Assembly (NCBI GenBank): GCA_005878325.1
Contig: VBMR01000135.1
Coordinates: 1-35,433, forward strand
Origin: Methanobacteriota archaeon
GTDB taxonomy: Archaea; Thermoplasmatota; Thermoplasmata; RBG-16-68-12
Direction of reading: 5' to 3'
DNA length: 35,433 nucleotides
The notes beneath the pieces were generated by a model. The model saw only the letters and a program-made list of their open reading frames with translations, was not told the origin of the DNA and did not search any database. Shown here one piece after another: positions 1-35,433 of this stretch (positions are counted from its first letter, which is position 1; each line of letters starts with the position of its first letter). The translations under genes were made by a program, and so were the position numbers.

Positions 1-1916
1 AAGGGCCGTCGGAAGTTCTGGGTCTTGAACACGATCACGTCGCACGGGGCGTTCTCGATCAGGTAGTCGATGTTGCTCCCGAACATGCGACGCCCCCCCT
101 CCGCCCGCTCCCCACGCCATCCCATCACCAGGAGGTTCACGGCCTCCTCTCGAATCGTGTCCAGGATGATCTCGTAGACCTTGTATCCAATCTTGACGAC
201 CGGGCGCGTGTCGACACCGACGTGTTCTCCGATCTTGGCGAGGCGCTGCAAGCCGCGAATCCGGTCGTCCACGAAGCGAAACCGGATCGCCTTCGGGGGC
301 AGGTTCCGCGGGATCTCGACGACGTGCAAGAGACTGAGCTCCCCCGAGCGCGCCCGTGCGATGCGGGCCCCCAGCTCGACGAGAGCCTCGTCCTGGAACT
401 CCCGCAGCGGGAGGAAGACCCGGTACCGCTCGAGCTCCACGCGGTCTTCCGCCGTCGTCAGGACATCCCGGACCTCCGTGGAGTGGGCGCTCGGAATCCG
501 GCCGCGGAAACCTCGCGGGGTCGAGAACCAGTGGTATGCGAGCCCGAGGCCGATCCAGGCGATGCCGAGGACCGCGGAGAGCTGGCCGGGGGGGAACGGC
601 ACCCCCTGTCGAGCCGGGAAGCTCCACAGGGTGGCTCCAACGGCCAGGTTCAGGGCGATCGCGAACATCGGGAGGGCGGGGACGAAGGGCATCCGGAATC
701 CCGGGCCGCTCCGCCGTTCCCGTCGACGAAGGGCGATGACCGATGCATGGGTGAAGGCGAAAAGGCCGAGGAAGGCCAGGGTGGAGAGGATCGCGACTGT
801 GGCGATCGAGAGGAACCCGAGGAAGGCGGATCCGATGAACGTGAAGGCGACCGCCGCGGGCGGGACCTCGCGTCCCCCGATTCGGGTGAACATCGAGGGA
901 AGGAGCCCGTCCCGGGCCATGCTGAACGAGGTCTTGATGGCGGCGGTCAGGTTCGAGTTCAGGGCGCCGTACATCGAGACGATCCCCAGGAGAAGGAAGG
1001 CCTCGCGGACGAACGGCTGACCGAGGAAATATCGGATCGCGGTGAGGACCATGTCCTCGGATCCGCCGCCGCACGCATCGCACGCGGGCCAGCCGACGAG
1101 CTTGGCCGTGGGGACGTTGCCCAGCGTCGCAACGAGGAAACCGGCGTAGACCAAAAACGAGATCCCGAGCGCAAGGAAGACGCCGCGGGGCACGTTCGCC
1201 TCGGGCCGTTTCGTCTGATCGGAGAGCTGGGCAACGACCTCGAATCCCTGGAAGGCCAGAAACAGGATCGCCGCACCGAGGACCAGCTGGAGGGGCGTTG
1301 CGCTCCCTCCGGGCGGGATGCCTCGCGGGGGTCCGGGCTCGGACGAAGACAGGATCCCAATGACGGCCAGGGCGACGACCAGCACCACCTTCGCAAGGGT
1401 GAGACGACCGAGCGTGGAGGTCCGAAGGTGGGCGTGCGCGAAGTGCAGGACCGCGGACAGGCCGAGGACCGACAATGCCACGAGGATCACTGCGAGCGGA
1501 TTGGGCCCGAAGAAGGACGCCTCGTTGGACGGTTGGACGAGTTCGATGAGGAAGACACCGAGGCCGAGCGCGCAAAGCGCGGAGGCCGCCATGTGACCTC
1601 CCCACGAAAGCCACCCGCTCAGGAAGGCGCTGGGGTCCGGGAGGGCGCTCCGGACCCACACGTAGGCGCCTCCGGACGCATCCGGGCGACCCGCTCCGAG
1701 TTCCGCATAGCCGGCGGCCGCGAGCGCCGCAATCACGGCGGCGAGGGCCAGGCTCGCGAGGACGGAGGGACCCGCGACCGCGTACGTCGCGCCAACGAGC
1801 AGGAAAATCGCGGCCCCGACCATGGCGCCCATCGCGGACATCGTGATATCGAACAGGCCGAGATCGCGGGTCACCCGCACGCGGACGGAACCCGAGTCGA
1901 CGGCGGCGCGGGCCAC
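1..1916 (-). CDS. APC-superfamily amino-acid permease fused to a C-terminal UspA (universal stress protein) domain; the 3' end runs off the window
   Basis: This ORF is missing from the supplied track because it has no stop inside the window. My own minus-strand translation from the GTG at 1916 reads VARAAVDSGSVRVRVTRDLGLFDITMSAMGAMVGAAIFLLVGATYAVAGPSVLASLALAAVIAALAAAGYAELG..., followed by many hydrophobic helices typical of a permease. The last ~140 aa (nt ~1-430) read ...RVFLPLREFQDEALVELGARIARARSGELSLLHVVEIP...VNLLVMGWRGE...RMFGSNIDYLIENAPCDVIVFKTQNF, which is a UspA-type signature. Confidence 0.8.
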   Translation of the reverse strand, partial: MARAAVDSGSVRVRVTRDLGLFDITMSAMGAMVGAAIFLLVGATYAVAGPSVLASLALAAVIAALAAAGYAELGAGRPDASGGAYVWVRSALPDPSAFLSGWLSWGGHMAASALCALGLGVFLIELVQPSNEASFFGPNPLAVILVALSVLGLSAVLHFAHAHLRTSTLGRLTLAKVVLVVALAVIGILSSSEPGPPRGIPPGGSATPLQLVLGAAILFLAFQGFEVVAQLSDQTKRPEANVPRGVFLALGISFLVYAGFLVATLGNVPTAKLVGWPACDACGGGSEDMVLTAIRYFLGQPFVREAFLLLGIVSMYGALNSNLTAAIKTSFSMARDGLLPSMFTRIGGREVPPAAVAFTFIGSAFLGFLSIATVAILSTLAFLGLFAFTHASVIALRRRERRSGPGFRMPFVPALPMFAIALNLAVGATLWSFPARQGVPFPPGQLSAVLGIAWIGLGLAYHWFSTPRGFRGRIPSAHSTEVRDVLTTAEDRVELERYRVFLPLREFQDEALVELGARIARARSGELSLLHVVEIPRNLPPKAIRFRFVDDRIRGLQRLAKIGEHVGVDTRPVVKIGYKVYEIILDTIREEAVNLLVMGWRGERAEGGRRMFGSNIDYLIENAPCDVIVFKTQNFRRP

Positions 1917-2008
1917 GGGGGGCGGAGACGACCCCGTCTACTTGAGCCTATGGAGAAACACGGCTCTGGATCGGTGCGATGCGCGCGGAAAGGACCGAGA
2001 AAGAAGTG

Positions 2009-2563
2009 TCACGCCTCGGACGACGAGGCGGTCTTGGCGATCCGCTCGCCGAGGGTTCGGAAGATCAGCTCTACGTTCTGCCCCGTCTTCGCGGAGGCGT
2101 AGAAGTACGGAGCGTCGAACGCCTCGGTCGCTTGCTTCACCTGTTCCTCCCCGAACGCGGCCTGGTCTTTCAGGTCCATCTTGTTCACCGCGAACGTCAC
2201 CGGAATTTCCCCGACGGTCCGGAAGACAGATTCCACCCACGAGTCGAGGTCTTCCAGGGTGTCGTAGCGCGTGAGGTCCGCGACCGCGAGGATCCCCTGT
2301 GCCCCGTGGAAGTATGCTTCCCGGAGCAGCTCGCGAAAGCCTTTCGAGCCCATGATGTCCCAGATCGTCATGTCCATCTGGATCCCTTCGCCGCCCTTCG
2401 ACGGGAGGGTGAGTTCCTTCTTCGACACCTTCGCTCCGAGCGTCACGATGTACCGATCGTCGTACTCGTTCAGGACGTACCGCTTGATGAGGGAAGTCTT
2501 CCCCACGGCGTGCTCGCCGACGAGGCAGACCTTCACTTTCATTCGACGTGGTTCCATCATCAC
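2009..2563 (-). CDS. Ras-superfamily (Rab/Arf-like) small GTPase
   Basis: All five G motifs are visible in the 184-aa ORF: G1 GEHAVGKT, G2 Thr in YIVTLGA, G3 WDIMG, G4 NKMD, G5 SAK. The likely true start is MKVKVCLVG at 2542. Confidence 0.85.
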   Translation of the reverse strand: MMMEPRRMKVKVCLVGEHAVGKTSLIKRYVLNEYDDRYIVTLGAKVSKKELTLPSKGGEGIQMDMTIWDIMGSKGFRELLREAYFHGAQGILAVADLTRYDTLEDLDSWVESVFRTVGEIPVTFAVNKMDLKDQAAFGEEQVKQATEAFDAPYFYASAKTGQNVELIFRTLGERIAKTASSSEA

Positions 2564-2628
2564 GACCCGGCGGGGAGGCGGGCCGAAAACCTTCCCATTC
2601 GCGCTATTTCCTAGGGGCTATTTAGCCG

Positions 2629-3633
2629 TTGCCGCGTGGCCTCCGATCTTCGACAACGAGGCGAGCGTCCTCTAGCACGGTTGAAATAACGTCGCCTCGA
2701 TGCCGCGACGTGGACGCGTTCGCGGCCCTCCGCTTCGCGATCGGCGGCGGGTTCCTCCTCGCGGCCGCCAGTTCCGACCTCCGCGCGCGGAAGGTCTCGG
2801 ATCGGTGGTGGATCGCCCTCGGATCGATTGGCTTGGTCCTCCTCGCGGTCCAATTGGACGTGGAACGGGCGGACGCCGCGGCCGCCGCACTCCTTGGATC
2901 CGCCGCCCTCCTCTTCTACGCAATATTTTTCGGAGATCCCCTGCTGGACCAGGACGGCTTCCACCTTCGGCCTCTCCGGATCGGGCTGTTCCTCGCCGCA
3001 GGTGCGCTCTTCGTATTCCCCGCGGCGCTTCATGCCGCGCTCGGCGAGGGCCTGCCGCGAGAGACCCTCGACCTCTACTCGTTGCCGGCGATGGTGGTCA
3101 TCTACCAGGGCTTCTACTGGGCGCGCCTCCTCCACGGCGGGGCGGATGCGAAAGGGTTGATTGCCCTCAGCCTCCTCGTGCCGACCTACCCGGAGGCGAG
3201 TCCCTTCCCCCTTTTAGCCGCGGGTCCGAGAGCGGAGGGCCTGTTCCGGTCCGTCTTCCCCTTCTCCCTCGTCGTCTGGGTGGATGCGCTCGTCTTGTTC
3301 CTCGCGATCCCGCTGGGGCTCGTCCTCGCGAATACGATCCGGGGGGATTTCGCCCTGCCCCAGGCTTTCCTGGGCTACCGCGCCCGTGTGGATGCGTTCC
3401 CGCGGTTTGTCTGGCTGATGGAGAAGATCGATGACCGGGGCCAGCACGTCTTGGTGTTGTTCCCGAAACGGGGGACGAAAGTCGAGGAAAACCTGTCTCG
3501 TCTTCGTGCGGCCGGGATCGAGCGCGTGTGGGTCACGCCGCAGATCCCGTTCATGGTGCTGATCCTCGGCGGGTTCGTGCTCGCCTTCCTCGGAGGGAAC
3601 CTATTGCTCGCGATCCTTCGTCCCGGTGCCTAG
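2629..3633 (+). CDS. A24-family archaeal prepilin/preflagellin (class III signal) peptidase, FlaK/PibD-like
   Basis: Polytopic membrane ORF. The first catalytic Asp context is SSDLRARKVSDRWW and the second is the GxGD-like motif HGGADAKGLIALSLL. The C-terminal VWVTPQIPFMV resembles FlaK. The start is uncertain: TTG at 2629 or the in-frame GTG at 2710. Confidence 0.75.
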   Translation: MPRGLRSSTTRRASSSTVEITSPRCRDVDAFAALRFAIGGGFLLAAASSDLRARKVSDRWWIALGSIGLVLLAVQLDVERADAAAAALLGSAALLFYAIFFGDPLLDQDGFHLRPLRIGLFLAAGALFVFPAALHAALGEGLPRETLDLYSLPAMVVIYQGFYWARLLHGGADAKGLIALSLLVPTYPEASPFPLLAAGPRAEGLFRSVFPFSLVVWVDALVLFLAIPLGLVLANTIRGDFALPQAFLGYRARVDAFPRFVWLMEKIDDRGQHVLVLFPKRGTKVEENLSRLRAAGIERVWVTPQIPFMVLILGGFVLAFLGGNLLLAILRPGA

Positions 3634-3690
3634 GATCGAGGGACGAAATCCTGAAATAGCGGCCTCTCCCTCCGCGGGCCAAGCAGTGGT

Positions 3691-3827
3691 TTGACGGCCA
3701 AAGCGGCGGGGATACACCCGGTCCCATCCCGAACCCGGAAGTTAAGCCCGCCCACGTTCCCTGCGGTACTACGGTGCGCGAGCCCGTGGGAAGCCTGCCC
3801 TCCTTCGAGGAGGGCTTGGGTCGGCGA
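3691..3827 (+). rRNA. rrf: 5S rRNA, not linked to 16S/23S, with an apparent extra hairpin near the 3' end
   Basis: The universal 5S core is present: GCGGCGGGGAUACACCCGGUCCCAUCCCGAACCCGGAAGUUAAGCCCGCCCACGUUCCCUGCGGUACUACGGUGCGCGAGCCCGUGGGAAGC. The helix I 5' strand UUGACGGCC (3691-3699) is complementary to GGUCGGCGA (3819-3827). Confidence 0.85.
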
Positions 3828-3917
3828 CCTAGGTACGCTAGCCGTCCATCCTTGTGGTGGACGACGAAACGTGCCGTTCTAACGGCCGCCGCTCCATGGA
3901 ACGCTGTCAGCCACTCG

Positions 3918-5513
3918 CTATTCCTTTTTCCGGCCCGCCCGAAGCTTCAGGCCGATGATGAGGAGGGGGACGACCGCGACGAACATCATGTCGGACAGTT
4001 CCGGGATCGAGACGATCACGGACGAGTTGCCCCCGACGAGTGCGTACCCGCCGGTCGTCGTGTAGTTCAGGAAGGCCCAGTTCACCAGGACGGAACCCGT
4101 GAAGGTCGGGTCCACCAGGGCGGTGAGGGTCAGGCTGTGCGCGCCCGGTGCGACGCTGGTCAGGTTCCAGTAGAAGGTCCGTCCATTCGTCCAGGTCGGC
4201 GCGAGGCTCGCGCTCTGATACGTCATGCCGCTCGGCAGGCTGTCCTGGATCGTGACCGTACCAGCCGCGGCGGAGCCGGTGTTGTTGTAGTAGACCGTGA
4301 AGGTCACGACATCGCCAGGCCGGGCGGAACCGGGTGTCGCGGTCTTCATGATCGTGATGGTCGGGCGGGACACGGTCGTGTTCGCCCAGGCCGTGGATCC
4401 GGGTAGCGACCGTCGGACCTGGTCCACGTAGTTCAGGGTCACGACGTTGCCGAGGAGCTGACCGTCCGTCGTCGCGGCGGTCACCGCGACGGTGATCGTG
4501 AAGGAGTGGGCCCCCGGGGTCACGTCCGCGAAGATCCAACCGTACGTGGAACCGGAGACGGAGTTGTACGGGGCACTCGAGGCCGTGTACGCGACGCCAC
4601 TCGGCAGAGTGTCGTTCACCCAAACCCTGTTCGCATTCCCCGTGTTCGTGTTGTTGTAGTAGACCATATAGAGGATCGATTGGCCGGGAGCCGCGATGGA
4701 TCGGCTCGCCGTCTTCGCCACCGCGATCGTGGGCCGATGCCGATCGTTCGCCTGTCCTGACGAGGGAAGGGTCGATATGTAGAAGTCCGCCGCATCGTTG
4801 TTCGTGTCCATCGGGACGCCGGTCACGGGGTCCTTGAAGCGTGCCCACGTCTGTCCCGTGTTTACGTTCTGCGCATAGGTCGTCTGATCGATGATCGTCG
4901 TCCCCTGCCGCAGTCGGAGGACGCCGTTGCCGTTCGGCAGCGAGGCTGCCGCCAGGGACGCCCGGAGGTATTCGGTCCCGGAGCCGAACGCGCCGAGGAC
5001 CTGCGTCGTGAAGGTGAAAATCACGATCGAGCGCCCTCCCCGGACGAGGACCAGGTTCCAGCCGCCCAGAGGGATCGCGCTCGCCGTCGGGTTCGCGATT
5101 TCGATCCACTCCGGATTCGGTTGCGGGCTGACCTCGTTGAGGACGGCGTTAGTCGCCGCTCGGGCCCCGACGGCGAAGCGGGCTACGGCCGCATCCGGCA
5201 ACGCCACATCGTACCCGAGGCGCCAGTCCGATGCAACGTACACGACCCCGTAACCGGATTGGAGACCCAGGGTCGTGGCGTTGATCGCGAATTCGAGGCG
5301 ATGGGCGTCCAACCCGAAGGGGACGCCCTGGACGAAGTTCCATGGCACCGCTTGACCGGGGGCGAACGCATAGAGGCCGCTCGAGTTGACGACCCCATTC
5401 CGTCCGATGACGGCGATGGCATAATCGAACCCGTAGAGCTGCCCGGACACGTCGGACCACTCCCCGGTCGCCGGTCCCGTCCGGGTGGTCCACTTGCCCG
5501 TCCCCGTCCACAT
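3918..5513 (-). CDS. C-terminal reading frame of the same surface protein: lamin-tail (LTD) domain, two DUF11-like repeats, C-terminal TM anchor
   Basis: LTD signature AVLNEVSPQPNPEWIEIANPTASAIPLGGWNLVLV...GVLRLRQG. Two repeats have DUF11/CARDB character (PTIAVAKTASRSIAAPGQSILYMVYYNNTNTGNANRVWVNDTLPSGVAY and PTITIMKTATPGSARPGDVVTFTVYYNNTGSAAAGTVTIQDSLPSGMTY). The C-terminus is IPELSDMMFVAVVPLLIIGLKLRAGRKKE. There is no credible independent N-terminus or signal peptide, and sense coding in this frame starts at about 5465. Confidence 0.7.
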   Translation of the reverse strand: MWTGTGKWTTRTGPATGEWSDVSGQLYGFDYAIAVIGRNGVVNSSGLYAFAPGQAVPWNFVQGVPFGLDAHRLEFAINATTLGLQSGYGVVYVASDWRLGYDVALPDAAVARFAVGARAATNAVLNEVSPQPNPEWIEIANPTASAIPLGGWNLVLVRGGRSIVIFTFTTQVLGAFGSGTEYLRASLAAASLPNGNGVLRLRQGTTIIDQTTYAQNVNTGQTWARFKDPVTGVPMDTNNDAADFYISTLPSSGQANDRHRPTIAVAKTASRSIAAPGQSILYMVYYNNTNTGNANRVWVNDTLPSGVAYTASSAPYNSVSGSTYGWIFADVTPGAHSFTITVAVTAATTDGQLLGNVVTLNYVDQVRRSLPGSTAWANTTVSRPTITIMKTATPGSARPGDVVTFTVYYNNTGSAAAGTVTIQDSLPSGMTYQSASLAPTWTNGRTFYWNLTSVAPGAHSLTLTALVDPTFTGSVLVNWAFLNYTTTGGYALVGGNSSVIVSIPELSDMMFVAVVPLLIIGLKLRAGRKKE

Positions 5514-8286
5514 CGTGTCCCGTCTGATCGTCCGTCGTGTTGTCGTTGTTGAAGTCGCGCTCGAGGCCCGATCGGAGAGTCGTCTCGACCCAGTCGGGGA
5601 CCGTATCGAGGTCCGTGTCGGCCGCGGACACATACGTTCGGGACCGCGAGGTGGGGATGTCCTGGCCTCCGAGGATTCGGCCGTCGACTCGGACGTATCC
5701 GGTGAAATTCGTTCCCACATCGACCGCGGTCGCAAGGATGTCGACGTTGGCGTTGTACTCCAGCGCACCCGTCCGGTTCGTCACGTCGCCGAGGAAGTCC
5801 TGGCCGTAGGTCCGGCCTTGCCAGTCTCCAAACGCGCCGTCGATCTGGAGGCTCGTTGGCGCCGAAGCGAGATACACGAGCCCGATCTCGGGCGATCGGA
5901 AGCTCGCGGTTCCGTTGGAGGCGAGCCCGTCGACCGATAGGCCGAAGGTCGAGGTGGCGGTCATGTTGGTCCAGGAGGCTTCGACCCACAGAATCGTCGG
6001 AGAGGAGATATCGCGGTCGACCGGGAGGCTGGCGGTCGTCCCCGTCATGGGCACCGTCGAGAGAAGGGCATCGGCCGGATCGAAGTTTCCGCTTCCGTCA
6101 TCTCGATACACGGACAGGTCGACGGGGTCGGTGGAACTTCCAAGCCGTGTCACGTTCAGGGCCGTGGCATGCGGGATCCCTCCGAGCGGATCGAGCGTCA
6201 CCCGGAGGATCGCGGTTCGGCCCGTCACCACATCCGGGGCAACGGTAGCCTGTTCGACGATGAGCGTCGGGAGGGAGGCCCGCACCGATCCATCGGCCGG
6301 GTCGCGGTTGCCCAAGTTGTCGGCCGCATAGGTGAGGATCCGCGCGTTCGCAGGATCGGCCACCGTCATTCGCAACTCGAGATCTTGATTGCTGAACGCG
6401 GCATCGGCGGAACCACCTGGAATGAACCGAGACCAGTCGTTCGATCGCGGGCCGCGGGACGCGTCGAATTCCAACGCGAGCACGCCGTGCTCGATCGAAC
6501 CGAGCTGGGACCATCCGAACACTTCGACCGCGGAGTCGGCGCCAAGGTCCCCGATCGGATAGCCGGTCAAGCGGTTCGCGTCCTGGTCGACGAAGACGAA
6601 GACGCTATCCGTCTCGTTCGGAGAGGCGCCGTCGAACAGGAGGCCCTGAACTCTCGCGTTCACGAACAGATCGTGGCCCTGCGTCGCGACCTTCGTCGCG
6701 AGGAGGTTCACTGCGGGGTTCTGGATCTGGTCGATGGGCGAGTCCGCGTACGCGGGGATCGCCGCCCAGTCGCTGAAGTCGCCATCGATTCGAATCAGGG
6801 CAGAGGGACCCGCGGGGGACGGGGAGAGGATGCTCGCGAGGATTGGGACGATGAGCATCAAGGCGACGACCGCCGCGATGCCCGTGACGGATCGGGACCA
6901 GTGGGGCTGGGCCGGGATCCGGGGCGCCGCGGGGCCACTCCGTCGTCCGTTCGTGAACCCGTTTCCGTTGACGAGTCCATTTGTCGCCCCGCGACCGAAT
7001 GTGAGGCCGTTCACGCGACCTTCTGATACGCCATTGACCCGGCCGTTCGTGCGGCCGTTCACGTGGCCATTCGTCCGGCCATTGACCCGACCGTTGGTGC
7101 GGCCGTTGGTGTATCCTACGGTACCGAGGCCAGGGGTCCCAAGGCCGCTCGAACGGAGACCGGTCGCCCCCGATCGGAGGGACCCTTCCTCCGCCCGGGC
7201 CAATTGCTCCGCCCGGTCACGGCTCGCGCGTGCCTCGTCCGTCCGGCCCAAGCGCTCGAGGATTTCCGCCTTCGTCTGCCAGGCCACGACCAGGCTCCCG
7301 TCCGCCTTGAGCAGAGAGTCGTAGTGGGCGAGCGCGTCGAGGAGGCGGGGATCCAGCTTCGCCGAGGGCGCGGGGGATGAAGTCGCCGCGGGCTGCTTCC
7401 ACCGCGGCGGGAGGACGGAGGCATCCCCGGTCGTCCGCAGGAGGTTCTGGACCTCCAACCGGTACTCCTCGTCCCGCGCGGGGTTCAGTTCCGCCGCCTT
7501 GGCGAGGGACTCGACGGCCTCCTTCGGGCGGCCCAACTTCTCGAGCACCTTCGCGCGGTTCGCCCAGGCCCGTTCGAGCGACGCATCGGCTTCGAGGAGG
7601 CGGTCGAAATGGTCCAGCTCTTCCCGGAGGCGGTCCGCCTCTGCGATCGGCGAAACCGGTTCGGCCATCCGCTGCCACCGGGTAAGGAAGTCTTTCACGA
7701 CGGACTTGCCCGCGGGGGTCACCTCGGGCCGTTCCGCGATCGGGCTCCCGCAAATCGCGCATTCCGACTCGTCGGAGAAGAGGTACGCTCCACACCGCGG
7801 ACAGAAGGGCGCGGAGTCATCGAGAGAGGCGTCGAGTCCGGGCAGGAGGGCCAACTCCTCGGCCGTGTATCGTCGATGACAGATCCCGCAGGTCGTCGCG
7901 TCCTTCGTCATCGCAGCGCCGCAGGTCTGACAAATGCGCGGGGGTTGGTCCGCCTCCTTCAGGAACTGATCAAGGCCCTCCGAGAGATCGTCCTCCGGAG
8001 ACGCGTCGAACTCGACACCGCAGAAGGGGCACGCTCCCGCCTCCGTCCCGACGAAGGAGCCGCATTTCGGACACAGGAACAGATGATTCGACTCCTCGCC
8101 CGCTCGGCCGAGGAGTCCGAGGATGGACTCGATGTCCTGCGGGGTCAGGCCCTCGACCGACGCGAGCTGTTCCCGCGTCGCGGACCGCAGCGCCTCATAG
8201 GTCGGAAAGCGTTCCGCGATCCGACGGGCCCGCCCGAGATCGGAGCCGGGAATCGAACTCAGCCATTCGAGATAGCTCTCGTCCAT
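5149..8286 (-). CDS. Large surface/adhesin-like protein, N-terminal reading frame (HhH, three zinc ribbons, TPR, NGRx repeats, TM helix, extracellular region). Genuine coding appears to end near 5467, where the frame shifts.
   Basis: The ORF translation shows these elements in order: an HhH-like stretch SIPGSDLGRARRIAERFPTYEALRSATREQLASVEGLTPQDIESILGLL; zinc ribbons CPKCG..CPFCG, CQTCG..CGIC and CPRCG..CAICG; TPR-like helical repeats; (NGRx)n repeats; the TM helix VTGIAAVVALMLIVPILASIL; and then a long Asp/Thr/Gly-rich extracellular sequence ending in DVDGDGQVDHPDGTGD. The last ~105 codons (RGVVRRVRAALRVRL...) look non-coding. Confidence 0.7.
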   Translation of the reverse strand: MDESYLEWLSSIPGSDLGRARRIAERFPTYEALRSATREQLASVEGLTPQDIESILGLLGRAGEESNHLFLCPKCGSFVGTEAGACPFCGVEFDASPEDDLSEGLDQFLKEADQPPRICQTCGAAMTKDATTCGICHRRYTAEELALLPGLDASLDDSAPFCPRCGAYLFSDESECAICGSPIAERPEVTPAGKSVVKDFLTRWQRMAEPVSPIAEADRLREELDHFDRLLEADASLERAWANRAKVLEKLGRPKEAVESLAKAAELNPARDEEYRLEVQNLLRTTGDASVLPPRWKQPAATSSPAPSAKLDPRLLDALAHYDSLLKADGSLVVAWQTKAEILERLGRTDEARASRDRAEQLARAEEGSLRSGATGLRSSGLGTPGLGTVGYTNGRTNGRVNGRTNGHVNGRTNGRVNGVSEGRVNGLTFGRGATNGLVNGNGFTNGRRSGPAAPRIPAQPHWSRSVTGIAAVVALMLIVPILASILSPSPAGPSALIRIDGDFSDWAAIPAYADSPIDQIQNPAVNLLATKVATQGHDLFVNARVQGLLFDGASPNETDSVFVFVDQDANRLTGYPIGDLGADSAVEVFGWSQLGSIEHGVLALEFDASRGPRSNDWSRFIPGGSADAAFSNQDLELRMTVADPANARILTYAADNLGNRDPADGSVRASLPTLIVEQATVAPDVVTGRTAILRVTLDPLGGIPHATALNVTRLGSSTDPVDLSVYRDDGSGNFDPADALLSTVPMTGTTASLPVDRDISSPTILWVEASWTNMTATSTFGLSVDGLASNGTASFRSPEIGLVYLASAPTSLQIDGAFGDWQGRTYGQDFLGDVTNRTGALEYNANVDILATAVDVGTNFTGYVRVDGRILGGQDIPTSRSRTYVSAADTDLDTVPDWVETTLRSGLERDFNNDNTTDDQTGHDVDGDGQVDHPDGTGDRGVVRRVRAALRVRLCHRRHRTEWGRQLERPLCVRPRSSGAMELRPGRPLRVGRPSPRIRDQRHDPGSPIRLRGRVRCIGLAPRVRCGVAGCGRSPLRRRGPSGD
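6943..7110 (-). repeat. Coding 12-nt tandem repeat giving about 14 NGRx tetrapeptide units
   Basis: The protein reads TNGRTNGRVNGRTNGHVNGRTNGRVNGVSEGRVNGLTFGRGATNGLVNGNGFTNGRR. On the DNA the ccgttcac/ccattgac/ccgttggt units recur every 12 nt. Confidence 0.85.
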
Positions 8287-8369
8287 CGTTGAGAGCGGGT
8301 CCGTTTGCTACCTAAAGCGCGCGCTATAGTGCGTATCACGCCGTCTAGTCATTTCCTTAACATGACGGG

Positions 8370-9065
8370 CTAGCCGGACCGCATCCATGCGGTCGCATAC
8401 GGGTCGATCGGGACCTCCAGCAAGACCCGTCGGGGGCCCGACCCAAACCGCAGGAGGAGGGTCCTCTCATCCTTCCGGAGGAGCTCGGGAGAGAGCCCCT
8501 CCTCGGAGAGCCGACGGATGAGGGCCTCCCCGAAGGCGGCGACGCGGGCTCCGTTCGCCTCCCGTTTGCGGACCAACAGGTCCGTCGGATTGACGCGGCG
8601 AAATCGGCCGTCCTCATCCAAGCTCAGGACGCCGAACTCGGACAGTTCGATCGCGATCTTGCTGACGGATTGCCTCGTGAGGTGGACGCGCTCCGAGAGC
8701 TCCTGCAGGGAAATCCCCGGCGAGGCGAACGATGCGGCGAGCACCGCAGCCCGACCCGTGCCGGCCAATGCGGAGAAGAGGGCCGCATCCGCGAGGTCGA
8801 TCAGGCCGACGGGGAACACACGGGCTCGTTCCATCTGCAGGAATCCCTTCTCGACGAGGTCCCAGGCATGCCAGCGGACGGTGGCCTGGGACATCGACAG
8901 GTCCCGGCCGACGTCGCCGACGCGCGCGCACGGCCGAAGGCAGAGATATCGGAACACCTGGCGGCGCCGGGCATTCGCGAGGCTGGGGCCCTGGGTCTCG
9001 AGATCCGCGTCGACCGCCTCCCCGGAAACGGCCTTCTCCAAGGCGCGTCCGATCCCGCGGCCCAC
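8370..9065 (-). CDS. Transcriptional regulator with two winged-helix (ArsR/MarR-like) domains
   Basis: Two wHTH-like segments are visible: RRRQVFRYLCLRPCARVGDVGRDLSMSQATVRWHAWDLVEKGFL and GISLQELSERVHLTRQSVSKIAIELSEFGVLSL. Its start lies 1 nt after the stop of the upstream ATPase gene, which indicates an operon. Confidence 0.65.
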   Translation of the reverse strand: MGRGIGRALEKAVSGEAVDADLETQGPSLANARRRQVFRYLCLRPCARVGDVGRDLSMSQATVRWHAWDLVEKGFLQMERARVFPVGLIDLADAALFSALAGTGRAAVLAASFASPGISLQELSERVHLTRQSVSKIAIELSEFGVLSLDEDGRFRRVNPTDLLVRKREANGARVAAFGEALIRRLSEEGLSPELLRKDERTLLLRFGSGPRRVLLEVPIDPYATAWMRSG

Positions 9066-9066
9066 G

Positions 9067-9930
9067 TCACCCCCCCTGGTACTCCTGGAGGATCAGGTCG
9101 AGGACTTCTTCGGGCTTCAGGCCCCGGAAGTCCGCATCCGTGAGGCCATCGAGCGATTTGTCCAGGTGGTCCCGAATCGTCTTCGGCATCGAGCGGGTGA
9201 GCAAGAGTTGCCTCAGTTGGGACGGCGCCTTCGCGGTCACGGGCCGGCCGCCATCCACGCCCTGGATCACGATGCCGAGCCCGCGGAGGATTTGGAACGG
9301 ATGAGCCGAAGGACTGTGACGACTGTTCCGGCACTTCACGATCTTCAGATGACGTGCGGAATCCGAGTTAGAGCTGAACTGCAAGTGGATGACGCAATCC
9401 GCGAGGTACATCGGGATGACGGTCTCCGGTCCCGCGAGGTCCGCCGATCCGTGGTCCTCGAGCGTGCAGAGGACCGTCCCGACTTTGCGGGTCTGCTTGA
9501 ACATGTATCCGATCAGGTCCCGTTGTTCATACAGGTCTTTCGTCGACCAGAGGACCGGGGTCAGGGGATCGATCACGATCCGCGCATTGCTCCCCTTCCA
9601 GTCCGCGACGAACGCGGGCAGCTCCTTCCGGATGAAGTTCGAGAATTCGCGCCCCGAGGCGTCGATGAAGACGAGCAGCTCGTCGTCGAGGGATTCGAGG
9701 ATGTCGGACCACCCCATCTCGACCGCTTCCCGGATGATTTGCTCCTTGTTCTCGTCGAGGCTGACGAAGATGCCCTCCTGGCCTTCTTGCAGTCCTCGTC
9801 GAATGAACTGCGTGGCGAACGTCGTCTTGCCCGCGCCGGAGCGGCCGATGACGACGGTCGTGCTGTTCTCATTCACCCCGCCGTCGAGCAGGGGGTTGAG
9901 TCCGTAGACTCCGCTGCGAATCTTTCGCAC
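9067..9930 (-). CDS. Single-domain KaiC/RecA-superfamily ATPase
   Basis: SGVYGLNPLLDGGVNENSTTVVIGRSGAGKTTFATQFI carries the Walker A motif, and ARIVIDPL is Walker B-like. The overall layout matches archaeal KaiC-like proteins, with about 60 extra C-terminal residues. Confidence 0.8.
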   Translation of the reverse strand: MRKIRSGVYGLNPLLDGGVNENSTTVVIGRSGAGKTTFATQFIRRGLQEGQEGIFVSLDENKEQIIREAVEMGWSDILESLDDELLVFIDASGREFSNFIRKELPAFVADWKGSNARIVIDPLTPVLWSTKDLYEQRDLIGYMFKQTRKVGTVLCTLEDHGSADLAGPETVIPMYLADCVIHLQFSSNSDSARHLKIVKCRNSRHSPSAHPFQILRGLGIVIQGVDGGRPVTAKAPSQLRQLLLTRSMPKTIRDHLDKSLDGLTDADFRGLKPEEVLDLILQEYQGG

Positions 9931-9993
9931 GCGATTTCATCCTGGAGTGACGGTTAAAACGTGCCGACGTGAGAATCAGATGCGAAACCGAAA

Positions 9994-10353
9994 TCATGGG
10001 AGGGCGGGTTGCACGCGGCGGAAGAACGCGTCGACCATCGACCGATCGAGGCCGTAGCCGAGCACTCCATCGAGACGATCGACGACTTGCCCGTCGCGGA
10101 AGAGCGCGAGGGTCGGCACGACCTCGACCGCGTAATCCTCCCAGAGGGGATTGCTCTCGTCGTCGAGGTACACCGCGGCGAAGCGCCACGGTCGGGAGGA
10201 GGAGACCCGCTCGAAGTCGGCTTTGAATCGGCGACAAAACGGACACCAAGTGGCCCAGAACATGACCACGGTCGGTTCCGTCGACTGGAGGACCGACGTC
10301 TGGAAGGCCTCCGCGTCTCGGACCTCGATCATCGCGGATCGAGTAAAGCCCAT
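9994..10353 (-). CDS. Thioredoxin-fold protein with a WCPFC active site
   Basis: VVMFWATWCPFCRRFKADFERV...VPTLALFRDGQVVDRL is a classic thioredoxin layout. Alternative starts exist at 10374 (GTG), 10353 (ATG) and 10332 (ATG). Confidence 0.8.
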   Translation of the reverse strand: MGFTRSAMIEVRDAEAFQTSVLQSTEPTVVMFWATWCPFCRRFKADFERVSSSRPWRFAAVYLDDESNPLWEDYAVEVVPTLALFRDGQVVDRLDGVLGYGLDRSMVDAFFRRVQPALP

Positions 10354-10446
10354 CCGCGGGCCATAAAGATTCACCCGAGGACTCGGCCCCTTAGCGGCGA
10401 GTAGTTTCGCACACCTCCCCCGGGAACGACGAAGCCCTTGGCCGAT

Positions 10447-10466
10447 ATACCTCTACTTAGAGGTAT
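10447..10466. repeat. 20-bp near-perfect palindrome ATACCTCTAC/TTAGAGGTAT, copy 1
   Basis: Read directly: atacctctacttagaggtat has 9-bp arms around a central ct. It sits immediately 5' of the small ORF and overlaps a gatata TATA-like element. Confidence 0.9.
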
Positions 10467-10469
10467 GAA

Positions 10470-10757
10470 ATGGAAATCGGATGCGGCGCCCGCGTGCGGG
10501 ACTTCGACGGTCGACGGTACTTCTACTTCTGGCACTACGAACGGGACAACGGACGGTCGAAGAGGAAGGAGGACTACGTCGGCCGCGTGGACTCGGAGAA
10601 GGCGAGGTCGGATCTCCTCCGTCGCATGGCGGCCTACCATCGGAGGGCGGAGCAGGAGTTCGCCCGACGGAGGGCGCGGATCGAGGGCCTCGTCCGGCGC
10701 ATACCTCTACTTAGAGGTACATCGGCTGAAGGGCATCCCTCGGTGGCTGCGAGGTGA
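10470..10757 (+). CDS. Small basic hypothetical protein (95 aa), possibly DNA-binding
   Basis: The translation MEIGCGARVRDFDGRRYFYFWHYERDNGRSKRKEDYVGRVDSEKARSDLLRRMAAYHRRAEQEFARRRARIEGL... looks protein-like (aromatic beta-hairpin-like segment plus basic helix), unlike the other two frames. A TATA-like gatata lies ~22 nt upstream of the ATG, which would suit a leaderless transcript. Confidence 0.5.
   Translation: MEIGCGARVRDFDGRRYFYFWHYERDNGRSKRKEDYVGRVDSEKARSDLLRRMAAYHRRAEQEFARRRARIEGLVRRIPLLRGTSAEGHPSVAAR
10701..10720. repeat. Copy 2 of the same palindrome (19/20 identical)
   Basis: atacctctacttagaggtaC lies 254 bp downstream of copy 1, inside the 3' end of the small ORF. Confidence 0.9.
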
Positions 10758-10884
10758 GGACTTCTCGGCCCCGCTGGGCGGGACCAACCGCGGATTGCTT
10801 CGCGGGGCCTGCTGTCTCCAGACGGAAAGGCATATACCCGGTCCTCCGGATGGGGCTGCCGCCCTCGTTCTCGGAAGGGATGGA

Positions 10885-13800
10885 ATGGGTTCGCCCGTCG
10901 CCTCCGAGGAGGTCCGGTCCTACTTCGCGGATCTCCTGTCGCAAGTCGATTCGACGTACGCCGTCGCCCGCGCGGCCCGAGCCCGGGGATTCGATCCGGA
11001 GCTCGACGTCGAAATCCCCCTCACCGACGACCTTGCGTCTCGGGTCGAACGCCTCCTCGAGAACTACGAGGTCGAAGGCGTGGCCCGACGGATCCGGGAG
11101 CTCGCGAAAGACCACGATCGGGAGGAACTCGCGATCCTCGTCGCGAAAGAGATGGCCCAGCGACCCGCGGCGAGCAAGGAGAAGGCGGTCGAACGCGCGG
11201 TCCGTGTCGGTCTCGCAATCCTGACGGAAGGCATCCTGGTCGCACCGCTCGAAGGCCTCGCCGGGGTCAAGATCAAACGAAATCGCGACGGCACCTCGTA
11301 CGTCGATCTGTCCTACGCAGGGCCCATCCGGTCGGCGGGGGGGACCGGCCAGGCGCTCAGCGTCCTGATCGCAGACCTGGTGCGCCGCGAACTCGACATC
11401 GGGAGGTATCAGCCCACCCGGGAAGAGGTCGAGCGGTTCAAGGAGGAAATCCCGCTCTATCGACAAGTGCAGCACCTCCAATACTCGCCGACCGAGGGAG
11501 AGATCTCCCTGATCGTGTCGAACTGCCCCGTCGCCATCAACGGCGAAGGGACGGAAGATGCGGAGATCAGCGGCTTCCGGGACCTCCCGCGGGTCGAGAC
11601 GAACCGCATCCGCGGCGGCGCATGCCTCGTGATCGCGGACGGGATGTGTTTGAAGGCGCCGAAGATCCAGAAACATGTCCGCACCCTCCGGATCGACGGA
11701 TGGGAATTCGTGGATGCGTACCTCGCGGAGAAGAAGGCCGGGCCGGAGGACTCGAAAGAGGATTCGAGCGTGGAGCCGAACGAGGTGTTCATCCAGAACA
11801 TCGTCGCGGGCCGGCCGGTCCTGTGCCACCCGAGCCGCCCCGGCGGTCTCCGCCTCCGGTACGGGCGAACGCGGGCCACGGGCCTTGCCGCGCTGGCCCT
11901 CCATCCGGCGACGATGCACATCTTGGACGACTTCATCGCTGTCGGTACCCAGGTGAAGACGGAGCGTCCGGGAAAGGCGGGGGCCATCACGCCGTGCGAG
12001 TCGATCGACGGCCCCCTCGTCGTGCTCGACACCGGGGATTTCGTGGAGGTCCCCGACGCCGAGACGGCGAAGCGCCTGCGACCTCAAGTCCGGGTGATCG
12101 CAGACCTCGGAGAGATCCTCATCCCCTTCGGCGAATTTCTGGAAAACAACCATGTCCTCATGCCAGGCGCCTTCTCGCTCGAATGGTACAGTGCCCTCCT
12201 TCAAGCGAAACGGGGATCCCTTCCCGAGGCCTGGCAGGAGCCTTCGGCGGCCCAGGCGCTTGAATGGTCCCGGACCTTCCGCGTCCCCCTTCATCCGCGA
12301 TACAACCTGTTCTACCACGATTTTTCGTCCGAGGAACTTCGCGTCCTCCGCGAGCGGATCGTCGCGGAGGGCCGGATCGACAACGGTCGGTTGGTCCTCC
12401 CCGCGACCCCGGAATTTCGGGAATGGCTCGTCCGGCTCGGGGCGCCGTTTTCCATCCGCGGGTCCGATCTCGCCCTCGAGCGTCACACGGAGACGCTCCT
12501 CGCGACCCTGGGCATCGCGCCCCACGAGAGAGCCTTGCAGATCGGGCCCGAGCCACCTCCGGAAACCCCGGATCCCCTCGCGTTCGTGAGCGCCCTCGCC
12601 GGCTTCCCGATCAAGGCCCGCGGGCCCACCCGGATCGGAGCACGCATGGCTCGTCCGGAAAAGGCGGCGCCACGGAAGATGCAGCCCGCACCCCACTCCC
12701 TGTTCCCGATCGGACACGAAGGCGGCGCTCAACGTCTCTTGTTGGACGCGGCCGCCAAGGACACGATCGAAGTCGAGGTGGGTCTGCGGACCTGCACGAC
12801 CTGTGGGAAGCGGTGGTTGCTCCCCAAGTGCTCGTGCGGCGGCCACACCCTCCCGCGGAACGGACCGAGGCGGCAACGGGTCCCGCTGGGCGAGATCTTG
12901 CGGTCGGCGCTCGAGCGCCTTGGCGAGCCGAAGCCCTCCGAGATCAAGGCGGTCCAAGGGATGATCTCGCGGACGAAGACCCCGGAGCCGATTGAGAAGG
13001 GCATCCTCCGGGCGAAGCACGATATCTATGTGTTCAAGGACGGGACGACGCGGTTCGACATGACGAACCTGCCCCTCACGCACTTCACCCCGAAGGAGGC
13101 GGGCATCTCCGTTGGCGTGGCGCGGCGGCTGGGATATGCGAAAGACATCGGCGGGCGTCCCCTGGAGGACGAGGACCAGATCCTCGAGCTCCGTCCCCAG
13201 GACATCCTCGTCGCCCGGTCGTGCGGGGAGTACCTTCTCCGGGTCGCCTCCTTCGTGGATGACCTCCTGGAGCGCCTGTACGGGTTGGCCCGTTTCTATC
13301 GGGCCACCTCCATCGAGGACTTGCTGGGTCACCTGGTCGTCACGCTGGCACCGCACACGAGCGGCGGGGTCCTCGCCCGGATCGTCGGCTTCACCGATTC
13401 GAAGGCCTGTTTCGCCCACCCCCACCTGATCGCCGCGCGCCGTCGGAACTGCGACGGAGACGAGGACTCCGTGATCCTGCTCCTGGACAGCCTCGTGAAT
13501 TTCTCCCGGGCGTTCCTCCCGGACAAACGGGGCGGCCTCATGGATGCGCCCCTGGTGCTGTCGACGCAGATCGACCCGAACGAAATCGACAAGGAGGCGC
13601 ACAACCTCGATGTCTCGGCGACGTATCCCCTCTCCCTGTACGAAGCGGCCGAACGGTTCGCCCACCCGCGGGAAATCGAGCCCCAGATCGACACGGTGGG
13701 CAAGCGGATCGGGAGCGTCCTCCAGTACGAGGGGTTCGCCTATACCCACCCGACGAAGAGCGTGGCGCAGGGGCCCCTCGCCTCCGCGTACGGCGAAGGG

Positions 13801-14199
13801 TCCATGATGGAGAAGATCGACAAGCAGCTCGACCTCGCGCTCCGGATCCGGGCCGTGGACCCGAACGATGTCGTGGCGCGCATCGTCGTCCACCATTTCC
13901 TCCCCGACCTGATCGGGAACCTGAAGGCGTTCTCGAGCCAGCAGGTCCGCTGCACGAAGTGCGGCACGAAGTACCGACGGATCCCGCTCCGCGGGCGATG
14001 CCCGAGCTGCGGGGGCAATCTCACGTTGACCGTCCACGAGAGCTCCGTCAAGAAGTACCTCGAGGTTTCCAAGCGGATCAGCCAACAGTTCGAGGTCTCG
14101 AACTATCTGCGTCAGCGGATCGACCTGATCGAGGACGCGATCGCGTCCCTGTTCACGAACGACAAGACGCAGGATCTCAAGCTCGACGACTTCTTCTAG
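10885..14199 (+). CDS. polC: DNA polymerase II (PolD) large subunit DP2
   Basis: The sequence is DP2-like from MGSPVASEEVRSYFADLLSQVDSTYAVARAARARGFDPELDVEIPL onward. It has the catalytic NCDGDEDSVILLLD motif and zinc fingers CTTCGKRWLLPKCSCGG and CTKCGTKYRRIPLRGRCPSCGG. At about 1104 aa there is no intein. The upstream part of the track ORF (10438-10884) does not look like coding sequence. Confidence 0.93.
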   Translation: MGSPVASEEVRSYFADLLSQVDSTYAVARAARARGFDPELDVEIPLTDDLASRVERLLENYEVEGVARRIRELAKDHDREELAILVAKEMAQRPAASKEKAVERAVRVGLAILTEGILVAPLEGLAGVKIKRNRDGTSYVDLSYAGPIRSAGGTGQALSVLIADLVRRELDIGRYQPTREEVERFKEEIPLYRQVQHLQYSPTEGEISLIVSNCPVAINGEGTEDAEISGFRDLPRVETNRIRGGACLVIADGMCLKAPKIQKHVRTLRIDGWEFVDAYLAEKKAGPEDSKEDSSVEPNEVFIQNIVAGRPVLCHPSRPGGLRLRYGRTRATGLAALALHPATMHILDDFIAVGTQVKTERPGKAGAITPCESIDGPLVVLDTGDFVEVPDAETAKRLRPQVRVIADLGEILIPFGEFLENNHVLMPGAFSLEWYSALLQAKRGSLPEAWQEPSAAQALEWSRTFRVPLHPRYNLFYHDFSSEELRVLRERIVAEGRIDNGRLVLPATPEFREWLVRLGAPFSIRGSDLALERHTETLLATLGIAPHERALQIGPEPPPETPDPLAFVSALAGFPIKARGPTRIGARMARPEKAAPRKMQPAPHSLFPIGHEGGAQRLLLDAAAKDTIEVEVGLRTCTTCGKRWLLPKCSCGGHTLPRNGPRRQRVPLGEILRSALERLGEPKPSEIKAVQGMISRTKTPEPIEKGILRAKHDIYVFKDGTTRFDMTNLPLTHFTPKEAGISVGVARRLGYAKDIGGRPLEDEDQILELRPQDILVARSCGEYLLRVASFVDDLLERLYGLARFYRATSIEDLLGHLVVTLAPHTSGGVLARIVGFTDSKACFAHPHLIAARRRNCDGDEDSVILLLDSLVNFSRAFLPDKRGGLMDAPLVLSTQIDPNEIDKEAHNLDVSATYPLSLYEAAERFAHPREIEPQIDTVGKRIGSVLQYEGFAYTHPTKSVAQGPLASAYGEGSMMEKIDKQLDLALRIRAVDPNDVVARIVVHHFLPDLIGNLKAFSSQQVRCTKCGTKYRRIPLRGRCPSCGGNLTLTVHESSVKKYLEVSKRISQQFEVSNYLRQRIDLIEDAIASLFTNDKTQDLKLDDFF

Positions 14200-14425
14200 G
14201 TGGCCACGAGCTTCGATTGCTCGCTCCGGATCTTCAGGGCCGCCGCAGCCGCGAGCAGGCCGCCGAGGCCAAACGCGCCGACGACGAGGAGGGGAAAGTT
14301 CGCGATCGTCAGGTTCGCGAACCCCGTCGGGACGAGTCCCCGGTTCAGTCCCAATTGCTCCGGGCCGTACAGGAAAACTCCCAGCAGGATAACCCTTTAG
14401 ATACGGCGGGCGGTTTCGCGGGCGA

Positions 14426-16120
14426 ATGACGAGGTCTGCGGCCCTCGGCCTGGCGGCGATCGTCATCGGGTCGATCGCGGTCCGCCTCTCCCCCCTGTGG
14501 TCGTTCTTGTACTGGGGTTCCGACACGGGCGAGTACTTCGCCATCGCGAAGGCCCTCCTTCGGACCCAGCATGTCTCGACGACCTACTACGGCTGGGGCG
14601 TCACGTATCCGTACTTCCCGGGCATGTTCTTCTTGCAGGGGGGCCTCGTGGGTCTCGGCGGCCTCGACCTCCCGACCGTCCTGAACCTCCTGGTGCCGGT
14701 CCTCGGCGCCCTCGCGGTGCTGCCCGTGTTCCTGATCGGGCACAGGGTCTCTGGCGAGGCCTCGGTGGCGCTGTTCGCCGCGGCCGTACTGGCCGGAGCC
14801 ATCCCCCATGTCTACACGACGGCGCATCCTGCGCCCGCGACCCTCGGGGACCTCCTCGCCCTGACCGGTCTGGTGCTCTTCCTCCGCCTTCGCGCGGACA
14901 GTCGGTCGATGGGGCCGCTCCTCCTCGTGACCGCCGCCCTGATCGCGACGCATCATCTCTCCGTCTACTTCTTCCTCCTCGTGGTCTTCGGGACCCTCCT
15001 CATCCGAGGGTTCGTGGCCCCGTGGCGACGGACCGACGGCTCGAGGCGGGAAGTCGCGTTCGCGGGTATCCTCCTCGGAGGCACGGTCGCCTATTGGCTC
15101 GGCTACGCGACCGCGTTCCGGGACTACATCCTGCCGGACGTCTCGATCCGACCCTGGTGGGCCATCCTAGTCCTGTCCGCGATCGGGCTCGTGGTCCTCA
15201 CGGCGCTGGTCCGGGCGCGGACGCACATCCGTTGGAGGTACCGGCCCCGGTATCCCGGACTCCGGTATCGCGGGACCGCCTACGGCGCCGCCGCGGGAAC
15301 GATCCTGGTCATCGGGCTCGTCTCGGTGGTCTCCGGCGTCCCCGGGACGACGTTCCGCGTTCCCGCCGCCGAGTTGCTGTACTTCGTCCCTTTCGTTCTG
15401 CTCATCTCTTTGGCGGCGGTGGGTCGGAAATTCCTCGATTTTCTCACGCTAGGGATCGGGCCAACCGCGTGGATCGTCGCCCTCATCGGCTCCGCGACCG
15501 TGGGGATCGTCGCCGCGCCGCGGGTCCTCATCCCGTATCGACACATGGAGTACCTGGTCGTGCCGTTCGCCATCCTCGCCGGCGTCGGGTGTGTCCGCGT
15601 CATCCGCTTGGCGGGGCTCCGAGGGCGATCGAGCACCGCAGCGGTCGCGGTCGTCGGATTCCTCCTCCTCGCGAACGTCCTGGCAGGCATACCTCCGGCG
15701 ACCGCCTTGGCGGGGTGGCGAGAGGGAACCCTTCCGACCGCCTTGGACGCCGCGTACTGGGCGAGGGACCATGTGCAAGGCCTCGTCGTCACGGACCATC
15801 ACGCCTCGACGACGGTCTTCGGATTCGGAGGGCTGAACGCCACGTGGGACCGGGCACGGACCCCATTCCTCTCGGACGCTGGGGGGGATCCGTATGCGGG
15901 TCTCTCCGGGATTGACTCGCCATCGGGTCGGAAGGATGGGACGTACGTATGGATCGACCGCGATATGGAGGCCGGCGTGCGGCTTGCGCCCTGGGACACG
16001 GCCGTCCCGATGGACCCCGCCGTCATCGCAAAATTCGACGACGCGCCCTTCATCAAGGTCTTCGACAACGGGTACGCGCGACTCTACTGGATCGCCTGGG
16101 GCTGCGGGACCTCCTGCTAG
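14426..16120 (+). CDS. Polytopic GT-C-type membrane glycosyltransferase (PMT/ArnT-like) with a C-terminal soluble domain
   Basis: 564 aa with at least 10 hydrophobic helices. An acidic first loop follows TM1 (YWGSDTGEYF). The C-terminal ~150 aa are soluble. Its position inside a glycosyltransferase cluster supports the call. Confidence 0.55.
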   Translation: MTRSAALGLAAIVIGSIAVRLSPLWSFLYWGSDTGEYFAIAKALLRTQHVSTTYYGWGVTYPYFPGMFFLQGGLVGLGGLDLPTVLNLLVPVLGALAVLPVFLIGHRVSGEASVALFAAAVLAGAIPHVYTTAHPAPATLGDLLALTGLVLFLRLRADSRSMGPLLLVTAALIATHHLSVYFFLLVVFGTLLIRGFVAPWRRTDGSRREVAFAGILLGGTVAYWLGYATAFRDYILPDVSIRPWWAILVLSAIGLVVLTALVRARTHIRWRYRPRYPGLRYRGTAYGAAAGTILVIGLVSVVSGVPGTTFRVPAAELLYFVPFVLLISLAAVGRKFLDFLTLGIGPTAWIVALIGSATVGIVAAPRVLIPYRHMEYLVVPFAILAGVGCVRVIRLAGLRGRSSTAAVAVVGFLLLANVLAGIPPATALAGWREGTLPTALDAAYWARDHVQGLVVTDHHASTTVFGFGGLNATWDRARTPFLSDAGGDPYAGLSGIDSPSGRKDGTYVWIDRDMEAGVRLAPWDTAVPMDPAVIAKFDDAPFIKVFDNGYARLYWIAWGCGTSC

Positions 16121-16160
16121 CCTTGTCAACTGTTGCCGGATCTCCGTTCCGAGCACCTTT

Positions 16161-17315
16161 ATGCCGTCCGCGGGAATCCGAGCGGTCGTGCGGATCCTGC
16201 ATGTGACGAAGAAATTCCCGCCGGTCGTGGGGGGCGACGCGACGGTGGTGTCCGCCCTCGCGCGAGCCCAGTCGCGGAAAGGTCGCGATGTCCACGTGCT
16301 CGCGTACCGGGCGGACGGTCTCGAAGCGACGGATCGCGTCCACCCCGTGGGTCCGGTCCAGACCTCGGAGGGACTGGACCGCGTGGGCCTGCGCCGGCTC
16401 CGGGGTATGTGGGCCATGCGGGCCTGGGCAGAGGAGCACCTCGCCTCACTGGAGCCCGACATCGTCCATGCCCACGCCGTGGACGTCGGGGGGTCCGTCG
16501 CTAGCATCGCCCGCGGCCAGGGAATCCCGGTCGTCCTCACCTGCCACGGCGTATGGTTTCCGCATCGCCCACGATGGTCTCCCCTAGGATGGATGGAGCG
16601 ATCTCTCCTCCGGCGCGGATACGACGCCATCACGACCGTCGATCGGGCCTCCGCGAAGGAGCTCCGCGATCGGGGATGGTCGAACGTGATCGTCGTGCCC
16701 AACGGCGTGGACCTCTCTGAGTTCGCCGGAATCGATCCACCGTCCGACGGGACGATCCGCGTCCTCTTCGCGGGAAGGCACGTGTACCAGAAGGGAATTG
16801 ACGTCCTCCTCGAGGCCACCGCCCGGGTTCGGTCGCAGAGCGCCGATCCTTTCGTCCTGGAGCTCGCCGGCGACGGACCCGAGCGGACCCGCCTGGAACG
16901 GAAGGCGAAGGACCTCGGGCTCGGCGAAGTCGCTCGATTCCTCGGTCCTCTCCCTCGGCCAGATCTAATCCGGGCGTACCGCCGCGCGACCGCCTTCGTG
17001 CTCCCGTCCCGCTTCGAAGGGTTTCCCCTCGTCATCCTGGAGGCGTGGGCGGCCGGCCTGCCGGTCATCGCGACGGCCGTCGGGGGCGTCCTGGATCTGT
17101 GCGACGAGAGCAACGCATGGCTCGTCCCACCGGAGAATCCGGGGGCCTTGGCGGACGCCATGATGTCCCTCGCCCGCGACCCGGCGCGACGCCGGGAGCT
17201 CGGAGCCAAGGGACACGCCGCAATCCGAAGCCGCTACATGTGGGAGGTCATTGCCGACGCGTACGAGGAGGTCTACGCGAGCTGTCGTCGACCGACCCCG
17301 GGTGTGAGCCCATGA
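16161..17315 (+). CDS. GT4-family glycosyltransferase
   Basis: RILHVTKKFPPVVGGDATVV at the N-terminus. The C-terminal GT-B signature is FVLPSRFEGFPLVILEAWAAGLPVIATAVGG...LVPPENPGALADAM. Confidence 0.88.
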   Translation: MPSAGIRAVVRILHVTKKFPPVVGGDATVVSALARAQSRKGRDVHVLAYRADGLEATDRVHPVGPVQTSEGLDRVGLRRLRGMWAMRAWAEEHLASLEPDIVHAHAVDVGGSVASIARGQGIPVVLTCHGVWFPHRPRWSPLGWMERSLLRRGYDAITTVDRASAKELRDRGWSNVIVVPNGVDLSEFAGIDPPSDGTIRVLFAGRHVYQKGIDVLLEATARVRSQSADPFVLELAGDGPERTRLERKAKDLGLGEVARFLGPLPRPDLIRAYRRATAFVLPSRFEGFPLVILEAWAAGLPVIATAVGGVLDLCDESNAWLVPPENPGALADAMMSLARDPARRRELGAKGHAAIRSRYMWEVIADAYEEVYASCRRPTPGVSP

Positions 17316-17442
17316 CGGACTACCTTCACCTCGCACGAGCGTCGTGGTCAGCTACAACGGCGAACGGTTCCTCCGCCCGTGTCTCGAATCCCTCGCCCGA
17401 AACGGGATGTCTCCCGCCGGGAGGATACTCGTATGGACATGA
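17312..17442 (+). pseudogene. Truncated, frameshifted 5' stub of a GT2 glycosyltransferase gene
   Basis: The ATG at 17312 overlaps the GT4 stop codon (ATGA). A neighbouring frame reads PRTSVVVSYNGERFLRPCLESLARNG...RILVWT*, the canonical GT2 N-terminus (SVVIxxYN...L..CL.SL), which stops after ~45 codons where the GC content drops. Confidence 0.6.
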
Positions 17443-17466
17443 AGCCACCACCTCGCGTGTGTTGGC

Positions 17467-18357
17467 TTAGGAGTGCAGTGCGGCCTTTCGGGCCGCCATC
17501 CAAATGGTGTTGTAGCGATTGATGTTGAGCACTGACTTCAGAATCCAATGAAATAGATAATAGCCGCGATGAAGGATGAGCTTTCGGCCGCTTTTCGCAT
17601 AGTACGGGTCGAGTGAGTCGGAAACGATGGTGAAACCAAATCGCTCCAACGCCTGCCGTAGCGTCTTTCGGGTGAACTGAGAGAGATGAATTTCAACCAC
17701 CGTGCTGTCCAAGGCAATTTTGGGGAGGCCGGAGGCGCCGAGTCGCCGGCCGCCCGACCCCAGGTTGTTCAACCCATGAAAAACCGTCCGAAATCTCCGT
17801 TCCATGGAGAGAAGATCATTGGGCACTGCAATGAAGACGACACCCTCCTCGTTCAAGAGGGACCAGCACTTCGCTAACAAGGCGCCCGGGTCGGGGACGT
17901 GTTCAAGGACATGAAACAGAGTAATGTTGTCGAATGTGCGGCCGAAGGAGATGGTCTCGATGTCTCCTCGAATCAGATCGAGGCCGTATTTTTCCTTCGC
18001 GATGGCGATTGCGCTCTCGGAAATCTCGGTTCCGAAAACCTCCGAGAACGTACCTTTCGCGTGAAACAAGAACTCGCCGATCCCCGACCCAATGTCCAGG
18101 AGCGAGCCGGGCTTCATGTGACGGCGTACCTTCTTCACACGTCGTTGCCACAGCCGGTCGCGGGCGTGCTCCTCCGATAGCCATACGTCGTATTTTTCCG
18201 GTTTCGAGTAGTAGGCGGTCAGCTCCCGGAGGGTCGGCCGGGGATTCACGAAGACGTACCCGCATTCCCGGCAACCCTGTAACTCGGCGACGGGATCGAC
18301 GACCTCCAGCATCGCCCCTTTGCAAAGATTACACGAACTCAGGGTTTCAGTCTCCAT
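17467..18357 (-). CDS. Class I SAM-dependent methyltransferase with an N-terminal Cys4 zinc ribbon
   Basis: N-terminal CNLC...CRECG. SAM motif I is LLDIGSGIGEF, and FDNITLFHVLEHVPDP and VVFIAVPN follow. GC content is clearly lower than in the flanks (individual 60-nt lines at ~42-57% versus ~75%). Confidence 0.85.
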   Translation of the reverse strand: METETLSSCNLCKGAMLEVVDPVAELQGCRECGYVFVNPRPTLRELTAYYSKPEKYDVWLSEEHARDRLWQRRVKKVRRHMKPGSLLDIGSGIGEFLFHAKGTFSEVFGTEISESAIAIAKEKYGLDLIRGDIETISFGRTFDNITLFHVLEHVPDPGALLAKCWSLLNEEGVVFIAVPNDLLSMERRFRTVFHGLNNLGSGGRRLGASGLPKIALDSTVVEIHLSQFTRKTLRQALERFGFTIVSDSLDPYYAKSGRKLILHRGYYLFHWILKSVLNINRYNTIWMAARKAALHS

Positions 18358-18489
18358 GACGGTCCCTGTGTGTCACTTAGCCCGATGATCGTTGCCCTTT
18401 ACCAGACTTTTGGGAGAGCCTCCGGGTTCTGTGGCGTTGCGGGGGACGCCGGGCGGAAACGGTAAAGACCGTCGCCCGATAGCCGACCC

Positions 18490-19719
18490 GTGCCCTCCGG
18501 GGACCGCGCCGCGCCTTCGATCGCCCTCCTCCTATCGGACGGGTTCATCAACCGGACCGGGATCGGGCGGTACCAGCAGGCGTTGATCGAGGAACTATCG
18601 GGCCGGATCAACCTTCATGCCCTCGTGGACGAACGGTGGGTAGGGCGGATGTCGGGAGGGTCCTTCCCGCCGCCGTTCCGGATGACCCCGATCCATCGGT
18701 ATCGCCGCGTCAGAACGGTCGCCCGTAACGCGCCTCGGATAGTCGGCAATGCGGTACGCAGCCGTGACTTCAGGACGCGGGACCCCCTCCGATTTCTCGA
18801 GACGCTGAGAACCCGCGTCCTTCCGGCAGCCTACGTGGACCGGGCCGGATTTAGCCTCCTCCACGGGACGGCCAACTACATCCCCCGGACATTCGGCCCT
18901 ACGGCCCGCGTCGTCACGATTCACGATACGATTCCCCTCTCGCACCCGGAGGGGCTCCCGAAACTGCTGATCGGCGGTTTCGTCCGGCCCTCCGAGCTAC
19001 GCCCTGAGGACCACGTAATCACAGATTCGCAGACATCTCTCCGCGAACTACGGCGACTGTTCGACCATCCGAGGGATCGGCTCCATGCCATCCCGCTCGC
19101 GCCCGATCACCGCGTGTTCCGACCCGGGCCAGCTCCGAGCAATAAGGGGCCGCCCTATGTCCTCTCGGTGGGCATCATCGCCCGGCACAAGAACCTCCTC
19201 CAAGGGCTTCGGGCATTCGAGCAGGTCGCTGCCCGCCGGCGGGATCTCCGGTGGAAAATCGTTGGCCTGAAAGGTTGGGGGTGGCCGGAATTTCGTCGCG
19301 CCCTCGACGCATCGACCGCAAAGGACCGGGTCGATGTCCTCGGGCTCACGACGGACGAAGGCCTTGCCGAGTACTATCGTGGCGCCCGCGCACTCTTATT
19401 CCCAAGCCTCGTCGAGGGCTTCGGGATCCCCGTCCTCGAGGCGTTGGCGTGCGGCACGCCCGTCGCCGCCTCCTCGATCGCCGTTCTCCACGAAATCGCG
19501 GAGGGCGCGTTCGTCCCTTTCGACCCCTCCGACGCGACGGGAATCGCGGAGGCCCTCGAACGCGCAGCCTTCGATGAGGCGGAGCGAGACAGGCTGCGCC
19601 GGAACGGGCTAGACAAGGCCGCGATGTTCACCTGGTCGAAGGTCGCAGAGGACCATCTTCGGGTGTACGCGGCGGCCCTCGAGACGGACGTTGGGTCACT
19701 CCTCGTCCGCGGCAAGTGA
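18490..19719 (+). CDS. GT4-family glycosyltransferase
   Basis: ALLFPSLVEGFGIPVLEALACGTPVAASSIAVLHEIAEGAFVPFDPSD is the GT-B/GT4 C-terminal signature. Confidence 0.85.
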   Translation: MPSGDRAAPSIALLLSDGFINRTGIGRYQQALIEELSGRINLHALVDERWVGRMSGGSFPPPFRMTPIHRYRRVRTVARNAPRIVGNAVRSRDFRTRDPLRFLETLRTRVLPAAYVDRAGFSLLHGTANYIPRTFGPTARVVTIHDTIPLSHPEGLPKLLIGGFVRPSELRPEDHVITDSQTSLRELRRLFDHPRDRLHAIPLAPDHRVFRPGPAPSNKGPPYVLSVGIIARHKNLLQGLRAFEQVAARRRDLRWKIVGLKGWGWPEFRRALDASTAKDRVDVLGLTTDEGLAEYYRGARALLFPSLVEGFGIPVLEALACGTPVAASSIAVLHEIAEGAFVPFDPSDATGIAEALERAAFDEAERDRLRRNGLDKAAMFTWSKVAEDHLRVYAAALETDVGSLLVRGK

Positions 19720-19868
19720 GCCCCGCGCCGTCGGTAGGGAGGGGAATCCTATTTGTCCCCCGGCGGTTCTCTGGCACCCAGGCGGATGCGCGCCATTCTC
19801 ACAACCGCGGCGACCTCGAAGGTCCCCGAGCCGGTCGCGCTCGGTCAATCGGTTTCGGAAGGTGAGGG

Positions 19869-20606
19869 ATGAAGGTCCGTGGGGACGTCCCGGAATTCGC
19901 TTGGCCGGCACATTTCGTGTACACATACGCCGCGAAGGCCCTCGCCTGGCTGCTCGACGGCCACGCGTTCTTCCGGGAGGCCCTCTTGCGCCGCTGGCCA
20001 GGGTTTGTCCACCGGTCGCTCCTTCTAACGGAACGGATCGTCGAAATCCCGTTCGCCCTCCGAGCACTCGATCTGCCGCGGGGGAGCCGGGTCCTCGACC
20101 TCGGCGCAAAGGCTTCCCCCTTGCCCCTGTTCCTCAGCGCCCAAGGTCTGCGCGTCGTCGCCGTCGACCTCTCGCCCTTTCCCATCCAAGGGGCAGGACC
20201 CGATTTCGTGCTTGCCGACATGCGGAGCCCGCCGTTTCGATCGGACGCGTTTGACGCGGCCGCGATCGTCAGCACCCTGGAGCATGTGGGCGTGGGCTTC
20301 TACGACTGAAAGGTCGACCCCGAGGACGACCTTGCCCTGATGGACCGACTCCGCGCGCTCGTGCGCCCCGAGGGTCGAGTCGTCCTGACGGTCCCCTACG
20401 GCCGACCCGAGGCCGATCGACTCCAGCGGGTCTATGACCACGCCCGGTTGCGCCTCGCGACCTCGGGATGGACAATCGAACGGGAGGCGTATGCGATCCG
20501 GGAGGGCCGGACTTGGCGTCACGCCACGGAGGCGGAGGCGGCGCAAAATCGGTCGGTTCCGGAAACCCGGGCCGTCGCGATGCTCGTCCTCCGCCCGTCC
20601 GGTTGA
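19869..20606 (+). pseudogene. SAM-dependent methyltransferase interrupted by one in-frame TGA (codon 147)
   Basis: ORFs 19869-20309 and 20340-20606 are in the same frame and join as ...AAIVSTLEHVGVGFYD*KVDPEDDLALMDRLRALVRPEGRVVLTVPYG. Motif I is VLDLGAKASPLPLFLSAQG. Confidence 0.7.
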
Positions 20607-20610
20607 TCCT

Positions 20611-21720
20611 ATGAAGGTCGCCGTCCTCTACGACTCTCTACAGACCATCGGAGGCGGGGAACGGGTTGCGCTCACGCTCGCGAAGCATCTTCCCGCGGAC
20701 CTGGTGACGACGGCGCCCAATCGCGACCTTCCGGAACGCGCCGGATTCCCCGGGGTGGACATCGTCGACCTCGGGGGACTCATCCGGCAACCCCCGCTCA
20801 AGCAAATCGATGCGTCGTGGAAATTCGCCCGCGCTCGCCTGGACGGGTACGACGTCTACGTCATGATTGGGAACTGGGCCCATTACGCGGCGAGGCGCCA
20901 CCACCCGAACGTCTACTATTGCCTCACGCCCACTCGAAGCTTTCACGACCAGCGGGCGGCAATGTTGGCGCGCCTCGGAGTCCCGAACCGCTGGGTCGCC
21001 CGGGCCTGGACGGCCGGCCACTCCCGGTTCGAGCGCCGGTCCATCGCCCATTGCGACGAAGTGGTGTCCATCAGTGAAACCATCCGCGACCGGGTGCGGC
21101 GATACTTCGGTCGGGAATCCACCGTCGTCTACCCGCCCGTCCGGACCTCCCTGCATCACTTCGAGGGGGTGGGAGACTTCTGGCTCTCCGTGAGCCGCAT
21201 GTATCCGGAGAAACGGATCGAACTCCAGCTCGAGGTTTTCCGCCGGCTTCCCGACGAGAAACTCGTGATCGCCGGAGGCTACTCGGCGGGGGATTGGGGA
21301 GAGCGGTATCTCTCGCGCCTTCGCCCTCCTCCGAACGTGACCTTCCTCGGCGAGGTGCCGGAGGCGCGCCTCCTGGACCTGTTCTCCCGGTGCCGGGGCT
21401 TCATCACCACGGCTGTCGACGAGGACTTCGGCATCACTCCGGTCGAGGCGATGGCCGCGGGGAAGTGCGTCCTTGCCACGGACGAAGGAGGATACCGGGA
21501 GACGGTCCTCGACGGGAAGACGGGATTCCTCCTCCCTCCGGAGGCCGACGCGTTCGCCAAACGGGTCCGGGGACTCGATGATGCGACCCTCCGGGGGATG
21601 CGAGATGCCTGCGCGGCCCGCGCCCGCCGGTTCGACGAGTCCGTTTTCCTCGACCGGATGCGCGCTTTGCTTGCGCAGAGGACGAAAGGAGCGCGGCCAT
21701 CGGAAGAGCGATACGGTTAA
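20611..21720 (+). CDS. GT4-family glycosyltransferase
   Basis: MKVAVLYDSLQTIGGGERVALTL at the N-terminus. C-terminal signature: GFITTAVDEDFGITPVEAMAAGKCVLATDEGGYRETVLDGKTGFLLPPE. Confidence 0.88.
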   Translation: MKVAVLYDSLQTIGGGERVALTLAKHLPADLVTTAPNRDLPERAGFPGVDIVDLGGLIRQPPLKQIDASWKFARARLDGYDVYVMIGNWAHYAARRHHPNVYYCLTPTRSFHDQRAAMLARLGVPNRWVARAWTAGHSRFERRSIAHCDEVVSISETIRDRVRRYFGRESTVVYPPVRTSLHHFEGVGDFWLSVSRMYPEKRIELQLEVFRRLPDEKLVIAGGYSAGDWGERYLSRLRPPPNVTFLGEVPEARLLDLFSRCRGFITTAVDEDFGITPVEAMAAGKCVLATDEGGYRETVLDGKTGFLLPPEADAFAKRVRGLDDATLRGMRDACAARARRFDESVFLDRMRALLAQRTKGARPSEERYG

Positions 21721-21745
21721 GGGCTGAGGGTGGACTCCGCACGCC

Positions 21746-22726
21746 ATGACCAAGTCGGCACTCGTGACGGGCGCGACGGGCCAAGACGGCTCCTTCCTGA
21801 TGGAGCTGCTCCTGAAGAAGGGATACAGGGTCTACGGTCTCGTCCGACGTCTGAGCGTCCCCAACCTCGGGAACATCGAACATCTCATCGACCGAGTGAC
21901 GCTGATCGACGGAGACCTGATCGACCAGTCCTCGCTCAACTCCGCCGTCAAGGAAGCCGAGCCCGACGAAATCTACAGTCTCGCGGCCCAGTCCTTCGTC
22001 GCAACGTCGTTCGTACAGCCTGTCCTCACCGGGGAGATCACGGGGCTCGGAGTGGTCCGGCTCCTGGAGGCGATGCGAGCCTACGCGGCGGACGCGCGGC
22101 TGTACCAGGCGTCGTCGAGCGAGATGTTTGGGAAGGTGGACCGCGAGCCGCAGGACGAAGGCACGCCATTCCATCCTCGGAGCCCGTACGGGGTGGCCAA
22201 GGTCTACGCGTACTGGGCCTGCGTGAACTACCGAGAAGCCCACGGCCTGTTCGTCTCCAACGGCATCTTGTTCAATCACGAAAGCGAGAGACGCGGTCTC
22301 GAGTTTCTGACGCGGAAGGTGAGCAACGGCGTGGCGAGGATTCACCACGGCCTCGCGAAGACAATCACCCTCGGAAACCTCGATGCGAAGCGGGACTGGG
22401 GCTATGCCCCCGAATTCGTGGACCTGATGTGGCGGATTCTCCAGCACAAGGAGTCGGATGACTTCGTGGGAGCGACGGGCGAGGCGCATTCCGTTCGCGA
22501 GTTTGTGGAAGAGGCGTTCCACGTCGCCGGCATTTCGGACTGGGAGGCCCACGTGAAGATCGACGAGAAGAACTTCCGTCCCTCGGAGATCTACAACCTC
22601 CGTGGCGACCCAGGCAAGGCGAAGCGCGTCCTCGGTTGGCAGGCGAAGACCACGTTCAAGGAACTCGCCAAAATCATGGTTGAAGCGGACATTGAGAACC
22701 TGGAAGGATCTCGCAAGCCGAAGTGA
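21746..22726 (+). CDS. gmd: GDP-mannose 4,6-dehydratase
   Basis: ALVTGATGQDGSFLMELLLKKGYRVYG, SSSEMFG, SPYGVAKVYAYWACVNYREAHGLFVSNGILFNHESERRG and LGNLDAKRDWGYAPEFV all match the Gmd signature blocks. Confidence 0.93.
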   Translation: MTKSALVTGATGQDGSFLMELLLKKGYRVYGLVRRLSVPNLGNIEHLIDRVTLIDGDLIDQSSLNSAVKEAEPDEIYSLAAQSFVATSFVQPVLTGEITGLGVVRLLEAMRAYAADARLYQASSSEMFGKVDREPQDEGTPFHPRSPYGVAKVYAYWACVNYREAHGLFVSNGILFNHESERRGLEFLTRKVSNGVARIHHGLAKTITLGNLDAKRDWGYAPEFVDLMWRILQHKESDDFVGATGEAHSVREFVEEAFHVAGISDWEAHVKIDEKNFRPSEIYNLRGDPGKAKRVLGWQAKTTFKELAKIMVEADIENLEGSRKPK

Positions 22727-22730
22727 TGGG

Positions 22731-23117
22731 CTACGGCCTCGGGGGAACGGGGAAGCACGCGGTGCAATGGGGGTCGATGTCCCCCAGGCTCTTGTGGTAC
22801 TCGCAGAAACGAGCCGTTAGCATCAGGCCCGAACAAAAACCGTTCACACTCGCGATCTGGTCGGAGAGAGTCATGCCGCTGGCAATCTGCTCGGCGAGCC
22901 CATGCACATAGGACTTAATCTCCGGGAAGAGCCGGAGCATCTCCTGGTCCACACCGCGGCTCTGCGTATTGTAGTGACTCACCGCCGCCTGCGTGATTCC
23001 CATCGCCCGGGCGACGTCGACCTGTTTCATCTTGTGCGATCGAAGGAGTTCGCGGGCCAACCTCGCTCGGATTGTGGGGAGAAGCTTCGCCACCACGAGC
23101 TCTTGGGGTTGAAGCAT
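22731..23117 (-). CDS. XRE/Cro-type HTH transcriptional regulator with a Cys-rich C-terminal domain
   Basis: The HTH is MKQVDVARAMGITQAAVSHYNTQSRG. The C-terminus is FCSGLMLTARFCEYHKSLGDIDPHCTAC. The preferred start is the ATG at 23117 (MLQPQELVV), with an AT-rich promoter-like region upstream. The track ORF extends to 23192. Confidence 0.65.
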   Translation of the reverse strand: MLQPQELVVAKLLPTIRARLARELLRSHKMKQVDVARAMGITQAAVSHYNTQSRGVDQEMLRLFPEIKSYVHGLAEQIASGMTLSDQIASVNGFCSGLMLTARFCEYHKSLGDIDPHCTACFPVPPRP

Positions 23118-23145
23118 CCACGGGACCTGGCCCTCGGGGCCAAAA

Positions 23146-23170
23146 TGAATACAGTATAACACGGTATTCA
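23146..23170. promoter_or_regulatory. 7-bp inverted repeat TGAATAC-N11-GTATTCA around a TATA-like element upstream of the HTH regulator gene
   Basis: Read directly: tgaatacagtataacacggtattca. It lies 30-50 nt upstream of the ATG at 23117. Confidence 0.4.
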
Positions 23171-23309
23171 ACCTGACGGTCCATCCGGACAAACCTTAAG
23201 ACACGATGTGCCGGACGGCAGCGGACGCCACGTCGGACCCATAGTGCGCCCACCCGACGACTCATCTAGCGATACGTCCATCAGCCCGCAAACGCCCGCG
23301 GCAACAAAC

Positions 23310-24227
23310 TCAGCCCGACACGAAGGCTCGGGCCATCGTCAGCATGTTTCGCGGACGATCGCGCCACCGGCGGCCAAAGTAGGGCAGCCACTTCGGACCG
23401 TACGAAATGTACTCTGCCACCCGATGGCCTTTCGAGACGAGTTCCGTGTGGAGCGGGTCCCGGACACCCTGAAGCAGGTTGAAGTCGAATCGCGCGGGCC
23501 GCTCCTTCGCGAGTTCGAGGGCCCGCTGAATCATTCGTGGGTCGTGGCTCGCCACCGCAAAATCCCGGGCCCGCGCAAAGAGGATCTCGAGGTTCGAAAG
23601 ATACGCGCGATCGATGTCCGTTCGTGATTCGTAGGCGATGTCGGACGGTTCCTTGTATGCGCCCTTGACGAGGCGAATCCGGACGCCGACCTGCGCCAAC
23701 CGCTCGACATCTTTCAGGGTTCGTTTCAAGTTCGCCTGGAGGCAGATTCCTACCTTGGCATGTCGCTCCAAGAGCCGTTCGCAAATCCAAATCGTGTCGT
23801 CCGTCGTGTCGGCGGTCTCCATGTCGAGCCACAGGACGCGGTCCTGGGCCCTCGCCACATCGAGCACGGGGAAGATTTGCGACAGGGCATAGGCCCTGTC
23901 GATGAGGAGGCCAAACTGCGTGGGCTTGAGGCTCACCGTCCCTCGGATTCCGCTCGATTGCATCGCGTCCAAGAGCCGCAGATACTCCCGCGTCGTCGCC
24001 TCGACTTGCGCTCGATCCAGGAGGCGTTCCCCCAGATGGTTCACGATGGCCTCCATGCCCCGGTCGTTTGCTTGCTTCGCGGCGCGGAGGGCCTCGTCCA
24101 GGGTCTCGCCCGCGACCCACTGATGGGATCGGCCGATGAACGACTCACCCGCCCGCTTCGCGAACGCGAGCAGCTCCGACCAAGTCCGAGGACGGTCGAA
24201 AGCCGTCGGAAGGTGCGTTGGTCGCAT
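23310..24227 (-). CDS. Proline dehydrogenase (Pro_dh family)
   Basis: VSLKPTQFGL, LWLDMETADTTD, CLQANLKRTLKDV, VRIRLVKGAYKEP, AVASHDP and FNLLQGVRDPL...GHRVAEYISYGPKWLPYFGRRWRDRP follow the PRODH TIM-barrel motif order. Upstream of the ATG at 24227 the track ORF looks like junk. Confidence 0.85.
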   Translation of the reverse strand: MRPTHLPTAFDRPRTWSELLAFAKRAGESFIGRSHQWVAGETLDEALRAAKQANDRGMEAIVNHLGERLLDRAQVEATTREYLRLLDAMQSSGIRGTVSLKPTQFGLLIDRAYALSQIFPVLDVARAQDRVLWLDMETADTTDDTIWICERLLERHAKVGICLQANLKRTLKDVERLAQVGVRIRLVKGAYKEPSDIAYESRTDIDRAYLSNLEILFARARDFAVASHDPRMIQRALELAKERPARFDFNLLQGVRDPLHTELVSKGHRVAEYISYGPKWLPYFGRRWRDRPRNMLTMARAFVSG

Positions 24228-24325
24228 GAGTCCCGGTCCACCCCAAGCGTTTGTACCAACCGCCGCCGTCTGGCTGTTGGTCCGCGGCCGAGGTCCGGGC
24301 GCCATGCTCCTGCGATCCCTGCGCC

Positions 24326-25717
24326 CTATGCGGCGAGGAGGTCGGACCGAATCTCGGGGTCCTTCTCCCACGGGGCCCTCAAAGCGGTCGCGAGGGCGGG
24401 AGGCTCCATCTCCAGGAGTGCCCGGAGCAGCCGGGCCTTCCGGTACCCGTCGGAGGGATCGCCGATGCCTCGGAACGCGGGAACGCTGGTAAGGAAGAAC
24501 TTGGGCGGCATCTCGAGGCCATACAGGCGGGCGTACGTTCGCTCGATCACCGGATGGTACGGCGCGTGGGAGCCGACGACCCACCCACCGAGACCGAGTC
24601 GGAACAGCGCGACCTCATACGCGACAATGTCAGGCATGATCCAATTCCACGCGTCCTCGCCTTCCAGGTCGTGTCGCTGCTGGCAGAACCGGCAGGTGAA
24701 GATCAGGTGGGTGCCGGGCCGCCATTCGACCCGAGTCCGGCGGAAGCACGCCGGGCAATGGACCCAGAAGGCGGAGGCTTGCGAATCCCTCTGGTAAGGT
24801 TCCACCCCCTGTGCGACCTGCTCCTTGGTCACGTCCGCCTTTGTCGCGGTCACGTCGGCGGCGCGCTCCGCCAGCGTGGTCAGCTCCGGGCGAAGCAGGT
24901 CCGTCAGCTCCCTCATCGGGAGGAATACGATCCGGCTCGCCTCGTCGCCGAGCATCCGCTGGAACAAGTCGTGCTGGACCCGGATCAGCCAGTCCCCGAA
25001 GCTCTCCACCGCCGACGCGGCGAGCTTCATCATCTGGAACAAGTCGTCGAGCCGCACGGTAATGGTTTCCTTGGCCTTCGGCAGGACCTTCTGTCCCTCC
25101 TTCTTTTCGTGGGCGAGGTTGTTCTCCACGAATGCCTCGATTTGATCCCGGAGGGCGTCCAGCCCGGAATCAGTAGGTGGAGGAAGCCAGCGGAAGGGGG
25201 TGTTCGCGTGAGCCTTCCCGACCTGCACCTTCGGGGGATGCTTCACGTCGTCCGGCGACCCGCCCTTCAGCGGGGCCCCAAACCGGAGGTTCTCGGGCCG
25301 CATGGCGGGGGAATAGTGGTTCCCGATCAGGTAGAGGGTGAGCGCGTTCGAGTCGCGCATCGCGATGTCGTGGGCCTTCAGGACGAGCCGGACGATGCCC
25401 AAGTGGGGGAGCTGGCCGTCGTGGGCCATTTCGATCAAGAGCGTATTGGGATCCGCGACCGCGTCGAGCATCCTCCGGGTGGGTCCGTCGGCGGGAAGAC
25501 CCAGGCGACCCTTGTAGAACTCTTCCGTGAAGCGCGCAAGATCGCGTCGGCGGTCTTCGAAAGGGAACTTCTTCTGGGCGAGCCGGTGGTAGCCGCGGCA
25601 CATCGTTGCGGCGTCCCGTTCAATGACGAAGGGGTCTTGTCGGCCCCCCGTGGTAGGCGGACGGAGCGGACTCGGAATCGTCGCGATACTTCCCGATACG
25701 GCTTCCAGGCAACCCAA
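24326..25717 (-). CDS. Hypothetical protein with an embedded CxxC-x17-CxxC zinc ribbon; possible very distant BshC/UPF0747-like fold
   Basis: The translation is protein-like throughout. The zinc ribbon is HCPACFRRTRVEWRPGTHLIFTCRFCQQ. I recognise no confident family. The start is uncertain: TTG at 25717 or ATG at 25603. Confidence 0.6.
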   Translation of the reverse strand: MGCLEAVSGSIATIPSPLRPPTTGGRQDPFVIERDAATMCRGYHRLAQKKFPFEDRRRDLARFTEEFYKGRLGLPADGPTRRMLDAVADPNTLLIEMAHDGQLPHLGIVRLVLKAHDIAMRDSNALTLYLIGNHYSPAMRPENLRFGAPLKGGSPDDVKHPPKVQVGKAHANTPFRWLPPPTDSGLDALRDQIEAFVENNLAHEKKEGQKVLPKAKETITVRLDDLFQMMKLAASAVESFGDWLIRVQHDLFQRMLGDEASRIVFLPMRELTDLLRPELTTLAERAADVTATKADVTKEQVAQGVEPYQRDSQASAFWVHCPACFRRTRVEWRPGTHLIFTCRFCQQRHDLEGEDAWNWIMPDIVAYEVALFRLGLGGWVVGSHAPYHPVIERTYARLYGLEMPPKFFLTSVPAFRGIGDPSDGYRKARLLRALLEMEPPALATALRAPWEKDPEIRSDLLAA

Positions 25718-25829
25718 GTAGTTCCTTAAATTTAGCCGTTGGAATAGGATTGAACCGGCCGGACTATCGGTTATTCGATATGCGGCAGAGTGAAGGATTC
25801 CGCTTCTCAGCCCCTAGCGGGTCGGGACC

Positions 25830-26615
25830 CTAGGTCATGCAACAGCGGGGGCTCTCCCAGAAGTCCAGGCCGAGACGGACCAGCGTGGGATCCGTCGACG
25901 TGATGGCATAGGCATCCCCATCCGTCGTCCGGGACACCGTGAAAACCTGTTGCCCGTCCACGACGAGGAGGACGCAGGAACACACGATCGAACGGACTTC
26001 CGCGACCTTCGCGAGTTCTCGGGGAATCCCAATCTCCGGAACGGCGATCCGGAGGCGAATCCGTCGACGCACGATTCGCATGAGTTCGTCCTCGAGCTGC
26101 CGGAACAGGGGCTCATCGGATGTCAGGAGGACGATGTCCTTCCGGGCGGAAGCAATCAGAGCCTTGGCCCTCGTCACGACATTCGTGAAGCCTTTCACGA
26201 TGTACGCGATCTCGGCCACGGGGGCGACGGTGCCTGCGCGGAGCGGCTCCAACAGAGAGGCCACGCGGACGGTCGCGGCTTTTCGACGCTCATAGTCTGC
26301 CTGGATCAGATGGGACAACCGGAGCTCAACCTCACCCGCGGGGACCACCCGATAGATCTTCGGCTTCCCCGGTTGAACTTCGACCAAGCCCTTCTCGACG
26401 AGTTCCCCGAGGGCGTAGTAGATCTTCGAGTCCGGAATCCCGGTCTTGCCGACGAGGTCCCCCGCCGTTGCCTGCGGCAACCGAACGAGGGCACAAAACG
26501 CGGTGGTGGCGTTACCACTCAAGCCCAACTCCCTCAGGGTCGCTCCGATTCGATCGAGGGAGGGGGCGAACGACTCCTGCAGCAGGGCATTCGCGCGGAC
26601 CTTCGCTCCCGACAA
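25830..26615 (-). CDS. TrmB-family transcriptional regulator ending in a CC pair
   Basis: The N-terminal wHTH is TAFCALVRLPQATAGDLVGKTGIPDSKIYYALGELVEKGLVEVQPGKPKIYRVV, followed by a coiled-coil segment and a TrmB-like C-terminal domain. The C-terminus reads FWESPRCCMT. Confidence 0.8.
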   Translation of the reverse strand: MSGAKVRANALLQESFAPSLDRIGATLRELGLSGNATTAFCALVRLPQATAGDLVGKTGIPDSKIYYALGELVEKGLVEVQPGKPKIYRVVPAGEVELRLSHLIQADYERRKAATVRVASLLEPLRAGTVAPVAEIAYIVKGFTNVVTRAKALIASARKDIVLLTSDEPLFRQLEDELMRIVRRRIRLRIAVPEIGIPRELAKVAEVRSIVCSCVLLVVDGQQVFTVSRTTDGDAYAITSTDPTLVRLGLDFWESPRCCMT

Positions 26616-26638
26616 CTGGGAGAGGGAGGAAGGCAGCC

Positions 26639-26645
26639 TATTTGA
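26639..26645. promoter_or_regulatory. Single TATA-like element (tatttga / tcaaata) between two divergent start codons
   Basis: It lies ~27 nt from the TrmB TTG start (26615, minus strand) and ~20 nt from the peptide ATG (26662, plus strand). This is the only AT-rich patch in the spacer. Confidence 0.4.
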
Positions 26646-26661
26646 ACTTGTCTCCTACTTC

Positions 26662-26796
26662 ATGGAAGTAGATAACATGGATCCGTCCCAAGCGTCGGAC
26701 CGACCGCGGGAGCAGACGCCGCCGACCTCAGCGGACCGCGGTGCCTGCAACGCGTGTTGCGCGTCCTCCTGCTGCGCCTGTTGCTGCTGCGGTTAG
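26662..26796 (+). CDS. 44-aa Cys-rich micropeptide (9 Cys in the last 16 residues)
   Basis: My own translation gives MEVDNMDPSQASDRPREQTPPTSADRGACNACCASSCCACCCCG*. It has its own TATA-like element upstream, a second in-frame ATG at 26677, and a hairpin 19 nt after the stop codon. It sits in a 288-nt gap otherwise free of genes. Confidence 0.5.
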   Translation: MEVDNMDPSQASDRPREQTPPTSADRGACNACCASSCCACCCCG

Positions 26797-26815
26797 AGGA
26801 CCAACTTCCTTCCTA

Positions 26816-26838
26816 GGAGGCGCCCGCGGAGCGCCTCC
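26816..26838 (+). terminator. GC-rich hairpin (8-bp stem ggaggcgc/gcgcctcc, 7-nt loop) followed by a pyrimidine-rich tract
   Basis: Read directly: ggaggcgc ccgcgga gcgcctcc, followed by cctctttctcagtctcgtttcg. Confidence 0.4.
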
Positions 26839-26903
26839 CCTCTTTCTCAGTCTCGTTTCGGCCGAGAAGCTCAAGTGGAGCGGCAACCCTGCGTGGCCGG
26901 CAT

Positions 26904-27365
26904 ATGGCGACGAATCCCCCTCGGACCGCCTGCTACTTCGACGGCGCATGTCCGCGGAACCAATTCGGGACGAAGGGTCCGATGAAGGCGGCGTACGTCG
27001 TGGATGGCGTCGGAACGGTCCGCGACGTGGACGACCTTGAGACGTCCACCGGACGAATTCGAAGCAACAACGTCGCAGAGTACCAGGCGTTGATCCTCCT
27101 GCTCGACCACCTGCGCAAGAGGGACCAGGCGCTCGCCGCCCGCGGGCGATATCGGATACACGGCGACTCTCAACTCGTCGTCCGCCAGATGGTTGGCGAG
27201 TATCGGGTGACGCAACTGCACCTGCAGATGCTTCATGCAAAGGCGACGGATCTCGCCGCCGTCCTCGACGTCGAATTCCGATGGATCCCCCGGGGCGAGA
27301 ACCCGGCGGGACGCCTGCTCGAAACGAAAAATCGGCGCGACAAGAAAGCCACCAGGGAGAATTGA
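26904..27365 (+). CDS. rnhA: Type 1 ribonuclease H (RNase HI)
   Basis: CYFDGACPRNQ...NNVAEYQALILLLDHL...IHGDSQLVVRQMVGEY...FRWIPRGENPAGRLL matches the D-E-D-D RNase HI motif order (FDGA, N.AEY.AL, GDS.L, W.PR..N..A). Confidence 0.8.
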   Translation: MATNPPRTACYFDGACPRNQFGTKGPMKAAYVVDGVGTVRDVDDLETSTGRIRSNNVAEYQALILLLDHLRKRDQALAARGRYRIHGDSQLVVRQMVGEYRVTQLHLQMLHAKATDLAAVLDVEFRWIPRGENPAGRLLETKNRRDKKATREN

Positions 27366-27419
27366 ACTCCCGACCTGCCGCTTACAAGGCGGCTGCTCTA
27401 CCGACTGAGCTATGGTGGC
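27347..27419 (-). tRNA. tRNA-Thr (anticodon UGU), no intron, CCA not encoded
   Basis: Folded by hand: GCCACCA UA GCUC AGUCGGUA GAGC A GCCGC CUUGUAA GCGGC AGGUC GGGAG UUCAAUU CUCCC UGGUGGC plus discriminator U. All four stems are Watson-Crick paired. Confidence 0.9.
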
Positions 27420-27441
27420 GTGGCGAGTCCATGGACCGTTG

Positions 27442-27452
27442 TACTAAAATGG
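27442..27452 (-). promoter_or_regulatory. TATA-like box (ccattttagta) about 28 nt upstream of the tRNA-Thr 5' end
   Basis: Its position and AT-richness fit an archaeal promoter. Confidence 0.45.
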
Positions 27453-27549
27453 TTTCCTCGCTTTGGACACCGGGAGTCAACACGAAAAGTCTCATTTTCG
27501 GAAATCAAGGAAAAGGCTTTATTCGAGCCACCCGGCCTCGGCAGCCCGC

Positions 27550-28929
27550 GTGAGCGGTCTCCCGTGTCCAAACTGCGGTAGCGAGTTGGCGCTCCTCGCG
27601 CAATACCAACGGCACTATTGCTATGCTTGCGGGAAATACGCGCCGGAAGGCTTCGGAGACCGAGGCGCGAAACGATGCCCGACCTGCACAGGCATCCTGT
27701 CCTACGTCGTCCAGTATGATCGGTACTATTGCTACCGTTGCAACGCCTACCCACCCGAGGGCGCGTTCATGGAGTCGCCGACTCCGACCGGTTCACAGAC
27801 GGCCGCGGAACCGGCGACCAGTTCGACGGCCCTGGTCGTCCTCGAACCCGCGAGCTCACAGGAGCCGGCCGCCAGCATGGCCTCGGTCGAATCGCCGCAT
27901 TCCGGCGGGCAAGCCGTAGAAGAGGAGATCCGACCGGAGGGGACCGGACCGCAGAAATCGAAACGCCCGCTGGACCGGGAGGAAATCACGACGGCAAAGA
28001 AGCCGCTCCTGATGGCATTGTGCAGAGACTACGATCTCGACGCCGATGGCACTCGGGAGGAACTCCGCCAGCGATTACTGAGCTACCTCGATCAGCTCGA
28101 AGGACCGAGTTCGTCAGAGGCTCCGGTCGAGACATCTGCGACGGAGGAGCAACCGTTTTCGGAAGAGACCGAGTCGCAGACGGTCGCGTCTGCCTCTTCG
28201 GAGGAAGAGGGGGTCCGTGAGGGGCCAGTCGAACGGGCTGAGCCAGAGGTCGTCGAATTACCGGAGGAAGGACACCCGTCAGGCCCGTCAACTTCGACGA
28301 GCACCTCCACGGTCGAAACACACCCCATGGAGCCGATGCGCGAGACGTTCGACCAACCCGCGATCCCCGCAACTCCTTCCCGCGAGCCGACCCCAATCGA
28401 AGTCCCGGTCCACCCCACGGCGAGGGTGGAGCATCCATGTCCGACATGCAGTCGGGCCCTCACATTCATCCAACGATATGACCGCTGGTACTGCTATTCG
28501 TGTCGCGCCTACGCGCCGCGCACGAAAGCGAAATTCGCGTGTCCGAACTGCGGCGCATCCCTCCGATGGATCATGCAGTATAGCCGGTGGTGGTGCGACG
28601 CCTGTCGTCGATACGCCCCGGCGGACCTGCCGAAGCCCGAGCAAGCCGCGGTCCAGACGGCTCCGGCCCAAGCTGTCACCCCACGAACGTTCGCGGGGAC
28701 GGCGGCCGTGCATCGCCACCAAAGCCCCGGAAGCGGGATCGGCCTGGTCACCTTCGGATTGCTCTTGTTCGTTATGTACGAGGTCCTCGTCGATCTGCCG
28801 ATCGTCCTGTCCGTGAATACGGGACTCGATGTCGCGCCGGACGTCGCCTTCGGCCTCCGCTTCTTCGCGTTCCTTTTCGTCGCGATTGGCGCGATTCTGG
28901 GCTTGACAGCGATTCGGGACCGGCGCTGA
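27550..28929 (+). CDS. Membrane-anchored protein with four copies of a CPxC..QYxR[YW][YW]CxxCxxYAP zinc-ribbon repeat, a SAP motif, acidic/Ser-Pro linkers and two C-terminal TM helices
   Basis: The repeats are CPNCGSELALLAQYQRHYCYACGKYAP, CPTCTGILSYVVQYDRYYCYRCNAYPP, CPTCSRALTFIQRYDRWYCYSCRAYAP and CPNCGASLRWIMQYSRWWCDACRRYAP. The SAP-like segment is LLMALCRDYDLDADGTREELRQRLLSYL. The TM helices are GIGLVTFGLLLFVMYEVLVDLPIVL and FGLRFFAFLFVAIGAILGLTAI. The preferred start is the GTG at 27550, ~28 nt after a tttatt box. The track ORF begins at 27463. Confidence 0.7.
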   Translation: MSGLPCPNCGSELALLAQYQRHYCYACGKYAPEGFGDRGAKRCPTCTGILSYVVQYDRYYCYRCNAYPPEGAFMESPTPTGSQTAAEPATSSTALVVLEPASSQEPAASMASVESPHSGGQAVEEEIRPEGTGPQKSKRPLDREEITTAKKPLLMALCRDYDLDADGTREELRQRLLSYLDQLEGPSSSEAPVETSATEEQPFSEETESQTVASASSEEEGVREGPVERAEPEVVELPEEGHPSGPSTSTSTSTVETHPMEPMRETFDQPAIPATPSREPTPIEVPVHPTARVEHPCPTCSRALTFIQRYDRWYCYSCRAYAPRTKAKFACPNCGASLRWIMQYSRWWCDACRRYAPADLPKPEQAAVQTAPAQAVTPRTFAGTAAVHRHQSPGSGIGLVTFGLLLFVMYEVLVDLPIVLSVNTGLDVAPDVAFGLRFFAFLFVAIGAILGLTAIRDRR

Positions 28930-28974
28930 GCCCCCAAAGGTTCTTCCCTCTCCGGGCGTTCGACGCGCCCTTCC

Positions 28975-29991
28975 ATGCGTCTCCAGCAAGTCGTGAAGGA
29001 GGAGCGAAGGCCGCGGGATTTCGATCCGCGCGCCTACATTTCCACGTGGACGGAGAAGGACCTCCTCCATGGAAAGGTCGTGGACGCGTGGGTCATCATC
29101 TTCCGCACAAGGGGTTGCTATTGGGCCCGTGCGAGCGGCTGCTCGATGTGCGGCTACGTGAACGACGTGGCCCAGGAGGTCGCGCCGTCCGACCTCCTCC
29201 ACCAGCTCGACACCGTGCTGGCGAGGCATGAGTCCCAGCCGATGGTCAAGGTCTACACGTCCGGGAATTTTTTCGATGACCACGAGGTCGTCCCGGAGGT
29301 CCGGAACCGGATCCTCTCGGAACTCGGGGATCGATGCGACAAGGTGATCGTCGAGACCCTGTCCCACCTGCTCCGCCGCAATCACCTGGAGCAGGCCCTG
29401 GAACATGTCGACGAGCTCGAGATCGCCTTGGGCCTGGAGTCCACGGACGAGCGGGTCCTGCGATACGCCGTGAACAAGGTGTGGGGACTCAAGGAACACG
29501 CCCAGGCGGCGGGCCTCGCGCGAGAGGCGGGAGCCACCGTCAAGACGTATCTCCTCCTGAAGCCGCCGTTCCTGACCGAACGGGAGTCCATAGAGGATGC
29601 GATCCGGTCCAGCCACGATGCGGACCCCCACAGTGACACAATCTCCATCAACCCGGTGAACGTGCAGAGCCGCACGATCGTCGACCGACTGTTCCGTCGC
29701 GGCGAGTATCGGCCTCCTTGGCTCTGGTCGGTCGTCGAGGTTCTTGAGCGCACTCGAGACTTGCGGGCCCACGTGAAGTCCCATCCCACGGCCGCCGGCA
29801 TGGCCCGCGGGGCACACAACTGCGGGAAGTGCGACCGCCGGATCGCGAACGCGATCGAGGAATTTTCGCTGGGTCTGCGGCGGGACTTCGACGACCTCTC
29901 GTGCGATTGCAAAGGAGTCTGGCGTGCGTATGTCGCGGCCCAAGAGTTCATGCTGAGCCCGGCAGACCCGTTCGCGACCCTCGAGACGTAA
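28975..29991 (+). CDS. Radical-SAM protein of the RaSEA type (TIGR01210-like, archaeosine tRNA modification)
   Basis: WVIIFRTRGCYWARASGCSMCGY is the characteristic Cys cluster of this family. The rest is a TIM-barrel-like radical-SAM body (KVYTSGNFFD, ALGLES, KTYLLLKPPFLTE), with C-terminal CGKC..C.C cysteines. Confidence 0.7.
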   Translation: MRLQQVVKEERRPRDFDPRAYISTWTEKDLLHGKVVDAWVIIFRTRGCYWARASGCSMCGYVNDVAQEVAPSDLLHQLDTVLARHESQPMVKVYTSGNFFDDHEVVPEVRNRILSELGDRCDKVIVETLSHLLRRNHLEQALEHVDELEIALGLESTDERVLRYAVNKVWGLKEHAQAAGLAREAGATVKTYLLLKPPFLTERESIEDAIRSSHDADPHSDTISINPVNVQSRTIVDRLFRRGEYRPPWLWSVVEVLERTRDLRAHVKSHPTAAGMARGAHNCGKCDRRIANAIEEFSLGLRRDFDDLSCDCKGVWRAYVAAQEFMLSPADPFATLET

Positions 29992-30030
29992 CGTTCATAG
30001 GAGCCACGAAGTTCGGGACATCCGATTGCG

Positions 30031-30351
30031 ATGCGCGAATACGAACTGAAGCGAGGAGTCGCGAAGGCGCTCGAAGGAGGCGGACTGCGCGCGATCGCCC
30101 ATCAGACGTTCGCGGATGTCGGCGAGGAAGGAAACCGAATTACCGTGTCTTTTGGGGCGATTGAGAAGATGACCGCCTGGACGGACGGTAAGAAGCTCTT
30201 CGTCGACACGGTCATGAAGGCAGGCGTCCCGGATCACGTCGCCACGGAGACGATCAAGGCCTACAACTCGTTCCTCGAGCAGGCCACGGGGTACACGGCG
30301 AAAGAACGGAGCAAGAAGGCGCAGGAAGCCGCCAAAAAAGGCGCCCACTGA
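30031..30351 (+). CDS. Small conserved-looking hypothetical protein (106 aa)
   Basis: The translation is protein-like: MREYELKRGVAKALEGGGLRAIAHQTFADVGEEGNRITVSFGAIEKMTAWTDGKKLFVDTVMKAG... I cannot name a family with confidence. Confidence 0.6.
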   Translation: MREYELKRGVAKALEGGGLRAIAHQTFADVGEEGNRITVSFGAIEKMTAWTDGKKLFVDTVMKAGVPDHVATETIKAYNSFLEQATGYTAKERSKKAQEAAKKGAH

Positions 30352-30497
30352 GGCGCGAGGTTCGCGCTCCTAGGGAGATCGAGGCGGACCTGGCGCGATG
30401 GATCTAGCCGGCGAGGGCTGCGTTGGACCCGCTCGGTTGGCGGGGCTCTCGCTCAAGCTCGGAGGCCGGAACGCAGGCCGAAGTGCGCCACGGGGGT

Positions 30498-30806
30498 CTA
30501 GCCGAACAGCGCACCCAGACCTGCGGCCGCCTCTTCCTCCGAGACTTTCTCTTCTTCCTTCTTCTCCTCTTTCTTTTTCTCTTCCTTCTTCTCGGGGGCG
30601 GGCGCGGCTGCCGGGGCGGGGGCGGGCACGGCGACGGCGGCCTTCAGGGCCTCGTCGATGTTCACGCCTTCCAGGGCGGCGGTCAGGGCCTTCACGCGGG
30701 TCTCGTCGACCTTCACGCCGGCGGCGGTGAGGACCTTTTTCAGGTTCTCCTCATTCACCGGCTTCCCGGCCGCGTGTAGGACCAGCGCTCCATACACATA
30801 TTCCAT
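30498..30806 (-). CDS. rpl12: Ribosomal stalk protein P1 (aL12)
   Basis: [26 protein letters not shown]... followed by an Ala/Pro hinge, KKEEKKEEE, and the C-terminal GLGALFG. The Shine-Dalgarno sequence ggaggtga (30813-30820) lies 6 nt upstream. Confidence 0.95.
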
Positions 30807-30823
30807 CCGTTGTCACCTCCTTT

Positions 30824-31714
30824 TCACTCCGTCGATCCGCTTGGTGAACCACGACTCTCGTCGGCCGCTCCGGGCACGCGCGCGGCAAGGACGAGCATGT
30901 GCGATTGGGCCTTCGCCAGGAGAAACTTGATCGATTCCTTCGTCGGGAACTCAGATTCTACCGCGAGGTTCAAGGCGTTGCTGTGAGCCCTCGCGAGGAG
31001 CGGGCCGATCGTCACCTTCGTGGGATATGCGGCGGCGAGTGCGAGGGCGAGTGCCTCCCGTCCCACCTGGGCGATTTGGCCCCGAATCATCGCCTCGTCA
31101 ATCGCGAGCGTCTCGCGGCGGAAGACGGTGCCCGCTTCGTAGGCGCCCCGGAGGTCGAGGCCGACGACGAGCGGGTAGATCTCCAAGCGCGCGAGCTGTT
31201 GCGCGACCTCCCGCGGGATTCGTTGCCCTGTCTTCACGAGGAGCTTGTCCTGCTTAATCACGACCTTGCCGCGTTCGATCGCGGCAGGGACGCCCGCCTT
31301 CTGCAACTCGCCGACGACCGGGCCGGGCTTGAAAGGCGTTTCTCCCGCGCGGACCCAAAGGTCCTCCGGTGCGATCTCCCCACCCCGCGCGGGGGCGCGG
31401 GTCTTGGTCGACTCGAGTTCCCGGTACAGACGGAAGGGGTTGAGGTCCGCCGTGACGACCGCCGTCTGCCCCTCGATCGTCTCCCCGAGCTTGACAAGGT
31501 CCGGCTTCTTCGCGCTTGCCTTCTCCAACGCAAGGCGGAGGAGATTGTTTTTCACGACCATGATCGTCGCCCGGCCTCTCAGCTTCTTCCGGATCGCCTG
31601 AAATTGCGGGGCCGGAATTCCATGGACGTTGACGATCCCGATGACCCGCGCTTGGGCGCACCGGGATGCGAGGTCCTCCACCAGCCGGTTCTTTTGCGGG
31701 GCAACATGGGCCAT
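30824..31714 (-). CDS. rpl10: Ribosomal stalk protein uL10 (P0), apparently without the acidic C-terminal tail
   Basis: MAHVAPQKNRLVEDLASRCAQARVIGIVNVHGIPAPQFQAIRKKLRGRATIMVVKNNLLRLAL is the typical P0 N-terminus. The protein ends ...AADESRGSPSGSTE*, 17 nt before the rpl12 start. Confidence 0.9.
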   Translation of the reverse strand: MAHVAPQKNRLVEDLASRCAQARVIGIVNVHGIPAPQFQAIRKKLRGRATIMVVKNNLLRLALEKASAKKPDLVKLGETIEGQTAVVTADLNPFRLYRELESTKTRAPARGGEIAPEDLWVRAGETPFKPGPVVGELQKAGVPAAIERGKVVIKQDKLLVKTGQRIPREVAQQLARLEIYPLVVGLDLRGAYEAGTVFRRETLAIDEAMIRGQIAQVGREALALALAAAYPTKVTIGPLLARAHSNALNLAVESEFPTKESIKFLLAKAQSHMLVLAARVPGAADESRGSPSGSTE

Positions 31715-31726
31715 GGACGATTCACC

Positions 31727-32347
31727 TCAGAGGTACCGCACGGCCGGCCCCATCGTCGTCTTGACGTAGGCCGATTGGATGTTGAAACGGCCCCGCTCGA
31801 GTTTTCCGATCACCCGGCGCATGAGAGCGTCCAGATTCTCGGCCAAGTCCTCCGGGGGCATATCGCGCGTCCCGATCGCGGCGTGGAACGTCCGCTTATC
31901 GCGGCTCCTCACCCGGACCGTGTTCCGCATCGAGTTGATCAGGTTCGTCAGGTCCGCAGTCGGTGGCACGGGTCGGGGCATGCGTCCCCGTGGCCCGAGG
32001 ACGACGCCAAGTCGCTTCCCAATCACGGGCATCAGCGGAGCCTCGGCGATGAAGAAGTCGTAGGCCGTTGCGAGCGCGCGCGCCTTCCGCTTGTTCGAGG
32101 CGTATTCCTCGATTTCCTGCGGTTGGATGACGATGTCCGCGATGTTCCGCGATTTGAGCGCCAACTCTCCGGAGGCGAACACCGCAATCCGGATCGGCTT
32201 GCCCCGCCCCTTCGGGAGGACGATGTCTTCCTCGACGCGGTTCTTCGGCACGGAGAGATCCACGTCGCGAAGATTCACGGCGACTTCGATGGACTCGCTG
32301 AACTTCCGGGGCTTCGCGGCCTCGAGGAGTTTCTTGATCGTGTCCAC
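31727..32347 (-). CDS. rpl1: Ribosomal protein uL1
   Basis: DTIKKLLEAAKPRKFSESIEVAVNLRDVDLSVPKNRVEEDIVLPKGRGKPIRIAVFA...GPRGRMPRPVPPTADL matches uL1. The preferred start is the GTG at 32347, because the upstream part of the track ORF looks non-coding. Confidence 0.9.
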   Translation of the reverse strand: MDTIKKLLEAAKPRKFSESIEVAVNLRDVDLSVPKNRVEEDIVLPKGRGKPIRIAVFASGELALKSRNIADIVIQPQEIEEYASNKRKARALATAYDFFIAEAPLMPVIGKRLGVVLGPRGRMPRPVPPTADLTNLINSMRNTVRVRSRDKRTFHAAIGTRDMPPEDLAENLDALMRRVIGKLERGRFNIQSAYVKTTMGPAVRYL

Positions 32348-32552
32348 CGAATGCTTTTCCGCCAGGGAAGATCGCCTCCTGCAGTGCGAGCGGCCAACCG
32401 TGCCTCCTGCGAGAGAAGGGCGACGAAAGAGGGTGAGCCTAATAAGGTTTCTGGGACGCACCCCCTCGTTTTTTGTCTCGCGGCGCGTCGTCTTGCGAGG
32501 AGTTCGGGAGGATTTCCCGACTCGCGCTCTGCGGGGATGGGACGTCCTTCCT

Positions 32553-32577
32553 CGTTATCATCCCGCCGATGATAACG
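32553..32577. promoter_or_regulatory. Perfect 10-bp inverted repeat CGTTATCATC-N5-GATGATAACG upstream of the second TrmB-family gene
   Basis: Read directly. It lies ~10 nt upstream of a cttttgtaag TATA-like element and ~35 nt upstream of the GTG at 32612. Confidence 0.5.
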
Positions 32578-32611
32578 CACGCAATGCTTTTGTAAGAGGC
32601 CCTCCGTCGCG

Positions 32612-33430
32612 GTGGCGATGAAAGAGGAGGAGGTCTTGCGGGCCCTCGAGACTCTGGGCCTGACGGGCAAGGAGGCCCGCGCCTACCTCGGCCTCCTCGA
32701 GAGGGGGATCTCGACCGCGCAACAGGTGAGCCAACTCCTCGGTGTCCAGTATCCGGCCGTCTATCGCATCCTGCAGTCGTTGGAGTCGAAGGGCTGGATT
32801 GAAGTGTCTCAGGACCGTCCGAACCGATACCGAGCCCGGGCGCCGCGGATCATGGCGGAGGAGGCGCGCCAGTCTCGGGAAGAGAGCCTCGTCGCCTCCG
32901 CCGAAACGGTGGCAGAACTCAAGGAAGCGACTCCCTCGAAGGAGCGGTCGACGGATTCGGATCTGTGGATGTATAAGGGGGCCGAAGCCATCGGTCGGAA
33001 ATTGCGAGAGATCGTGCTCGCGAGCAACCGGCAAATTCTGTGCGCGAGTCCCTTTCCGGTCGCTCCGGAAATCCTGCGGCTGTTGTTCGACATCCTCGGG
33101 CGGTCCCGGCGGACCGTGCGCGCGGTGTTGAACGAGGCGAACCGTGCGGACTTGGCAGAGATTGGAGGCCTCCTCGGCCGAAACGTCCGGGTCCGCTTCC
33201 AGTTCCCGGCCCGGCACCTCCCTAAGACGCGCCTCGCGCACACGTTTGTATTCCCGAGCGACGAGGAGGTTTTCATCCTCAACTCGTTCTACCGGAACGG
33301 CACGTTCGTCGCGGACAAGCTCCACGGTCTCTGGGTCGGCGACATGGACTTCGTCCGGATGCAACTGGAGGCCATGTTGCTGGACTTGTCCCAACCGCGA
33401 GAAACGCGGGCCCTTCCCCGACCCGCCTAA
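32612..33430 (+). CDS. TrmB-family transcriptional regulator, inserted between rpl11 and rpl1 on the opposite strand
   Basis: EEEVLRALETLGLTGKEARAYLGLLERGISTAQQVSQLLGVQYPAVYRILQSLESKGWIEVSQDRPNRYRA is the canonical TrmB wHTH, followed by a TrmB-like C-terminal domain. An alternative ATG start lies at 32618. Confidence 0.85.
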   Translation: MAMKEEEVLRALETLGLTGKEARAYLGLLERGISTAQQVSQLLGVQYPAVYRILQSLESKGWIEVSQDRPNRYRARAPRIMAEEARQSREESLVASAETVAELKEATPSKERSTDSDLWMYKGAEAIGRKLREIVLASNRQILCASPFPVAPEILRLLFDILGRSRRTVRAVLNEANRADLAEIGGLLGRNVRVRFQFPARHLPKTRLAHTFVFPSDEEVFILNSFYRNGTFVADKLHGLWVGDMDFVRMQLEAMLLDLSQPRETRALPRPA

Positions 33431-33519
33431 GGGCCGTCCACACCGCGACGAACGCGATCTCACCCGGGCTTTTCAAAAGGTTCGGGCACTCCAAACCGCG
33501 GTGGGCATCGCCGGAGGGC

Positions 33520-33858
33520 TCAGCCGGTCAGCTGCTTGTCGAACTTGCCCGCTTGAATCTCCTTCGAGAACTCCTTCGCCGGCTTCCCCTCGACCGTGAC
33601 GCCCATGGAGACGCAGGTGCCGACGACTTCGAGCGCCCGGGCCTTCAAGGTCTTCGCAAGCGTCGCGTCGGCCTTCATGTTCGCGACCCGAATCGCCTGC
33701 GCAAGGGTCAGGTTGCCGACCCGTGTCTTCCCGGCGTCCCCCGAGCCCTTCTCAATCCTCAGCTCCTTCAGGATCAGGGCAGAGGTCGGAGGGGTGCCGA
33801 CCTCGATCGTGAAGGCCTTCGTCTTCGGATCGACGATCAGGATGACGGGGACTTTCAT
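33520..33858 (-). CDS. rpl11: Ribosomal protein uL11; the ORF as drawn lacks the conserved N-terminal region
   Basis: MKVPVILIVDPKTKAFTIEVGTPPTSALILKELRIEKGSGDAGKTRVGNLTLAQAIRVANMK... matches uL11 from the GM.VPV motif onward. The in-frame upstream codons still read IVEILKAINEKTKSFEG but have no start codon. Confidence 0.85.
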   Translation of the reverse strand: MKVPVILIVDPKTKAFTIEVGTPPTSALILKELRIEKGSGDAGKTRVGNLTLAQAIRVANMKADATLAKTLKARALEVVGTCVSMGVTVEGKPAKEFSKEIQAGKFDKQLTG

Positions 33859-33979
33859 GCCCTCAAACGATTTCGTCTTCTCGTTGATCGCCTTCAGGAT
33901 TTCGACGATACAACGACGCCCGGAAGCGTCATACGGCCATCCCGACCCCGTGTCGAAGGATCCTCAGGGGTGCGCTTGC

Positions 33980-34843
33980 CTACTTGTCCTCTTCTTTCTG
34001 GAGGACCCGCACGCTGTCGCCGCGCACGGTCACGGGGATCCTCACCATGGCCTCGAACAGTTCGACCGTGATCTCCTCTTTCGTCTCGTCGATCTTCATG
34101 ACGCGGGCCTTCTCTCCTTTGAACGGTCCGGCGACGAGCTCCACGATGTCGCCTTCCATGATTCCGCTGACGATGGGCTTCGGCGTGAGATAGGCCTCGA
34201 TCTCCGAGAACGAGATGCCCGTGGACTCGCCCTCTCCCTTGACCACGCCTCGCGCCCGTCGCAGGCCTCGGACAATCTCCTCGAGTCGATCGGGGTTCAT
34301 GCTCTCGACGTACACGTAGCCGCGGAAGTTCGCCGGGACCAGGATCGAGAAGACTCCGACGTCTTTCGCCTTGGCCCGGGCATAGATCGCGTCGGCGACG
34401 GCCCGTTCGTGACCGATCGAGCTCTTCACCGCGAGGACCGCCTGACGGGCGCTGAAACTCAGGGTCTTCGTGTCGAAGGCTCCCGGATCGCCTTTTGAAA
34501 TCGCGTTCACGACGACGTTCAGCCGGTCCCCGTATCGGGCGCCCTTCGGACAGGTGACGGTCAAGGTGATCTCCCGTTGACCATCCGCGATGAGGGCGAA
34601 CTCCTTCTCCGTCACCTTCGTGAACGTGACGTCCCAGACCTTGTCCTCGACGCCAAAGAGCTTGACGATCCACTCCGGCGGTTCCGGCAGGTCGGAGTCG
34701 TAGACCGGATCGATCTTGAGCCGGATCGTGTCGTCTTCCGTCCCGGTGTTCGTCACGACGACCGGATACTCCTTCGTCTGCCCGGCCGTGAGCGAGACTT
34801 TTTGCTCCGTCAGATCGAGTTTGACCCCGGAGTGGCCGGTCAC
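33980..34843 (-). CDS. spt5: Transcription elongation factor Spt5 (NusG) with a fused N-terminal ~135-aa beta-sandwich-like extension
   Basis: The C-terminal ~150 aa are AVLAVKSSIGHERAVADAIYARAKAKDVGVFSILVPANFRGYVYVES... (NGN domain) and GDIVELVAGPFKGEKARVMKIDETKEEITVEL (KOW domain). The N-terminal part resembles CARDB/NEW3-type Ig-like domains: VSLTAGQTKEYPVVVTNTGTEDDTIRLKI...REITLTVTCPKGARYGDRLNVVVNA. Confidence 0.85.
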   Translation of the reverse strand: MTGHSGVKLDLTEQKVSLTAGQTKEYPVVVTNTGTEDDTIRLKIDPVYDSDLPEPPEWIVKLFGVEDKVWDVTFTKVTEKEFALIADGQREITLTVTCPKGARYGDRLNVVVNAISKGDPGAFDTKTLSFSARQAVLAVKSSIGHERAVADAIYARAKAKDVGVFSILVPANFRGYVYVESMNPDRLEEIVRGLRRARGVVKGEGESTGISFSEIEAYLTPKPIVSGIMEGDIVELVAGPFKGEKARVMKIDETKEEITVELFEAMVRIPVTVRGDSVRVLQKEEDK

Positions 34844-34910
34844 CGGGGGCTCCGATTTGGATTCCGTCTTCGGCTCCCGTTTCGGCAGGTCATCGATGAG
34901 GCCCAGGGAA

Positions 34911-35171
34911 TCAACCCCCGACGGTCTGGAAGATCCCGCGAAAGAGCCCCGGCCCGTACCGCATGATCAGGTAGATGATGAAGCCGAGGGCGCCGATTGC
35001 GGCAATCCCCACGCCGGTGATCATGACAACCTTCGAGTATTCGTCGCTCGTCGGCTTGCGCGCCATCTTGAGGACCCGGCCATACTTGCCTTTGCCCAGG
35101 CGCTTCATCCTCTCTTCGATCCGACGCTGGACGTCCCAACTCTTGTCCACGATGTCCGCCATCGGCCTCAC
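34911..35171 (-). CDS. secE: Protein translocase subunit SecE (Sec61-gamma)
   Basis: [39 protein letters not shown] is the typical archaeal SecE layout. The GTG at 35171 overlaps the ftsZ stop, and an alternative ATG lies at 35162. Confidence 0.85.
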
Positions 35172-35433
35172 CGAACGATGTCCACGGTACCGGCGCCGCG
35201 GGGGCGCAGGTGCTCTCCGGGTCCCAGGATCTGCTTCGAACGCACGCCCGTCAGGATGAGCATGACGCGGAGCTTGTGTTCGAGGCTCGGATCGACCGCC
35301 GCACCCCAGATGATCCGGGCGTTCGCGGCGATTCGGCTCTGGACGATCTCCGCTACACGTTCCGCCTCGGACACGCTCATGTCGTTGCCGCCGGTCACGT
35401 TCACCAAGGCGCCCGTCGCGCCGCTGATGTCCA
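35168..35433 (-). CDS. ftsZ: Cell division protein FtsZ, C-terminal part (5' end outside the window)
   Basis: The minus-strand reading continues to the window edge: ...[63 protein letters not shown]. This matches the FtsZ C-terminal GTPase-activating domain. Confidence 0.9.

Follow-up and report, generated by a model that had tools for sequence, protein, structure and literature searches.

The window analysed here is a stretch of 35,433 nucleotides of contig VBMR01000135.1, from an uncultured soil archaeon of the Thermoplasmata. A 288-nt gap in it, flanked by a TrmB-family gene on the minus strand and an RNase HI-like gene on the plus strand, holds a short ORF with its cysteine codons gathered at the 3' end. 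The gap, the ORF, a TATA-like box, two in-frame ATGs and a downstream hairpin had all been noted in a preliminary description of this DNA, and each of them is found at the coordinates given below. The sole Rfam/ARAGORN features of the 35-kb window are a tRNA-Thr gene and a 5S rRNA gene, and its other genes encode glycosyltransferases, methyltransferases, proline dehydrogenase, TPR proteins and Zn-ribbon proteins. The features of the locus are the following:

25830..26615, minus strand: TrmB-family regulator, 261 aa, TTG start (PF01978 and PF11495), divergent from the peptide gene
26639..26646, no strand assigned: TATA box TATTTGAA, aligned as a block TATTTGAA/TATATAA/TATTTAA in 36 loci
26652..26671, no strand assigned: operator-like palindrome CTCCTAC-TTCATG-GAAGTAG (consensus CTACTAC-N6-GTAGTAG), between TATA box and start codon
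26662..26796, plus strand: Cys-rich ORF as first reported, translation MEVDNMDPSQASDRPREQTPPTSADRGACNACCASSCCACCCCG and stop
26677..26796, plus strand: Cys-rich peptide gene, probable true CDS, MDPSQASDRPREQTPPTSADRGACNACCASSCCACCCCG and stop, 39 aa, Met shared with relatives
26743..26793, plus strand: Cys-rich core ACNACCASSCCACCCCG, nine Cys, with CC, CxC and CCCC motifs
26816..26848, plus strand: terminator-like hairpin GGAGGCGC-CCGCGGA-GCGCCTCC followed by CCTCTTTCTC, from a terminator scan (hairpin proper, 26816..26838)
26904..27365, plus strand: RNase HI-like gene (Pfam/NCBIfam), 3' neighbour of the peptide ORF

The peptide gene and its control region

Translation of 26662..26796 gives nine Cys within the final 16 residues of MEVDNMDPSQASDRPREQTPPTSADRGACNACCASSCCACCCCG, as had been described. 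The length of 44 aa, on the other hand, is probably not correct. The first ATG, at 26662, sits in the spacer of the palindrome, and the sole start codon of the relatives is the Met equivalent to the second ATG, at 26677; for both reasons the product is taken to be of 39 aa and translation most likely starts at 26677. The frame of 26677..26796 has neither internal stops nor frameshifts when relatives are compared. Nine Cys make up about 23% of the 39-aa peptide and 56% of its 16-residue core, and F, Y, W and H are absent, a composition that agrees with the operational definition of a metallothionein (small mass, richness in Cys, few or no aromatic residues or His).

The control region was examined in an alignment of the regulator-proximal 105 nt of 36 loci, with and without the arsM-like gene that is described below. 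The order of elements is fixed: regulator start codon, about 27 nt, TATA box, about 5 nt, palindrome, ATAAC-ATG. The divergent promoter region is common to both genes: from its TATA box the distance is about 27 nt to the start codon of the regulator and about 35 nt to the ATG of the peptide. The spacing of TATA box, palindrome and ATG is identical whether arsM is present or not. The transcription start was placed with the usual archaeal spacing between TATA box and start site. With this spacing, and with about 35 nt between TATA box and ATG, the 5' UTR would be of <10 nt and have no Shine-Dalgarno (SD) sequence, i.e., the mRNA would be near-leaderless.

The palindrome has a single match in the 35-kb window (with 2 mismatches), where 0.07 would be expected in shuffles, and a search of the same 35 kb for further copies that might mark other members of a regulon returned none. 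Among the 40 related genome loci, 38 carry a single copy with <=1 mismatch, at about -57 from the regulator start; the spacer varies, whereas the half-sites are conserved. These are the features to be expected of the site of a dimeric winged-helix repressor overlapping the transcription start, and the palindrome is a candidate operator.

On the other side of the ORF, the GC hairpin and its T-run begin 20 nt past the stop codon, and the RNase HI-like gene begins 108 nt downstream of the same codon. The hairpin has a fold energy of -19.4 kcal/mol, which taken alone corresponds only to z = -1.4 against shuffles; its support comes instead from conservation, since relatives also have a hairpin and T-run here, although the stems are in part different. 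Folding 11 sequences together gives a consensus with 10 pairs, of which 4 show changes on both sides, and with an invariant T-run. From its boundaries the peptide unit looks like a self-contained transcript of roughly 170-180 nt.

The divergent regulator belongs to the TrmB family according to its match to PF01978 (59.8 bits, E = 2e-16). Its match to PF11495 (40.7 bits, E = 2e-10) is limited to positions 3-119 of 233, which suggests that the protein lacks the sugar-binding lobe, and the protein scores far under the NCBIfam equivalog cutoffs for TrmB, TrmBL1 and TrmBL2. The protein carries Cys212 and a C-terminal pair, Cys258-Cys259 (...SPRCCMT). These three residues, the pair in the form ...(S/N)PxCC, are near-invariant among 46 Thermoplasmata and 39 other archaeal homologues, and the remaining Cys of the regulator are not invariant across the same 46 + 39 proteins. 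In arsenic sensors and chaperones of the ArsR and ArsD types, As(III) is usually bound by three thiolates; the triad could also sense oxidants or metals other than As(III).

Direct searches with the peptide were empty. A word-index homology search with the 44-aa peptide gave no candidates, phmmer against 1.84 billion cluster representatives gave 0 matches, and neither the 44-aa nor the 39-aa product is on record in an exact-sequence look-up. Pfam and NCBIfam matched no family to the window peptide or to the class A and class B variants defined below. A profile search of 5.8 billion proteins matched only 12 unnamed clusters, all of them class B, and no peptide-only gene is present in public protein sets. 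The ORF had been skipped by gene callers on five near-identical contigs. Rfam at a permissive threshold gave no match in 26560..26960, and a known ncRNA does not therefore account for the conservation of this interval.

Conservation and coding selection

Since the direct protein searches were empty, the neighbouring regulator gene was taken as the anchor for finding relatives. A genome scan with one genome per species yielded 40 Thermoplasmata loci in which the regulator is 53-78% identical to that of the window. Class A was defined as a short ORF with a Cys-dense C-terminus, located directly upstream of the regulator gene and divergent from it. Such an ORF, with intact start and stop, was found in 12 of the 40 loci, in the genomes of 12 other species. 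A metagenome scan added 76 usable loci, of which 37, on soil-metagenome contigs, are class A; these encode 22 distinct peptides with 8-12 Cys each. The synteny with the TrmB gene, whose conservation had been proposed as a check of the ORF, is therefore kept in 12 other species genomes and 37 metagenome contigs. The regulator gene itself recurs on soil-metagenome contigs and in Thermoplasmata MAGs. In a six-frame scan of the window and the 40 loci (about 430 kb), all ORF segments with at least 7 Cys in 16 residues map to this locus, upstream of the regulator gene.

The pattern of substitution was studied in 8 distinct genes of 37 aa. Variable sites at the first, second and third codon positions number 1, 1 and 3 in the nine Cys codons and 14, 9 and 17 in the other 27 codons. 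Individual residues are also kept through codon change: Ala20 uses all four of its codons, Pro6 uses three, and Cys33 is TGC or TGT in a 4:4 ratio. Among the relatives, hardly any change in a Cys, Ala or Pro codon alters the amino acid, so that the preservation of Cys codons through TGT/TGC changes, which had been suggested as a further check, is indeed observed. In distant class A members the N-terminal half is heavily substituted, yet the ORF keeps its reading frame and start, its number of Cys, and a stop that comes directly after the Cys run; it persists while the regulator diverges to about 55-78% identity. A simulation of neutral drift at the divergence of the N-terminal half gives P(>=8 Cys kept) = 3e-4.

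Lineages differ in where the Cys of the core lie, whereas their count is conserved, so selection appears to act on the number of Cys rather than on their exact positions; slippage in TGC repeats could contribute to the retention of Cys in the core. Taken together, the Cys-codon pattern, the persisting frame, start and stop, and the simulation form the pattern of a translated, Cys-selected peptide. By this pattern the ORF is a genuine conserved protein-coding micro-gene, presumably translated into the 39-aa product. Conservation confined to the opposite strand had been named as the observation that would speak against a gene; the coding pattern is found in the peptide frame instead, and by the same comparison the conserved feature is neither on the opposite strand nor purely at the DNA level.

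The arsM-linked operon and the origin of the peptide-only locus

A gene for a SAM methyltransferase of 239-242 aa begins at the equivalent ATG, downstream of this TATA box and palindrome, in 27 of the 40 Thermoplasmata loci. This arsM-like gene matches NCBIfam NF008823 with E = 1e-68 and 231.6 bits, just below the 263-bit cutoff, and its product matches the ArsM structures of Chlamydomonas and Cyanidioschyzon with E = 7e-29 and 1e-22 (PDB 5evj: 7e-29). The cysteine of SNCVINL, the C-terminal catalytic Cys and an N-terminal CC are retained. All Thermoplasmata ArsM-like enzymes, however, have GSGNP for GCGNP, the equivalent of Cys72 in CmArsM being Ser, and possess an extra CxC. Because the score falls under the NCBIfam cutoff and the Cys72-equivalent is missing, methylation of arsenite by these enzymes is only a predicted activity.

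The association of regulator and arsM extends to distant archaea: arsM lies near the regulator in 22 of 40 distant loci, divergent from it in most, in Bathyarchaeia, Atabeyarchaeia, Heimdallarchaeia and Thaumarchaeota. This pairing indicates that the presence of arsM is ancestral and that the state of the window is derived. No other ars gene (efflux pump, arsenate reductase or ArsR) was found near these loci. Regulator-linked operons in other archaea also encode a 99-aa CMD/AhpD-like CxxC protein, rhodanese, flavin reductase and nitroreductase. Some Bathyarchaeia have, in the regulator-linked operon, a Lys/Glu-rich mini-ORF with two CC pairs.

A second group of peptides, class B, was defined as Cys-rich ORFs of 33-37 aa immediately 3' of arsM. 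They are present in many arsM loci, separated from arsM by an 8-nt gap or joined to it by a 4-nt overlap, with an SD-like GGxGG in the start region; GTG is frequently the start codon. The peptide (M)IPMEITLAKALAEDLRGEGCCGGATCCGGDCCTCGG is typical of them, and MIPMEITLAKALAEDLRGEGCCGGATCCGGDCCTCGG is a further example; they have a short amphipathic N-terminus followed by a CCGGxxCC...C core, and the metagenome set contains 20 distinct versions with 5-8 Cys. CC, CxC and CCCC motifs, characteristic of metallothioneins, occur in 22/22 class A and 20/20 class B peptides, and the cores of the two classes align (...G-CCGxxxCCxxxCCxCxG and stop). The N-terminal sequences, by contrast with the cores, differ completely between lineages in the protein alignment. 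The N-terminal half of the window peptide had been called leader-like; it is not the leader of a RiPP but occupies the position of the arsM 5' end. As regards membership in an ars operon, the peptide gene abuts the arsM-like gene in sister lineages, behind the same promoter and operator, and the window locus has no arsM.

The relationship between both classes can be followed at the nucleotide level. A class A core with its stop is matched by blastn to a class B core with its stop (L009 124-186 against L012 843-905); the promoter blocks of class A and class B loci are collinear, and so are the downstream flanks, at equal distance from the stop. The aligned cores and the collinear promoters and flanks lead to the conclusion that class A is a deletion derivative, shorter by about 715 nt. 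On these alignments, a deletion of about 715 nt in the lineage of the window took away nearly all of arsM, and the start region of arsM is now joined to the Cys core of the peptide. The stand-alone gene is thus, as read from sister loci and blastn, the remainder of an arsM-peptide operon and not an independent invention. The ATG of the window-clade N-terminal half is, in the same alignments, equivalent in position to the 5' end of arsM. The further idea that this half is itself the ArsM N-terminus was dropped: an HMM of 15 leaders searched against all ORFs of 21 arsM-bearing loci had its best hit at E = 0.27, and this was not ArsM. The resemblance of MNDKNEAEP in L022 to the ArsM start MNAGNEAIH in L045 is suggestive.

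Loss of arsM has not followed a single course. In two loci (L026 and L040) the entire arsM is gone, and the operator is followed directly by a gene for a class B-type peptide that has an SD sequence and a GTG start of its own. Two others (L022 and L029) carry class A in a different flanking synteny, with a 176-aa unknown gene downstream; the same unknown gene is also downstream in the arsM-bearing L021, L041 and L088. In an NJ tree of the regulator, the peptide-only loci fall in several clades. By tree and loci, arsM was lost, and the peptide kept, more than once and by different deletions. Such repeated retention speaks for a function independent of a neighbouring ArsM.

Possible functions of the peptide and its regulator

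The reading that we prefer is that of a genuine 39-aa gene derived from an arsM operon and encoding an arsenite-responsive thiolate peptide, which would bind As(III) or another soft metal(loid); as a whole, we judge it to be evenly balanced between right and wrong. Within it, the peptide itself is most likely, from its genomic context, a metallothionein-like protein that binds arsenite or another thiol-loving metal, because the same promoter and operator drive an operon for a predicted arsenite methyltransferase in relatives. The preference for a metal- or redox-binding role over a RiPP, already expressed in the preliminary description, is the better supported one; its likening to copper metallothioneins fares less well, since the origin of the gene in an arsM-peptide operon favours arsenite or a soft metalloid over copper as the likely ligand. 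Equally well, the peptide could bind a different soft metal or serve a redox role.

These archaea are assumed to lack glutathione. In the proposed mechanism, As(III) or another soft metalloid or metal would bind the Cys triad of the regulator, which would then leave the operator palindrome and allow the peptide to be made. The nine thiolates of the peptide would chelate As(III), typically with three Cys per As. Where ArsM is absent, as in the window, the peptide would buffer or sequester the metalloid; in relatives with ArsM, the enzyme would receive As(III) from the peptide, which would act there as a chaperone or a reductant and replace glutathione conjugates. Characterised ArsM enzymes acquire their As(III) from As(GS)3 through thiol transfer; they need a thiol reductant, and their catalytic disulfide must be reduced in each cycle (PMC6138428). 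The arsenic chaperone ArsD works with vicinal pairs of Cys (PMC4562236).

The most serious alternative, though in our estimation an unlikely one, would make the peptide a metallothionein or thiol buffer of Cu(I), Cd, Hg or Zn, or a sacrificial thiol in oxidative stress, and the regulator a sensor of the corresponding metal or redox signal. Its composition (CC, CxC and CCCC motifs, Gly/Ala/Ser, no aromatics) is that of metallothioneins in general; the partner genes in other archaea listed above encode redox or thiol proteins, and classical ars genes are missing near the loci. In addition, OxsR of Haloferax volcanii is a thiol-based redox-sensing factor of the TrmB family, and therefore a precedent for sensing through cysteine thiols on this scaffold (PMC9426492). 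OxsR, however, is built differently: it consists of one wHTH domain only, carries one N-terminal Cys and binds a CG-rich motif (PMC9426492), whereas the regulator of the window has 261 aa, the N-lobe of the TrmB effector domain, Cys212 plus a C-terminal CC, and a CTACTAC-N6-GTAGTAG site. Across phyla, moreover, just one gene is found in consistent co-regulation with the peptide, and it is arsM-like.

It is rather improbable that the peptide works solely as a thiol/disulfide partner of ArsM, either as its reductant or as a substitute in trans for Cys72, and that in the window it serves an arsM located elsewhere or is being lost. The tight coupling of the peptide gene to arsM, with its 4-nt overlap or 8-nt gap, would be well explained in this way, as would the absence of the GCGNP cysteine from all Thermoplasmata ArsM-like enzymes, given that ArsM requires disulfide reduction in every catalytic cycle (PMC6138428). 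NCBIfam moreover lists ArsM fusions with AhpD-like "UU" domains: NF041537 (ArsM_AhpD_UU) and NF041536 (ArsM_DUF2284_UU) combine, like the operons studied here, an arsM-type enzyme and a small module with a thiol or selenol pair, and Bathyarchaeia and Asgard loci have a separate CMD/AhpD-like CxxC protein in the same operon as arsM. In the present case, however, the module would be a separate, unstructured peptide of 33-40 aa that survives without the enzyme in the window; several lineages have kept it after different deletions of arsM, with selection on Cys continuing, which does not suit an obligate partner.

That the ORF might be a non-functional relic of the arsM deletion, or a chance open frame in GC-rich DNA, is very unlikely. 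Stop codons are rare in this GC-rich region, where several other frames are also open; the ORF did arise by deletion, and no gene caller predicts it. Nevertheless, neither a relic nor a chance frame would be expected to keep 8-12 Cys across the divergence of the regulator, with almost entirely synonymous changes in Cys, Ala and Pro codons, a rejection of neutral retention in the simulation, a conserved terminator directly 3' and, within about 430 kb of related DNA, no comparable Cys-dense segment outside this locus.

Still less credence can be given to a Cys-sensing leader peptide, in which stalling at the Cys codons would alter the hairpin and permit read-through to the next gene. The model for it are the mycobacterial poly-Cys leaderless sORFs, which are likewise short, probably leaderless ORFs with a run of Cys codons followed by a hairpin (10.1101/834739), and the near-leaderless ORF of the window, with its terminal Cys run, its hairpin and T-run 20 nt past the stop and a gene 108 nt downstream, has the appearance of an attenuator. 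The mycobacterial ORFs, however, lie 5' of cysteine-metabolism genes, while the archaeal ORF is followed by different genes in different lineages, none of them related to sulfur metabolism: the window clade has the RNase HI-like gene, L022 and L029 have the gene for the 176-aa unknown, and L026 and L040 have genes for membrane proteins. The peptide is furthermore the last gene of the arsM operon in sister lineages, its amino-acid sequence is under selection, with non-Cys residues conserved at the protein level through synonymous variation, and folding of the region revealed no alternative anti-terminator pairing. Finally, a RiPP precursor of the azoline, thioether or thioamide type, modified by enzymes encoded elsewhere, is suggested by the look of a leader plus a Cys core and by the adjacent methyltransferase gene of relatives, but it deserves almost no weight: that methyltransferase bears the arsenic-binding Cys signature of ArsM, the "leader" is entirely different between lineages, and no maturase gene (YcaO/cyclodehydratase, LanB/C/M lanthionine synthetase, radical SAM, or DUF692/MNIO) is present in the window, in agreement with the earlier observation, or in five other contexts, and L001-L005 and L086-L090 are likewise without one.

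Returning to the proposed arsenite-binding peptide, its closest counterparts in composition are the metallothioneins, such as the fungal Cu-metallothioneins and mycobacterial MymT. As in these, the protein is tiny and Cys-rich, with CC, CxC and CCCC motifs, Gly/Ala/Ser spacers and neither aromatics nor His; selection falls on the Cys count, and expression is apparently under a Cys-bearing regulator. It differs in that it is archaeal, has an ancestry that points toward arsenite and not Cu or Zn, and shows no homology to the curated metallothionein families in Pfam, NCBIfam and phmmer searches. The resemblance to ArsD of E. coli R773 is functional: ArsD is a small cytosolic protein of an arsenic operon whose vicinal Cys pairs bind and pass on As(III) (PMC4562236, PMC6138428), and the class B peptide would, by analogy, likewise pass As(III) to ArsM. 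Unlike ArsD, the peptide has no thioredoxin-like fold, and its partner would be a methyltransferase and not the ArsA ATPase; it does not match the ArsD family, no arsA is present in any context examined, and the window has no partner gene at all. A poly-thiol peptide could also supply As(III) in the same chemical form as the conjugates of As(III) with glutathione or phytochelatin that serve as ArsM substrates, with the difference that those thiols are made enzymatically and the peptide is ribosomally encoded.

Cys-rich peptides that bind metals or metalloids are an already known kind of protein, while this family is without homologue or name in the databases and literature searched. Literature searches found no description of an archaeal metallothionein-like protein, none of this Cys-rich peptide family, and no paper connecting TrmB-family proteins with arsM or arsenic; the regulator and operator context of the peptide appears to be undescribed. 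Put together, the elements would make up an archaeal metalloid module, consisting of an As(III)-sensing TrmB-family repressor, a CTACTAC-N6-GTAGTAG operator and a poly-thiol carrier of As(III) to ArsM, in which the peptide that persists after repeated loss of arsM would be the first archaeal arsenic metallothionein. This larger proposal is a tentative one, to which we give somewhat less than an even chance. That the whole module represents a new type of arsenic-response system has a reasonable chance of being true.

The gene itself illustrates that a functional micro-gene can arise by the internal deletion of an operon and escape gene callers. If the proposal is right, the peptide would be the first metallothionein-like protein of Archaea, and its regulator would represent a new class of arsenic-responsive regulators on the TrmB scaffold, extending from Thermoplasmata to Bathyarchaeia and Asgard archaea. 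The module would also explain how thiol-bound As(III) is supplied to ArsM in organisms assumed to be free of glutathione, and it would bear on the methylation of arsenic in soils, where these Thermoplasmata are common.

Genes flanking the peptide locus

Several genes surround the regulator and the Cys-rich peptide gene in the window:

24326..25717, minus strand: 463-aa ORF downstream of the regulator
27347..27419, minus strand: tRNA-Thr(TGT)
27463..28929, plus strand: 488-aa protein

The 463-aa ORF has no match in Pfam or NCBIfam and lies outside the conserved module, since among the relatives it is kept only in L006, one of the related loci (L-numbers) found via regulator homologues. Downstream of the peptide gene, the tRNA gene and the RNase HI-like ORF (26904..27365, plus strand) run on opposite strands and share 19 nt at the predicted 3' end of the ORF. 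Several zinc-ribbon motifs are present in the 488-aa protein, along with a SAP-like segment and, at the C-terminus, a hydrophobic region; across the clade a 338-aa uncharacterised protein occupies the syntenic position.

In a second Thermoplasmata clade, the peptide gene is followed, with arsM present or absent, by the gene of a conserved 176-185-aa protein without Pfam match (motif MAKKFDPRSVGV...FKGFDxVEAV...), also found downstream of the peptide in L022 and L029:

L021:4530-5060, minus strand
L041:4632-5189, minus strand
L088:8156-8686, plus strand

ArsM-like enzymes and their operon partners

All Thermoplasmata ArsM-like enzymes, represented by one gene (L012:5211-5939, minus strand) and 24 others of the same type, have GSGNP in place of the canonical GCGNP, and have thus lost the equivalent of Cys72 of CmArsM; an additional CxC (DDCGCV) stands beside the catalytic Cys near the C-terminus. 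GCGNP is retained in the versions from Bathyarchaeia and Asgard archaea.

Further thiol/redox helper genes occur in regulator-linked arsM operons (all features on the minus strand; mini-ORF coordinates are stop-to-stop ranges containing the ORFs):

L056:5575-5874, L062:5571-5876, L076:5204-5503: 99-aa CMD/AhpD-like protein with CxxC
L038:4734-5174, L044:3876-4310: rhodanese, 3' of arsM
L075:5311-5904, L075:2840-3400: nitroreductase, Asp-protease and flavin-reductase genes
L072:701-874, L075:3525-3632, L082:3598-3843: Lys/Glu-rich mini-ORF

The mini-ORF, located 3' of arsM in some Bathyarchaeia, contains two CC pairs (for example MSEKSRKKTEKRSNCCDTEQKKTSCC) and is apparently an independent small vicinal-Cys partner of ArsM.

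A Cys-bearing TrmB-family regulator

25830..26615, minus strand: TrmB-family regulator in the window (homologues in L006-L085, mostly located at about 6001-6780)

The MAG that contains L024 also encodes a second regulator paralogue, at locus L028. An operator palindrome accompanies it (L028:782-801), but behind this there is no arsM, no Cys-rich ORF and no ATG close by.

The regulator homologues are 250-265 aa long, with Cys212 and a C-terminal Cys-Cys near-invariant. Of the 40 Thermoplasmata loci, 27 have an arsM-like gene near the regulator, as do 22 of the 40 from Bathyarchaeia, Atabeyarchaeia, Heimdallarchaeia and Thaumarchaeota; in most loci the two genes are divergent. This Cys-bearing TrmB-family regulator may represent an undescribed class, responsive to arsenic or thiols.

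What the first reader, a model, noticed from the sequence alone, without database searches (positions are those of the whole stretch)
33980..34843. Spt5/NusG carries a fused ~135-aa N-terminal Ig-like (CARDB/NEW3-like) domain
Archaeal Spt5 is normally ~150 aa (NGN plus KOW). Here the NGN domain begins at ...AVLAVKSSIGHE, with no start codon at the position equivalent to the canonical Met. It is preceded in frame, with no stop, by ~135 residues. That stretch shows an alternating beta-strand pattern and motifs typical of extracytoplasmic beta-sandwich domains (VSLTAGQTKEYPVVVTNTGTEDDTIRLKI, REITLTVTCPKGARYGDRLNVVVNA), but it has no signal peptide. An extra domain on the universally conserved RNA-polymerase clamp-binding factor would be unusual. 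It could recruit a partner to elongating RNAP.
Basis: partly seen in the sequence, partly recalled or inferred. Interest (0 to 1): 0.65.

Follow-up and report, generated by a model that had tools for sequence, protein, structure and literature searches.

The report
Spt5 with extra N-terminal Ig domain
The universal transcription elongation factor Spt5 of this soil archaeon really does carry an extra, well-folded Ig-like domain at its front end. The same three-part protein occurs across a large group of Thermoplasmata archaea, including gut methanogens, yet I found no paper that describes it.

Summary
The ORF at 33980..34843 (-) is continuous. Its C-terminal 150 residues are a complete archaeal Spt5 (TIGR00405, NGN plus KOW) in the canonical ftsZ-secE-spt5-L11 cluster. 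The N-terminal part folds confidently (AF2 pLDDT 87) into an Ig-like beta-sandwich of the NEW3/FixG_C/CARDB/DUF11 type.

The fusion is not an artefact:
- Contigs from two independent soil metagenomes and a metatranscriptome contig cross the domain junction.
- dN/dS of the Ig part is 0.05-0.21.
- No conserved internal start codon exists at the junction.
- All 80 best GTDB species loci have the long form (269-381 aa). These include Methanomassiliicoccus, Methanomethylophilaceae and UBA10834.

Corrections to the finding: relatives start 21 codons further upstream, with a conserved MGLLDD peptide and a Pro/Glu/Lys linker. The window has CTG in place of that ATG. A non-conserved GTG does lie at 34429.

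Function is inferred, not shown. The domain is acidic and rigidly joined to NGN strand beta1, so it most likely acts as a protein-contact module riding on the RNA polymerase clamp.

Verdict: a new variant of a known kind, of moderate interest. Separately, the L11 gene just downstream is truncated by a probable assembly mis-join.

The parts
33980..34906 (-). Full spt5 reading frame as used by relatives. It is 308 codons plus the stop. Residue 1 is CTG at 34906..34904 in the window, where relatives have ATG or GTG.
   Evidence: Translation. Alignment with 32 homologues. DNA alignment with close relatives L003, L004 and L007.
34904..34906 (-). CTG at the position of the family's start codon (Met of MGLLDD). 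This is a real strain variant, not a sequencing error.
   Evidence: One search shows ATG in L003, L004 and L007. An X1 contig of 793 nt covers 34191-34983 with 0 differences.
34841..34843 (-). GTG, the first canonical start codon in the window's frame (residue 22). A GGAG lies 6 nt upstream and is specific to the window. This is a possible replacement start that would drop only the N-terminal peptide and linker.
   Evidence: Relatives have CGAG where the window has GGAG.
34829..34906 (-). N-terminal tail, residues 1-26. It consists of a conserved short peptide (LGLIDDL here, MGL[LF]DD in relatives) followed by a Pro/Glu/Lys-rich linker. It is predicted to be disordered.
   Evidence: Alignment A1. 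AF2 pLDDT is below 50 for residues 1-17. Motif survey of 80 species. dN/dS is 0.19-0.41.
34442..34828 (-). Ig-like beta-sandwich domain, residues 27-155. It is of the NEW3/FixG_C/CARDB/DUF11 (E-set) type. It is acidic and has no signal peptide.
   Evidence: AF2 on the domain alone gives mean pLDDT 87.4, pTM 0.74 and 9 strands. Foldseek matches ASH/PapD-like, sialidase Ig, GH123 N-domain and MG domains. Pfam hits are sub-threshold. Profile search. dN/dS is 0.05-0.21. Median pI is 4.8.
34190..34441 (-). NGN domain, residues 156-239. It is joined to the last Ig strand by the conserved two-residue joint Arg154-Gln155.
   Evidence: Pfam PF03439. TIGR00405. PDB alignment. In the AF2 model, strand 144-153 is followed by strand 156-162.
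33983..34156 (-). KOW domain and C-terminal tail, residues 251-308.
   Evidence: Pfam PF00467. PDB alignment.
34427..34429 (-). GTG codon (Val160) inside NGN strand beta1. It is the only candidate internal start for a short form and it is not conserved.
   Evidence: A start-capable codon occupies this position in 22 of 74 species. No boundary position exceeds that number.
34911..35171 (-). secE (Sec61-gamma). Its stop codon lies 4 nt upstream of the spt5 family start codon, which suggests an operon with ftsZ-secE.
   Evidence: Pfam SecE is sub-threshold (E 6.9e-4). Synteny in relatives. An RNA contig covers 34801-34951.
33520..33909 (-). The rpl11 (L11) gene. Only the part from about codon 31 onward is present in the window.

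Best explanation
This is the organism's orthologous, housekeeping Spt5, made as a three-part protein:
1. A short conserved N-terminal peptide plus a flexible Pro/Glu/Lys linker (about 26 aa).
2. An acidic Ig-like beta-sandwich (about 129 aa), captured from the family of repeat domains found in large prokaryotic multi-repeat proteins.
3. The canonical NGN-KOW module.

Shown:
- The long form is the conserved gene product across a large Thermoplasmata clade, including Methanomassiliicoccales.
- The Ig part is under purifying selection and is transcribed on the same RNA as NGN.
- NGN-KOW is complete. The basic NGN residues that touch upstream DNA in the Pyrococcus elongation complex are retained.

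Inferred:
- The Ig domain is joined to NGN strand beta1 by only two conserved residues, so it travels with NGN on the tip of the RNA polymerase clamp.
- It attaches at the end of beta1 that points away from the upstream-DNA contact.
- It is acidic, so it most likely works as a protein-protein contact surface rather than a nucleic-acid binder. The contact could be to another part of RNAP or Spt4, or to a recruited partner.
- In lineages that have the N-terminal peptide, that peptide would be a second, tethered docking motif.
For: Identity as Spt5:
- TIGR00405 equivalog scores 168.9 bits against a cutoff of 69.95, covering positions 2-145 of 145.
- NGN and KOW are both present.
- The C-terminal half aligns end to end with solved archaeal Spt5 structures.
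- Synteny is ftsZ-ftsZ-secE-spt5-L11-L1-L10-P1 in relatives and in the window.

A real, conserved fusion:
- The 120 best homologues at 54-94% identity nearly all cover 96-100% of the query; the rest are shorter, mostly partial sequences.
- All 80 best GTDB species loci encode proteins of 269-381 aa, apart from one locus truncated at a contig end. NGN starts at residue 123-235 in the 74 loci where it could be placed.
- Methanomassiliicoccales proteins are 275-300 aa. They include Ca. Methanomassiliicoccus intestinalis WP_020449553.1 at 291 aa.
- A divergent branch also has the long form.

Fold: pLDDT is 87.4 and the model is a beta-sandwich. Foldseek returns Ig-like, ASH and PapD-like hits.

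Superfamily.

Selection: dN/dS of the Ig part is 0.05-0.21, against 0.02-0.14 for NGN-KOW.

No conserved internal start.

Reads:
- DNA contigs from two studies cross the junction with 0-4 differences and no indels.
- RNA contigs lie at 34541-34691, 34801-34951 and 34304-34566. The last one crosses the junction.

Charge: median net charge is -6 and median pI is 4.8 in 74 species.

Retained DNA-contact residues: P. furiosus R64, H65/66 and R67 (PMC11162788) align with the invariant R216, R217 and R219.
Against: - No partner, contact surface or phenotype is known.
- I could not inspect model coordinates. The pTM of the full-length model is only 0.56, so the orientation of the Ig domain relative to NGN is uncertain.
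- Most invariant residues of the Ig domain (LTAG, NxG, PEW, CPxGxxYGD) are the usual structural motifs of this fold. They do not mark a functional site.
- In this particular strain the family start codon is CTG, so the N-terminal peptide may not be made.
- Protein-level evidence for the long form is missing.
- A second, short Spt5 paralogue elsewhere in these genomes was not excluded.
Confidence: 0.55

Rival explanations
1. The extra domain works like the additional domains of Thermotoga maritima or Aquifex aeolicus NusG. It would bind nucleic acid (upstream duplex DNA or RNA) and RNAP non-specifically and so stabilise the elongation complex.
For: There is precedent. Some bacterial NusG proteins carry an extra domain that binds dsDNA and RNAP (PMC5224480; PMC6391919). 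Archaeal Spt4/5 contacts upstream DNA (PMC11162788).
Against: - The domain is acidic in nearly all of 74 species. Median net charge is -6 (range -18 to +2) and median pI is 4.8.
- It is N-terminal rather than inserted into NGN.
- Its carriers are mesophiles of soil and gut, so the thermostability argument does not apply.
- It attaches at the end of strand beta1 opposite the DNA-contacting loop. This last point is an inference.
Confidence: 0.1
2. The Ig domain acts within the molecule. Either it masks or regulates the NGN surface (autoinhibition, as in RfaH or T. maritima NusG), or it occupies or replaces the Spt4-binding edge of NGN.
For: The joint between the last Ig strand and NGN beta1 is very short and conserved (Arg-Gln), which suggests a fixed interdomain geometry. 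Autoinhibition is known in the NusG family.
Against: - Housekeeping Spt5 must bind RNAP on most genes, so constitutive masking is unlikely.
- The presence or absence of Spt4 in these genomes was not tested.
- No interdomain contact information could be obtained.
Confidence: 0.12
3. Only a short, canonical Spt5 is made, from an internal start near 34429. The upstream ~155 codons would then be a leader or a separately decaying gene remnant.
For: A GTG exists at 34429..34427. NCBI annotation of near-identical genomes calls a truncated 205-aa product from an internal Met (P0085). The window lacks the family ATG.
Against: - The frame is open across dozens of species in several orders.
- dN/dS is 0.05-0.21.
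- The fold is confident.
- No start-capable codon is conserved at the boundary; the maximum is 22 of 74.
- Starting at the GTG would remove part of NGN strand beta1.
- L003 does contain the full 308-codon ORF with an ATG.
Confidence: 0.03
4. The fusion is an assembly join or a frameshift artefact in this contig.
For: The contig does have a local mis-join about 70 nt downstream of the spt5 stop, at 33900-33909. Strains are also mixed in this region.
Against: - Independent contigs from two runs in two studies cover 34191-34983 with 0 differences and 33900-34983 with 4 differences, and with no indels.
- An RNA contig spans 34304-34566.
- Hundreds of independent assemblies encode the same architecture.
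Confidence: 0.01

Closest known systems
Canonical archaeal Spt5 (NGN plus one KOW, about 150 aa). Examples are P. furiosus 3P8B/8OKI, T. kodakarensis 9BCT and M. jannaschii 4ZN1. NCBIfam TIGR00405.
   Same: - Residues 156-308 align end to end (E 1e-41 to 1e-49, about 41-44% identity).
- The protein passes the equivalog threshold.
- It occupies the same genomic slot between secE and L11.
- The basic residues that contact upstream DNA are retained.
   Different: - It carries about 155 extra N-terminal residues: a peptide, a linker and an Ig-like domain.
- Reviews describe archaeal Spt5 as NGN plus a single KOW (PMC6391919; PMC11162788).
- Four literature searches found no mention of an N-terminal domain.
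Bacterial NusG proteins with an additional domain (Thermotoga maritima DII, Aquifex aeolicus domain II).
   Same: Both are members of the universal NusG/Spt5 family that gained a lineage-specific extra globular domain next to NGN. In both cases the function of the extra domain is poorly understood (PMC5224480).
   Different: - The bacterial domains are inserted inside NGN. Here the domain is fused to the N-terminus.
- The bacterial domains bind nucleic acids through basic surfaces and occur in hyperthermophiles. Here the domain is acidic and occurs in mesophilic soil and gut archaea.
- No homology between them was detected.
Eukaryotic Spt5 (DSIF large subunit), with its acidic N-terminal region ahead of NGN.
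   Same: The topology is the same: an acidic N-terminal extension precedes NGN on the Spt5 orthologue (PMC6391919).
   Different: The eukaryotic region is intrinsically disordered and is accompanied by several extra KOW domains and a CTR. Here the extension is a folded beta-sandwich and there is only one KOW. Independent origin is an inference.
NEW3 (NPCBM_assoc, PF10633), FixG_C (PF11614), CARDB (PF07705) and DUF11 (PF01345): Ig-like repeat domains of large prokaryotic multi-repeat proteins.
   Same: - The sequence pattern is shared: LxAG...NxG...P.W...P.Ga.YGD.
- Pfam hits are sub-threshold to marginal.
- The domain profile retrieves hundreds of proteins with 6-18 such repeats.
- The fold is a beta-sandwich.
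   Different: It is a single copy, has no signal peptide, is fused to a cytoplasmic transcription factor, and falls below the Pfam gathering scores in the window protein.

Membership tests
Archaeal Spt5 (TIGR00405 equivalog) | NGN domain followed by one KOW domain, scoring above the curated whole-protein cutoff | tested here: met
   PF03439 E 2.6e-15 and PF00467 E 3.9e-8. TIGR00405 scores 168.9 bits against a cutoff of 69.95, covering profile positions 2-145 of 145.
Archaeal Spt5 (TIGR00405 equivalog) | Orthologous genomic position (secE-spt5-rpl11 ribosomal/translocon cluster) | tested here: met
   Window: secE at 34911-35171, spt5, L11, then TrmB, L1, L10 and P1. Relatives show the same order.
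Archaeal Spt5 (TIGR00405 equivalog) | Two-domain architecture of about 150 aa that starts at NGN | tested here: not met
   About 155 extra N-terminal residues are conserved in all 80 best species loci. The protein is a member by orthology but an architectural variant.
Archaeal Spt5 (TIGR00405 equivalog) | Binding to the RNAP clamp coiled-coil, and heterodimer formation with Spt4 | not testable with these tools
   No complex prediction or coordinates were available. The presence of spt4 in these genomes was not examined.
NEW3/NPCBM_assoc, FixG_C, CARDB, DUF11 Ig-like domains (E-set) | Score above the Pfam gathering threshold | tested here: not met
   Window protein: FixG_C at 23.1-23.6 bits (cutoff 25.6) and NPCBM_assoc at 20.6-21.3 bits (cutoff 24.4). 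Among 20 family members, 8 hit NPCBM_assoc (best E 1.4e-5) and 7 hit FixG_C (best E 1.4e-6). CARDB itself was not hit.
NEW3/NPCBM_assoc, FixG_C, CARDB, DUF11 Ig-like domains (E-set) | Homology shown by a reciprocal profile search | tested here: met
   The A2 profile gives 644 hits at E<=1e-3. Most are proteins of 500-4800 aa with 6-18 matched repeats. Of the three scanned, all carry FixG_C and NPCBM_assoc, P0129 and P0160 also carry CARDB, and P0136 and P0160 also carry DUF11.
NEW3/NPCBM_assoc, FixG_C, CARDB, DUF11 Ig-like domains (E-set) | Ig-like beta-sandwich fold | tested here: met
   AF2 pLDDT 87.4 with 9 strands. Foldseek against the PDB gives E 1e-6 to 1e-4 and TM 0.41-0.59 to ASH/PapD-like, sialidase Ig, GH123 N-domain, MG and MSP domains.
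NEW3/NPCBM_assoc, FixG_C, CARDB, DUF11 Ig-like domains (E-set) | Extracytoplasmic context (signal peptide or membrane anchor, tandem repeats) | tested here: not met
   The domain is a single copy. The N-terminal tail is hydrophilic with no hydrophobic segment. It is fused to a cytoplasmic factor.
NusG with inserted accessory domain (T. maritima DII / A. aeolicus DII) | Extra domain inserted within NGN that binds nucleic acid through a basic surface | tested here: not met
   The domain is N-terminal to NGN strand beta1. Net charge has a median of -6. Actual nucleic-acid binding was not testable here.

The most novel reading that the evidence does not exclude
In a whole clade of Thermoplasmata, which includes human-gut methanogens, Spt5 may have become an adaptor with two new docking elements. 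The first is a rigid acidic Ig-like platform on the RNAP clamp. The second, in the non-methanogenic orders, is a tethered N-terminal GL(L/F)(D/S) peptide on a Pro/Glu/Lys linker. The layout of that peptide and linker mirrors the C-terminal tail of the ribosomal stalk protein aP1 (...[12 protein letters not shown] in this genome).

Together these elements would physically couple elongating RNAP to another machine. Candidates are translation GTPases or the ribosome, the termination factor FttA, or chromatin proteins. That would be a lineage-specific way of coupling transcription to downstream processes.
Probability: 0.1. Interest if true: 0.85.

Novelty: new variant of a known kind. Interest (0 to 1): 0.58.

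Why it matters
Spt5/NusG is the only transcription factor conserved in all domains of life. Archaeal Spt5 is used as the minimal NGN-KOW model for the eukaryotic protein.

A conserved third domain in a large archaeal clade shows that the archaeal factor is not uniformly minimal. The clade has tractable and medically relevant members (Methanomassiliicoccus, Methanomethylophilaceae).

The finding gives a concrete, testable handle on lineage-specific regulation of elongation, termination or coupling. It is also a clear case of an Ig repeat typical of large multi-repeat proteins being recruited into the cytoplasmic transcription machinery.

On the practical side, it explains inconsistent gene calls in databases, where Spt5 appears as 205 aa or 281 aa instead of 308 aa.

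Tried and rejected
1. Assembly or frameshift artefact at the junction. Rejected by independent DNA and RNA contigs and by conservation.

2. Internal start producing a canonical short Spt5. Rejected as a conserved feature.

3. Sequence-level identification of the N-domain. The PDB gave no hit, NCBIfam gave no hit and Pfam gave only sub-threshold hits.

4. Fold search for a specific functional analogue. Only generic Ig-like, ASH, PapD or MG folds came back at TM 0.41-0.59, so no function could be transferred.

5. Literature. Searches for Spt5 with Thermoplasmata or Methanomassiliicoccales, and for N-terminal or additional domains, found no description. A search for an Ig-like domain in Aquifex NusG found nothing in the searchable library, so I make no Ig-fold claim for Aquifex domain II.

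6. Phylogenetic boundary of the fusion. I tried to learn whether Thermoplasmatales, Aciduliprofundales, Poseidoniia or E2 lack it. It could not be resolved, because every search lists only the best hits and almost all of those are long forms or partial fragments of them.

7. Interdomain geometry and the Spt4 interface.

8. One Pfam call failed because of wrong coordinates. One literature query was malformed.
Full report
**1. What is in the sequence**

On the minus strand, 33980..34843 is an uninterrupted 287-codon ORF starting at GTG. It lies between secE (34911..35171) and the L11 gene (33520..33858). ftsZ lies further upstream, and TrmB, L1, L10 and P1 lie further downstream. This is the standard archaeal position of spt5.

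Pfam finds Spt5-NGN (aa 138-218, E 2.6e-15) and KOW (aa 230-261, E 3.9e-8). The NCBIfam equivalog model TIGR00405 matches over its whole length (positions 2-145 of 145) at 168.9 bits against a cutoff of 69.95. A profile search of PDB sequences aligns the C-terminal 150 residues end to end with T. kodakarensis, P. furiosus and M. jannaschii Spt5 (E 1e-41 to 1e-49). It finds nothing for the first ~155 residues.

**2. The true N-terminus**

The frame remains open upstream of the GTG. Homologues are typically 305-315 aa and start 21 codons earlier with a conserved MGLLDD(L/F)xK peptide followed by a Pro/Glu/Lys-rich linker. Close relatives (about 88% nucleotide identity) have ATG there, 4 nt after the secE stop. 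The window has CTG at 34906..34904. A public contig identical to the window over 34191-34983 confirms this.

In this strain, translation therefore starts either at the CTG or at GTG 34843. That GTG has a window-specific GGAG 6 nt upstream. Either way the Ig-like domain is included.

In 308-residue numbering the layout is:
- tail: residues 1-26
- Ig-like domain: residues 27-155
- NGN: residues 156-239
- KOW: residue 251 to the end

**3. The extra domain is a real, folded, selected domain**

- AlphaFold2 with an alignment of 20 family members gives mean pLDDT 87.4 and pTM 0.74, with nine beta-strands. In the full-length model the domain has pLDDT 78-93 and residues 1-17 are disordered.
- Foldseek against the PDB returns only Ig-like sandwiches. 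These include the CEP192 ASH/PapD-like domain, the sialidase Ig linker, GH123 N-domains, TTHA1873, macroglobulin domains, the PorA N-domain, OCRL ASH and MSP. E-values are 1e-6 to 1e-4 and TM-scores 0.41-0.59.
- Pfam hits are just below threshold for the window: FixG_C at 23.6 bits (cutoff 25.6) and NEW3/NPCBM_assoc at 20.6 bits (cutoff 24.4). They recur in 7-8 of 20 members.
- An exhaustive profile search with the domain finds 644 proteins. About 20 are Spt5 fusions or fragments. Most of the rest listed are proteins of 500-4800 aa with 6-18 repeats. The three I scanned carry FixG_C and NEW3, and two of the three each also carry CARDB or DUF11.

- dN/dS between the window and nine relatives is 0.05-0.21 for the Ig part, 0.02-0.14 for NGN-KOW and 0.19-0.41 for the tail.
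- The domain is acidic. Median net charge is -6 and median pI is 4.8 in 74 species.

**4. The fusion is not an artefact and not a mis-called start**

- Logan contigs from two soil metagenomes of different studies cover 34191-34983 with 0 differences and 33900-34983 with 4 differences, without indels.
- Metatranscriptome contigs identical or nearly identical to the window lie inside the Ig region (34541-34691), over the secE/spt5 boundary (34801-34951) and across the Ig/NGN junction (34304-34566).
- In 74 species no codon position around the junction is start-capable in more than 22 species. The GTG at 34429 in the window would also cut into NGN strand beta1.
- The junction itself (Ala-Arg-Gln, then beta1) is highly conserved. 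It leaves only two residues between the last Ig strand and NGN beta1.

**5. Distribution**

- The 120 best database homologues of the window protein nearly all cover 96-100% of it.
- A scan of one genome per GTDB species found 587 relatives. All 80 retained loci encode long forms of 269-381 aa, apart from one locus truncated at a contig end.
- These loci include Methanomassiliicoccus spp., Methanomassiliicoccales RumEn M1, Ca. Methanarcanum hacksteinii, Methanomethylophilaceae, UBA10834, Ca. Saliniplasma and the RBG_16 genomes.
- Searches seeded from a Methanomassiliicoccaceae protein and from a divergent low-GC member again returned almost only long forms.
- The reference genome of Ca. Methanomassiliicoccus intestinalis encodes a 291-aa 'transcription elongation factor Spt5' (WP_020449553.1).
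- Methanomassiliicoccales lack the MGLLDD peptide and linker. Some lineages carry a roughly 50-residue helical insertion in the Ig domain.
- I could not determine whether Thermoplasmatales, Aciduliprofundales, Poseidoniia or E2 have the domain.

**6. How it probably works**

*Shown:* NGN-KOW is complete. The basic NGN residues that contact the upstream non-template strand in the P. furiosus elongation complex are R64, H65/66 and R67 (PMC11162788). They align with the invariant R216, R217 and R219. The canonical clamp-binding, cleft-bridging role is thus most likely retained.

*Inferred:*
- The two-residue joint means the Ig domain sits in a fixed position on NGN.
- It attaches at the start of beta1, the end of the strand opposite the DNA-contacting loop that follows beta1.
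- It is acidic, so nucleic-acid binding of the kind shown for T. maritima and A. aeolicus NusG extra domains (PMC5224480) is unlikely.
- The most economical model is a protein-contact platform on the elongation complex. It would touch another RNAP or Spt4 surface, or a recruited factor. In many lineages the N-terminal peptide would act as an additional tethered docking motif.

Rivals are nucleic-acid binding, intramolecular regulation or Spt4 replacement, a short isoform, and an artefact. They are scored in the Rival explanations section.

**7. Comparison with what is known**

Reviews and structural papers describe archaeal Spt5 as NGN plus one KOW (PMC6391919; PMC11162788). Extra domains are documented only as insertions in some bacterial NusG proteins and as the disordered acidic N-terminus and extra KOWs of eukaryotic Spt5. 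Four full-text searches found no description of this architecture. Databases simply name the proteins Spt5 or NusG. I therefore classify it as a new variant of a known kind. It is present in public genomes but, as far as I could search, not described in the literature.

**8. Side finding**

The window's L11 gene lacks its first ~30 codons and its promoter region. Relatives have a 158-159 aa L11. In public runs, contigs like the window leave it at 33900 and run into a TTTATG-containing spacer like that of relatives. L11-side contigs and an RNA contig leave it at 33909 and run into sequence encoding GPALGPLGVN. No contig spans 33899-33910. This points to a mis-join of about 126 nt over a 10-nt overlap, probably caused by strain mixing. 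It does not touch spt5.

Noticed in passing
window 33859-33979 (breakpoint 33900-33909), minus strand: The L11 gene downstream of spt5 is truncated at its 5' end. The ORF is 112 aa and has only the PF00298 domain; relatives have 158-159 aa with PF03946 plus PF00298. Public contigs and RNA diverge from the window at 33900 and 33909, and none spans the junction. This is a probable assembly mis-join of about 126 nt in a strain mixture.
   Followed up: yes
window 34841-34906, minus strand: The start codon used by relatives (ATG or GTG of MGLLDD) is CTG in this strain, and public contigs confirm it. The next start is GTG 34843. A P-to-S codon change there creates a GGAG 6 nt upstream, which may be a compensatory new ribosome-binding site.
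   Followed up: partly
window 34829-34906; loci L008-L087 (first ~30 codons of spt5): A conserved N-terminal peptide, MGL[LF][DE]D or GIGLLSG, followed by a Pro/Glu/Lys linker occurs in about 50 of 80 species. It is absent in Methanomassiliicoccales. Its layout loosely mirrors the aP1 stalk C-terminal tail of this genome (window 30498-30806: ...[18 protein letters not shown]).
   Followed up: partly
P0089, P0093, P0099, P0105, P0113, P0116, P0120; locus L020: A sub-lineage has Spt5 of 359-380 aa. It carries an insertion of about 50 residues, apparently helical (HHQEVK...KEAEE), between two strands of the Ig-like domain.
   Followed up: no
loci L003-L006 (GCA_005879065.1 and others), gene 4001-4618: NCBI annotation of genomes with near-identical Spt5 (98% protein identity to the window) calls a 205-aa product from an internal Met inside the Ig domain. 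A 308-codon ORF with ATG is present. RBG_16_68_13 is called at 281 aa. Start calls for this family are inconsistent.
   Followed up: yes
loci L072, L076, L077: GTDB species-representative records titled Anaerovoracaceae bacterium, Dialister hominis and Bacteroidaceae bacterium carry contigs with a Methanomethylophilaceae-type archaeal spt5. This is likely mis-binned archaeal contigs in bacterial gut MAGs.
   Followed up: no
P0123 (406 aa): One family member has a stretch of about 100 residues with weak ribosomal L1 similarity (E 2.2e-7, below threshold) inserted in NGN. It is probably a chimeric or mis-assembled contig.
   Followed up: no
window 33830-34200 and 34925-34985: Public soil runs contain a second, more abundant, related strain at depth 20-38, against 5-10 for the window strain. 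It differs at many synonymous sites in the KOW region. This explains the local assembly trouble.
   Followed up: partly
window 2009-2563 (-): A 184-aa small GTPase gives a strong Ras/Roc family match (E 6e-32) in this archaeal contig. Nearby genes encode the PolD large subunit DP2 (10438-14199), a KaiC-like ATPase (9067-9930), and a 1045-aa TPR and zinc-ribbon protein (5149-8286).
   Followed up: no
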